The translations under genes were made by a program, and so were the position numbers. A stretch of 64,000 nt of DNA from NCBI RefSeq assembly GCF_963921235.1, contig NC_086107.1, forward strand, positions 93,560,001 to 93,624,000, given 5' to 3'. This document shows, piece by piece, positions 1 to 64,000 of the stretch. Each line of letters begins with the position of its first letter. The stretch's first letter is position 1. Below the pieces are notes generated by a model. It was not told the DNA's origin, searched no databases, and worked only from the letters and a program-made list of their open reading frames with translations. The stretch is from Mobula hypostoma. Lineage: Eukaryota.

Positions 1-640
1 TTGTTTTATTGTGGTGGAGAAGTTGTTCATACTGATCCTCTCCAGTATGCTGGAGTTAGTGTGTCTGTCCTTCCAACTGATCCTCAAGATCTCTCGTAAG
101 GATCTTTGGTAATATTATTCCATGGTTTTCAGGTGTCTACTGTAGGTGGTCCATGATTTAGCACCATACAGTAACGTAGGAAGAACAACTGCTCTATAGA
201 CTAAAAGTTTTGTTTGGACTTGTAGGTCGCAAATCTTCAAAGAATATTTCCCTTAATCTTGCATAGGCACTACTTGCTGTGATTGAATTTTGTGCCGCTA
301 TCTGCTTTTGAGGAGAAAGTGCTGGAGAAAGTGCTTTACATTTTCAAGGGCAATATCATCAACTTTTCTGAGGAGACACAACACAGCCAAAAGCTTAGTC
401 GAAGCAGTAGGTGTGAATTCAACACTGTTGGCCAGCTCATTATCCAACGCATCTGTTCCAGATAAGATAAAGTTACTCTCGATTCAGGATCCAGCGTTGA
501 GGGAAATAAGAGTTTGCACAATAATGTTAAAATAATAGTTAATTTATTCAGTGCTTGATAGAACCTAAGCAATACAGTGTGAAAGAAATACTCGCAGGCC
601 CTGAGTCTGCTGCAGAGCATCTTCATTCCCTCTTATGTCC
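1..640 (-). mobile_element. RTE-clade LINE ORF2 fragment (decayed)
   Basis: Minus strand translates to TKLLVYRAVVLPTLLYGAKSWTTYSRHLK...ILRISWKDRHTN, typical of the RTE RT C-terminal region. Confidence 0.75.
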
Positions 641-2893
641 CCAACACCGCTCACAATGCAGTCCAATGGCAAAGCCCCTCTGTACGTTGTGAAGCGGTTG
701 TGTTCAGCCCCAATAATACTTCTTCTAGGAGGAAGTGATACCGTGCCCTGGCAGAGTTCAGCTTAAGTTAAGCAAGACAAGCGACTTCCGCAATACAGTA
801 AATTCAGCGTAGCATGTTTAACCATGTTCTACAATTCATATTTAGAAATGTTTCAACAAGCTCAGCTACTCCTCGCTCAATTTAGCACAGCAGCTGCTCA
901 GAAGTTTGTCCATTGTTCAGCTTTATATATTATCCTACCATACAAATCATCATCCCCAATGTCAAAGTTCAAAGTAAATTTATTATTGAAGTATATATAT
1001 GTCACCATTTACAACCCTGAGATTCATTGTCTTGTGGGTATACTCAATAAATCCATAATTGAATCATAACCATAATAGAATCAATGGAAGACCGGACCAA
1101 CTTGGGTGTTCAACCAGAATGCAAACGACAACAAACTGTGCAAATACAAAAAGAAAGAAAGAAAAATAATAAACAAATAAGCAATAAATATTGAGAACAT
1201 GAGATGATGAGTCCTTGAAAGTGAGTCCATGGGTTGTGGGAACAGTTCAGTGATAGGGCGAGTGAATTTATCCCCTCTGTTTCAAGAGCCTGATGGTTGA
1301 GGGGTAACTGTTTTGAACCTGGTGGTGGGAGTCCTGAGGCTCCTGTACCTTTCTTCCTGATGTCAGCAGCGAGAAGAGAGCATGTCCTGGGTGGTTCTAG
1401 AAAAGCATAGAAAATGACAGCACACTACAGGCCCTTTGGTCCACAATGTTATGCCAATCTTTTAAACTACTTTATCATCAATCCCTCCAACATATTTCTC
1501 CATTATTCTATCATCCATTTGTCTAGATTGGTGAGATTGGTGTTTTCCTTGGAACAGAAGAGAATGGAAGAATGAACAATGTATAAAGTTATGAGGGATC
1601 TGAAAAGTATGGATGGGATAGACGTTGTCTTCAACAGTAACATCACTAATTGGGCAGAACAGATAGAAGGATATTGGAGACCTCAGAGAGGAATTGAGTA
1701 ACTATTTTGTTTTCACCTGGAGGGTGGTGGAGAATTGGAGATCATAGACCAAAAGGGAAGGCAGGAATCCTCAGATTTAAACCTCATCCACAACTTTTGT
1801 TCAGAAAGATATGGGCCAAATGCAGTTGGATGGGCATCTTGGTCAGTGTGGACCAGTTGCTTCAAAGGGCTGTATGAATATCTAGATGAGTACTATACAA
1901 GGCAAGATCTGGGGATTGGGATTAGGCCAGCAAGCTCCAATCTGCTGGCATGGTCACAATGGACCAAATAGACTTCATCTGCACCATACGTTTGTAAGAC
2001 TCTTAAGAACAACTTCTATCAATCAAATGCTGTTAACAACTTATTCTGTCTGCTCCATCAGCTTCCTGGCAAAATGCCTAAATTTATTTTCAAGAACCTC
2101 TGGCCACTTTCTTATATATTCCCACATGTGCAACCAATATACGAAGCAGTCCCACTTAGTGTTTATAATTAATTCAGGTAATATTAAGTAGAATGAAATG
2201 AAATACAGTTCACTTTCAATTTATTTTACATATGCTTAGCATAAGAATAAATAATTAACTTTTCCCCTTCTGGTCTTTATTATTGTTTCATTTTCCTTTT
2301 TTCTTTTCAGTCCAACTAACATGTGGGATCCAAACTTCAACACTTCAGTGCCAGCTACTGTATTTTTCACTCACAGCAAATATAAAAAATAATATATCTG
2401 AATTTTCTGATGCTACAAAACCAGTTAGGAGAATGAGCAGTGAGGAGAATGCAGAGTCAGCCAATAACTATAGACAGGCTAAGCATATTTTTTGCCTTGT
2501 GTTTTGGGATGAAGTTATCACTGGCTTTGCCAGCAATTATTGTCAACTTCTAATTGGACTTGAGAAAGTAGTACAAAGCCACCTTCTTGGAATGAAGCCC
2601 CCCCCCTTTCACTACTGCCCTCGGGCAGGAATTACAGGAGCCACACCACCTGGTTCAAGAACAGTTATTACCCCTCAACCATTGGGTTTCCGAACCACAG
2701 TGGATAACTCCATTCAACTCAACTCTGAACTGATTCCACAACCTATGGACTCGTTTTCAGGACTCCACAAAGGACCCTCTGGAAAACCCTGGCAATTTCG
2801 GACTATGTTTCTCACCCTCTGCATGCCACCTTGGCGGAACAGAGGGGCACTTTCAGTAATAGACTAAGAGCTCCAAAGAGTGCTATATAAGGT

Positions 2894-3526
2894 CATAGAA
2901 ACATAGAAAATAGGTGCAGGAGTAGGCCATTCAGCCCTTCGAGCCTGCACCGCCATTCAGTATGATCATGGCTGATCATCCAACTCAGAACCCCATATCA
3001 GCCTTCCCTCCGTACCTCCTGATCTCTTTAGCCACAAGGGCCATATCTAACTCCCTCTTAAATATAGCCAGTGAACTGGCCTCAACTGTTTCCTGTGGCA
3101 GAGAATTCCACAGATTCACCACTCCCTGTGTGAAGTTTTTCCTAATCTCGGTCCTAAAAGGCTTCCCCTTTATCCTCAAACTGTGACCCCTCGTTCTGGA
3201 CTTCCCCAACATTGGGAACAATCTTCCTGCATCTAGCCTGTCCAATCCCTTTAGGATTTTATACATTTCAATAAGATCCCCCCTCAATCTTCTAAATTCC
3301 AATGAGTATAAGCCTAGTTGATCCAGTCTTTCATCATATGAAAGTCCTGCCATCCCAGGAATCAATCTGGTGAACCTTCTTTGTACTCCCTCTATGGCAA
3401 GGATGTCTTTCCTCAGATTAGGGGACCAAAACTGCACACAATACTGCAGGTGTGGTCTCACCAAGGCCTTGTACAACTGCAGTAGTACCTCCCTGCTCCT
3501 GTACTCGAATCCTCTTGCTATGAATG
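2894..3526 (-). mobile_element. CR1 LINE 3' end (young, same family as 59985-62710)
   Basis: ORF LYKALVRPHLQYCVQFWSP...RRLRGDLIE with (catagaaa) tail repeats. Near-identical to 62083-62710. Confidence 0.92.
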
Positions 3527-4180
3527 GCAGGTCATTCTTAGCCTTGGCCATTCGGCTCTATAATGAGTCCACCTATAGCCAGGGAAGTGATGACCACCTC
3601 CTGTTAGACTGCTATTAACTTCTGTCTAAATTCTGTTTAGCTCTGCTTACCACACTCTACAAACACAGACACACTATGCAATCCCTCCATCACTTCTTAT
3701 CTGGACGATGTGAATGTGCACCCATATTAATTACTGTAATATTATAGTAATTCTTGCACTACCATCTTATCTTTGTGAAGTTGGAAATCTTGTAAATCTT
3801 GTCACCTTTGACTTGTAAGTCTTGTACATCTTATTTTTAAGGTACACACATCAAAGTTGCTGGTGAATGCAGCAGGCCAGGCAGCAACTCTAGGAAGAGG
3901 TACAGTCAAAGTTTTGGGCCAAGACCCTTCGTCAGGACTGTAACATCGACTGTCGACTGTACCTCTTCCTAGAGATGCTGCCTGGTCTGCTGCGTTCACC
4001 AACAACTTTGATGTGTGTTGCTTGAATTTCCAGCATCTGCAGATTTCCTCGTGTTTTTATTTTTAAGGTAACTTATTTTTTATTCTTTCTTACTTCTCTT
4101 CTAATATTTGTATATCTGCGCACTTGTAATGCTAGTGACATTGTAATTTCCTTTGGGATCAATAAACTATCTATCTATCA
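3527..4180 (+). mobile_element. Rex1/Babar-type LINE 3' end, interrupted by a hammerhead element
   Basis: RSF...AIRLYN terminal ORF motif, aataaa and (ctat)n tail. Same family as 58627-59045 (-). Confidence 0.65.
3845..4056. mobile_element. Penelope-type short element with inverted arms and a degenerate hammerhead; 14-bp TSD
   Basis: Arms 3845-3907 and 3955-4017 are inverted repeats. TSD ttatttttaaggta at 3831-3844 and 4057-4070. Confidence 0.75.
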
Positions 4181-4689
4181 TAGCTCGCTTTCTTAATATT
4201 ATCTATATATTTATTAATTTTTTTTTGTATTTTCACAATTTGTTGTCTTTTGTACATTGGTCCATCTTTGTGTGCAATTTCTCATTGATTCTATCGTGTT
4301 ATTTTGCATTTACTGTGGATGCCCGTAAGTAAATAAATCACAGGGCAATCTATAGTGACATGTACGTACCTTGATGAGAAAATTTACTTTGAACTTCGGT
4401 GCGAATGCTCCCACAGTATCGTTGGATGGTGAGTTCCTGGTTTTAGACCCAATGATGATCAGAGAGCATTGACTACATTTTAAAATCAGGATAGTGTGTG
4501 ATGCAGAAAAGTGCAGGCTGAAGTGGTGTTCCTGTATACCCAAAGCCCTCGCTTTTTTCGCAGTAGAGCTTGGAGAGGTTGTGGGTTTGGAATGTACATC
4601 CTGTTATGCATTTTGGAGATGATGGATAGAGTGAATATTTTTGGTGGTGAATCAAAGTCAAAGTACAATTATTATCAAAGTATGTATAT

Positions 4690-6390
4690 GTTCAAGTTCA
4701 AGTTTATTATCATCTGACTGTACATAAACACAATTAAATGAAACAACATTCCTCCAGACCACAGTGCACCCACAATACATATATCACACACAGCACATAA
4801 AACAAAATATTACCATAAATAAATTAATAAAATATAATTCAAAAATACATGCAGTGTGCAGCACAGATAAACAGCAAACAGCTTGCTGTCCTAGTGACGA
4901 GACCTCGGTGGTGGCAGGGTATTCATTAGTCTCATAGCCCGAGGGAAGAAGCTGTTACCCAGTCTGACACTCCTAGTCCTGATGCTCCTGTACCTCCTTC
5001 CTGATGGTAGTGGGTCAGAGAGATTGTGGGATGGGTGGTAGGGATCCTCAATAATGCTTTGGGCCCTTCATCTGCAAAGCTCCCAATAAATGTCACAAAC
5101 AGGGGGAGGGAAACCTCAGTGATCTTTTCGGCCATTTTTGCTCTCTGTAGGGTCTTGCATTCTGCTGCCTTGCAGCTTCCGTACCACACAGTGATGCAGC
5201 TGGACAGGACACCCTCGATGGTGCTCCTGTAGAAAGTTGGTAGAATGAGTAGGTCTTAATCTTCTCAAAAAGCATAGACGCTGATGTGCCTTCTCGGCTA
5301 GTGAGGAGATGTTGTGATCCAGGTTAGGTCATCCATAATATGCACACCAGGGGACTTTTTGCTCTTCATTCTCTCCACGGCAGAGCCATTGATGTGCAAT
5401 GGAGAGTGGTCGACCTGTGCCTTCCTAAAATCCACAATCATCTCTTTTGTCTTGTCCACGTTGAGACTCAGGTTGTTGTTTGTCAAGCCTCTCTACCTCC
5501 TCGCTGTTGACCCATCATTGTTGCTGTTGAGGTCAGCGAACGTGATGTGGTTTGAGCTGAATCTGGCAGTGCACTCGTGAGTCAGCAGCGGGCACAGCAG
5601 CAGGCTGAGTACACAGCCCTGGGGGTGGGGGGGAGGAGAGTGGGGCACCAGTGATCAGAGTGCTTGAGATGCTGCTGCTGTCAAATCGAACTGACTGGGA
5701 TCATTCTGACAAGAAGTCCAAGATCCATTTAAAGGGAGGGGTGTTGATTCCCAACAAGAACAGTTTACCCAGCAACCTCTGAGGGATGATCGTGTTAAAC
5801 GCTGAGCTGCAGTTAATGAACAACATCCTAGTGTTTGAGGCACTGTTTTCTATGTAACTATGCGATCATCATTTTCTATAAGACTATGAAATCATTAGTG
5901 TACCGGTTTTACTGGTAAGTGAACTGGAACGGGTCCCATGTAGCTGGAAGGTGGGATTTTAAAAAACCTATTACCAGCTTACAAGGTACCAGAAAAGAAT
6001 TTATGATTGTTGAAGTTAGTGCCACTGGGCACTGGAATGATAATGGTTGCCTTGAAGCCTGCAAGGACAATGGACTGTTTCAAAAAGATATTAGTATTCG
6101 TTAAGACTTCTTTTGGCTGGGTCACACAATCCCTCGGCACCTGACCAGGTACGTTGTCTGGCTCCGCAGTTTTGTGTGGGTGTGCTCTGACTGTTCTTCT
6201 CACCTCAGCTGCGGGTTCCTCAGGGGAAGAGGGGACTTTCCTGAAGGTTACATCACTCATTATGTCAAATCATGCGCAGAAAGCATTCGGCCTATCAGGA
6301 AGAGAGGCATTGTTCCCGTTGATGCGCAAGGCAGACCTGTAGTCCGTTATGGTTAGTGTCCCTTGTCACATGTGCTGTGCATCCCTGGTA
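4690..6390 (-). mobile_element. Rex1/Babar-type LINE, decayed
   Basis: Frameshifted RT pieces on minus strand (NNLSLNVDKTKEMIVDFRK; PHKTAEPDNVPG; FKATIIIPVP) and ttcaag-type tail at ~4690. Confidence 0.75.
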
Positions 6391-6699
6391 CCATAAAGGG
6401 CAGTACTAAATAAGTAATACTGAGAACACGAGTTGCAGTGCCCATAGGTTGGGGAATCAGTTCAGCGAGGTGAGTGACGTTATCCATGCTGTTTCAGGAG
6501 CCTGATGGACGAAGGTTAATAACTGTTCCTGAATCCCAATAGTAGTAGTGAGAGGAGAGCATGGCCTGGCATTCAAATAAGCTGCTTTGTCCTGCACAGT
6601 ATCAAGCTTCTTGAGTGACAGTGAAGCTCCTATTATTTAGGTAACTGGAGAATATCCCAGCACACTCATGACTTTTACCTTGTAAGATTAAGATTAAAG

Positions 6700-6985
6700 T
6701 TTAGCTTTCTCCGTCACATGTACATCGAAACAGACAGTGAAATGCATCAATGACCAACACAGTCCAAGAACTGCGTAAGTGTGGCCACGTTTCTGGCGCC
6801 AGCGTAGCGTGTTCGCAGCTTACTAACCCTAACCGGTGCGTCTTTGGAACGTGGGAGGAAACCAGAGCACCTAGACGAGACCCACGTGGTCACGGGGAGA
6901 ACGTGCAAACTCCTGACAGACAGCAGTGGGAACTGAACCCCGATCGATATCACAGTTGGCATTGTAAAGCCTTGTACTTACTGCC
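6700..6985 (-). mobile_element. V-SINE (tRNA-derived, HE1/Mermaid-like)
   Basis: Reverse complement of the V-domain core gttctccccgtgaccacgtgggt...ggtttcctccca. Confidence 0.7.
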
Positions 6986-7419
6986 TTGCTACTTTATAGG
7001 TAATAAAGACATCGATGAGCAGCTGACTTGTAATTATTTGCACAGTTTGTCATCTTTTGCATGTGGGTTGTTTATATATGGGTTTTAATAAATTCTATCG
7101 CAGTTTCTTCCTGTAAATGTGTGTAAGAAAAGTAATCTCAAGATAGTATATGGTAACATGTATGTACTTCGATTATAAATTTACTTTAAACTTTGAACCC
7201 AGCTTGTGTTACGCAAAGCTGTGTCATTTGCCTAAGAAACCAGAGTTGAAAAAACATTTATTTACCTTTTCTCATATAAATTCTGTAAGTGTGAATTGTA
7301 TTCCTAACACAAAATATTGGATAGTAATTTGTGAATTATTTAAGGACAAAATTCTGCAACTAAACAGCTGGAACCCTGGGGTTTCCTGAACACAGGAGAG
7401 TGATTGTAGATGAAAACGG

Positions 7420-7672
7420 GTCAGCCTCAGTAGTGTGCCAGTTAACATAATGCTTTACAGTACAGGCAACCCAGGTTTCATTCTCGCCGCTGACTGTAAG
7501 AAGATTGTACGTTCTCCCCGTTATCACGTGGGTTTCCTCTGGGTGCCCTGGTTTCCTCCCACAGTCCAAAAATGTACAAGTTAGGAGGTTAATTGGTCAC
7601 ATGGGTGCAACTAGGCAAGATGGGCTTGTTGGGTCGGAAGGGCTTGTTATCTTGCTGTATCTCTAAATAATA
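7420..7672 (+). mobile_element. V-SINE
   Basis: gttctccccg...gtgggtttcctctgggtgccctggtttcctcccaca core and tail ctgtatctctaaataa. Confidence 0.7.
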
Positions 7673-7789
7673 ATTTTTAAAAAGACCGGAAAAAGGGTTT
7701 AGTATGAGAAATTGTGAGGTTATTCAATCCGGAAGGAAGAATGTGAAAAAAGAATATTTTTTAACTAGAAATAAACTGATTTTTAGTGA

Positions 7790-8378
7790 GTTCGTTGAAG
7801 TTGTTATAGCCACGGGTGGTAAAGGGGACAATCTCCCACTACCTATTAAATGTTCCCAATGGTGTGCACCTCAAATAGCCTCTGACAACTAAGTCCAGCT
7901 CCTGGCCTTCACATGTGGCTTAGCTACTAAGCCCGGCGGAACCATTTCTACTGACAGGAAAAGGGGCAAAGGAGGGTTACTGGCACCTTAAAACCAGTCA
8001 CTTCGGGCAGATGGGGCTCTTCAGCTGTGGTTGGCAGCTCATCTAGAAGAAGGAAAACTCTGATCTCAAACCTCCGCTGCCCTGCAGCTACACCCACTCA
8101 TGGGGAAGGCTTCAGGAGTAAATCCCGAGGGAAAAATCCGCAGCTGGAGTCCCTAAGGCAGTCCGACATTGAGTTCAATGTTGACTGGCAACTCCTGCAA
8201 AGTTGCTGGTACCAAACTCTATGGGTCTCTGCCGTTCCTTTGGGTTCATCTGATGCGTGGAGAGGAAGAGCTTGCTACGTGTGCAAGAGCTTGCTCTCCA
8301 TACTGTACTGCCCAGGCTTGTGTACCTAGACAGCTAGGACACAATATCCATGGCCAACTCTGACCAACAGAGGCCTCA
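7790..8378 (+). mobile_element. RTE-derived non-autonomous element (5'UTR-like body plus RTE-type 3' tail)
   Basis: ggcagctcatctagaagaaggaaaactctgatctcaaacc motif and tail atccatggccaactctgaccaacagaggcc, shared in type with the SINE at 28203-28480. Confidence 0.5.
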
Positions 8379-8469
8379 GTGAGCTAATCTTCAACCACAA
8401 TTATTAGGGGAACATAGCCCAAGTAGGAGTTCAAGCTTATTGTCATAGGCATACTTGTACAGGGTGTAA

Positions 8470-9015
8470 GACCAGAAGACATTGGAACGGAGTTGGGCTG
8501 TCCCACTCATCGTGTCTGCTCCACCATTTCATCATGGCTGATTTACTATCTCTCTCAACCCCATTTGCCTATCTTCTCCCCGCAATCTTTGACACCCAAA
8601 CTAATCGAGAATCTATCAACCTCTGCTTTAAATATACCAATAACTTGGCCTCCACAGCTGTCCGTGGCAATGAATTCCACAGATCCACTACCTCTGGCTG
8701 AAGACATTCCACCTCATCTCTGTTCTCAATGGACACCCCTCTACTCTGAGGATGTGCCCTCTTGTCCTAGACTCCCCCATTATAGGAAACATCTTTTCAA
8801 CATCCACTCTACCTAGTTCTTTCAATATTTAATAGGTTTCAATCAGATCCCGCCCCCCCATTCTTCTAAGCTCCAGCAAGTACAGGCCTAGAGCCATCAA
8901 ACACTCCTCATATGTTAACCATTTTATTCCCAGGATCATTCTCATGAATCTCCTCTGGACCCACTTCAATGCTAGCACATCTTTTCTTAGACAAGGGTCC
9001 AAAACTACTCACATG
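8470..9015 (-). mobile_element. CR1 LINE 3' fragment
   Basis: Reverse complement of CR1 3' end (gaattccacagat, cttctaagctccag). Confidence 0.75.
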
Positions 9016-9299
9016 ACATGAAGAGCAGCCTGTTGCAGCAGCAGCACTGTACAGGATGAGGACAAAAAGATTCAAATTTGTTTGTCACATGCACATCAAA
9101 ACATACAGTGAAATGCATCGTTTGCATTAACAACCGACATAACCTAAGGATGTGCTGGGACAGCCCACAAATATCGGCTCACACTCTGGCACCAACATAG
9201 CGTGTGCCAGTGCTCGTCAGAACAATACGGTTCACAACAAAACAAGCCCCTTTCTTCCCTCTCACCCACCCCTCCTTCCAACCCATTTCCACACACAGA

Positions 9300-9410
9300 C
9301 AGTCCTCCAACTCCAGGCCCCAACTCCAGTCTCCAGGCCCCAATTCCAGTCTCCAGGCCCCAACTCCAGTCTCCAGACTCTAACACCCAGACTGGACTCC
9401 AGTCTCCAGC
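9300..9410. repeat. 21-bp minisatellite (ccaactccagtctccaggccc)
   Basis: About 4-5 degenerate copies directly visible. Confidence 0.8.
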
Positions 9411-10142
9411 TTCAAAGTTCAAAGTAAAATTTATTATCAGAGTACATACATATCAGCACATACAAACCTAAGATTCTCTATCTGCAGTCATACTTAGCAA
9501 ATCTATAGAACTGTAAACAGGATCAATAGACAACTTAACTGTGCAAATGCAAATATAAATAAATAACAATAAATAATGAGTATGAAATAACAAAATAAAA
9601 GAGTCCTTAAAGTGAGACCATCTGCAGGACAGGCCTCGGTCTCCAGGCTTCAGTCACTGGGTTTCAACTTCCAGATCTCTGATCGATCTCTGGTATCGAT
9701 GGCGGGTCCCCCAAACACCAGGCTCAAATTCCACAGGCACCAACAGACCAGCCCTTGTGCCTCCTGCTTGCACAGACACCCGAACCTGGGGCAGCTCAAT
9801 AGCCACAGATGTTCTTTGTCACCCGTCCACATCACTGGCCTTTGAGCACGGAGCAGAGGCCCAGGCTACAGGACATCCACCCACATTAGTGGACTTTGGT
9901 AAAGAGTGCAGGCCTGAACTCCTAATATCCTTTACCCATGTTCACATTGCTGGCGTTAGAGAATGGAGTGGAGATCTGACCTCTAGCTCCCCTACAATAC
10001 TGTCCTTAAACCCTAATCAGACACATAACTCGTAACTCCCTCTCAGCCCCCAAAGTCATCGCTATAAACTGTAAAAACTACTAAGTCTAGGCCTTGACGA
10101 TGACCACACCTCAGCGCCATCTTGACTGGCTGTGTTAATATA

Positions 10143-10484
10143 CAGTACTGAGCAAAAGTCTTAGGCACACATGCATAGCTAGGACTTTTGCACAGTACTG
10201 TATTTGTCAATGTGGTGTGGAGGATGAGCTGGTAAATCTGGCAGCAGCAATGGATGCTGTGAATGGCGAGGGTGGAGTGCTGTAGGAGGGTGTGGGACGG
10301 ATGGCAGAGAAGGAGAGCCGGGGTGCAGGTGCAGACACACCCAACCCTGAAACACCAGGCAAGATCATTTGGTTCCAAACAATTGGTTTATTGATCATTA
10401 TAAAATGTCTCTCTGGTGCTTGCTATGCAAAGGACTTAGGCACATATATATAGCTAGGGTGCCTAAGACTTTTGCACAGTGCTG
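10143..10484. mobile_element. Tc1-type MITE, composite of two mini-units
   Basis: TIR cagtactg(t/a)gcaaaagtc at 10143, reverse copy ending at 10200, second pair ~10426-10484. TA on the left flank. Confidence 0.7.
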
Positions 10485-11219
10485 TTGTAATTTTATGTAT
10501 TGCACTGTACTGTATGTTAACACAGGATTAAATTAACATAAACTATAGCTTATGTGTATGCAAAAGTAAACCATAAATATAACAACACTCCTGCACAACT
10601 GAGAGAGACAAGGAAGTAGAAGGCTTGGTATTATCCTAGGATGTGGTCCTGTCCTAGCACCCTGGCTATTGAGAACTGAGGGAGATGTGGGGAACTTTTC
10701 CCTCCTGGAGCCATAAATTTTGAAAATTTTCTACCTCAGTGATTTTGGATCCTCAGTTATCCAGTATGCTCAAATTCAAAGGAGTTTTGGACATTAATGG
10801 AAATGTGGATTGGAAATCCAGTGGAAGTTTCAGATTCAGGGTCATTTATTTATCAAATGTATATCAAAATGTACAGTGAAATGTGTCATTTACGTTAACA
10901 GCCAACACAACCTACGATGTGCCGGGGGCAGCCCGCAAGTGCCTACACACATTCTGGCGCCAACATAGCACACCCACAATGTTCACAGAAGAACACAAAT
11001 AATAGCAACAGCAACTAAACAACAACAGTAAAGCTAGCACCTTGCTTCCCTCCCATCCACCCATGCACACAAACAGACAGCCCGCCAACACAGGACACGC
11101 TGCCTCTTTGCCTCCAACCTCCAGTGGACTCAGACGAGCAGACACTGGGCTTTAACTTCCGATCGACTTTTGAACTTCGATCTTCAGTACCGACCCAGGG
11201 TTCTCTGATGACAAAGAAT

Positions 11220-11450
11220 GAGGATGATGGATGTTAACCCTGAACTCTAGGCCTTAAACTCCAGACTCACTAATGATGAAGAATGAGCACTTCGGATAAG
11301 GACCTAAACTCCAAACCTCGAAGTCCGAACTTGCTGATGATGGGGCCCCGAAGGCTAGGCCTTGAACTCCAGACTTGCCGATGACAGGACCCTGAATACT
11401 AGGCCTTGAACTTCAAAATCACCAATGATGGGATCCCGAACACTAGATCC
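11220..11450. repeat. Degenerate ~45-50 bp tandem repeat
   Basis: Recurring gatga...ccc(t/c)gaa..ctaggccttgaactccagact units. Confidence 0.65.
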
Positions 11451-11496
11451 CTTTATAAGAGATTGTAAGAGATAAGGTTAGCCAAATGGTCGGCGT

Positions 11497-11902
11497 CATC
11501 ATCATCATTTTGTGCCATGTCGTATGACATCATCATTATGTGTCGTGTCGTATGATGTGGATGATCATGGTCTTTCCAGAGCCATGATTATTCTTGGCAA
11601 ATTTTTCTACAGAAGTGGTTTGCCATTGCCCCCTTCTAGGCAGTATCTTTACAAGACTGGTGACCCACAGCCATTATCAATACTCTTCAGAGATTGTCCG
11701 CCTGGCGTCAGTGGTCACATAAACAGGACTTGTGATATGCACCAGCTGCTCGTACGACCATCTACTGCCTGTTCCTATGACTTCACATGACCCTGATCGG
11801 GGGGCTAAGCAGGTACTACTTAGGCTGACTTGCAGGCTAGTGGAGGGAAGGAGCACCGTACACCTCCTTTGGTAGAGACACAGCTCCATCCCGCAACCCA
11901 AA
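11497..11902 (+). mobile_element. Interspersed repeat with (cat)n end, probably RTE-related; inverted copy at 22826-23150
   Basis: Clear reverse-complement similarity (agaagtggtttgccattgcc / ggcaatggcaaaccacttct). Confidence 0.55.
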
Positions 11903-13129
11903 GCTGAATGGTAGCAGGTTTAGAATCTGAATGGTCTGCTCCTGCTCCTGCTCCTGCTTCCTATGTTCGTGTTAAGTTCCTCCCAAAATAGCAACAGGCA
12001 GCTTGTATTTACTTAACACCTTTAGTGCAATAACCATTCCAAAGTGTTCCACTGATACTTTCAGCAAACAAAAATTGACACTAAACCACATTAAGGGAAA
12101 TTAAGGCAGGTGACCTTAAGGCTTGGTCAAAGAGGAGACACAAGAGATTTTGCAAAGGCTGGAAATGTGAGGCAACACTAAAAAAGGGTCAGCACAGCAA
12201 CGCAGCAGTTAGCGCAACGCTTTCGCAGTGCCGCTGACCCGTGTTCAATTCCCGCCGCCATCTGTAAGGTGTTTGTGCATCCTCCCCGTGATCAGTTTCC
12301 ACCCACGTTCCAAAGACATATGGGTTAGGGGGTGAATGAAATCCTCCAGGCGGGTGTGGAAGGCAAGCGAGCGTTCAGCAGCGTCCACCAGCCTCTGGCT
12401 CGCTGCCACTGGAGGAAGGTGTCTGCGTGTGGCGGTCACTCGCCTGCTGCCTCCCAGGGAAGGTCCTTGCATTCCTCTCTCTCTCTCAATGCTGTCGGCA
12501 GACGGTGCCGTAGCAATGTTCAATCATCACGGATTGTAGATCTGGACTCTCAGATTTATGATATGTTCTAGTCCTGGTCGCTCTTTTTTGTTACTATTTT
12601 TGAGTGACTCTTGAATCGAGGTGGCCTATGGATAATGAACACTGAGCTGAATTGTACTGAAATTCACCTTTTGATTTTGTGTTTTTACTTGTCTTTTTTC
12701 TTGCCATTTGCCTGATTTTTTTGCGCGCGTGGGAGGGGGGGTTGATGTTTTTCTTTGAACAGATTGGTTCCATAGTTCATCTTTGTTTTGTGACTGTCTG
12801 TGAGGAAGACGAATTTCAGGGTTGTATACTGCCTATGTACTTCAATAATAAATACTTTGAACTTTTGAGTAGGTTAATTGGTCATATTGGTGTGGTTGGG
12901 CAACACAGACCTGTTGGGCCAGAAGGGTGGTTACTGTACTGTATCTCTAAAACAGGGGTTCCCAACTTTTTTTATGCCCTGGACCTCTACCATTAACCAT
13001 GGATCCAAGGTTGGGAACCCCTGCTCTAAATAAACAAATAAATAACGCTGGAGGGTCTCAGGGTGTCGGGCAGCATCTGTGGAAGGAAGTAAGCAGTCGA
13101 TGTTTTGGGTTGAGACTCTTAGTGCCCAC

Positions 13130-15545
13130 ACAGTATACGGAGATGAATTTGCAGCACAGTTACAGATTGGCATGTATTATGTTGTGGGCATCACTGAATC
13201 ATGGTTGATAGAAGGTTATAGATGGGAGCTTAATGTCCAAGGATATACATTGTATCAAAAGGACAGGGAGGAAGGCAGAGGGGGTGCCATTGCTCTGTTG
13301 GTAAAAAAAATTAAATCATTAGAAAGAGGTGACATAGGGTCAGAAGGTGTTGAGTATTCCAGATACAGCGAAGGAACTACAATAGTAAAAAGACCCTGAT
13401 GGGAATTATATACAAACCCTCAAACCGTAGTAAGGATGTGCTCTACAAATTACGAACGGGGACAGAAAATGCATGCCAAAAGGGCAATGTTAAAGTAGTC
13501 AAGGGGGATTTCAATATGCAGGTAGATTGGGAAAATTAGGTTGCTGCTGGATTTCAAGAGGGGGAATTTCTAGAATGCTTATGAGGTGGCTTTTTAGAGC
13601 AGCTCGTGGTTGAGCCCACTTACTAGGGGATCAGCTATTCTTGATTGGGTGTTGTGTAATGATCCAGAATTGATTAGCGAGCTTAAAGTAAAAGAACCCT
13701 TAGGGGCGTGCGATCATACTATGACCAAATTCACCCTGAATTTCAAGAAAGAGAAGCTAAAGGCAGATGTATCAGTATTACAGTGGAGTAACAGGAATTA
13801 CAGAGGCATGAGAGAGGAGTTGGCCAGAATTGATTGGAAGAGAACAATGGCTGGAATTTCTGGAAGCAATTTGGAAGGCTTGGGATATATACATCTCAAA
13901 GAGGAATAAGTATTCTGAAGGCCAGATGACAACCGTGGCTAGCAAGAGAAGTCAAAGCCAACATAAGAGTCAAAGCCAACATAAAAGCCAAAGAGAGGCA
14001 AAAAATTAGTGGGAAGTTAGAAGACTGGGAAGCTTTCAAATACCAACAGAAGACAACTAAAAAAGTCATTAAGAAGGTAAAGATGGAATACAAAAGTAAG
14101 CTAACCAATAATACTAAAGAAAATACCTAAAGTATCTTCAGATACATAAACAGTAAAAGGGAGGCAAGAGTGGACATTGGACTGCTGGAAAACGATGCTG
14201 GAAAGGTAGTAATGGGGACAAGGAAATGGCGGACAAACTGAATAAGTATTTTTCACTGTGGAGGACACTAGCAGTACAGTGGAAGCTCCAGGTGTCGGGG
14301 GGGGGGGGGGGTCATGAAGTGTGCAAAGTTACCATTACTAGGGAGAAGGTTCTTGGGAAACTGAAAGGTCTGAAGATAGATAAGTCACCTGGACCAGATA
14401 GATGTACACCACGGGGTTCTGAAAGAGGTGGCTGAAGGGATTGTGGAGGCATTAGTAATGATCTTTCAAGAATCACCAGATTCTGGAATGGTTCAAGAAG
14501 ACTGGAAAATTGCATATGTCACTCCACTCTTCAAGAAGGAAGAAAGGAAACTATAGGCCAGTTAGTCTGACCTTAGTAGTTGCGAAGATGTTGGAGTCAA
14601 TCGTTAGGAATGTGGTTTCAGGGTACTTGGAAGCACATGATAATAGGCCATAGTCAGGACGATTTCCTCAAGGGAAAATCATGCCTGACAAATCTATTGG
14701 AATTTTTTGAAGAAATAACAAGCAGGATAGACAAAGGAGAATCAGTTGATATTGTGAATTTGGGTTTTCAGAAGGCCTTTGACAAGATGCCACACATAAG
14801 GCTGCTTAACAAGCTATGAGCCCATTACATGAATGACTTCAGCATGGATAAAGCAGTGGCTGATTGGCAGGAGGCAGAGTGGGAATAAAGGGAGCTTTTT
14901 CTGGTTGTTTGCCAGTGACTAGTGGCGTTCCACAGGGGTCTCTGTTGGAACCGATTCTTTTTACATTATATGTTAATGATTTGGATGATTGGCCGCACTT
15001 GGAATAGCGTGAGCAGTTTTTGGCCCCTTATCTTAGAAAGGATGTGCAGAAATTGGAGAGGGTTCAAAGGAGGTTCTCAAAAATGATTCCAGGTTTGAAC
15101 GGCTTGTCATGAAGAAAGGTTGACAGCTCTGGGCCTATATTCACTGGAATTCAGAAGAATGAGGAGTGCCTCATTGAAACCTATCAAATGGTGAAATGCT
15201 TTGATGGAGTGGATGTGGAGAGGTTGTTTCCAATGGAGGAAGAGTCTAAGACCAGAGGACACAGTCTCAGAATACAGGGGCATCCTTTTAGAATGGAGAT
15301 GAGGGGGAATTTCTTTAGCCAGACTGGTGAATCTGTGGAATTTGTTACCACAGGCGGCCATGGAGGTGAAGTCTGTATGTACACTTAAGGCAGAAGTTGA
15401 TAGATTCTTGATTGGTCAGGGCATGAAGGGACACAGGGAGAAGGCAGGAGGTTGGGGTTGAGAGGCAAAATGAATCAGCCATGATGAAATGGTGGAACAG
15501 ACTTGATGGACCAAATGGCCTAATTCTGGTCCTATGTCTTGTGGC
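13130..15545 (+). mobile_element. CR1 LINE ORF2 (APE endonuclease to 3' tail), decayed with internal deletion
   Basis: VVGITESWL, AILDWVLCN, KSPGPD and GKSCLTNLLEFFEE motifs. Jump from the RT core to RPHLEY at ~14990. CR1 tail at ~15540. Confidence 0.9.
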
Positions 15546-17142
15546 CTTATCAGGACAGGATAGAGGACAGATACCCTGTATTGGAAAGAGAAGCAAACGC
15601 CTTAGGTCCCACACCACTAAGTTCAAGAATAGTTATTACCCTACAGCCATTAGGCTCTTAGATAACTTCACTCACCTCAACTCTGAATGAATCCCATTAC
15701 CTACAGACTCACTTTTAATGACTCTACAACTCATGAGCCGACAATTCGTATTCTCAGTATTATTTATTTGCACAATTTGTCTCTTTTTGCACACTGGTTG
15801 TTTGTCAGTCTTTATTTACATGTGCTTTTTTCATAAACTCCATTGTATTTCTTTATTTTTGCTGCAAATGTCTGCAAGAAAATGACAATCTCAGAATATA
15901 TGGTAACGATCTTTGACAATTATTTACTTTAAACAAGGTGGGTGAAGGAGCTTAGTCAAAGAAGCTCTTGTTATTTGAGTCCCCTCCTCCCCAAAGGAAG
16001 AGAGGTGAAGATACGAGGAGGTTAGGCTGAGAATTTCACAAATTAGAACACTGACAAGAGATGGCACGGCTGCCTGTGGCGGAGCGATGGAAATCAGGAA
16101 TGTTTAGGGTGTCAAAATTAGTAGATGACAGAGATTTATCCGTAACTATAAAGTGCCTCTAACATGATGAAGCATCTCAAGGTCCTTCACAGTAATATAA
16201 CTCTGATAGTGATAATCAAAAGGAGACTGGCTCCTTCGTGTCATTGGGACATTAATCTGGGAGCTTGAACTAATGATCTGAAAATCAGAGCTCAATCCCA
16301 CCAAAGCATCAGGAAAAATTTCAATGGAGTTAATTAAATTTGGTAAATTAAAGGATCAGGAATGTTTCTATACATAAAGCTTCAATGACCAATTGGGGGA
16401 AGAGAACTGAAATATAATACTGAGCCAGACGGTTATCCATGATCATATTGAATTATGCTTGAAGCTCGAAGGAATACTGGTAGGCCATTTGGCCGTATGT
16501 TTCAATGCTTCCATTACTTCTGGCCTCATCACTTTCCTTAGTACAATGACTCTTAACCTCACCATCTACTTCCTTATGACCTTGCCGCTTTTGTCTACCA
16601 GCACTGCACTTTCTCTGTAGTTGCTACACTTTATTCTGCATTCTGTTACTGTTTTACCTTGTTCTGTCTCAATGCATTGTGTCGTGGTCTGTATGAACAT
16701 TATCCAAGAGTATCACATGCAAAATGTGTATTAAATCAAGCAACATCTATGGAGAGGAATAAGGAGCTGACGTTTTGGGCTTAAAAATCTTTATCAAGAT
16801 TGCAAGGCAAGCTTTTCACTGCATCTCATTACATATGACAATTTACCATGGTTTGTGAAACATTGAAAGAGATGCTGAAAAGCATACTCAAGCAAATACA
16901 TTTTAATTCCTTGCTATTAATCACAATATCATCCATAGAAGCAGCTAGTCAGCCTGACCTGGTGGAGATGCACCCATTTATTTTGCTGAATAGATTCTTG
17001 AAATTTTAACTTAAAACCTGAAATTTGAGGGTAGTGAATCAACAGGACAATAATGAACAAGTCCTACCCTTTCTAATACCCTTTGACTGTCAAATAGGTC
17101 GTATTCTTTTCACCGAACTTAGTTTTCTCTCAAACACTTAAA

Positions 17143-17915
17143 ACATAGAACATAGAATAGTACAGCACAGTACAGGCCCTTTGGCCCACAATGTTGTGCT
17201 GACCTTTAAACCCTGCCTCCCATATAACCCCCCATCTTAAATTCCTCCATATATCTGCCTAGTAGTCTCTTAAACTTCACTAGTGTATCTGCCTCCACCA
17301 CTGACTCAGGCAGTGCATTCCAGACATCAACCACTCTCTGAGTAAAAAAACCTTCCTCTAATATCCCCCTTGAACTTCCCACCCCTTACCTTAAAGCCAT
17401 GTCCTCTTGTATTGAGCAGTGGTGCCCTGGGGAAGAGGCGTAGGCTGTCCACTCTATCTATTCCTCTTAATATCTTGTATACCTCTATTATGTCTCCTCT
17501 CATCTTCTTTCTCTCCAAAGAGTAAAGCCCTAGCTCCCTTAATCTCTGATCATAATCCATACTCTCTGAACCAGGCAGCATCCTGGTAAATCTCCTCTGT
17601 ACCCTTTCCAATGCTTCCACATCCTTCCTATAGTGAGGCGACCAGAAATGGACACAGTACTCTAAGTGTGGCCTAACCAGAGTTTTATAGAGCTGCATCA
17701 TTACCTCACAACTCTTAAACTCTATCCCTCGACTTATGAAAGCTAACACCCCATAAGCTTTCTTAACTACCCTATCTACCTGTGAGGCAACTTTCAGGGA
17801 TCTGTGGACATGTAGCCCCAGATCCCTCTGCTCCTCCACACTACCAAGTATCCTGCCATTTACTTTGTACTCTGCCTTGGAGTTTGTCCTTCCAAAGTGT
17901 ACCACCTCACACTTG
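17143..17915 (-). mobile_element. CR1 LINE 3' part (young)
   Basis: Open frame KCEVVHFG...LYKTLVRPHLEYC...RGDIIEVYK and (catagaa)n tail. Confidence 0.92.
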
Positions 17916-17919
17916 ATCT

Positions 17920-18700
17920 TTTTAGAAGTCTGGGAGGACAAACCAGGGTAGGACTTGCACAGTGAATGGTAGGGTACTGAGGAGCGGGGCACAACAGAGA
18001 AATCTGTGAATACAGATCCATAATTTCTTGAAGGTGGGGTCATAGGTAGATGGGGTTGTAAAGACAGCATTTGGCACATGGTCTTTGTAAGTCAGAATAC
18101 TGCATACAGGAGCTGGGGTGTAATGCTGGAAGTTGTATAAGACATTGGTGAGGCCTAATTGGAGTATTGTGTACAGGACAATTCATACCTACAAGAAAGA
18201 AATCAATAAGATTGAAAGAGTACAGAGAAAATTTACAAGGATGTTGCCAGGACTTGAGGATCTGAGTTATTGGGAAAGGTTGAATAGATTAGGATTTTAT
18301 TTCCCCGTAGCATCGGAGAATGAGGGGAGATTTGATAGAGGTATACATAATTATGAGGGATATAGATAGGATAAACACAAGTAGGCTTTTTTCCACTGAG
18401 GTTGGGTGAGACTCGAGCTAGCCGTCATAGGTTAAGGGTGAAATGTGAAATATTTACGAGGAACCTCGGCGGGGGGGAATTCCTTATTCAGAGTGTGGTA
18501 CAGATGTGGAACATGCTGCCAGTGGAAGTGGTGGAAGCAGGTTCAATTTCAATATTTAAGAGAAGCTTTGATGAGTACATGCACAGGAAGGGTATGGAGG
18601 GCTATGGTCCCTGAGTGGATCGACTGGAATAGGCAGGATAACAGAGACTAGATGAGTTGAAGGGCCTGTTTCTGTACTGTAGTGCTCTGTGACTCTAAAC
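17920..18700 (+). mobile_element. CR1 LINE 3' part (older)
   Basis: YKTLVRPN, ERVQRKFTRMLPGL motifs and tail at ~18690. Confidence 0.8.
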
Positions 18701-20208
18701 TTCAGAAGTATTTTCTTGTACCACACAAGCACCAACTTCTAAGTTCTCTTCGCATCATCACACCTTTGTCTTCTGGAAACCACCTGCTGTACTCTACATG
18801 CTGGGCATATAAAATAAATATATTATGTAATGAAAGGAGTTAGCACATCAGGTAACGCATCTGGAAAGGAAAAATAGGGTCCACGATCAAAATAAAACAA
18901 ATTGGGAGTATTTTCAAAGTTCAAAGTATATACATATCTCCATATGTTACCCTGAGATTTGCTAGCATTCACAGTAGAAAAAAAGAAATGCAATAAAATC
19001 AATTAAAAAACTGCACACAAAGATAAATAAATCTGCAGGGAAAAACTCTTAACAGAATGTGGAATAAAGTGTTGCAGTTACAAAGTACTGTGCCGGTAGG
19101 TAATAAGGTACAAGGTTATAAATTGATCGATTGTGAGTTCAAGATTCTGTCTTGTCATATTAGGAGACTGATCAATATTGCAACAACAGGCAGAACTGCA
19201 TCCTGAGGAAAAATGAAAACTGAAGGATTTGGAATGTGGGAGAGTTCCTTCATCTTTTCAGCTGCTTCCTCTCGGTTTTCACTATCAGCCATGCAAGTCT
19301 TGGGTGAAGATTCAGGAATACCGTTGCACACAGATGTTGAAGGATCCTTCATTGCTATTTCTGCAACAATTTTGTTTGACCAGTCAGGGTTGTTAGGTGC
19401 GGGGGAGTAAAATTAGGATGGAGATGAGGAGGAACTGCTTTTCCCAAAGAGTGGTGTATCTATGGAAGTCTCTGCCCAATGAAGCAGTAGAGGCTACCTC
19501 AGTAAATATATTTAAGACAAGTTTGGATAGATGTTTGCATAGTAGGGGAATTAAGGGTTATGGGGAAAAGGCAGGTTGGTGGAGATGAGTCCATGGTCAG
19601 ATCAGCCATGATCTTATTGAATGGTGGAGCAGGCTCGACGGGCCGGATGACTTACCCTACTCCTATTTCTTAAGTTTTTATATTTATCCCTAAGCTAATT
19701 CCCCAAACCTGGAGGATCAGTGATCCAGGTCTCTACCCTTTGACCTGTTTGGCATAGGTGACCTGACTAAGAGCCAAAGCATAAAGCCCTAACTCCAACC
19801 AGCATAGCCCTCCGGGTCATCGAGGCACACCAAACTCCAAATTGAGGTTCTTGTCCACTTGGAGGATGAGGGGTATAGATAGGATATACTCAAGTAGACC
19901 TTTTCCCCCACTGAGGTTGGATGCGACCATATGGAACCCTGAGAATCGCAGGCATTCACAGTAGAACAAAGAAATACAGTAATATCGGTTAAGAACTACA
20001 CAAAAAGACTGACAAACAACCAATGCGTAAAGTAAGACAAACTGTGCAAATACAGAAAAAATAATAAAGAAAGAATTAGACAAATAATACTGAGAACATG
20101 AGTGGTGGAGTCCTTGAAAGTGAGTCCATAGGTTGTGGAATCAGTGAATGATGTTATCCACACTGGTTCAGGAGCCCGATGGTTGAAGGGTAATAACAGT
20201 TCCTGAAC

Positions 20209-20337
20209 AACAGGAATTCTGCAGATGCTGGAAATTCAAGCAACACACGTCAAAGTTGCTGGTGAATGCAGCAGGCCAGGCAGCATCTCTAGGAAGAGGT
20301 ACAGTCGACGTTTCAGGCCGAGACCCTTCGTCAGGAC
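20209..20337 (-). mobile_element. 129-bp Penelope-type element with intact hammerhead motif; 15-bp TSD
   Basis: TSD taacagttcctgaac at 20194-20208 and 20338-20352. Inserted into a Rex1-type 3' end. Confidence 0.8.
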
Positions 20338-20338
20338 T
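20303..20338 (-). ncRNA. Minimal type-I hammerhead ribozyme motif
   Basis: Minus strand reads AGUC-CUGACGA-A-GGGU(CUCG)GCCU-GAAA-CG-UC-GACU: stem I AGUC/GACU, conserved core, stem II, palindromic ACGU stem III. Confidence 0.65.
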
Positions 20339-22791
20339 AACAGTTCCTGAACCCGGTAGTGTGGAACCTAAGGTTCCTGTAGCTTCTGCCCGATGGTGGT
20401 AGTGAGAAGAGAGCATGGCCTTGCAAAAACACATAGGTAGAAGTCAAACAAGATGTAAAAAGTTGTATGGGAACGTGCAACAAGCCCTCTTCCAATTATA
20501 AACAAAAATGATGTAAATACTCAGTAAGTCAGGCATTACTTCTGGAGAGAGAGTGAAAATGGGGATTAATGTTTGAAACTAATGATCTTTCATCATAGCT
20601 AGGAATCTGCAGATGAAATAGAAACATAGAAAAACCTACAGCAAGATACCGGCTCTTTGGCCCACAATGCTGTGCCGAACATGTTACAGAGAAATGGGGA
20701 GTGGTGGTGAGTTGTGTGTTTAATCAAAATGCACTAAAAAAAACTCAATAATTTGCAACAGAAAATGCTGGAAATGTTTAGCAAGTTATAGAGCACCTCT
20801 GGAGAAAAAAAATAATGTTTTACATGAATGGAATGCTCTCTTGTCAGGACTAATAAAACTTAGTAATCAAATATGTTGAACGCTTAAGCACAAGGGGGAA
20901 GGCGGGGCTGACAACAAAAAAACTGTGGCAGCACGATAAATTGGTTTACTATTGTGGCATATACCTAGGTACAGAGAACAACTTTGTTTAGCATTCCATC
21001 TACGCAGCGCATTGTGGTAGTCCAATGAGGTTCAGTAGAGTAGCGGCTAGCATAATGCGATTACAGCGCCAGCGATCTGCGTTCAGTTCCACCACTGTCT
21101 GTAAGGAGTTTGTACCTTCTCCCTATGACCATGTAGATTTCCCCTGGGTGCTCCAGTTTCCTCCCACATTCCAAAGACATACGGTTTAGAAGGTTAATTT
21201 TTTTTCACATGGGTGTACTGGGGTGATGTGGGCTCGTTGGGCCCATAAGCCAAGGTGTATGGACAGGAATGAAATGGAGGGTTATGGGCTGAGTGCAGGT
21301 AGATGGGACTAGGTGAGAGTAAGCGTTCGGCACGGACTAGAAGGGCCGAGATGTCCTGTTTCCACGCTGAAATTGTTATATGGTTTTATATGGCTATAAC
21401 GTTGCTGTATCTCTAAATAAATCTACAAGGGAAAACTATAACAGAATGCAGAATAAAGTGTTATAGTTACAAAATAAGTGCAGTTCTGCTAAGTAATAAT
21501 GTGCAAGGTTATAAAGAGATCGATTGTGAGTTCAAGATTCTATCTTGTCTTACTAGGAGACTGTTCAATATTTCATCAATAGTCAGAACACATTCTGCAT
21601 CTAAATCATTTTGTGTTTTATCTAGAAGGACTTGATGGGGATAAAGATGCTTTATTCTCTAAAGGAGCCTGAAGACACATCTACTTAACTGTGAATAATT
21701 TGTTATGATAGCTTCGTTTTCCTGTATTATTTATTTTATTCAGAGATACAGAGAGAACAGCGCCTTCCAGCCTACTGAGCCACACTGCCCAGCAACCTGG
21801 ATTTCTGGACAGGGAAATTTATCTTGTATCTAATCCATACTGTTCCTGTTCTGGGCATGTTTGAAGATAGGTCTGGTCTTCCCTCTGTCTTTAATCTCTG
21901 ATATATTTCATGGTATAGTGCAGCGATACCATCATGGGGACTAGCTTCGCCAGTGTCGATGACACCTTCAAAAGGCAATGTCTTTAAAAAGTGGCGTCCA
22001 TCATTAAGGACCCCCATCACTCAGGATATGCCCTCTTCTCATTGTTACCATCAAGGAGGAGGTAGAGGAAGGAGCCTGAAGGCACTCACTGATTCGGAAC
22101 AGCCTTTTCCCCCTCTGCCATTAGATTTCTGAACTATTTATTTTCTGAACTGGTATATTTTCTTCTTGCACTGTACTGTTGCTGCAAGACAACAAGATTC
22201 ACGACACACGTCAATGATATTGAACCAGATGCTAATTCTGACTTCATATATGCCGGGTTTCTAAGGGGGCCTTTGGGAGAGAGACAGAAATGGTGCTCTG
22301 TCCAGTTTCTGTGACCCCGCCAGGAACAAGAAGTGCACATCTCTTAAGGATTTCTCTCTGTATCCTGGGAAAAATGGAAACTGAAGGATTTGGAATGTGT
22401 GTGTGAGGGGTTGGGCGGGGGGGAATTAATCTATCCAGTGGCCTTTTCCTTCCAGCAACCTGGCAACTGATTGCTTCATTTTGTAAGGAGAAGGGACAGG
22501 GTGATTCAGGCTAATGCCAGCTCAATACATCAGCAATGGAATATAGGCGATTGAGAAAACGGAAGCCATTCTAAATATAAATGCTGCAATTCCTCAGACA
22601 GTTTGGCATGCGTCACACGCTTGAGAGGTTGACAGCCATCAGAGCCTGCTAACACAGGCAGTGGGGGTCATCGCAGAGCAGAATAAAATATAGACCAATT
22701 GACGCTTTGATAAAATATAGGCTGTAATAAACTTGTAAAATGAGAAAAGACTTTAGATCAGATAATGTGGATGACAGCTAGTCTCATCGGA

Positions 22792-23680
22792 CACTCAGTG
22801 GCCACCTTATTAGGTACTTCCCTCTGCTAGACTGTAGGTCACCCTTGGGCAAGGTGTAGCACCTGCTTAGCGCCCCCACCCCATCAGGAACACATAAAGC
22901 CATGTGAGCAGGTAGTAGATATGAGGAGCCCGTGCATATCACAAGTCCTGGTTACGCGACCACTGACGCCAGGCGGACAATCTCTGGAGAGTATTGACAA
23001 TGGCCGGGGTCACCTGTCTTGTAAAGCCACTGCCCAGAAGAAGGCAATGGCAAACCACTTCTGTCGAGAACTTTGCCAAGAACAATCATGGTCATGAGAC
23101 GATGATCGTCCACGGCATACGATATGGCACAGAATGAAGATGATGACAGACATAATAAAGTGGCCACTGGGTGTGTGTTTGTGGTCTTCTGCTGCTGTAG
23201 CCCATCCACTTCAAGGTTCAGCGTGGTGTGCATTCAGAGAAGCTCTTCTGCACGCCACTGTTGTAACATGTGGTTATTTGAGTACTGTCACCTTCCTGTC
23301 AGCTTGAACCAATCTGGCCATTCCCCTCTGATCTCTCTCATTAACAAGGCGTTTTCACCCACAGTACTGCCTCTCACTAGATTTTTTTTGTTTGTTTTTT
23401 ACACCATTCCCTGTAAACCCCAGAGACGGTTGTGCATGAAAATCCCAGGAGATCAGCAGATTCTGAGATACTCATACTACCCTGTCTGGCACCAACAATC
23501 ATTCCACAGTCAAAGTCACTTAGATCACATTTCTTCCCCATTCTGATGTTTGGTCTGAACTACAACTGAACCTTTTGACAATGTCTGCATGCTTTTATGC
23601 ATTGAGTTGCTGCCACACAATTGGTTGGTTAGATACTTACATTCACGGGCAGGGGTACCTAATAAAGTGGTCACTGAGTG
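22792..23680 (-). mobile_element. Tc1-derived MITE with transposase N-terminal remnant and nested insertion
   Basis: TIRs cactcagtggccac(c/t)ttattaggtac at 22792 and 23655-23680, with a third TIR copy at 23153-23172. Minus frame from 23541 reads MGKKCDLSDFDCGMIVGARQG...ADLLGFSCTTVSGVYREW (Tc1 HTH). Confidence 0.85.
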
Positions 23681-23734
23681 CATATCTGCTGGTTAGCAGT
23701 TCAATGCCAATTTGACTAATTGAATCAATGCTAT

Positions 23735-24020
23735 ACACTTCCAGTGCAGGACTGAGGGTGTGTTTGGGTGCTAGAAGTGTCAGACTAAACATGAGATTAT
23801 ATCGACTTCTTGTTTGGACCTTTAAGTAAGACTAAGCAAATGTGCCACAGTGTCCCCAGCAAAATATCGCCCAGACAGTATTCACTCCTCAACTTTTCTA
23901 ACATAAAATATCTACCGTTGTCATTTTTGGAATGATATAAAGAAAAGATTAGCTGTTATGATTCCCCACACAACTTCAATGACAATACTTCAATTCATTG
24001 GCCATGAACTTCTACAAATA
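23735..24020 (+). mobile_element. Ancient Deu-domain SINE (SacSINE1/AmnSINE-like) relic
   Basis: agtgcaggactgagggtgtg...gtgtccccagcaaaatat...acaatacttcaattcattggc resembles the Deu-SINE body. Confidence 0.45.
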
Positions 24021-24329
24021 TGTAAAAGATTCTTTCTTTATAAATTAGAATATTACAACCCAGTACAACGTTCTGCCAAACTTTTAAACTACTCTAAGAT
24101 CAATCCAACCCTTCTCTCCCACCTAGCTCTTCATTTTCTTTCATCCATGTGTCTCATTAAGAGTAGGCTGTTAGGTGGAGGGGGACAGGTTAAACTTAAA
24201 ATGTGTCTGAGAGAGCAACATGTCGTAAGTGAGTGGTATCAAACATAGTTTTACACCAAGTTTTAGAAATTAAAACGTTTTTGAGCTTAAAAGAGACTTT
24301 CAGGATGACTGTATCAGGAGAATATTGCA

Positions 24330-24670
24330 ATGCTTCTAAAGTGCAGAAATGCTGTTCTGATCACTTTCTTTCTGAGGAATTTAAAGTTCAAATCTGAATC
24401 ACGGATAACACTCAGGCTAGTTCTGATTTTTCACAGGGAGCCAAGTTCCCAAGTTGATTGAGTTTATCTCTTTTGGCTTTGGGACCAACCAAGATTATTT
24501 CAGTCTTATCTTCATTTAGTTTCAAGAAATGATTGCTCATCCATTTGTTTGTTGTAGCCATACCAGAAGTCAGAGAAGATAGTGTCTTATCATCATCAAC
24601 CGAGATATACAATTGTGCATCATCTGCATAACTGGGGAAATTATTCTTCGCATTATTTTAATATCAGGAA
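24330..24670 (-). mobile_element. L2-clade LINE RT fragment
   Basis: YADDAQLYIS...WMSNHFLKLNEDKTEIILVGP on minus strand. Confidence 0.75.
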
Positions 24671-26014
24671 TAATCAGAAACACTTTTCTGATTACAATTC
24701 AGCAGTAGCAAAAATAAAAGGGAAAAGATAAAACAAAACAGATAAAGAAATATTTGCTTTTCACAACTGATGCACCAAGCTGGGATTTCACATTGTGTTC
24801 TTTGCTTTGACAGTGATGATCCACCTCCCTTCTTCTTTGCTCGTCCTGCATTTACATTGTCCTGGGATGTTGTCTGCGATTGGGAAGTTTAGAAACAGAG
24901 GGCTTAGCCTCTGAATACAAAGAATTTCCTTTTGAACGGAGATAAGGAGGAATGCCTTTAGCCAGAGGATGGTGAATCTGTAGAAGTCATTGCCTCAGAC
25001 TGCTATGGAGACAAGTCATTGGGTATATTTAAAGAGGAGGTTGATAGGTTCTTGTTTTGTAAGAATGTCAATGGTTACGGAGAGAAGGCAGGAAAATGAA
25101 GTTGAGAGGGATAATAAATCAGCCATAATGAACTAGCAGAGCAGACTCCATGGAGCAAATAGCCTAATTCTGCTCCTAGGTCTTCAGGTCTCTATTTCCT
25201 GCCCTCCAATGGTATTCCTACAGCTCCAATCCGAAGATGTAAGAGAATGACAGAGAGATCAGAAAAGGATGGGAAGATAGAATGGAAAACGTATGAGCAT
25301 CCCTCAACAGTTTCCAGTGCTACAGGGAGGCAGATGGTCTTGTTTAACCATCTTTAAGCATGTGCAATGAACAAGGAAGTCCTGGGTATATCTCAAACCT
25401 AAGTGTTGACAGCAAATCATAAACACAAGAGATTCTGCAGATGCTGGAAATCCAGAGCAACGCACACTGTACAAAATGATGAAGGAACTTAGCAGATCAG
25501 GCAGCATCTATGGAGAGTTTTGTGCTGTCTGTGGCAATGAATTCCATGGATTCACCACACTCTGGCTAAAGGAAATCCTCCTCATCTCTGTTCTCAAGGG
25601 ATGTCCTATTATTCTCAAGCTGTGCCCTCTGGTTCCAGACTCAAATTTCCAAAGCTCCCCACAGCCAACAGCAGACCAAGTTGTCAAACCCTGTGAGGTG
25701 AAAGAAAAGACAATGTTATTTTACCGTTATAGTATTTGTATGGGGTTAGTCGGTGAGGAAGGTGGGTGAAGAATTTCACCAGGTTAATGATGGAAAGAAA
25801 TGCTGATTTCCCTTCAACATGCTTATGACATAGAACAGCCTATTACATCTCCACTGCTTGGGGTAGCACTGCGCCTCACAGCTCTGGATGCCAGGGCCCA
25901 ATTCCAACTTCCATTGTTGTCTGTATGTAGTTTGCCAATTCTCTCTATGACCGGGTAAGGCTTCTCCACGGTGGTCTGGTTTCCTCCTACATCCTATATT
26001 TAAATATATAAATT

Positions 26015-27430
26015 CAGAGACATAGGAGCAGAATTAGGCCTTAAGGCTGATTTATACCTCTGCGTCAAATGGACACCATAACCTACGGTGAGCATTTATA
26101 CTTGTGCGTTGGTGTGTCTGCGTCGCTCTGCAATTCGGGCACGTTGCGCATGCGCACATACCTGCCTGTGCAAGGCTTCATGGTCATTGTAGTCTTTCTC
26201 AGGGTAAACAAGTTTAAAGAGACCGCCTTTTTTTGTAAGAGCGAAATACGTCCTCCATAATTTCGGAGGTCTGTAAAGCTTTATGGAAAGCATTGCAGCC
26301 AGAGTTCCTTCCCTGCCCTTCAGTTGCCCAATGGGAAGCTATTGCAGCGTAGGAGGAAATACGATGCTACCAAGCGGACCAATCACAGTTGTTGCGGTCT
26401 GTGTTGCCGCAACGCATAGTTACACTTTGGGAGAGGTGCACGTCAGGCTACGGCATAGGGATCCGTGTAGGCTCTGCGTAGGGTTCGCAGCTATGCCGTA
26501 CCTACGGCGTCGATTTGACACAGAGGTATAAATCAGCCTTTACAGCCCATCAAGTCCACTCTGCCATTCCATCATAGATGATTTATTATCCCTCTCAACC
26601 GCATTCTCCCGTCATCTCCCTGTAAACTTTGACGACATGACTAACTGAGAACCTATTAACCTCTGATTTAAATATACCCAATGGCTATGCCTCTACAGCC
26701 ATCCGTGGAAATAAATTCACAGATTCAGCACTCTTTAGATAAAGAAATTCTTTCTGATCTCTGTTCTGAATGGACATCCCTCTATTCTGAGGCTGTGCCC
26801 CCTTGTCCTAGGGAGGGGAATGTTGAAGACTCACCCTCTATAGGAAACAGCCTCTCGACATCCAGTGTATCTAGGCCTTTCAATACTTGATAGGTTTCAA
26901 TGAGATCCCCCTCATTCTTCTAATCTCCAGTGGGTACCGACTCAGATATCAAACGCTCCTCATATGTTAACCCTTTTATTCCCAGAATCAGTTGCGTGAA
27001 CCTCCTCTGGACCCTCTCCAAAGCCAGCACATCATTTCTTAGATAAGGGGCCCAAAACTGCTCACAATGCTCCTAGGTGCAGTCTGACCAATGCCTTATA
27101 AAGACTCAGCATCACATCCTTGCTCTAATATTAAAGTTCTCTCGAAGTGAATGCTAACATTGCATTTGCCTTCCTCACTACTGACTCCACCTGAGTCTCT
27201 TTGCACCTCTGATTTTTTAATTTTCTCCCCATTTATAAAATAGGTTTCACTTTTATTTCTTCTACCAAAGTGTATGTCCATACACTTCCCTACACTATAT
27301 TCCATTTGCCACTTCTTTTCCCATTGTCCCAATCTGTCCAAGTGCTTCTGAAGACTCCCTGCTTCCTCAATACTAATTGGCCCCTCCACTTATCCCTGTA
27401 TCATCTGAAAACTTGGTCACAAAGCCATCA
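26015..27430 (-). mobile_element. CR1 LINE 3' part, interrupted by the Harbinger MITE
   Basis: LQKHLDRLGQWEKKWQMEYSVGKC...HFGRRN on minus strand and CR1 tail at ~26015. Confidence 0.8.
26044..26539. mobile_element. PIF/Harbinger-type MITE (496 bp), TTA target-site duplication
   Basis: 27-bp TIR aggctgatttatacctctg(c/t)gtcaaat at both ends. TTA at 26041-26043 and 26540-26542. Splits a CR1 tail. Confidence 0.85.
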
Positions 27431-27434
27431 TGTA

Positions 27435-28200
27435 CAGTGGATTCTAGTAAATTGGGTCACATCAGGATCAGTACATTTTGGCCTAATGAAAAAGCTGGCC
27501 TAATTAGCCAAAGTTTCATGGAAATAGATATTTAAATAAGATAAACTTTTTAAAAAAGTAACTAATTACATATTTAAATGAAACATAAAACAAATCAGAA
27601 CACTACCAATACTACTACAGAAACATAAAACCGTGTATTAGTTCCTAATATTTATCAATAGAGGAATTAATCCATGTTGTATTCTTTTGATTAACTGTAA
27701 ATGAACCAAATCAGTGAAGACAGCTAGTACAGATAATAGACTACCTTCATAAAATGCTGTCAATGACTACATCCTCGAAATCTTCATTTTCATTCTAACA
27801 TTCAAGATGATTGTCAATGTCTTCATTTTCTTCGTAGTTCATAGTTTGTTGAAGTAGTGAAATTGTTTCATTTTCACTCCCAGCCATCTCTGGCATCTCC
27901 AAACCTGAATGCTTGAAACCAACCATGAGCAAAACAGTTCTGAATTGTCTTATTTCTTATTTCTCACCAACAATCAGTGACAAAAATCACTGCTTTTTGA
28001 ACACAAACAAATGCAACTAATACTATTTAAAAACTGTTCACTGTACGCAGTGTAGTTTCTAATGGTCACACAAATGCATGCATCTGACGCTAGTTAGAAA
28101 CTGTTTGGCAACAGTCTCCTGCCCCAATTAAGCAGCTTAGTGTTCCAAATATACAAGGGAGTCCCATCTATTTTCTCAATTAGTTTTTCTTATTTAAGAG
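27435..28200. mobile_element. Tc1/mariner-superfamily (pogo/Tigger-like) MITE, right end missing
   Basis: TA-CAGTGGATTCT start with subterminal ccaattaa-type repeats and an AT-rich body. Interrupted by a SINE. Confidence 0.45.
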
Positions 28201-28202
28201 TT

Positions 28203-28480
28203 AAGGCATTGGACTAGCGACCTGAAGGTCGTGAGTTCGAGCCCCAGCCGAGGGAATGTGTTGTGTCCTTGAGCAAGGCACTTAATCACACATTGCTCTG
28301 CGACGACACCGGTGCCAAGCTGTATGGGTCCTAATGCCCTTCCCTTGGACAACATTGGTGTCGTGGAGAGAGGAGACTTGCAGCATGGGCAACTGCTGGT
28401 CTTCCATACAACCTTGCCCTGGAGAGTGAAAACTTTCCAGGCACAGATCCATGGTCTCGCAAGACTAATGGATGCCTTTA
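28203..28480 (+). mobile_element. tRNA-derived CORE-like SINE with RTE-type tail
   Basis: B-box gagttcgagcc, core-like gtgtccttgagcaaggcacttaa, tail atccatggtctcgcaagactaatggatgcc. Confidence 0.7.
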
Positions 28481-28779
28481 TAACATACTTAAATATCAAA
28501 AATGTAGTAGTGGCCATGGGTTTGTTTATGTTTGTTTGTTCAGAAATCTGATGGTGGAGAGGAAGATGCTATTCCTAAGATATTGAGTGGGTGTCTTCAG
28601 ACTCCTGTCCCTTCTCTGTGATGACAGTAACATCCTCTCTGATGGTATATGACTAGTGGTCAGCAAAGACTCAGTTGTCTGAGGGGCCTGTATCCATGCA
28701 GTACGTCCTAATGGCTTTAATATTCTGATGCACACACTCACTCAGCCAGGCAACATTTACAGCGGAGTGATACAAAAAC

Positions 28780-29085
28780 CTAGCCTTTATAACCCACCTT
28801 TGTGGCCTCAGTACTTTACAATCAATTAGGTACCTTCAGAAAGATTCTTATTGTTGTGGGAAACAGCTGCCACAGTGTAACCAAGACCACATGAATTGTT
28901 TCTTTGGTGTTGGTTGAGAGATAAATGCTGCTCATGGAGAAATCTCCATGTTCTTCTCTGGAATTGTGTAGAGGGATTTTTAGAAGTCCACCTGGCAGGA
29001 AAGATTTAAGATCTCTCTGAGAGCCTCCCCAAAGGCCGGGCCTGACTTACAGTCCAAATATCTGGATTGAGTAATCCCAAACCAG
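28780..29085 (-). mobile_element. Deu-domain SINE relic
   Basis: gtgttggttgagagataaat...gggatttttagaagtccacctg resembles a reverse Deu domain. Confidence 0.45.
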
Positions 29086-32000
29086 GTTTCAGTTATGCTC
29101 GTTAGACTATAAGACATAGGAGCAGAATCAAAGGTAAAATTTAATGTCAGAGAAAAATAAACAAAATACATCCTGAAATGCTTTTCCTTCGCAACCATCC
29201 ACAAAAACAGAGGAGTGCCCTAAAGAATGAACGACAGTTAAATGTTAGAACCCAAAATTCCCCCCCCCCCACTCTGCTCCCTCTCGTGCATAAGCGGCAG
29301 CAAGCAACAATTCCCCCTTCCCCATCGGCAAAAAAAAAAGCATTGGCACGCGCCGAGCACTCAAGCATGAGCAAAGCAATAGCAAAGACGCAGACTTGCA
29401 GTACTCCAAAGACTACTTGTTCACCCAGTATTTGACATACCACAGGCTCCCTCTCTCCCTAATAAGGGAGAAAGAGGTGTCTCCGTTTACACAGCAAGAG
29501 GGGAGACGTAACATACAACTCGCTAGTTTATGATGTTAAAAGTCTGTTGCGTCGCTTTTTTTGAGCTGTGTGCCCAAAGATCTCAAGTCTCTGGCCACAC
29601 AGCCAAAGATCTTCCAGCTCTCATGACACACCAGTCCGGGACACCAATCTTTGATCCCCCCCCTCCCCGCCGTCTCCAGACAGTCTTTCTACCCATTGAG
29701 TCTCCTCCACCATTCCACTAAGGTTGACTTATTATCTCTCTCAATCCCATTCTCCTGCCTTCTCTCCATGAATGGCTTAAATATACTTCATGACTTGGCC
29801 TCCACAGATGTTCATGGCAATGAATTCCACCGATTTGCCACCATGTAGCTAAAGAAATTCCCCCTCATTTCTGTACTAAAGGGTCATCCCTGTATTCAGG
29901 TCCCAGAATCTCTCACTATTGGAAACACCATCTCCACATCCACTCTATCTTGGACTTCCAATATTCAATAGATTTCGATAAGATCCCTCTTCATTCGTCA
30001 AACTCCAGTGAGTACAGGTCCGCATACATAAGCTCTTTCATTTCTGGGATAAATCTCATAAACTTCTTCTGGACCCTCATCCTTTCATAGACAAGCGCCC
30101 AAAGCTGCTCACGGTACTCTAAGTGCAGACTGACCAATGCCTTGTAAAGCTTTAGCATTACATCCTTGCTTTTATATTCTAGTCCTCCTGAAATTAACAC
30201 TACCGTTGCATTTGTCTTCCTTACCATCAACTCAGCTGGCAAGTTAAACTTCAGGGAATCTTGCACAAGGAGTTGAAAAGTCTCTTTTCAGCTCTGCAAA
30301 AGGTAAGGTGCAAAGGGATTTAGTTAAAGGAGAGCTACCACTTGGCCAGAGCTGGTACTTGCAGTGATATTGGCTGAAGGGAGTGGTAATCATAAAATTG
30401 CAAAGATTACCCCATTGCTCGGAAAGTGCTATGGATTTCCAACTGAGAGAACAAATGGTTTTGTCTCTTAGTTGGATGATGGCATTGGCATTTAGACTTT
30501 GCAGTCATTCCTCGTTACTGCACCAAAATGTCATCATAATTTCTGTGCTCAAGTCTCAGCCTTGAATCTGCTAAATATGCAAGAATGTAATGCTTTACAG
30601 TGATCAAAAGATCGAGGCTCAATTCCCACCACTGTCTGTAAGGAGTTTGAACATTCTCCCCATGGTGCATGGGTTTCCTCTGGGTGCTCTGGTTTCCTCC
30701 CACAATCCAGAGATGTATGGGTTAAGGTTAGTAAGTTGTGGGCTTGCTGTGCTGGTGCTAAAAACATGGTGACTCATGTGAGCTGTCCCCAGCACAATCC
30801 TTGGACTGTGCTGATCGTTGACACAAATGGCACACTTCACTGTATGTTTCAGTGTACATGTGACAAATAAAGCTAAAGCTAATCTTTAATGCTAAACCTA
30901 CCGGACCAAGGCTGAACACCTGATATTTTGTGCATATTACCAACGACCGCAGTCATACAGGAATGCATTGGACAAAAAAGTATAACTGTTTGGTGCTCCC
31001 CTATATTTCACACACTAAATGATTAGAAACAATGCTAACCAATGATAAAGTAACTTTTATTTAAATAAAAATGTTTAGTGAGTTTAATGTCCATTAAGAC
31101 CGTAGGACATAGGAGCAGAATTAGGCCATTTGGCCCATTGAGTCTGCTCTGCCATTCCATCATAGCTGATTTCTTATCCTTCTCAACCCCATTCTCCTGC
31201 CTTCTTCCCGCAACATTTGTTAGTCTTACTAATCAAGAACACATCAAACTGCACGTTAAATATGCCCGATGACTTGGTCTCCACAGCTGTCTGTGGCAAT
31301 AAATTCCAGATTCACCACCCTCTGGCTAAAGAAATTCCTCCTCATCTCTGTCCTAAGGTGACAGAGGTTGTGGCCTCTGAGGCAAGACCCACTATTGGAA
31401 GCACCCTCTCCATGTCCACTCTATCTAGGTCTTTCAATATTCGCTAGGTTTCAATAGGATCCCCTTCATTCTTCTAAACTCCAGTGAGTAAAGGCCCAGA
31501 GCCATCAAGCCATCATATATTAACCCTTTCTTTCCCAGGATCATTCTCGTGAATCTCGCAGATCCTTTCTTTAATAAGAGGCCCAAAACTACGCTAAGTG
31601 CGGTCTGATCAATGCCTTATAAACGTTAGTATTACATCCTTGATCTTATATTCTAGTTCTCTCAAAATGAAATGCTAACATTGCATTTTCCATGTCAAAA
31701 TATGCTGAAGTGGGCTACATCTAATGTGCAAGTGGTTTTAATAATATGAGCTTATGGCTAATATGTAAATTTGGCAGATTTTGCTCCCTTATCACTGATA
31801 AAATGTACAGAATCTCTTGGAACAGGAACATCGTTTAACTAACATTGTTGCTTTCAATGAGCAAGTTATTCAGTTGTAACTGTGTTTGGCCAATAAATGC
31901 ACTCTTGTCTGAGAGCCAAATAAAAATAGACCATGAAACCACTGGACCTTTTTTGTAGATGCATTCGATTTCAGGATGTGTGCATCACTTGCTAGGTTGA

Positions 32001-32130
32001 TAATTTACTGCTCCTTGACACACTTCAGAGGATAATCGAGCACCAGTCATATTGCTGTGGGTCTGGAGATTTCCAAGCTGGGTGAGGCTAGCAAATTTCC
32101 CACCCAGACAGATGGAGGTGATCTAGCTGT

Positions 32131-32723
32131 GGGTGATTGATAAGTTTGTGGCCTAAGGTAGAAGGAGTCAATTTTAGAAAACCTAGCGCATTTATTTTTC
32201 AATATAGTCCCCGCCTACATTTACACACTTAGTCCAGCGGTCATGGAGCATACGGATCTTGGACCTCCAGAAAGTGCCCACAGCAGGGGTGATTGATAAG
32301 TTCGTGGCCTAGGGTAGAAGGAGATGAGTTATTAACTTCAAACTTTCTGCACATGCAGTTCAACTCTTTGAGTGATTATGCAGAAAATTTGAGGTTAATA
32401 ACTCATCAGGGGTGATTGATAAGTTCGTGGCCTACGGTAGAAGGAGATGAGTTATTAATTTCAAACTTTCTGCATAATCACTCAGAGTTGAACTGCACGT
32501 GCATGTAATGAGAGCTGTATAACTCATCTCCTTCTATCTTAGGCCATGAACTTATCAATCACCCCTGCTGTGGGCACTTTCTGGAGGTCCAAGATCCATA
32601 TGCTCCACGACCACTGGACTAAGTGTGTAAATGTAGGAGGGGATTATGCTGAAAAATAAATGTGCTAGGTTTTCTAAAATTGACTCCTTTCACCTTAGGC
32701 CACGAACTTATCAATCACCCTCG
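32131..32723. mobile_element. Palindromic mariner-type MITE with five TIR-end copies
   Basis: gggtgattgataagtt(c/t)gtggcct at 32131, 32287 and 32410, reverse copies at ~32543-32565 and ~32697-32720. Right end caccctcg-TA. About 200-bp near-perfect inverted arms. Confidence 0.85.
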
Positions 32724-32731
32724 TATATGAC

Positions 32732-32999
32732 AAATAAAATCTTCTCGGGCCTCAAGTTGGGTACAACCATCAATGAACAAAGACAGAAGTCTTGCTCTAA
32801 GTAAGAACTGGATTTCGATTGTAAACAAGGTGGTAGAGCAGAAACCTGATTGGATGAGGACTAACCAATCAGGAGGGACAGAATACAGGGGTATAAATAC
32901 CACCAGACATCATCCCTGAAGAAGATGGCGGAGTTTGTTACTGAAACGTCGGTTATAAACGATACCTGCACCCATCTTGAAGCCCAAGAGGAGTTTATT
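32732..32999 (+). mobile_element. Penelope-type pLTR mini-element with terminal inverted repeats and hammerhead motif
   Basis: 33-bp inverted ends, inverted CCAAT pair, TATAAATA, and CTGAAGA...GAAACGTC core. Confidence 0.65.
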
Positions 33000-34907
33000 A
33001 ACTGTGTTTTGTTAGGCACTCCAAATGCTTCACTGTCCCTTTTATTAACAACCTGTCTTTAATAGCAGATATTTTTTCAAATTGGATTCAAACTTTGATA
33101 TAAGCCATAGGTGCAGAATTAGGCTATTCAGCCCATCGAGTCTGCTCTGCCATTCCATCATGGCTGATTTCTCCTGCTTTCCCCCTGTAACCTTCAACAT
33201 CCTTGCTAATCAAGAACTAACAAAATCCTCTTTAAATATACCCAATGAATTGGCCTCCACATGTTATCTTATGTTTCCATGTGGTCTTAGGAAGGTAGGT
33301 TGAGCAGGGCTAGGGCTTTTCTCTTGGAGCAAAGGTGGATGACAGGTAACCTGATAAAGGTGTGCAAGATGATGAGGCATTGGTAGAGTGGACAGCCAGT
33401 GGAAATAGCTAATATGATGGGGCATAATTTTAAGGTGTTTGGAGGAAAGTTGGGAGGGGGGTGTGTCAGAAGTAGGTGTTTTTGTTTTTACACAAAGACT
33501 GGTGGATGCCAAGCATTGTGGCACAGGCAGATACATTACGGACATTTAAGAAACTTAGATGAGAAAAATGGAGTTCTATGTATGAGGGAAGGGTTAGACT
33601 TTAAGATGATTGGAGGAAAACATGGGGGGGAGGGAATGCATGAGGCAGGCAGAGTGGTGGATGCATAGAATGCTCTTCCAGAGGTGGTGGCAGAGGCAGA
33701 TACATTAGGGATGTTTGAGAAACTCTTAGATAGGCACATGATGAAAAGAAAAATGGAGGGCTATGTGGGAGGGAAGGGTTAGATTGGCCTTACAGTAGGT
33801 TAAAAGGCTGGCACAACATTGTGGGCTGAAGGGCCTGTACTGTGCTGTATTGTTCTATGTTCTACATTGAACTCTGGTTCTAATGGATTACCAGCTCCAG
33901 CATCTTTAGATTATGAGAAGACTATATTAAAAAAAAAACCTCTAGCCTACTGCACCAAGTAATAATTATACCCAGAGGCAATTACAGGTTACCTTTTACA
34001 ACAAACAGCTTAAACCCCATGAGTCCTCCAAAGTTCAAAACAAGTTCGTCACTAAACCGTGGCCTTTACAAGTGTCTAGAAAGGAGCAAACAACGGCCAC
34101 TAGATGATGCAGTGGAACAGGTTTTTGATCTAATCTTCCCACGTTGGTCACCATGTTGTGTGTCTACAAACTAGTATGTATTCCCAAAAGGACGAGTCTT
34201 CTCTCACCTAATGTTAGCATAGAATAGGTTATAAAATATTAATCAAATAGGAAAAGGGTTAGTGTAGTCACACTTCCACCGGTAAATGCAGTAATGGAAG
34301 TTTGAGTTACACAGCATAGGACAGTACAGGCCCTTCAGCCCACAATGGTGTGTTGATCTTTTAACCTACCCTTCCCTCATACATAGCCCTCCATTGCTCT
34401 ATCATCCATGTAACCATCTAAGAATCTCTTAAATATCCATAATGCATTTGCCTCTACCACCACCCTTGGCAAAGTGTTCCACTGACATCTCTGTGTCAAA
34501 ACCAACCTCTGACATCCCCCACCATACTTTCCTCCAATCACTTTAAAATTATCTCCCATCTTATTAGCCATTTCCACCCCGAGAACAAGGCACTGGGTGT
34601 CCGCTCAATCTATGCTTCTTATAATCTTGTACACCTCTATCAAGTCACCTCTCATCCTCCTTCGCTCCAAATAAAAAAGCCCGAGTTTGTCCTACCTATA
34701 AGACACACTCTCTCACCCAGGCAGCACCCTGATAAATCTCCCCTGAACCTTCTCCAAAGTTTCCACATGCTTCCTATAATGAGATGACCTGAACTAAACA
34801 CAATATTCCAAGTATGGTCTAACCAGTTTTATGAAGCTGCAACATTACCTTACAGCTCTTAAACTCAATTCCCCAGCTCATGAAAACCAACACAACACAT
34901 GCCTTCT

Positions 34908-35466
34908 TTTGTGAGGCCAAATTTGGAGTATTGTGTACAGTTTTGGTCACCAAATTACAGGAAGGATATTAAAAAGGTTGAAAGAGTACAGAGAAGATTT
35001 ACAAGGATGTTGCCCGGACTTGAGAAACTGAGTTACAGAAAAAGGTTGAATAGGTTAGGACTTTATTCCCTGCAGCGTAGAAGAATGAAGGGAGATTTGA
35101 TAGAGGTATATAAAATTATGATGGGTATAGATAGAGTGAATGCAAGCAGGCTTTTTCCACTGCGGCTAGGAGAGAAAAAAACCAGAGGCCATGGGTTAAG
35201 GGTGAAGGGGGAAAAGTTTAAAGGGAACACTGGGGGGGGGCTTCTTCACATAGACAGTGGTGAGAGTGTGGAATGAGTTGCCAGATGAAGTGGTAAATGC
35301 GAGCTCACTTTTAACATTTAAGAAAAACTTGGACAGGTACATGGATGAGAGGTATATGGAGGGATATGGTCCAGGTGCAGGTCAGTGGGACTAGGCAGAA
35401 AAATGGTTTAGCACAGCCAAGAAGGGCTAAAAGGCCTGCTTCTGTGCTGTAATGTTCTATGGTTCT
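34908..35466 (+). mobile_element. CR1 LINE 3' end
   Basis: VRPNLEYCVQFWSP...GDLIEVYK and tail gttctatggttct. Confidence 0.88.
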
Positions 35467-35819
35467 TAACAACCTTAGCAACTTGCCCTGCAAATTTTAG
35501 GGATCCATGCATGTGGACTCCAAGATTTCTTTGTTCCTTCACCCTGCTAAGAATCCTGTCATTAACTTTCTACTCTGCCTTCAATTTCGACCTCCCAAAG
35601 TTACCCATCACCACCGAGATTCAATCTTACTTTTACTTCAAACCCCAGATTATAGGGACTATAATGTTTATAAGATTAAAGGTAATCCAGATGAGGTATT
35701 TAATATTAAAAAAAAGTTAGAAAGAAAATAATTTTCCCAGGAGAGGAGAATAGATGTAAGGTCCAGCACAAGCTGATTTAGCTTTTAATTCGAGTTGGGC
35801 TATTCAGGAGATGTGTCAG

Positions 35820-36075
35820 GACACAAGAGATTCTGCAGATGATCGAAATCCAGACTAACACACACAAAATGCTGGAGGAACTCAGCAGGTTTGACAGCAG
35901 CTATGGTGAGGAATAAAGAACTGATGTTTTGGGCCAAGATCCTTCATCAGGACACCAGCATTTCAGGCCAAGACCCTTCAGCTGAAGGATCCTAATGAGC
36001 AGTCTTGGCTCGAAACATCAGCACTTTATTCCTCTCTGTAGGTACTGCCTTACCTGCTGAGTTCCCCCAGCGTTG
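35820..36075. mobile_element. Hammerhead-family Penelope-type element, inverted arms, degenerate
   Basis: acacaagagattctgcagatg...ggaactcagcagg arm, ccttcatcaggac cores, mirrored arm ending cctgctgagttcccccagc. Confidence 0.65.
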
Positions 36076-36144
36076 TAGATGGATCAGGAACCTCTTCTTC
36101 ACTCAAGGTCTAGTCGAAGTGTGACATTCTCTCACCCAAAATAT

Positions 36145-36890
36145 TAGAGTCATAGAACACGGAAACAAGCCTTTTGGCCCATTTAGTCCATGCCAAAATA
36201 TTAATCTGCCTAGTTCCATTGACCTGCAGCCGAACCATAGCCCTCCATATACCTATCCAAAATTCTCTGAAGTGTTGAAATCCATCACTTCTGCTGGCAG
36301 CTCGTTCCACACTCTCACCACCCTCTGAGTGAAGAAGATCCCCCCCAGCTTCCTCTTCCACCATTAACCAATGGCCTCTAGTTTTAGTCTCACCCAACCC
36401 AGGAAAAAGCCTGACTGCATTCACCCTATCAAGATCCCTCATAATTTTGTATATCTCTGTCAAATTTCTCCTCCAGCTCACACTCCAGGGAATAAAGTTC
36501 TAACCTAATCAGCCTTTCCTTATAAGTCAGGTCCTCAAGTCCTGGCAACATCTTTATAAATTTTCTCTGCACTCCAACTTTATATTGATATCTTTCCTGT
36601 AAGTAGGTGACCAGAACTGGGTTCAATACTCAAAATTAGGCTTCGCCAATATCTTATACAACTTAACATCCCAGCTCCTGTAGTCAGTACTTTGATTTAT
36701 GAAGGTCAATGTGACAAAAGCTCTCTTTATGACCCTTATCTACCCATGATGCCACTTTCAAAGAATTATAGATCTGTATTCCCAGATCCCCATTTCACTG
36801 CTCTCCTCAGTACTCTCCCGTTCACCGTGCAAGTCCTACTTTGGATTGTCCTGCCAAAGTGCAACACTTCACACTTGTCTGCATTCTATT
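36145..36890 (-). mobile_element. CR1 LINE 3' part
   Basis: VQRKFIKMLPGLEDL, EIYKIMR motifs on minus strand. Confidence 0.8.
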
Positions 36891-37834
36891 AAAAACAGAG
36901 ATGATCAGCGGAATATTTCTGAACTGAGATTTTTTTTTGTTAGGCAACAATACTAGGGAATTTACAACAAAAGCAAGTGGACAGAGTTAAGATGCAATTC
37001 AGATGCAATCTAATTGAACAACACAAGAGATTTGATAAGCTTAGTGCCATAATGGGGAACACCAACTTACTGACAGAAATATCCCTGCTCTGCTGATGTC
37101 CTTTGTCTGAAAGGGCAAGGGATGAAGATTCTGTGACTGCTTGGTAGAGGATGGAGAGATTTACCAGATCGTTGCTGGGTTGAAAAAAAACTTAGCTCTA
37201 AGGAAAAATTGGACTGGCTAAGGGTGTTTACTTTCAAACAGATAAAAGCTAAGTGGGAAATTGAATCAAGATGCATGAAATTGTAAGAATCCTAGACAGA
37301 GTAATTTAGAGTAATTTCCCTCAGTAGAAGGTTCATAAGACAGGGTGTTTAAAAGACAAAGTTGGGTGGTGGAGTAGAGCAGTGGTTATTGGAATGCTAT
37401 GACTGCGCCAGAGACCCGACTTCAATTCTGTCTATAAAGAGTATGTATGTTATCCCTCGACTGTAGGTGCTCCTGCCTTCTCCTACATTTCAAAGATGAA
37501 CGGATTTGAATGTTAATTGGTCAATGGGTGTACCACAGCCTGGTAGAGGAAGAATATCTAATCACATTTATAGACTGCCTGGGTGGGCATGCAAAGTCTG
37601 AAACCCAGAAGAGCTACAGAGCTGATGCTGGGCAGTGGGTTAGGCAGTCTAGCACTTTATCCACAGGCACCAAAGACCGAACCTCTCTCCTTCTCTGTCA
37701 CCCCCGCAGTTCTTTTTTCCTTTCTAAGCCAAAACATTTCCAGGATCCTTTTCCAATAACCCCCTTCGAGAGGGCCAGAGCACAGCCAGAGAAGAAAAGG
37801 ACTGTGTGACGGGGCTGCCGAATGGGAGTATAAG

Positions 37835-38250
37835 AGACCATAAGACATAAGAGCAGAATTAGGCCATTCAGCCCATCAATTCTGCTCCACCATTATATTA
37901 TGACAGATTTAGTATCCCTCTCAACCACATTCTCCTTTCTCCCTATTACCTTTGCCACCCTTACTGATCAAGAACCTATAAACCTCTGCTTCAAATATAC
38001 CCAATGACTTGTCCTCCACAGCCATCCGTGGCCATGAATTCCACAGATCCACCACCCTCTTTCTAAAGACATTCCTCCTCATCTCTGTTCTAAAGGGACA
38101 TCCTAGTATTCTGAGGCTGTGCCTCTGGTCCTAGACTGCCCCACTATAGGAAACAACATGTCCATTAGATCTAGTCCTCTTAATATCTGATAGGTTTTAA
38201 TAAGACCCCCCCCCCTTATCCTTCTGAACACAGAGTAAAAGCCCAGAGCA
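37835..38250 (-). mobile_element. CR1 LINE 3' end just upstream of the LRRC4B acceptor
   Basis: (cataaga) tail, gcagaattaggccattcagccc. Confidence 0.8.
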
Positions 38251-38295
38251 GGAGAGGTAAGGGGTAAGCTATTTCCTTCACTCTCACCTCCCAGT

Positions 38296-38320
38296 CCTCA
38301 TTAATCTTTTTCTGCTCTAG
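38296..38320 (+). promoter_or_regulatory. 3' splice acceptor of the LRRC4B coding exon
   Basis: Pyrimidine tract ending in AG (ttaatctttttctgctctag|, AG at 38319-38320), with an alternative CAG at 38325-38327, 50 nt upstream of the ATG. No promoter features immediately upstream (CR1 debris only). Confidence 0.65.
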
Positions 38321-38370
38321 CCCACAGAGATACCTGGATGTTTTGGTCGAGAAACCTGAGTGAATTATGA

Positions 38371-40389
38371 ATGGGAGTGATGATGATGATGATGGCGAAG
38401 GCACTTCCAACACAGCGGATGAGACTCAACGTCGGCAGGACTGTTAGCCGCCTGGTGCTGGTGACCCTGTGGACCCTGTCCCTACTGGGGGGGCTGGCGC
38501 AGCCGCACGTCTGCCCCAAGGGCTGCTCCTGCAGTAACCAGTTCAGCAAGGTGATCTGCACCCGCTACGACTTGCGGGAGGTGCCGAGCGACATCTCCAC
38601 CAACACGCGCTACTTGAACCTGCAGGAGAACGCCATCCAGGTGATCAAGGCGGACACCTTCAAGCAGCTGCGGCACCTGGAGATACTGCAGCTCAGCAAG
38701 AACCTGATCCGCCACGTGGAGGTCGGCGCCTTCAACGGCCTCACTAGCCTCAACACGCTGGAGCTCTTCGACAACCGGCTGACCACGGTGCCGAGCGGCG
38801 CCTTCGAGTACCTGTCCAAGCTGCGGGAGCTCTGGCTGCGGAACAACCCCATCGAGAGCATCCCGTCGTACGCCTTCAACCGGGTGCCGTCGCTGCGGCG
38901 CCTGGACCTGGGCGAGCTCAAGAAGCTGGAGTACATCTCGGACGCGGCGTTCGAGGGGCTGGTCAACCTGCGCTACCTCAACCTGGGCATGTGCAACCTG
39001 GCCGAGATTCCCAACCTGACGCCGCTGCTACGGTTGGAGGAGCTGGAACTGTCGGGCAACCGGCTGGAGGTGATCCAGCCCGGCTCCTTCCAGGGGCTAA
39101 CCAGTCTCCGCAAGCTGTGGCTGATGCACGCCCAGGTGCAGCTGATCGAGCGCAACGCCTTCGACGACCTGCAGTCGCTGGAGGAGCTGAACCTCTCGCA
39201 CAATAACCTGACTTCGCTGCCGCACGACCTCTTCACGCCGCTGCACCGCCTGGAGCGGGTGCACCTCAACCACAACCCGTGGCACTGCAACTGCGACGTG
39301 CTCTGGCTCAGCTGGTGGCTCAAGGAGACGGTGCCCAGCAACACCACCTGCTGCGCCCGCTGCCACTCGCCGCCCGCCCTCAAGGCGCGCTACCTGGGCG
39401 AGCTGGACCAGAGCCACTTCACCTGCTACGCGCCCGTCATCGTGGAGCCGCCCGCCGACCTCAACGTGACCGAGGGCATGGCGGCCGAGCTCAAGTGCCG
39501 CGCCGCCACCTCCATGACGTCCGTCAACTGGATGACCCCCAACGGCACGCTGATGACCCACGGCTCGTACCGGGTACGCATCTCGGTGCTGCACGACGGC
39601 ACGCTCAACTTCACCAATGTGACGGTGCAGGACACTGGGCTCTACACCTGCCTGGTCAGTAACTCGGCGGGGAACGCCACCGCCTCAGCCACCCTCAATG
39701 TGTCGGCGGCCGACGGCGGTGGTCCGGCGGGCAGCGGCGGCGGCGGCGCTGCGGGCGGCTCCTCGGGCGGCTCCTCCAACAGCTACAGCTACTTCACCAC
39801 AGTGACGGTGGAGACGGTGGAGGTGGTGGACGAGCCCCGCTCCACCGAGCACCAGGCCGGGCCCACCCCCTCCGGGGGCTGGGAGGTCTCCGCCGCCTAC
39901 TCATCCTCATCGTCCTCCTCCTCCTCCGCCACGTCGCTGGCGCCGCAGTCGACGGAGCGCGCCTTCACCGTGCCGCTGGCCACCGAGGCGGGAGACGGGA
40001 TGCTGGCTGGCCTCGACGACGTGATGAAGACCACCAAGATCATCATCGGCTGCTTCGTGGCCATCACCTTCCTCGCGGCCGTCATGCTGGTCGCCTTCTA
40101 CAAGCTGCGCAAACAGCACCAGCTCCACAAGCACCGGGGCCAGGCCCGCGCTGTCGAGATCATCAACGTGGAGGACGAGCTGGCGGGCTCGGCGCCCGCC
40201 GACAGCTGCCTGGCGCTGCCCGCTGCCGACCGCGAGCACCTCAACCACTACGCGGCCGCCTACAAGGCGCACTACGGCAACAATGCGGCCGCGCTGAACT
40301 GCACCAAAAACCCACTCCACAACTCCGTGCACGAACCGCTCCTCTTCAAGTCCGCCTCCAAAGAGAACGTGCAAGAGACGCAGATCTGA
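38371..40389 (+). CDS. LRRC4B: Leucine-rich repeat-containing protein 4B (netrin-G ligand-3, NGL-3), single coding exon, 672 aa
   Basis: Domain order: signal peptide, LRRNT ([16 protein letters not shown]), LRR array, LRRCT ([30 protein letters not shown]), Ig domain, Gly/Ser-rich stalk, TM ([21 protein letters not shown]) and C-terminal PDZ ligand [37 protein letters not shown] and KQHQLHKH match the LRRC4B paralogue as I know it rather than LRRC4/LRRC4C. The true start may be one of the tandem ATGs at 38371-38394. Confidence 0.93.
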
Positions 40390-40390
40390 G
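38420..40390. other. CpG island coinciding with the CDS
   Basis: Very high GC3 and dense CpG, in sharp contrast to CpG-poor flanks. Confidence 0.8.
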
Positions 40391-40440
40391 CAGCACGCCC
40401 CACCACCCCAGCATCTTTTTTTGAGGAAGAGGGTGGGGGA

Positions 40441-40900
40441 TTGGGTTGGGTGGAGTATATTGGGGAGGACATCTCTGTAGCCACCTCCCTCTGCCCTTGG
40501 TGTTGGGGTGGGACAGCTGTGTTGCCACCTGCGTGTTGGGTTGGGTGGAAGGTATTGGTAATGACACTTCTGTCGCCACCTTACCTCTGCCTTTGGTGCT
40601 GGGGAGGACACCTCTGTGGCCATCCATCAGTTGGGTTGGGTAGAAGGTGTTGGGGAGGACACCTCTGTTGCCACCTGGCCTTTGACCTTGGTGATGTGGA
40701 GGACAATTCTGTTGCCACCTGCCTGTTAGGTTGGGTAGAAGGTGTTTAGAAGGACATCTTTTCCACCATCTCCCTCTGCCCTTGGTGTTGGGGTGGGGAC
40801 ACCTTTGTTGCTACTTGTGAGTTGGGTTGGTTAGAAGGTTTTGAGGAGAACACCTCTGATGCCATCTTGCCTCTGCCCTTGGTATTTGGAAGAACACCTC
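40441..40900 (+). repeat. 95-bp G-rich tandem repeat (~4.8 units)
   Basis: Units start with ttgggttgggt-like sequence at 40441, 40536, 40631, 40726 and 40822. Each unit holds two ggacacctctgttgccacct-like subunits. Confidence 0.85.
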
Positions 40901-42306
40901 CTCTTTCATTCCACCTCCCCCCCTACCTGCCCACCCTCCCTCAGTTGCTATCTGCCTCTGCTATTGGTCCATGGTGTACTGTGGTCCAGAGATGGAGAAA
41001 GGAGATGCCAGTTAGCCGGAGTCCCATTCACTTGATTTGCACAAGCATTTCCTCACTAGCCTCTCCACCCCACCCCACCCCTCGGTTGAGTAAGAGTTGG
41101 GCATGTACTCTTGTCTCGGTGCCTCTTTGCAAACCCCATCCAGCCACCGCCCACCACTGGCCTGATACTGCCTCTGCCAAGACGGGCCACCAGTCCAAGC
41201 CATCGGCGTGGTCACTACAGCCCCATATTCTTGGTAAGACCAACTTCCATTTACTGTAGCCACTGGGTCCCCAGTTACCTGGTGACACATGCAGTCGTCT
41301 GTGTAGTTTCATCAGTTCTACATTCCCAATCAGTCCTGCAGTGTCCCATCTGTCCGAAGAGGCTGCTGTTTCCAGTGTCCTGTAAGTCATATCTTCTTGG
41401 CAAGGCTGACAGCTATTTGCCTTTTGCCATTAGTCCCGTTTTCATGACCAGACCAGCAATCATTCACAGTGTCCCATTGATCATAATCACATTCCCAACC
41501 AGCAACCATTTGGATTTGCTTTCCAGTCCCATTTTTCTGATGCAACATTCCATACTGCAGCCAGCTACAGTGTCTGATCGAACATATTCCCCTCATACCG
41601 TACATTCTAGGCTCATAATCATTGGCTCTCTCCACCACTTCCATTTTCCTGAGTCTGTCTGGAATTGCCAGTGAATACACAAGGTATATTTGTTTATAAA
41701 GCCAAAATTTCCAAAACAACAAAATTATCTAGGTCTAACTGATACCAAGAGAATCTGAAGATCCCTTAACACCTTTAGTCTCAATGGATCCTGATCATTT
41801 CTGCTTACATTCTATCACACTGGGACAAGTACAAAGGGCCCTATCTATAATCTTTCAAGAGTGCCAAGGAGACCGTCTAGAGGGCGCAGCACTGGATGTG
41901 AGGTCTTGTGTCCTGGGTGTGGAACCAGTGTCAGGAATTTTGCATTGTGCAGCTAGGAATGGACTACGTCTTCGAGATAAGGTGATGCTTCTAGAAAGGC
42001 CCTGGGACGTTCTGGAGGTTTTCTTCTTCAATGCTTCAAAGACATTGGCCTAGGAATCTTGGAGTAGCTACAACAGGTTTCTTAACAAAGAAAAAAAAAT
42101 GCCCCAATGAAGGACCTGTCGCTAAGATTTCAGGAACCTTCATATCTTTTCTTCTTCAAGATGTGTTGCTATTCAGCCTGTAGGATGCTGGAATCTGATA
42201 TAAAAAAAACTCAAACCAATTATTCAACTCCAATTTTTACAGATAACTGTAAGACCTCAACTTTGACCCTTGGGATTCAGCTATCAAACCAATCCCCACC
42301 CCCATT

Positions 42307-42307
42307 A

Positions 42308-42348
<41 letters not shown>
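42307..42348. repeat. (AC)n microsatellite
   Basis: Directly visible. Confidence 0.95.
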
Positions 42349-42350
<2 letters not shown>

Positions 42351-44344
42351 ACTGAAGCAACGTACAAGAATGCTTCCCGTGGGGCCAGGAGAACTTCATG
42401 AAACACCAGCTCTGTGAAAACATTCTTCTCGGAAAAATGGGTGGTGCGGGGAGCACGTTTTAAATTCATTGTAAAGGGAAAAAAATGGGTCAATGCACTT
42501 TTTTTACTTGTCTAGTGTAATGGGCTCTTTCTTGTTCTTTGTCAATAGCCCCAATTCTAGGTCAAAATTGATCTAGATCACCGATTGCAATGCGTGGTAC
42601 AACATCTTTCCAGTCACAAAATAAATCCTCTAGTAATGGATGCAGCAAGTGTACTAGGGTCCTACTTACTGGCCTCAAATCCTTTTGCCCCCTCACTCTC
42701 TCCGACTTTTAAGTCTTGCCTTCCAGTTGAGCAGGGTAGGAGCTTGGGGAACGCGTTAGCTTTCTGTTCAATCATTACCTTGATTTGTCTTTTTATTTCT
42801 CTGAACCCTCTTTCCTCCTCCTCTGTTCGGAGGCAAGATGATTGTGCGTTGAATGGAGCCCAAGTAACTCAGAGCAAATCATTTTCTTTTCTATACAACT
42901 ATTATTTGGGAAGAGTTGAGATGAGTTCAACCCAATATTAGCAACGTCAAAGAGTATAAGGACTTTTGAGTTGCTTTTTTGTGATTCTTCAGTATTTTTA
43001 AAGCTTGTTGTGAGGTTGATATATAAAAAAGGAAATGTGGTTATTTTAACATTTCTGGTATTATTTTTCTGTGCAATGTAGTGGGTTGCAGCAATGTATT
43101 CTGACAAACTTCACCAGTTCTGGCCTGTCTCCCCTCGCTAAAGGTCAGCTTCCTTCGCAAATCAGAATTCCGAAATGTACTCAGGTTTACTTGGCCTCAA
43201 AAGGTTACCTGGATGAAGGGCTGTCAGAAGTGTGGGGAAGAGTCCAAAGGGAAGGTCCTCTGCAAGAAACGCGTGCCAACTCCAATCCTTTCCACCAGCC
43301 CTTGCGATTCTTTTGTAGAGTAACAGTCCTGAACCCTGCAGCATCGACTCTCGTAGCTGAGGCTGGAGATCTGACTGTGGGAGGCAGACCCAAAAGTAAC
43401 AAAAAGAAACCAGAGAACCACTTAAAACAGCATGTAAATTATGAGAAAGTTAATGTTTCCAATTATTTTATTACATTTTAGCAATAATTCCAACTATAGC
43501 TCGGAGGTACAGCTTGAAGGAATTCTGAATACTTTAAGAAAACTATGTACTGTCTTCAGGGTAGACAAATGCAGATGTCAGGTACGAGACCCCAGGTCAA
43601 TGGCTGCACTGACGGAGCATTATGAAGCAATTGTAAGGACTATTGGCAAATGTTTTATGTTCTAGAAACTGCAGAATCTCAAAGCTTGTGCCACAGACTG
43701 TTTAAAGAAACCTAGTTGAGTCGTTCCCCACTTCAAACAAAAAGGTGACTGCCGGGTTTGTAGTTTTTTTTCGCTTTTGCCCAAACCACCTAACCCCTCC
43801 AACCAAACAAACAGAGGCTCCCTGCAAAAGGAGTGACAGGTCAAGTGTATAATGTCCTTTAACAACACATGTTTTCTCTACATTTCTACTGAATGTCATA
43901 CATGATGTCAAACTTGAGGAATTTGTACAGAACCATACAACTGTATTCTCTGAATTAAGTAAAAAAAAGAAAAAAATGTTTGTCAGTGGAGACATGCTGC
44001 TGTTGTCCACAAGCCGTTACTTTTACAATGTTATGTTACAGATTGAAAGGGTTTTTAATTAAATTTAATACCCAAATTTTTTTTTTTGTTATTTTCCAAG
44101 TAGTCCTCCCTGTATCTTGAGATTCCGATGCAAGTTCAAGGAAAGTTAAAAATTTGCAAAAAGCAAGCTTCAAAGAAATGAAGCCAAAAGTCCTGCACTG
44201 ATTATCTAAACTACAGAAAACAATGTCTGCTGAAATTCTTTGGGTGAGATAATCCTTAGTACCATATTAGGCTATTAAAATTTATAACATGATTAATTTT
44301 TAGTCACTTTCTACAGGTTCCCTTGCTCTCAACAAACATCGTAA

Positions 44345-44350
44345 AATAAA
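44345..44350 (+). terminator. Candidate polyadenylation signal AATAAA
   Basis: AATAAA followed by a GU/U-rich region (tgtcactcttgtgg...gtgttttgt). An alternative AATAAA lies at 44478. Confidence 0.45.
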
Positions 44351-46502
44351 TCCATAACATCTCGGTTTAATAATATGTCACTCTTGTGGCAATTTCCATT
44401 TTGCAAGTGTTTTGTAAATTGATCTTTATAGTGGAGGACAAGGATGAAGTGCCAGATAAACAATATCACAATGCAGAAATAAAGAGATTCTAATGAAAGT
44501 GCACCAAGTGGAGGAATTAGCGAAACTGAAGTTTGACACATTTTCACCATTTTATTGGCTCAACTCAATAGTTCAAAGTAAATTTTTATCAGTGCCTATA
44601 TGTCACCATATACTATGCTGAGATTCATTATCTTGCAGGCATTCACAGTAGAACAAAGAAATACAATAGAATCAATGAAAAACTACACACAAACAATATG
44701 CAGAACAAGTTGCCACTCTGGGTTAATAAAGGAGCTGCTGAGAATACTACGAATACTAATGAGAATATCGACCAAGGTATTGACCCTTTGGATTGGATTA
44801 CTGCTATTGTCACCCCAAGATTTAAGAGTGTTGATTGGGAATAGAAGTAGGCCATTCAGGTCTAACCCCCACTATTAACTAAAATCAGAGCTGATCTGCC
44901 AGTAACTTCAGTTCTGCATTCCAGTCTACCTCAGAATCAGACTCAGGCTTAATATCACCATGATGTGCAGTGAAATTTGTTGTTTTGCAGCATCATTACA
45001 TAAAAAAAATCATAAGTTACAGTAAGAAATATATACACTACATAGGTGTGTATATTATCAAGGTTGGGTCGGGGAAGATTGCTTCAAAATGCGATGCCTT
45101 CAAAAGGCAATCATTAAAGGCTCCCATCACCCAGGACAATCCCCCTTCACTTTATTGCTATCAGAAAGGAGGTACAGGAGCTTGAAAATACCCACTCAAT
45201 ATTTTAGGATATAGATTAGATTAGATTCAACTTTATTGTCATTGTGCCGTACAGATACAAAGCCAATGAAATGCAATTAGCATCTGACCAGAAGTGCAAA
45301 AGAATAGTATTATTTACAAAATAACTGCGAATAAAAAGTAAGTGCTACAGCACACAAATATAAAAGTACTGAGACAGTCCAATATGGGTGCAATACTGCT
45401 TAGCGCTGTGATGTGAGGTTCAGCAGGGTCACAGCCTTAGGGAAGAAGCTCTTCCTGTGCCTGTTGGTGCAGGAGTGGAGGCTCCTGTAGCGCCTATCGG
45501 ATGGGAGGAGAGTAAAAAGTCCTGGGTTCGGGTGAGATGCATCCTTGATAATGCTTCTTCGCCCTGCCCAGGCAGCGTCAACAGTGGGCAATTGGGTGCG
45601 GATAATCCGCTGGGCAGTTTTCACCACCTGCTGGAGTGTTGCAGTCCGATACAGGACAATTGCCGTATATATAATAAACAGTGCAAAAAGAGAGCATAAA
45701 TGATGTAATTTTCATGCTCCATTCAGAAATCTGATGGAAGAGGAAGCTGTTGCTAAAATATTGAGTGTGTGTACCTGCTCTTTGATGGTAGCAATGAGAA
45801 GAGGACATGTCCTGGGTGATGGGAGTCCTTAATGATGGATGCTGCCTTTTGAAACAATCTTTCCCCCCAATCCAGTCTTAGTAGTCAAGTATATAATCTA
45901 CCTCTGCCCTTAAGATATTCCAAGTCTCTGTTTCTACCACCCTTAAAGAAAGTGACCTTCTAGGACTCAACCCTCCAGGAAAAAATTCTTTATCTCAACA
46001 CGGTAATAGTGCAATCATTCCAGTTGAATATGATGCTCTCCTAAGGGCTTGCCTACTGGTGCTTTGTCAGGTGACTGTAGAGGCAGATTCAGGATGCACC
46101 TATTCTGGTGCAGCGTGGGCAAGAATGTGGTGTCTGTGATTAGTGGCTAGGTCTCAACCCTCTCTTAAATGGGCAGCCTCTTATTTTTAAACATAAGCTC
46201 TTAGTTTACACTCTGTGGCAAGAAGAAACATTCTCTTAACACCCACCCGTTCAAGACTCCATCTGGCCTCAGCTGTTTCAATCAAGTTCCTTCTAATTCT
46301 TCTTAAATTCCAAGTTACAAGTTTAGTCTTTCCAACTTTATAGGACAGGGCACATACTCCAAGTGATAGTCTTAGAAAATCTCTTCGGAACTGCTTCCAA
46401 CATATTAATGATCTGAAATAAGCAGATGAAGAATAGACATAGTACTCAAGATATAGTCTCATCAATAACATAAAAGATCCTACATATGCTGAAGTCTTGA
46501 GC

Positions 46503-46880
46503 AACACTCACAAAATGCTGACAGAACTCAGTAGGTCAGGCAGTAGCAATGTTTCAGGCTGCGACCCTTCATCAGGACTGGAAAGGAAGGGAAAGAAGCC
46601 AGAATAAGGTGGGGAGAGGAGAAGGAGTACATGCTGGCACCTGATCTCACCTACGTATCTCTTCCCAGCTTCTTACTTCCCCTTTCCATCCACCCACCTT
46701 CTCCCTCACCTCTCACCTGTCAACTTGTGAGCCTTTGCCTCCTCCTACCTTTTTATTCTGGCTTCAGCCCTCTTTCTTTCCAGTCCTGATGAAGTGTCTC
46801 AGCCCAAAACTTCAACTATTTATTCTCTTCCATAGATGCTGCCTGATTTGCTGAGTTCCGCTGGTATTTTGTGTTTCGCT
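46503..46880. mobile_element. Hammerhead-family Penelope-type element, inverted arms
   Basis: Minus core at ~46548-46580 (cagtcctgatgaagggtcgcagcctgaaac) and plus core at 46781-46815. Confidence 0.7.
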
Positions 46881-47384
46881 TGGCTCATCAATGCCTTTAA
46901 TTCAGTCATCACAGCAATAAATAGTACCATTAGAGTCAGAGAGTTATACTGCACAGGAACAAGCCCTTCAAACCAACTTGTTAATGCTGACAAAGTTGGG
47001 ATGAACTAGTCCCATTTGCCCGTACTTGGCCCATATCCTGATAAACATTTCTTATCCATGTACCTGTCAATAGGGTTACCATTATACCCACCTCTGCTAT
47101 TTCCTCTGGCACCTTGTTTCATTTCCCCACCACCCACTGAATGAAAAGGCTACCCTGTCATCTCCTTGAGGTATTTCTTCTCTTACCCTAAATCTATGCT
47201 TTTTAGACTCTCCTACCATAGGGAAAAAGAATATGAGCATTTACCTCATCTACCCACTCATGATTTTATATACCTCTATAAAGTCACCCATCAACCTCCT
47301 CTTTTCTAGGGGATAAGAAAGTTCCAACCTATCCAATCTCTCCTGAAGCCCTCCTGTACTGGTAATACCCTTGTTAATTCAAGT

Positions 47385-48015
47385 TGAGTTGGTCTAAGGA
47401 AGCAAATCAACGTTAGCGTTGATTTCCAGAGGACTGGAATATAAAAACAAGAATGCAATGCTGAGGCTTTATAAGGCATTGGTCAGACCACACTTGGAGT
47501 ATTGTGAGCAGATCTGGGCCTCTGATCTATATGCCAGATGTGCTGGCATTGGAGAGGGTCCAGGAGAGGTTCAGGTGAATGATCTTGGGAATGAAGTGGT
47601 TAACATAGGAGGAGCGTTTGATAGCTCTGTGCCTGTACTTGCCAGAGTTTAGAAGAACGAGGAGGGATCTCAGTGAAACCTTTCGAATATTGAAAGGTCC
47701 AGATAGAGTGGATGAGGAGAGAGAGAATGTTTCCAATAGTAGGTCGAGCACCAGAGGGCACAACCTCAGACTGGAAAGACGCCCCTTTAGAACAGAGATG
47801 AGGAGGAATTTTTTTAGCAAGAGAGAGGTGAATATATTGAATTCATTGCCACAGATGCCTGGGGAGGCCAAGGCATTGGATATATTTAAAGCAAAGGTTG
47901 ATAGGTTCTTGATTTGTAAAGGTGTCAAAGATTTTGGGGAGAAGGCAGGACAATTAGGTTGAGAGAGATAGAAAATCAGCCAAATGATCAAATTCTGCTC
48001 CTATGTCTTATGGTC
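47385..48015 (+). mobile_element. CR1 LINE 3' part
   Basis: ISRGLEYK...LYKALVRPHLEYC and tail cctatgtcttatggtct. Confidence 0.85.
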
Positions 48016-49777
48016 TCAATACTTTTTACATGTTTTCCAGCTTAATGATATCCTTCCTATAGCGAGGTGACCAGAACATAATTTTCCCTCAACTGCAGTT
48101 TCACCAGTATCTTTACAATTGTAGAATGGCATCCCTTCTCTTGTGCTTAATGCCCTGACTGATGAAGGTAAATGTGTCAACACCTTAGATGGTGATGTTG
48201 TGGATAGTGTAGAAGGTTATAGGTTAGAACAGGGCATTGATAGGATGCAGAGTTGGGTTGAGAAATAGCAGATGGAGTTCGATCTGGAAAAGTAAGAAGT
48301 GATTCACTTTGGTAGGTCGAACTTGAAGGCAGGGTATGGGGTTAATGGCAGAGTTCTTAGCAGTGTGGAGGAACAGAGGGATTTTGGAGTCTATGTCCAT
48401 AGTTCCCTCAAAATGGCTGCACAAGTTGCTTAAGAAGATGTGTGGTGGATTGAGTTCAAGAACCATGAGGTGGTGTTGCAGCTCTATAAAATCCTGATTA
48501 GACCACACTTGGAGTAATGTGTTCAATTCTGGTTGCCTCATTATAGAAGGATGTGAAACCTTTAGAGCGTGTACAGAGGAGATTTACCAGGATGCTGCCT
48601 GAATTAGAAAGCATGCCTAATAAGGATAGGTTTGAGTGAACTATGTTTTTTTTCCATTGGAGCTAAGGAGGATAAGTGCTGACTTGATGGAGGTGTACAA
48701 GATGATGAGATGCACAGATCGACAGCCAGAGACTTTTTCTCAGGGTAGAAATAGCTAATACAAATGGGCATAACTTTCAGACACTAATTTTTAGTGCATT
48801 TATCCAATTGTGGATCATATTCAGCATGGACAAGATGGGCCGATGGGCCTTTTACTAATCGTATGGCTCTTGTAACTAAGTCATTTGTATAAATTGTAAA
48901 ACATTGAGGCCCTATCTTTGGCACACCGCTTGTTACATTCTGCAAACAAAAGAATACCATTCAACATATATCTCATTTTTCCCTATATCTAGTTGATTTT
49001 TAGTCCATGCCAACTTGTTACTTCCTACAGCATTTTCCACAATTTCATCAAATACCATCTGGAAATCTTAAGGTTTCATCAATCAGATTCCTTTACCCAC
49101 AGCACACATTAGAGAGGAGATCTAGCCACCTGTAGAACTATTAAAAGAAAAGCCTTTGGTCTATGTCCTGTCACTCATGTCCCTTTCATAAGACTGGGAG
49201 TCATAGGAGCAGAATTTAAGATGTATTAGTGTAACACATGCTCTGAGAAGTTAAGAGTCCACTACTAACACAAGGTAGAACACTTCAATTTATCATAAAC
49301 ACAAGAGATTCTGGAAATCCCGAGTAACACAGCTGGGTTTCATCACCTAAGTTACAGAGAAAGCTTGAACAAGTTGGGTCTTTATTCTTTGGAACGTAGA
49401 AGGTTGAGGGGGGATTTGATAGAGGTATTTAAAATTATGAGGGGGATAGATAGAGTTGATGTGGATAGGCTTTGTGTGGGAGATTCAAAACAAGAGGACA
49501 TGAGTTGAGAGTTAAAGGGCAAAAGTTTAGGGATAACTTGAAGGGGAACTTCTTTACTCGGAGAGTGGTAGCTGTGTGGGACGAGCTTCCAGCAGAAGTG
49601 GTTGAGGCAGGTTCGATGTTGTCGTTTAAAGTTAAATTGGATAGATATATGGACAGGAAAGGAATGGAGGGTTATGGGCTGAGTGCAGGTCGGTGGGACT
49701 AGGTGAGAGTAGGAGTTCAGCAGGGACTAGACAGGCCAAGATGGCCTGTTTCTGTGCTGTAATTGTTATATGGTTAT

Positions 49778-51450
49778 AAATGCTGCTGGAACTCATCAGG
49801 TCAGGCAGCATCTATAGAAGGGAATAAGCAGTTGACGTTTTGGGTTATAACTCTTCATCCGGACTGGAAAGGAAGGAGGAAGAAGGAAAGTAGGGGGAGG
49901 GGTTGGGCAGAGGGAGGAGTACAAGACACCAGGTGATAGAAGAGATCAGGTGAGGAAGAATGTGAGGTGGGTATGGGTGGGGGCGGGGATGAAGTAAGAA
50001 GCTGGAATGGGATAGGTGAAAGAGGTAAAAGGCTGAAGAAGAAGGAATCTGATAGGAGAGGAGAGTGGACCATGGGAGAACCTTTAGATTCATCACAGTT
50101 CAGTTCATCAGCCTTAATTTGCAAAAGGAAAATTATCCTAGTTTAAATGTTAAATAGATGACTAGAACATTCTTAGATAGTAGAGGAATACATACAAAAT
50201 ACTGGAGGAATTCAGCAGGTCAGGCAGCATCTATGGAGAGAAATAAAGAGTCAACATTTCAGGCTGAGGTCCTTCATTATTTTAGTCCAAGATTTTACTC
50301 CTTCAGCATCTCAGTCCAAGATAATACGTCAACTTTGTATTCCTCTCAGCATCAGTAGAATCTCTTGTGTTATGCTCATTGGACAGTATTTCCAATTAAC
50401 ATCTGTTCCACTTCACATTAGTAGAAAGAATTCGTGGAATGTGAGGCATTTTGCTGTCATTGGTGTAGAGAGAGTTGGTTAGGTAGTAACTGACAAAAAA
50501 AAAGATATTCTAGCATCAGTGGAAAGGAGTAAAGAGCTGATGTTGCCGCCAAGACCTTTCATCAGGACTAGAAAGAAAGGGGGAAGAAGCCAGAATAAGA
50601 AGGTGTTTGGAGGGGAAGGAGTATAATCTTGAAGGTGATAGGTGAAGCCAGGTGAGGGGGAAGGTAGATGACTCTTTATTCCTTTTCATAGCTGTTGCCT
50701 GGCCTGCCGAGTTCCTCCAGCATTTTGTGTGTGTTTCTCTGGATCTCCAGCATCTGCAGAACCTCTTTTGTTTATTATAGGTTTGTACTCATATTAACCT
50801 AACACCTTCCAGCTTGTACTACCTCCCCCACCTTCTTACTCTGTCTTCTGCAACTCCCACCCCCTACTCCCCCTCCCTTTCCAGTTCTGATGAAGGGTAT
50901 CGGCCCAAAATATTGAGTATTTATTCTCCTCCATAAATCTTGCCTGACCAGGTGAGTTCCTCCAGCATTGTGTGTGTGTGTTGCTTTGGATTTCCAGCAA
51001 TACTTACTAAAGATTCTGAAGTTACTGAAGCAACAGAGAGCAGACAATAGATGGGAAATAGAAAGCTGAAAAGAGACATTGATGGATTGACAGATGGAGT
51101 TCAATATGGGGTGGTCTTCCTTCGACCTACGAAAGGTAGATCAGAAATTATTTTCTGAATAAAAGAAGGAATAGTTCAAATAGATAAATCACTATACCTG
51201 CTGGATAAGTACAAAGTACATTTTAAAAATGTAAAGAAAGGATAGTCTTTATTGCAAGAAGTACAAACCATCAAGAGACCGAAGATGCTGGGATCTGGAG
51301 CAACAAAGACTCTTCTGGAGGAACTCAGTAGGCTGGTTTGCATCTGTGGGATGGATTAACACACACAAAATGCTGGAGGAACTCAGCAGGTCAGGCAGCA
51401 TCTATGGAAAGGAATCTACAGTCGACATTTCAGGCTAAAGCCTTATTCTC
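49778..51450. mobile_element. Cluster of Penelope-type hammerhead-family relics
   Basis: Repeated ggaactcagcaggtcaggcagcatctatgg arms, purine-rich bodies, and cores at ~49835-49866, 50541-50570 and 50882-50915. Confidence 0.6.
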
Positions 51451-51819
51451 CCCGTAACCTTTAAATCCCTGTCTAAAAAAGAACCTATCAACCTCTGTTT
51501 TAAATATAGAATTAGATTCAAATTTATTACTTATCCCAACTCTCTGACTTCAAGTTCAATTTTAATCATCATTAAACTTGTCATTCACATGTAACAGCTC
51601 AATGAAACAATGTTTCTCTGGGGGCAAGGCACAAAACACAATACATACAGTCAGTTACACACAACACATATAGTTAAGACAGCACATACAGTGGCAAAAA
51701 AGAAATATTATTAACAATAATAATAACAGTAGCTCAAGTCCCTGAGTGGCATGGTCAATCTTCTATTCATGTTAATGCATTAGCCCCAACTCCATGTATC
51801 TTTATCCTATGAAAAAGTC

Positions 51820-53930
51820 TTTTATGCAGCACCTTACCAAACACCTTCTGGAACTCCAAGTATCTGACATTCACCTGTTCCTCTCTATCCACTGCACTCA
51901 CTATATTCCTCCAGTAAGTTTGTCAAACAGGACCCAAACTTCATGAATCGATGCTGTGTCTACCTGATGGAACCACTTTTATCCAGATCTCTCATTATTT
52001 CTTCCTTAGTTATAGCTTCAAGCATTTTCCTGACTACGGATGTTAAGTTAACTGGCCTATAGTTATACTCATTTTGCCTACATCCCTTTTTTTAAACAGT
52101 GGCATGACATTCGCTGTCTTCCAATCCACCAGAACCTGCCCAGAGTCCAACGAATTTTGGTTAACTATCACAAGCACATCCTCGAAAACTTCTGCCATTT
52201 CTGTCAGTACCCTGGGATGCATCCCATCAGGACCAGGGGACTTGTCTATCTTTAGGCTCTCAAGTTTGCTCATCAGTACCTCTTTAGTGACAGCAATTGT
52301 ACCTAGGTCCTTATCTCTCATTGCATCCATAACTTCACTCTTTGGCATGTTAGATGTGACCTCCAATGTGATGACTGACAAAATAGTCCTTCAAGGCTTC
52401 AGCCATTTCCACTTTACCCAATACTAATTCTCCCTTCTCATCTTCCAAAGGACCTGCATTCATTTTAGTTATTCTTTTCCACTTCATATAATTACAACAT
52501 TTTTTAGATTATGTAATTATAAAAGTTTTTATAACAGGTAGTAAAAGTATTGGTATTTTGTGCTAGTTTTCTTTCAGGATCTTTCTTCCCTTTCCTTATT
52601 GCTTGCTTAGTGCTTCTTTGTTGCTTTTCAAAGTTTTCCCAATCTTTAAGTTTCTCAGTACTCTTGGTGAGATTTTTTTAAGCATCAGTTTTTGTTTTGA
52701 TTTGTTCTTTCATTTCCTGAGTCACCCAAAGCTGGCTCTCCCCACCTTTACTGTCCTTGCTTTTAACTGGAATATACTTTTGTTGAACAGTGTGATTTAC
52801 TATTTGAAAGTCTTCCACTGTTCCTCAATTGTCCCACCATATAGCCTTTGTTCTCAGTTTATGCTAGCCAATTCCCTCATTGTAGGCTCCCTTGCTTAGG
52901 CATAGTACACTAGACCATAATACATAGGAGCAGAATTAGACCATTCAGCCCATCGAGTCTCTTCTGCCATTCTAACTTGCTGATTTATTACCCCTTTCAA
53001 CACCACTCTCCTCCTCTCTTCACAACCTTTGATAGTCATAGTCATAGTCATACTTTATTGATCCCGGGGAAATTGGTTTTCGTTACAGTTGCACCATAAA
53101 TAATAAACAGTAATAAAACCATAAGTAGTTAAATAGTAATATGTAAATTATGCCAGTAAGTTATGAAATAAGTCCAGGACCAGCCTATCGGCTCAGGGTG
53201 TCTGACCCTCCAAGGGAGGAGTTGTAAAGTTTGATGGCCACAGGCAGGAATGACTTCCTATGACGCTCTGTGCTGCATCTTGGAGGAATGAGTCTCTGGT
53301 TGAATGTACTCCTGTGCCCACCCAGAACATTATGTAGTGGATGGGAGACATTGACCAAGATGGCATGCAACTTAGACAGCACCCTCTTTTCAGACACCAC
53401 CGTGGGAGATGGTACCGTGATACCCTTACTAATCAAGAGCCTATCCACCTCTCTTTCAAATATACCCAATGACTTGGCCTCAATAGCCATCTGTGGCTAT
53501 TAATCTTAGATCGAACTATTTCACCCTCCAATTCTACGAGACATTCAGCTATACCGTGATCACTTTCTCCAAGGAGACCCCCAACCACAAGCTTGTTAAT
53601 TTTAACTGACTCATTGCACGGGATCAGATGTAAGATGGCACTTTCCCTGGTAACATGCTGTTAAAGCTATCACAGTTGCCGTCTATGAAGTCCTCCTCAA
53701 GACTGGCTTGACCAATTTGATTTCCCCAATCTATGTGCAAGTTAAAGTCCCCCATGACAAATGTGGTTCCATTCTTAGTTATTCCTTGGTTGTTTGCCCA
53801 TGCCGTTGCAATGTTATTATTTGGTGGCCTATAGATATCATCTAACATAGACTTTTTAACCCCTTACTATCCCGAATGTTCAACCACCATTCTGCTCCTT
53901 AGATCTCATATTTCTCTCACTGCTCCTGAT
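51820..53930 (-). mobile_element. CR1 LINE ORF2 fragments (with nested insertions)
   Basis: KSPGPDGMHPRVL, WKTANVMPLFKK and IYRPP...VMGDFNL on minus strand. Confidence 0.8.
53033..53405 (-). mobile_element. Rex1/Babar LINE 3' end (same family as 55015-57033)
   Basis: Near-identical to 55015-55380, with (gtcata)n tail. Confidence 0.88.
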
Positions 53931-55014
53931 TGCTGCCATTGTAATGCATTACGCTACTGTGTCTCCCTAAGGAACAAGATCAGGCAGGATTTAAACTTGG
54001 ATCACTCGATTTAGAGTCTAGGGTACCTAACCATTACACCATGGAACCATACACATTTAACATCATCAGTGAGTTTGAAAACCTTAAATACTCTTCCTTC
54101 CTCCAAGTCATTAATGCAAGTAGTGAACAGAAGCAGGCCAAGAACCAATCCCTGCAGAAATCCACTAGTCACATCTTTATTCCTCAGAGCACAAGATAAT
54201 GAGGGGAGACCTTATAAGGATATACCAAACTTTGAGGTGTATCAACAGGGTAAATGCAAGCAGGCTTTTTCCACTGAGGTTAGGTGAGACTAGAAATAAA
54301 GATCATAGGTTAAGGGGAACCTGAGGGGGAGCTTCCTCGCTCAGAGGGTGATGAGAGTATGGAATAAGCTGCCACTACAAGTCGAGGATACAGGCACTAT
54401 TGCAACGTTTAAGAGAAGTTTGGATAAGTATGTGAATGGCAGGGGTATGGAGGGCTATTAGATGAGCTGAGGATGTACTGCTGAGGATCTATAAGGCATT
54501 GGTCAGACAATACGTGGAATAGTGTGAGCAATTTTGGACCCCAGAAAATATCTAAGAAAGGATGTGCGGGCACTGGAGACGGTCCAGAGGAGGTTAACAA
54601 GAATGATCCCAGGAATGAAAGAGTTAATGCATAGGGAGCAATTAATGGCTCTGGATCTGTACTCACTGGAGTTTAGAAGAATGAGGGGTGACCTCATTCA
54701 TAAGGGGTGATGTTGAGAGGCCTGGACAGAGTGGAATGGAGAGAATATTTCCATCAGTGGGAGAATCTGGGACCAAATTGAAAGACAAATTTCAGAGATG
54801 TATCGTACATACATACTCTGGCAATAAGATGAACCTTTGAACAGCCTCAGAATAGAAGGATGTTCCATTACAACAGAGATGAGGAGGAGTTTCTTCAGCC
54901 AGAGATGGGCGTAACACCGGAAACTGTTGCCCCTGAGAACTGAGAAGGCCAAATCATAGGGTGTATTTAAGGCAGAGGTTGAAAGGTTTTCGAATTTAAG
55001 GGATTAAGGCTTAC

Positions 55015-57033
55015 ATAGTCATAGTCATAGTCATACTTTATTGATCCCGGGGGAAATTGGTTTTCGTTACAGTTGCACCATAAATAATTAAACAGTAATA
55101 AAACCATAAATAGTTAAATAGTAATATGTAAATTATGCCAGGAAATAAGTCCAGGACCAGCCTGTTGGCTCAGGGTGTCTGACCCTCCAAGGGAGGAGTT
55201 GTAAAGTTTGATGGCCACTGGCAGGAATGACTTCCTATGACGCACTGTGTTGCATCTCAGTGGAATGAGTCTCTGGCTGAATGTACTCCTGTGCCTAACC
55301 AGTACATTATGTAGTGGATAGGAGACATTGTCCAAGATGGCATGCAACTTAGACAGCATCCCCTTTTCAGACACCACCGTCAGAGAGTCCAGTTCCATCC
55401 CCACAACATCACTGGCCTTACGAATGAGTTTGTTGATTCTGTTGGTGTCTGCTACCCTCAGCCTGCTGCCCCAGCACACAACAGCAAACATGATAGCACT
55501 GGCCACCACAGACTCGTAGAACATCCTCAGCATCGTCCGGCAGATGTTAAAGGATCTCAGTCTCCTCAGGAAATAGAGACAGCTCTGACCCTTCTTGTAG
55601 ACAGCCTCAGTGTACTTTGACCAGTCCAGTTTATTGTCAATTTGTATCCCCAGGTATTTGTGATGTCTACACTGACCCCTCTGGATGGAAACAGGGGTCA
55701 CCGGTACCTTAGCTCTCCTCAGGTCTACCACCAGCTCCTTAGTCTTTTTCACATTAAGCTGCAGATAATTCTGTTCACACCATGTGACAAAGTTTCCTAC
55801 TGTAGCCCTGTACTCAGCCTCATCTCCCTTGCTGATGCATCCAACAATGGCAGAGTCATCAGAAAACTTCTGAAGATGACAAGACTCTGTGCAGTAGTTG
55901 AAGTCTGAGGTGTAATTGGTGAAGAGAAAGGGAGACAAGACAGTCCCCTGTGGAGCCTCAGTGCTGCTGATCACTCTGTCGGACACACAGTGTTGCAAGC
56001 ACACGTACTGTGGTCTGCCAGTCAGGTAATCAAGAATCCATGACACCAGGAAAGCATCCACCTGCATCGCTGTCAGCTTCTCCCCCAGCAGAGCAGTGCG
56101 GATGGTGTTGAACGCACTGGAGAAGTCAAAAAACATGACCCTCACAGTGCTCGTTGGCTTGTCCAGGTGGGCGTAGACACAGTTCAGCAGGTAGACGATG
56201 GCATCTTCAACTCCTAGTCGGGGCTCGTAGGCAAACTGTAGGGGATCTAAGTGTGGCCTGACCATAGGCCGGAGCAGCTCCAGAAGAAGTCTCTCCAGGG
56301 TCTTCATGATGTGGGAGGTCAATGCCACCGGTCTGTAGTCATTGAGACCGCTGGGGCGCGGCGTCTTCGGCACAGGGACGAGGCAGGACGTCTTCCACAG
56401 TACAGGAACCCTCTGGAGCCTCAGGCTCAGGTTGAAGACATGGCGAAGTACTCCACATAGCTGAGGGGCACAGGCTTTGAGCACCCTGGTACTGACACCA
56501 TCCGGTCCTGCAGCCTTGTTTGGGTTGAGACGTTTCAGCTGTCTTCTCACCTGTTCAGCTGTGAAGCCCACCATGTGGTTTCGTGCGGGGAAGGGGTATA
56601 GTCATGAGAGCAGGGTGGGAGACTGTGAGGAGGGGTAGGAGGGGAGAGTGAAATATGTGTTGGTTGGGGGCCGACAACAGATGACTCATGTGGGGGATGG
56701 GCAGGGGCCACAATGTCAAATCTGTTAAAGAACAGGTTAAGTTCGTTGGCCCTGTCCACACTGCCTTCAGCTCCTCTGTTGCTAGTTTGCCGGAATCCAG
56801 CGATGGTCCTCATCCCCCTCCAGACCTCTCTCATGTTGTTCTGCTGGAGTTTCCACTCAAGCTTCCTCCTGTACCTGTCTTTAGCCTCCCTGATCCTGGC
56901 TTTCAGGTCCCTCTGTATTGCCCTCAGCTCCTCCCTATTTCCACCTCTAAACACCCTCTTTTTAGCATTCAGGATGTCCTTAATGTCCTTTGTTACCCAT
57001 GGCTTGTTATTTGAATAACAAAGGATAGTTCTT
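55015..57033 (-). mobile_element. Rex1/Babar LINE, 5'-truncated, RT ORF largely open (55114-56574)
   Basis: KAAGPDG, YRPVALTSHIMK, DPLQFAY, FFDFSSAFNTI, PQGTVLSPFLF, FSDD motifs. (gtcata)n tail. Inserted in a CR1 tail. Confidence 0.92.
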
Positions 57034-57679
57034 TTTACAGGAAAAAGGCAGGAGAAAGGGAATGAAACAAAAAACAAAATCAACAATAATGAAATGGCAC
57101 AGCAGACTGGATGGGATGAATGGCCTAATTCTGCTCCTACAGTATACCTAACATCTAATGGTCTAATAGCTACAGTCTAGATGTAGATAAATCGGGTGAG
57201 GCAGGAAAACAGGTCAGCACAGACTAGATGGGCTGAAGGGCCTGTTTCTCTGTTGTACTGCTCAATGACTATAATTCAAGTCTGAAAAGGACCCATTTAC
57301 TCAGTCATAAAACCAGCAGCACACCGCCAGAATTAGACACTGTTTTGGCCATATATAACAATGACATTATAACCAGCCAGAACAAAGATTGATTCTTCCA
57401 ATAATTTGGCTTATTGGTAGAACTACTGTAAATTATTGAAATTACTTTCGTATTCTTTACCCGCTGTGAGCCTTTTTTGGGCAACTCTGCCTTGACCTTT
57501 CAGGGAGATGCTGCTTTAGTTTGTTTCCTCTGCTCTTCGAGCAGACTGTCTGCTGAGTAAGTCATCTGCTGTTGAAGAATAGCCTGCTGTGAACCAACCA
57601 ATTCATCGACCCGTACCATGTCAGCAAATTTGTAGAGGTATGAGCACCAGCAAACTATAGTTACTTGAGATTCTGACAT

Positions 57680-58160
57680 GGAAGTGTAGCAGTTAGTACA
57701 ACGCTTTACAGCGCCAGCAAACACTAATCGGGATTCAACTCCCTTCTCTGCCTGTAAGGAGTTTGTACGTTCTCCTTGTTACCCCATGGATTTCCTCTGG
57801 GTGCTCCAGTTTCCTCTTACATTCCAAAGACATACGGGTTATGGTTAGTGAGTAGGCAGCATGGTACGTTGGCGTTGGAACCACTTGTGTTCTTCCCCCA
57901 GCACATCCTCGGACCGTGTTGGTTGTCGATACAAACGACACATTTCACTGCATGTTTCGATGCACACATGACAAATAAAACTCAACTTTAAAATCCAAGG
58001 TTAGTAAGTTGTGGGCATGCTACGTTGGTGCCGAAAGCATGGTGATGCTGGTGGGCTGCCCTCAGGACATCCTCGGAATGTGTTGGTCGTTGACACAAGT
58101 GACACAATTCAATTCACTGTATGTTTCGATATTTCAATGCACATGAAACTAATCTTCAAT
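57680..58160 (+). mobile_element. V-SINE with tandemly duplicated 3' part
   Basis: V core at 57755-57830. The ggttagt(g/a)agt...gcatg...cgttgg segment occurs twice (57843, 57999). Confidence 0.65.
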
Positions 58161-59984
58161 CGTTTGCATATCAGACTTACCTGCCATAACATCTTTTAGC
58201 AAGGGGCCTGAACTCTTTCTAGCCCATTTATATCACCACCAAATTGTCTCTTAGTCTTGTGTCTGTGCTGGGACATAAAGATGAGGCTGCTACTTTCAGA
58301 AACTCGTGCATTTATTAGAGAACACATTGTTTGAAGATTTGAGCAAACTAGAGCTTTTCTCCTTGGAGCAAAGGAGAATGGGAGGTGGCTTGATAGAGGT
58401 GTACGAGATGATAAGAGGCATAGATCAAGTGGACAGCCAGAAACTTTTTCTCAGAACATAAATGGGAGCATCAATTTAGGTACTTGGAGGAAAGAATAGG
58501 CGGGAATGTCAGAGATTAGTTTTTCACACAGAGAGCAGTAGGTGTGTAGAACACCCTGCCAAGGGAGGTAGCAAAGGTAGATACATTAGGAGCATTTGAG
58601 AAACTTTTGGGTGATGGGAACATAGATAGAAACTTTATTGATCCCAAAGGAAATTACAGTGTCACAGTAGCATTACAGGTGCACAGATCTACAAATATTA
58701 GAAGAGAGGTAAGAAAGATTTAAAAAGTAAGTTAACTCAAACAGTCTAACAAAAGGGGTTCATCACTTCCCAGCAATAGGTCGACTCATTATAGAGTCTA
58801 ATGGCCGAGGGTAAGAATGACTTCATATAGCGCTCTTTGGAGCAGCACAGTTGTCTTAGTCTGTTACTAAAAGTGCTCCTCTGTTCAGTGAAGGTGGCAT
58901 GCAGAGGTGAGAAACATTGTCCAGAATTGCCAGGATTTTCCATAGGGTCCTTTGTTCTACCACAGCCTCCAGTGTGTCCAGTTCGACTCCTATAACAGAG
59001 CCAGCCTTTCTAATCAGTTTGTTGAGGCTATTAACATCACCTGTGCTGCTGGATGTAGGAGGGAAAGTTTAGACTGATCTCTGAATAGGTTAAAAGGTCA
59101 GTATGACATTGTGGGCCAAAGAGCCAATACTGTGCTGTAGTGTTCTATGTTCTACTACGGTGCAAATGATTTACCTGGATTCAACGGCAATCTTGAAGTC
59201 AAAAGAAGGAGGAGATGTTGATATAGTTTGGAGAGGGGACTTCAGAGGAATGGATGGAAGCAATAATTCAGCTGTATTTAAGGGGAGGATGGCTATGCGG
59301 ATATGGAGATGGAAATGGAGTGTTACAAACATCAAACACTGAACATAGAACAGTACCACACAGTACAGGCCCTTCTGCTCATGATATTGTGGCGACTTTA
59401 TAACCTATTCTAAGATCAATCTAATCTTTCCTTCCCACATAGCCTCCTCCATTTTTCTATCATCCATGTGCCTATCTAACAGTCTTTTAAATATCTATAA
59501 TATATCTGCCTCTACCAAGGTTGAATATGGTGACATATATGTACTTTGATAATAAATTTACTTTGAACTTTGACCTCTACCAACATCTGTGGCAGTGCAT
59601 TCCACACATCCAACATTCTCTGCGTAAAAACCTACCTCTCACATCCGCCCCTTTACTTTCCTCCAAACACCTTATAATTATACCCCCTTATATCAGCAAT
59701 TTCCATCCTGGGAAGAAGTTTCTGGATGTCCTCTCTATCTATCCCGTTTTTCACCCGGTACACCTCTATCAAGTCACCTCTCAGCCTCCTTTGTTCCAAA
59801 GAGAAAAGCACAAGCTCACTCAACCTATCCTCATAAAACATACTCCCTAATCCAGGCAGAATCCTGGTAAATCTCCTTTGCACCCTCCCTAAAGCTTCCA
59901 CATCCTTCCTATAATGAGGCGACTAGAATTGAACACATTACTCAGGATTTTATAGAGCTGAAACATAGCATAACAAAAAAATAG

Positions 59985-62710
59985 CAGGCTATTCTAGACT
60001 GGGTATTGAGCAATGAGGAAGGGTTAATTAGCAATCTTGTTGTGAGAGGCCCCTTGGGTAAGAGTGACCATAATATGGTGGAATTCTTCATTAAGATAGA
60101 GAGTGACATAGTTAATTCAGAAACTAAGGTTCTGAACTTAAAGAAGGGTAACTTTGAAGGGATGAGGCGTGAATTAGCTAAGATAGACTGGCAAATGACA
60201 CTTAAAGGGTTGACGATGGATATGCAATGGCAAGCATTTAAAGATCACATGGATGAACTGCAACAATTGTTCATCCCAGTTTAGCAAAAGAATAAATCAG
60301 GGAAGGTAGCGCACCCGTGGCTGACAAGAGAAATTAGGGATAGTATCAATTCCAAAGAAGAAGCATACAAATTAGCCAGAAAAAGCGGCTCACCTGAGGA
60401 CTGGGAGAAATTCAAAGTCCAGCAGAGGAGGACAAAGGGCTTAATTAGGAAAGGGATTAACCTTAACCCGTGTCAGAAAGGTGGAACGTCTGTTATTTAT
60501 AATACTATCATGAAACGTAGGATAGCTCCATTCGATAAGATTAGGTCCAATTGGGAAAAGGAATTGGGCTTTACTATTTTGGTGGATGACTGGGCGCATA
60601 TTTTACAACGAGTCAATACTTCCTCTATCTGTTCCAAACATTCCCGAACTCAATTTGAAGTTGTTCATAGAACACATATGTCTAAAGATAAATTAGCTCG
60701 TTTTTATTCTCATATTAACCCTCTTTGTGATAGATGTCATGGGGAGATAGCTTCCTTATCTCATATGTTTTGGTCCTGTCCTACTCTGGAAACTTTTTGG
60801 AAAGACATTTTTAATATTATCTCAAAGGAAAAGGAAAAAAGATTATGAGGGAAAACTGGCAGGGAACATAAAAACTGACTGTAAAAGCTTTTATAGATAT
60901 GTGAAAAGAAAAAGATTACTTAAGACAAATGTAGGTCCCCTACAGACAGAAACAGGTGAATTGATTATGGGGAGCAAGGACATGGCAGACCAATTGAATA
61001 ACTACTTTGGTTCTGTCTTCACTAAGGAGGACATAAATAATCTTCTGGAAATAGTAGGGGACAGAGGGTCTAGTGAAATGGAGGAACTGAGGGAAATACA
61101 TGTTAGTAGGGAAGTGGTGTTAGGTAAATTAAAGGGATTAAAGGTAGATAAATCCCCAGGGTCAGATGGTCTGCATCCCAGAGTGCTTAAGGAAGTAGCC
61201 CAAGAAATAGTGGATGCATTAGTGATAATTTTTCAAAACTCTTTAGATTCTGGACTAGTTCCTGAGGATAGGAGAGTGGCTAAAAAAGGAGGGAGAGAGA
61301 AACTGGGGAATTATAGACCGGTTAGCCTAACATCGGTGGTGGGGAAAATGCTAGAGTCAGTTATCAAAAATGTGATAACAGCACATTTGGAAAGTGATGA
61401 AATTATCGGAAAAAGTCAGCATGGATTTGTGAAAGGAAAATCATGTCTGACGAATCTCATAGAATTTTTTGAGGATGTAACTAGTAAAGTGGATAGGGGA
61501 GAACCAGTGGATGTGGTATATTTGGATTTTCAAAAGGCTTTTGACAAGGTCCCACACAGGATATTAGTGTGCATACTTAAAGCACACAGTATTGGGGGTA
61601 AGGTATTGATGTGGATAGAGAATTGGTTGGCAGACAGGAAGCAAAGAGTGCGAATAAACGGGACCTTTTCAGAATGGCAGGCAGTGACTAGTGGGGTACC
61701 GCAAGGCTCAGTGCTGGGACCCCAGTTGTTTACAATATATATTAATGACTTAGATGAGGGAATTAAATGCAGCATCTCCAAGTTTGCAGATGACACGAAG
61801 CTGGGCGGCAGTGTTAGCTGTGAGGAGGATGCTAAGAGGATGCAGGGTGACTTGGATAGGTTGGGTGAGTGGGCAAGTTCATGGCAGATGCAATTTAATG
61901 TGGATAAATGTGAGGTTATCCACTTTGGTGGCAAAAACAGGAAAACAGATTATTATCTGAATGGTGGCCAATTAGGAAAAGGGGAGGTGCAACGAGACCT
62001 GGGTGTCATTATACACCAGTCATTGAAAGTGGGCATGCAGGTACAGCAGGCGGTGAAAAAGGTGAATGGTATGCTGGCATTCATAGCAAGAGGATTCGAG
62101 TACAGGAGCAAGGAGGTACTACTGCAGTTGTACAAGGCCTTGGTGAGACCACACCTGGAGTATTGTGTGCAGTTTTGGTCCCCTAATCTGAGGAAAGACA
62201 TTCTTGCCATAGAGGGAGTACAAAGAAGGTTCACCAGATTGATTCCTGGGATGGCAGGACTTTTATATGATGAAAGACTGGATCGACTGGGCTTATACTC
62301 ATTGGAATTTAGAAGATTGAGGGGGGATCTTATTGAAACATATAAAATCCTAAAGGGATTGGACAGGCTAGATGAAGCAAGATTGTTCCCGATGTTGGGG
62401 AAGTCCATAACGAGGAGTCACAGTTTGAGGATAAAGGGGAAGCCTTTTAGGACCGAGATTAGGTAAAACTTCTTCACACAGAGAGTGGTGAATCTGTGGA
62501 ATTCTCTGCCACAGGAAACAGTTGAGGCCAGTACATTCGCTATATTTAAGAGGGAGTTAGATATGGCCCTTGTGGCTAAAGGGATCAGGGGGTATGGAGG
62601 GAAGGCTGGTACAGGATTCTGAGTTGGATGATCAGCCATGATCATACTGAATGGTGGTGCAGGCTCGAAGGGCCAAATAGCCTACTCCTGCACCTATTTT
62701 CTATGTTTCT
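59985..62710 (+). mobile_element. Young CR1 LINE, 5'-truncated, RT ORF open over 521 aa (60901-62466)
   Basis: YRPVSLTS, GKSCLTNL, VYLDFQKAFDKV, GVPQGSVLGP, FADD, RPHLEYC motifs. Tail tttctatgtttct. aaaca repeat at 59961-59965 and 62711-62715. Confidence 0.95.
60457..60824 (+). mobile_element. L1-clade ORF2 C-terminal (zf-RVT/CCHC) internal fragment inserted in CR1
   Basis: WEKELG...QFEVVHRTH...CDRC...SLSHMFWSCPTLETFW. Confidence 0.8.
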
Positions 62711-63847
62711 AAACACTACCTCATGGCTCTTGAACTCAAACCTGCAACACACCACACACCTTCTTAACCACCCTATCAACTTGTGCAGCTACTTTGAGGG
62801 AACTATGGACATGGACTCCAAGATCCCTCTGTTCCTCCACACTGCGAAGAACCCTGCCATTAACCCTGTACTCTACCTTCAAGTTCAACCTACCAAAGTG
62901 AATCACTTCTTACTTTTCCAGATTGGACTCATTCTGCTACTTCTCAACACAACTCTGTATCCTATCATGCCCTGTTGTACAACCTTCTACACAATCTGCA
63001 ACTCCACCATCTAAGGTGTTGGCATATTTACCTTCATCTGTCAGGGTATTAAATACAAGAGAAGGGATGCCATTCTACAATTGTAAAGATACTGGTGAAA
63101 CTGAAGTTGAAGGAGAATTATGTTCTGGTCACCCCGCTGTAGGAAGAATATCTTTAAGCTGGAAAATGTGTATAAAATATTGAGACCATAAGACATAGGA
63201 GCAGAATTAGAGCATTTGGCTAATTTATTATCTCTCTCAACACCATTCTTCAGCCTTCTTCCCAAAGCCTTTGATGCCTTTGCAAATCAAGAACCTATCA
63301 ACCTTTGCTTTAAATATACCCAATGCCTTGGCCTCCACAGGCATCTGTGGCAATGAATTCCATATATTCACCTCTCTCTTGCTGCATCTACAGTTTCTGG
63401 CAATAGATTTAGATAAGGAGAGGGGGTAGAAGGCCCAGGAGAGCATAAATGTCACCGGAGCCTTGTGGATCTAAAAATCTCTCCTAGTGCCATATACGTA
63501 CGGTTCAATGTGCAGAAATTAAGAGACTATTTAACAAGGCTGGAAAACCTGCACCTCAAGGTGATGAACCTACAATGAAGGTTTGGGATTGGGGTTCAGT
63601 GATTCACTCAAAGGATTTTAAAACTGGGGATTATCTATCACACCCAGATGATAGTTGCTGCTCAATCAAAGGGTGTGTAAAAGACTGTGGAGAGAGAGAA
63701 TTCACATGCAGTCCAGGGATCACCTTCTAAACAAACAGTGTTTTTCGAACAATCCGACAACAACAGTGAAAGCACTCATCCCACAATAAACAGTCCCCAA
63801 TCCAAAGTTTCCATAATTCTTATATTATTTCTTATCAACCTCACCTG

Positions 63848-63999
63848 ACTATCTCTGCCCCACATGTACTGTCCCCCACTATTCTACCCCACATGGACTG
63901 TGTCCCCACTATCTCAACCCCACATGGACTCTATCCCCACTATCTCTAACCCACATATACTCTATCCCCCACGATCTCTACCCCACAAGGACTGTATCC
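63848..63999. repeat. ~30-bp minisatellite (actatctctaccccacatggactgtatcccc), runs off the window
   Basis: About 5 copies directly visible. Confidence 0.9.
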
Positions 64000-64000
64000 C

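What the first reader, a model, noticed from the sequence alone, without database searches (positions are those of the whole stretch)
20194..20352. 129-bp mobile unit that is essentially a hammerhead ribozyme plus tail, with a perfect 15-bp TSD
Seen: the minus strand reads AGUC CUGACGA A GGGU-CUCG-GCCU GAAA CG UC GACU, which has every catalytic-core nucleotide of a type-I hammerhead, a paired stem I and a stem II. The unit is flanked by the exact duplication taacagttcctgaac, and its 5' boundary coincides with stem I. Established: Penelope-like elements carry minimal hammerheads whose palindromic stem III can only form in a dimer. Inference: this is a recently mobile non-autonomous ribozyme-bearing retro-element, lying antisense in the presumed LRRC4B intron/upstream region.
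Basis: partly seen in the sequence, partly recalled or inferred. Interest (0 to 1): 0.72.

Follow-up and report, generated by a model that had tools for sequence, protein, structure and literature searches.

The report
Truncated Penelope retroelement copy with hammerhead
The 129-base insert is the cut-short tail end of a very abundant Penelope-like jumping gene, and its hammerhead ribozyme motif is the kind already known from such elements, so it is real but ordinary.

Summary
On the minus strand, 20339-20302 carries every core position of a minimal type I hammerhead, and an exact 15-nt direct repeat flanks a 129-bp insert. Three paralogous uninterrupted copies of the target repeat in the same window carry the 15-mer only once.

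The insert is not a discrete 129-bp mobile unit. In other genomic copies the homology continues upstream of the hammerhead, through about 300 nt of untranslated region, into a reverse-transcriptase plus GIY-YIG-endonuclease reading frame.

One tandem array (L068) shows 3.5-kb units ordered endonuclease end, hammerhead, 935-codon open frame. That is the pseudo-LTR layout of Penelope-like elements (PLEs).

The 3' ends of copies are fixed and the 5' ends vary. 18 of 30 copies carry an inverted partner that lacks the last ~30 nt (the "tail"). Target duplications of 12-16 bp are typical.

The exact 31-nt hammerhead occurs 39,897 times in this 3.5-Gb genome.

The motif matches the published PLE min-HHR: no helix III, an unpaired base after A9, and a palindromic ACGU. 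It differs in having a G10.1-U11.1 wobble pair.

Cleavage was not tested. This solitary copy is probably inert. The kind is already known (Cervera and De la Pena 2014).

The parts
20194..20208 (.). Left copy of the target-site duplication (TAACAGTTCCTGAAC). Its last 3 nt could equally be the element's 3' end.
   Evidence: Exact repeat. Single copy in paralogous uninterrupted sites. Family 3' ends read ...CCTGTTGTT(TG...).
20209..20337 (-). 5'-truncated insertion of a Penelope-like element. It holds the last ~130 nt of the insertion unit (at most 20206-20341).
   Evidence: 98-100% identical to 40 of 40 scored copies, from 939 first-look candidates. Other copies continue upstream into the PLE untranslated region and reading frame.
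20302..20339 (-). Minimal type I hammerhead motif. Helix I 5' strand 20339-20335; core CUGACGA 20334-20328; unpaired A 20327; helix II GGGU/GCCU with loop CUCG 20326-20315; GAA 20314-20312; A15.1 C15.2 G16.2 U16.1 20311-20308; C17 20307; helix I 3' strand 20306-20302.
   Evidence: Read directly. The same motif sits in all three pseudo-LTRs of tandem array L068. The exact 31-mer occurs 39,897 times in the genome, control 0.
20306..20307 (-). Predicted self-cleavage site, after C17 of GUC (20307) and before G1.1 (20306).
   Evidence: Inferred from the hammerhead numbering; not tested.
20209..20237 (-). 'Tail': the last ~30 nt of the insertion, missing from inverted partner copies and from the end of the tandem array.
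   Evidence: Inverted partners end at element positions 94-104 of 129. Array L068 ends at position 100. This matches the 30-40-bp PLE tail (Craig 2021, passages; Frangieh 2024, main text).
20209..20249 (-). Stretch matching the start of the PLE's long open frame. 20246-20244 is GTG here, where array copy L068 has ATG.
   Evidence: In L068 the 935-codon frame opens at element position 89, with its first ATG at 92-94.
20338..20352 (.). Right copy of the target-site duplication. Its first 4 nt (TAAC; GTTA on the minus strand) could equally be element sequence.
   Evidence: Contigs of other copies diverge from the window only beyond 20341 (table 7).

Best explanation
This is a dead-on-arrival, severely 5'-truncated copy of a young, very high-copy, autonomous Penelope-like retroelement (PLE).

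The parent element is a 3.5-kb unit. It encodes a reverse transcriptase followed by a C-terminal GIY-YIG endonuclease. Between successive reading frames lies a pseudo-LTR that contains a minimal hammerhead.

How the copy arose:
- The endonuclease made staggered cuts about 12-16 bp apart in an older repeat. Shown by the duplications.
- Reverse transcription started inside the RNA, about 100 nt downstream of the hammerhead cut site, in the first codons of the next unit's reading frame. Inferred from the variable 3' ends and from Frangieh 2024.
- The cDNA ran back across an uncleaved hammerhead and stopped about 4 nt upstream of it. The boundary is shown; the cause is inferred.
- The ends were joined using 3-4 nt of microhomology. 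Inferred.

The hammerhead came along as part of the copied tail. In the parent RNA it probably acts, if at all, as a protein-assisted double hammerhead between two copies. This solitary copy has no intact partner nearby and is most likely inert.
For: 1. Continuity with an autonomous element.
- Homology of other copies runs upstream of the hammerhead for up to at least 660 nt. It reaches a frame ending ...GMNIDFSNF* that contains a GIY...YIGET stretch.
- In L068 the endonuclease frame matches Pfam GIY-YIG at 23.6 bits, above the 22.6 cut-off (E 6.3e-5). The 935-codon frame matches RVT_1 at E 4.7e-5.

2. Pseudo-LTR layout.
- L068 holds tandem units 3515-3517 bp apart that are 99.4% identical. 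A hammerhead sits between each endonuclease end and the next open frame.
- 8 of 20 loci fetched with the start of the reading frame carry the 129-nt segment about 770 nt upstream in the same orientation.

3. Fixed 3' ends and variable 5' ends in 30 of 30 loci.

4. An inverted partner abuts the 5' end in 18 of 30 loci. In the 10 whose partner reaches the element's 3' part, the outer end lies at element positions 94-104, so the tail is missing.

5. Duplications of 12-16 nt flank 13 of 24 insertions examined. 8 of those 13 enclose an inverted-plus-direct pair, so each pair is one insertion event.

6. Abundance.
- The exact hammerhead 31-mer occurs 39,897 times.
- A 20-mer just downstream occurs 65,653 times.
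- The older CUGAUGA...CCCGAAACGUC type occurs 5,425 times, against 8 for the reversed control.

7. The motif has the published PLE min-HHR features (Cervera and De la Pena 2014, main text read). These are no helix III, a 4-5-bp helix I, an unpaired base between A9 and 10.1, and palindromic 15.2-16.2. That paper also reports motifs mostly as single copies ascribed to truncated PLEs, and dual motifs on opposite strands.
Against: - The RVT_1 matches are below Pfam's gathering score, and the PLE clade (Penelope/Poseidon, Neptune, Nematis) was not assigned.
- The young family replaces the G10.1-C11.1 pair, which the 2014 paper calls highly conserved, with G-U.
- No Rfam hammerhead model matches.
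- The nearest-neighbour energy of the double-hammerhead pairing (-12.7 kcal/mol) is far above the dimer optimum (-32.3) and two free monomers (-24.0). The monomer optimum pairs GACG of the core with CGUC at the cut site.
- No compensatory double change appeared in helix II in my hand tally of the 100 listed older-type motifs. 22 have a change in the three G-C pairs, and 5 of those keep a wobble pair.
- In the sample biased towards full coverage of the 129-nt query, 14 of 30 copies end between 34 nt upstream and 10 nt downstream of the hammerhead start. A local excess of ends is therefore not fully excluded.
- Cleavage and expression were not tested.
Confidence: 0.9

Rival explanations
1. A discrete non-autonomous 'hammerhead plus tail' retroelement of about 129 bp (a SINE-like or retrozyme-like family), mobilised in trans by PLE proteins.
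For: - 8 of 30 sampled copies begin within -11 to +8 nt of the hammerhead start.
- By raw word counts, up to 21% of copies (65,653 minus 51,828) end between element positions -12 and +40.
- A 2026 preprint (abstract and passages seen) argues that animal retrozymes derive from PLE pseudo-LTRs.
Against: - The ends form a continuous series into the reading frame.
- The density of ends per nt is about the same across the hammerhead (about 260) and upstream of it (about 215).
- The sample of 30 was chosen by full coverage of the 129-nt query, so it is biased.
- The copy here is solitary.
- Among the first 100 listed places of the exact motif, only 2 direct-orientation neighbours lie under 2 kb apart.
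- No separate head or promoter is present in the 129 nt.
Confidence: 0.05
2. The same PLE origin, but the short copy is a full-length cDNA of a short RNA. The transcript would begin at a pseudo-LTR start site just upstream of the hammerhead and be copied from the first internal reverse-transcription start site, instead of arising by premature termination on a long RNA.
For: - 6 of 30 copies begin 21-34 nt upstream of the hammerhead and 8 more begin within -11 to +8.
- Reverse transcription starts internally near the pseudo-LTR/ORF junction in an Anolis PLE, and RNA-seq coverage is raised there (Frangieh 2024, main text).
Against: - The word counts show no step at the hammerhead.
- The ends are spread over more than 40 nt.
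- The transcription start site of this family is unknown, and no RNA data could be had.
Confidence: 0.1
3. A chance hammerhead-like string with no link to ribozymes.
For: - No Rfam match.
- Monomer fold z = -0.94.
- A minimal descriptor is permissive.
Against: - The motif sits at the position in a PLE pseudo-LTR where min-HHRs are published.
- It shares their non-descriptor features (the unpaired base after A9 and the palindromic ACGU).
- The older form occurs 5,425 times against 8 in the reversed control.
Confidence: 0.01

Closest known systems
Minimal hammerheads (min-HHR) in the pseudo-LTRs of metazoan Penelope-like elements (Cervera and De la Pena 2014, PMC4209133)
   Same: - Type I topology with no helix III or loop 3.
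- Palindromic A15.1-C15.2-G16.2-U16.1.
- Helix I of 4-5 bp.
- An unpaired base between A9 and 10.1.
- Location in the pseudo-LTR.
- Thousands of solitary copies ascribed to truncated PLEs.
- Pairs on opposite strands.
   Different: - Helix II is 4 bp here, against 7-8 bp in the schistosome families described.
- 10.1-11.1 is a G-U wobble in the young family, where the paper stresses a conserved G-C. The older family in this genome has G-C.
- N7 is C, which makes GACG fully complementary to CGUC at the cut site.
Canonical endonuclease-positive PLE insertion units (Penelope/Poseidon, Neptune, Nematis), as summarised in Craig et al. 2021 (PMC8557442, passages) and studied in vitro for the Anolis element PAc (Frangieh et al. 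2024, PMC11167929)
   Same: - RT followed by a C-terminal GIY-YIG endonuclease.
- Partial tandems forming pseudo-LTRs.
- Heavy 5' truncation.
- An adjacent inverted 5'-truncated copy.
- A 30-40-bp tail at one end.
- Insertion 3' ends lying inside the start of the reading frame, downstream of the hammerhead.
   Different: - In PAc the reading frame starts inside the hammerhead, at stem II. Here the long frame opens about 56 nt after the cut site.
- The clade was not assigned here.
- The copy number is very high (tens of thousands).
Non-LTR retrozymes of animals (Cervera and De la Pena 2020, PMC7229834, abstract seen in the listing; Li et al. 2026 preprint, abstract and passages)
   Same: A type I hammerhead of PLE ancestry in non-coding repeats.
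   Different: Retrozymes are short units in tandem that give circular RNAs. This copy is solitary, it is the truncated end of a coding element, and no short tandem array was seen.

Membership tests
Hammerhead ribozyme, PLE min-HHR type | Conserved core: C3 U4 G5 A6 N7 G8 A9, G12 A13 A14, A15.1-U16.1, H17 | tested here: met
   Read: CUGACGA at 20334-20328, GAA at 20314-20312, A-C-G-U at 20311-20308, and C17 at 20307.
Hammerhead ribozyme, PLE min-HHR type | Helix I (4-5 bp) and helix II can form | tested here: met
   (U)AGUC/GACU(G) and GGGU/GCCU with loop CUCG. Both helices appear in the minimum-energy fold. Two of the four helix II pairs are wobbles.
Hammerhead ribozyme, PLE min-HHR type | Unpaired nucleotide between A9 and 10.1; no helix III; palindromic 15.2-16.2 | tested here: met
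   A at 20327, and ACGU directly followed by C17. The features are listed in Cervera 2014.
Hammerhead ribozyme, PLE min-HHR type | Conserved G10.1-C11.1 pair | tested here: not met
   It is G-U in this copy and in the whole young family. It is G-C in the older family of the same genome.
Hammerhead ribozyme, PLE min-HHR type | Covariation in helices | tested here: inconclusive
   Copies are 98-100% alike. My hand tally of the 100 listed older motifs gave 0 compensatory double changes and 5 wobble-preserving changes. Differences between the old and young forms lie at N7, 11.1 (C to U) and the outer helix I pair (C to U), and all three are tolerated.
Hammerhead ribozyme, PLE min-HHR type | Self-cleavage after H17, as monomer or dimer | not testable with these tools
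   Energy models do not favour the double hammerhead. The literature reports low or protein-assisted activity.
Hammerhead ribozyme (Rfam models) | Match to a curated covariance model | tested here: not met
   No family at gathering score in the window, and no hammerhead family at E<=10 in 20000-20560. The models expect a helix III hairpin, so this says little about the min-HHR type.
Penelope-like element (endonuclease-positive) | Reverse transcriptase with a C-terminal GIY-YIG endonuclease | tested here: met
   GIY-YIG 23.6 bits against a cut-off of 22.6. RVT_1 E 4.7e-5, below cut-off. Both are in L068 in that order. In L068 the two lie in different frames. Atlas look-alikes are RT clusters of rotifers and chordates; this is a lead only.
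Penelope-like element (endonuclease-positive) | Pseudo-LTRs from partial tandem insertion, with the hammerhead inside | tested here: met
   L068 has three hammerhead segments 3515-3517 bp apart flanking two units. 8 of 20 loci have an upstream copy.
Penelope-like element (endonuclease-positive) | Heavy 5' truncation, adjacent inverted 5'-truncated copy, 30-40-bp tail at one end | tested here: met
   18 of 30 loci have an inverted partner, and partners end about 25-35 nt short of the 3' end.
Non-LTR retrozyme | Short hammerhead-bearing units in head-to-tail tandem | tested here: not met
   One copy in the window. Tandem units seen are the 3.5-kb coding units.

The most novel reading that the evidence does not exclude
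The most prolific PLE lineage of this genome carries a hammerhead variant (C at N7, G10.1-U11.1) whose sequence favours an inactive rod.

Every insertion that spans the motif (at least 51,828 by word count) was copied from RNA that had not been cut at that hammerhead.

The conserved motif may therefore serve mainly as a structural or protein-binding signal near the reverse-transcription start site, with cleavage suppressed or dispensable for transposition.
Probability: 0.25. Interest if true: 0.45.

Novelty: already known. Interest (0 to 1): 0.15.

Why it matters
This shows that a striking 'ribozyme with a perfect target duplication' is a routine by-product of Penelope-like element activity. 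Similar catches in this genome (tens of thousands of copies) can be set aside.

A few points may be useful to PLE specialists:
- Clean natural evidence that inverted-plus-direct pairs are single insertion events, because they share a 13-16-nt duplication.
- Insertion 3' ends fall in two zones about 30 nt apart, inside the start of the reading frame. This parallels the in-vitro result for an Anolis element.
- A hugely successful family carries a G10.1-U11.1 hammerhead variant.

Tried and rejected
- Rfam at gathering score and at E<=10 gave no hammerhead match.
- The monomer fold z-score is not significant.
- RNAcofold of two copies gives a generic extended duplex, not the double hammerhead.
- The look-up of sequencing runs listed no RNA holder. 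The runs are contigs of unknown kind, so nothing can be said about expression or about RNA ends at the cut site.
- Read laying on four coded runs showed only that the repeat is very abundant there and that other copies diverge beyond 20341. No contig bridged the unique flanks, so it gave no test of an empty allele.
- A 'bystander' sample of copies in the flanks of fetched loci, meant to give an unbiased 5'-end histogram, yielded only 9 usable copies and was dropped.
- Three long copies fetched in search of a full-length element (L045-L047) were all 5'-truncated. L031 and L032 were also truncated.
Covariation between families therefore rests on the printed list alone.
- Dfam and Repbase could not be consulted.
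- The search of earlier findings by place and by sequence returned nothing.
Full report
**What is in the sequence**

The window's minus strand from 20339 down to 20302 reads U-AGUC, CUGACGA, A, GGGU-CUCG-GCCU, GAA, A-C-G-U, C, GACU-G. In hammerhead numbering this gives:
- C3-A9
- one extra unpaired A
- a 4-bp helix II with a CUCG loop
- G12-A14
- A15.1, C15.2, G16.2, U16.1 with no loop between them
- C17
- a 4-5-bp helix I

The 15-mer TAACAGTTCCTGAAC is exact at 20194-20208 and 20338-20352. The target is itself an older repeat. Three of four paralogues examined in the same window (2720-2600 on the minus strand, 6465-6570, 1255-1375) run uninterrupted across the site with a single copy of the 15-mer and continue into the right-hand flank. 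The insertion and its target duplication are therefore real.

No Rfam family matched at gathering score in the window, and no hammerhead family matched at E<=10 on 20000-20560. The 45-nt monomer does not fold better than shuffles (z = -0.94).

**It is not a 129-bp unit**

The window lies in a 3.48-Gb genome. The 129-nt query gave 939 first-look candidates, and all 40 scored were 98-100% identical.

I oriented the 30 fetched loci on the hammerhead strand. The 3' end is fixed (...ATTCCTGTTG, then 0-15 further element bases), while homology upstream of the hammerhead continues for variable lengths. 14 copies end between 34 nt upstream and 10 nt downstream of the hammerhead start. Three end about 100-135 nt upstream. 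13 run 270 to more than 660 nt further.

The upstream sequence is an untranslated region of about 300 nt. Before it lies a reading frame ending ...GMNIDFSNF* that contains ...YIGET...RLGDRFAEH....

**The parent is a Penelope-like element**

- *Protein domains.* Frames further upstream match RVT_1 (E 1.1e-5 and 4.7e-5, both below Pfam's cut-off). The C-terminal frame matches GIY-YIG (23.6 bits against a cut-off of 22.6 in L068; 21.7 bits in L044).
- *Tandem array.* Locus L068 holds a tandem array, and two units 3515-3517 bp apart are 99.4% identical. The order is endonuclease end, untranslated region, hammerhead segment, 935-codon open frame, a change of frame, endonuclease frame, hammerhead segment, and so on. 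The array ends at element position 100 of the 129.
- *Upstream copies.* 8 of 20 loci fetched with the start of the reading frame carry the 129-nt segment about 770 nt upstream in the same orientation.
- *Frame start.* In L068 the long frame opens at element position 89, with its first ATG at 92-94. The window copy has GTG there. The last 40 nt of the insert thus correspond to the start of the next unit's reading frame.

This is the pseudo-LTR organisation of endonuclease-positive PLEs. In the Anolis element PAc, reverse transcription starts at two adjacent sites inside the RNA, within the first part of the reading frame, which explains the 30-40-bp 'tail' (Frangieh 2024, main text read).

**Other PLE hallmarks**

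- *Inverted partners.* 18 of 30 loci have an inverted partial copy abutting the 5' end. Where that partner reaches the 3' part of the element (10 loci), its outer end lies at positions 94-104 of 129, so it lacks the last 25-35 nt.
- *Target duplications.* Duplications of 12-16 nt flank 13 of 24 insertions examined: 5 of 10 simple ones and 8 of 14 with an inverted partner. In each of those 13, at most 3.5% of random locus pairs gave an equally long match. One further insertion has 10 nt, and the rest have none that I could find. Because the duplication encloses the inverted-plus-direct pair, each pair is one insertion event.
- *A second example in the window.* An older pair lies at 3836-3939 (minus) and 3952-4056 (plus), with a 14-nt duplication.

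Craig et al. 2021 list these features as characteristic of PLEs: heavy 5' truncation, partial tandems, an adjacent inverted 5'-truncated copy, a 30-40-bp tail at one end, and the hammerhead within pseudo-LTRs (passages seen).

**Abundance, and whether the 5' end at stem I is special**

| Exact word | Element positions | Count in genome | Reversed control |
|---|---|---|---|
| 31-nt hammerhead | within the motif | 39,897 | 0 |
| 20-mer | 40-59 | 65,653 | 0 |
| 21-mer across the hammerhead's 5' edge | -13 to +7 | 51,828 | 0 |
| 20-mer | -110 to -91 | 31,004 | 0 |

The fall is about 260 copies per nt across the hammerhead and about 215 per nt over the next 97 nt upstream. I see no step at stem I. 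These counts are not corrected for polymorphism: in the 13 long copies aligned, 10-12 of 13 match each word exactly.

The window copy's boundaries are also blurred. GTTA at one end and GTT at the other match the element itself, and contigs of other copies diverge only beyond 20341. The duplication is therefore 8-15 nt.

**The hammerhead**

The motif fits the min-HHR that Cervera and De la Pena (2014) defined in PLE pseudo-LTRs (main text read):
- no helix III
- helix I of 4-5 bp
- an unpaired base between A9 and 10.1
- palindromic 15.2-16.2
- thousands of solitary copies ascribed to truncated PLEs
- pairs on opposite strands

They found no cleavage of single motifs and only low cleavage of dimers. 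Frangieh et al. found cleavage only with the element's protein. They also found that cleavage was not needed for insertion in vitro, and they found no RNA-seq reads ending at the cut site.

The young family here departs from the published consensus at 10.1-11.1, where it has G-U. An older family in the same genome has G-C and CUGAUGA; its pattern occurs 5,425 times against 8 for the reversed control.

With C at N7, GACG in the core is fully complementary to CGUC at the cut site. The minimum-energy monomer uses that pairing (-12.0 kcal/mol, against -7.6 for helices I and II alone). The double-hammerhead pairing scores -12.7, against -32.3 for the best dimer. Such models ignore tertiary contacts.

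Within-genome covariation is uninformative, because copies are near-identical. My hand tally of the 100 listed older motifs shows no compensatory double change.

No intact partner motif lies near this copy. The only other core match in the window (46575, minus strand) has lost its GUC, and the copy at 3935 has lost G12.

**Verdict**

The PLE link is correct. The 'mobile 129-bp unit' is not. The insert is a recent, dead-on-arrival 5'-truncated PLE copy, a kind already in print.

Earlier notes of this scan on other genomes reached the same reading. They are unchecked and are not independent evidence.

Three things were recalled and not seen here: the paper of Lunse, Weinberg and Breaker (2017) on dimeric PLE hammerheads, the De la Pena and Flores (2001) report of an extra base after A9 (cited within the 2014 paper), and the sensitivity of hammerheads to changes at 10.1-11.1. 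Supplementary figures of the 2014 paper, which hold the vertebrate motif alignments, were not read.

Noticed in passing
window 3836-4056: An older (90-93% identical) PLE insertion made of an inverted copy (element positions 0-103) joined head-to-head to a direct copy (about 21-133). The whole is flanked by a 14-nt duplication, TTATTTTTAAGGTA. Its hammerhead has lost G12.
   Followed up: partly
window 38371-40389 (+): A 672-codon open frame with six LRR_8 stretches (E 1.8e-58) and an Ig I-set domain (E 1.5e-14), so an LRRC4/netrin-G-ligand-type gene. The insert lies 18 kb upstream on the opposite strand.
   Followed up: partly
window 55114-56601 (-) and 60751-62466 (+): Two long reverse-transcriptase frames of another retroelement type (RVT_1 E 2.9e-24 and 1.1e-34). 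The first also matches ALKBH8_N.
   Followed up: no
window 13049-13148, 35830-36004, 46491-46594, 46767-46853, 49781-49885, 50208-50300, 50488-50585, 50868-50999, 51358-51470: Decayed fragments (about 68-78% identical, one short stretch about 90%) of older PLE pseudo-LTRs with the CUGAUGA...GCCC form of the hammerhead. Many have GCCCAAAAC, meaning G12 was lost by CpG decay.
   Followed up: partly
L068 (G000:C12:173174001-173184000, minus strand): A tandem array of two complete 3.5-kb PLE units plus flanking partial ones, 99.4% identical. Each unit has a 935-codon open frame, with the endonuclease in a different, overlapping frame. The array ends without the tail.
   Followed up: partly
window 20100-20208 and 20338-20400; paralogues at 1255-1375, 2600-2720, 6465-6570: The insertion target is itself a dispersed repeat of unknown family, with at least three further copies in the window.
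   Followed up: partly
window 20249 and 20267: In contigs of three coded runs (X1, X5, X15), nearly all copies of the repeat carry A at 20249 and C at 20267, where the window has G and T. The second difference is a CpG-to-CpA change in the window copy on the hammerhead strand.
   Followed up: no
G000 contig C1, first 6.9 Mb (listing): By my reading of the first 100 listed exact hammerhead 31-mers, about 20 sit in head-to-head (minus then plus) pairs 39 bp to 2.1 kb apart. Five pairs are under 100 bp apart.
   Followed up: no
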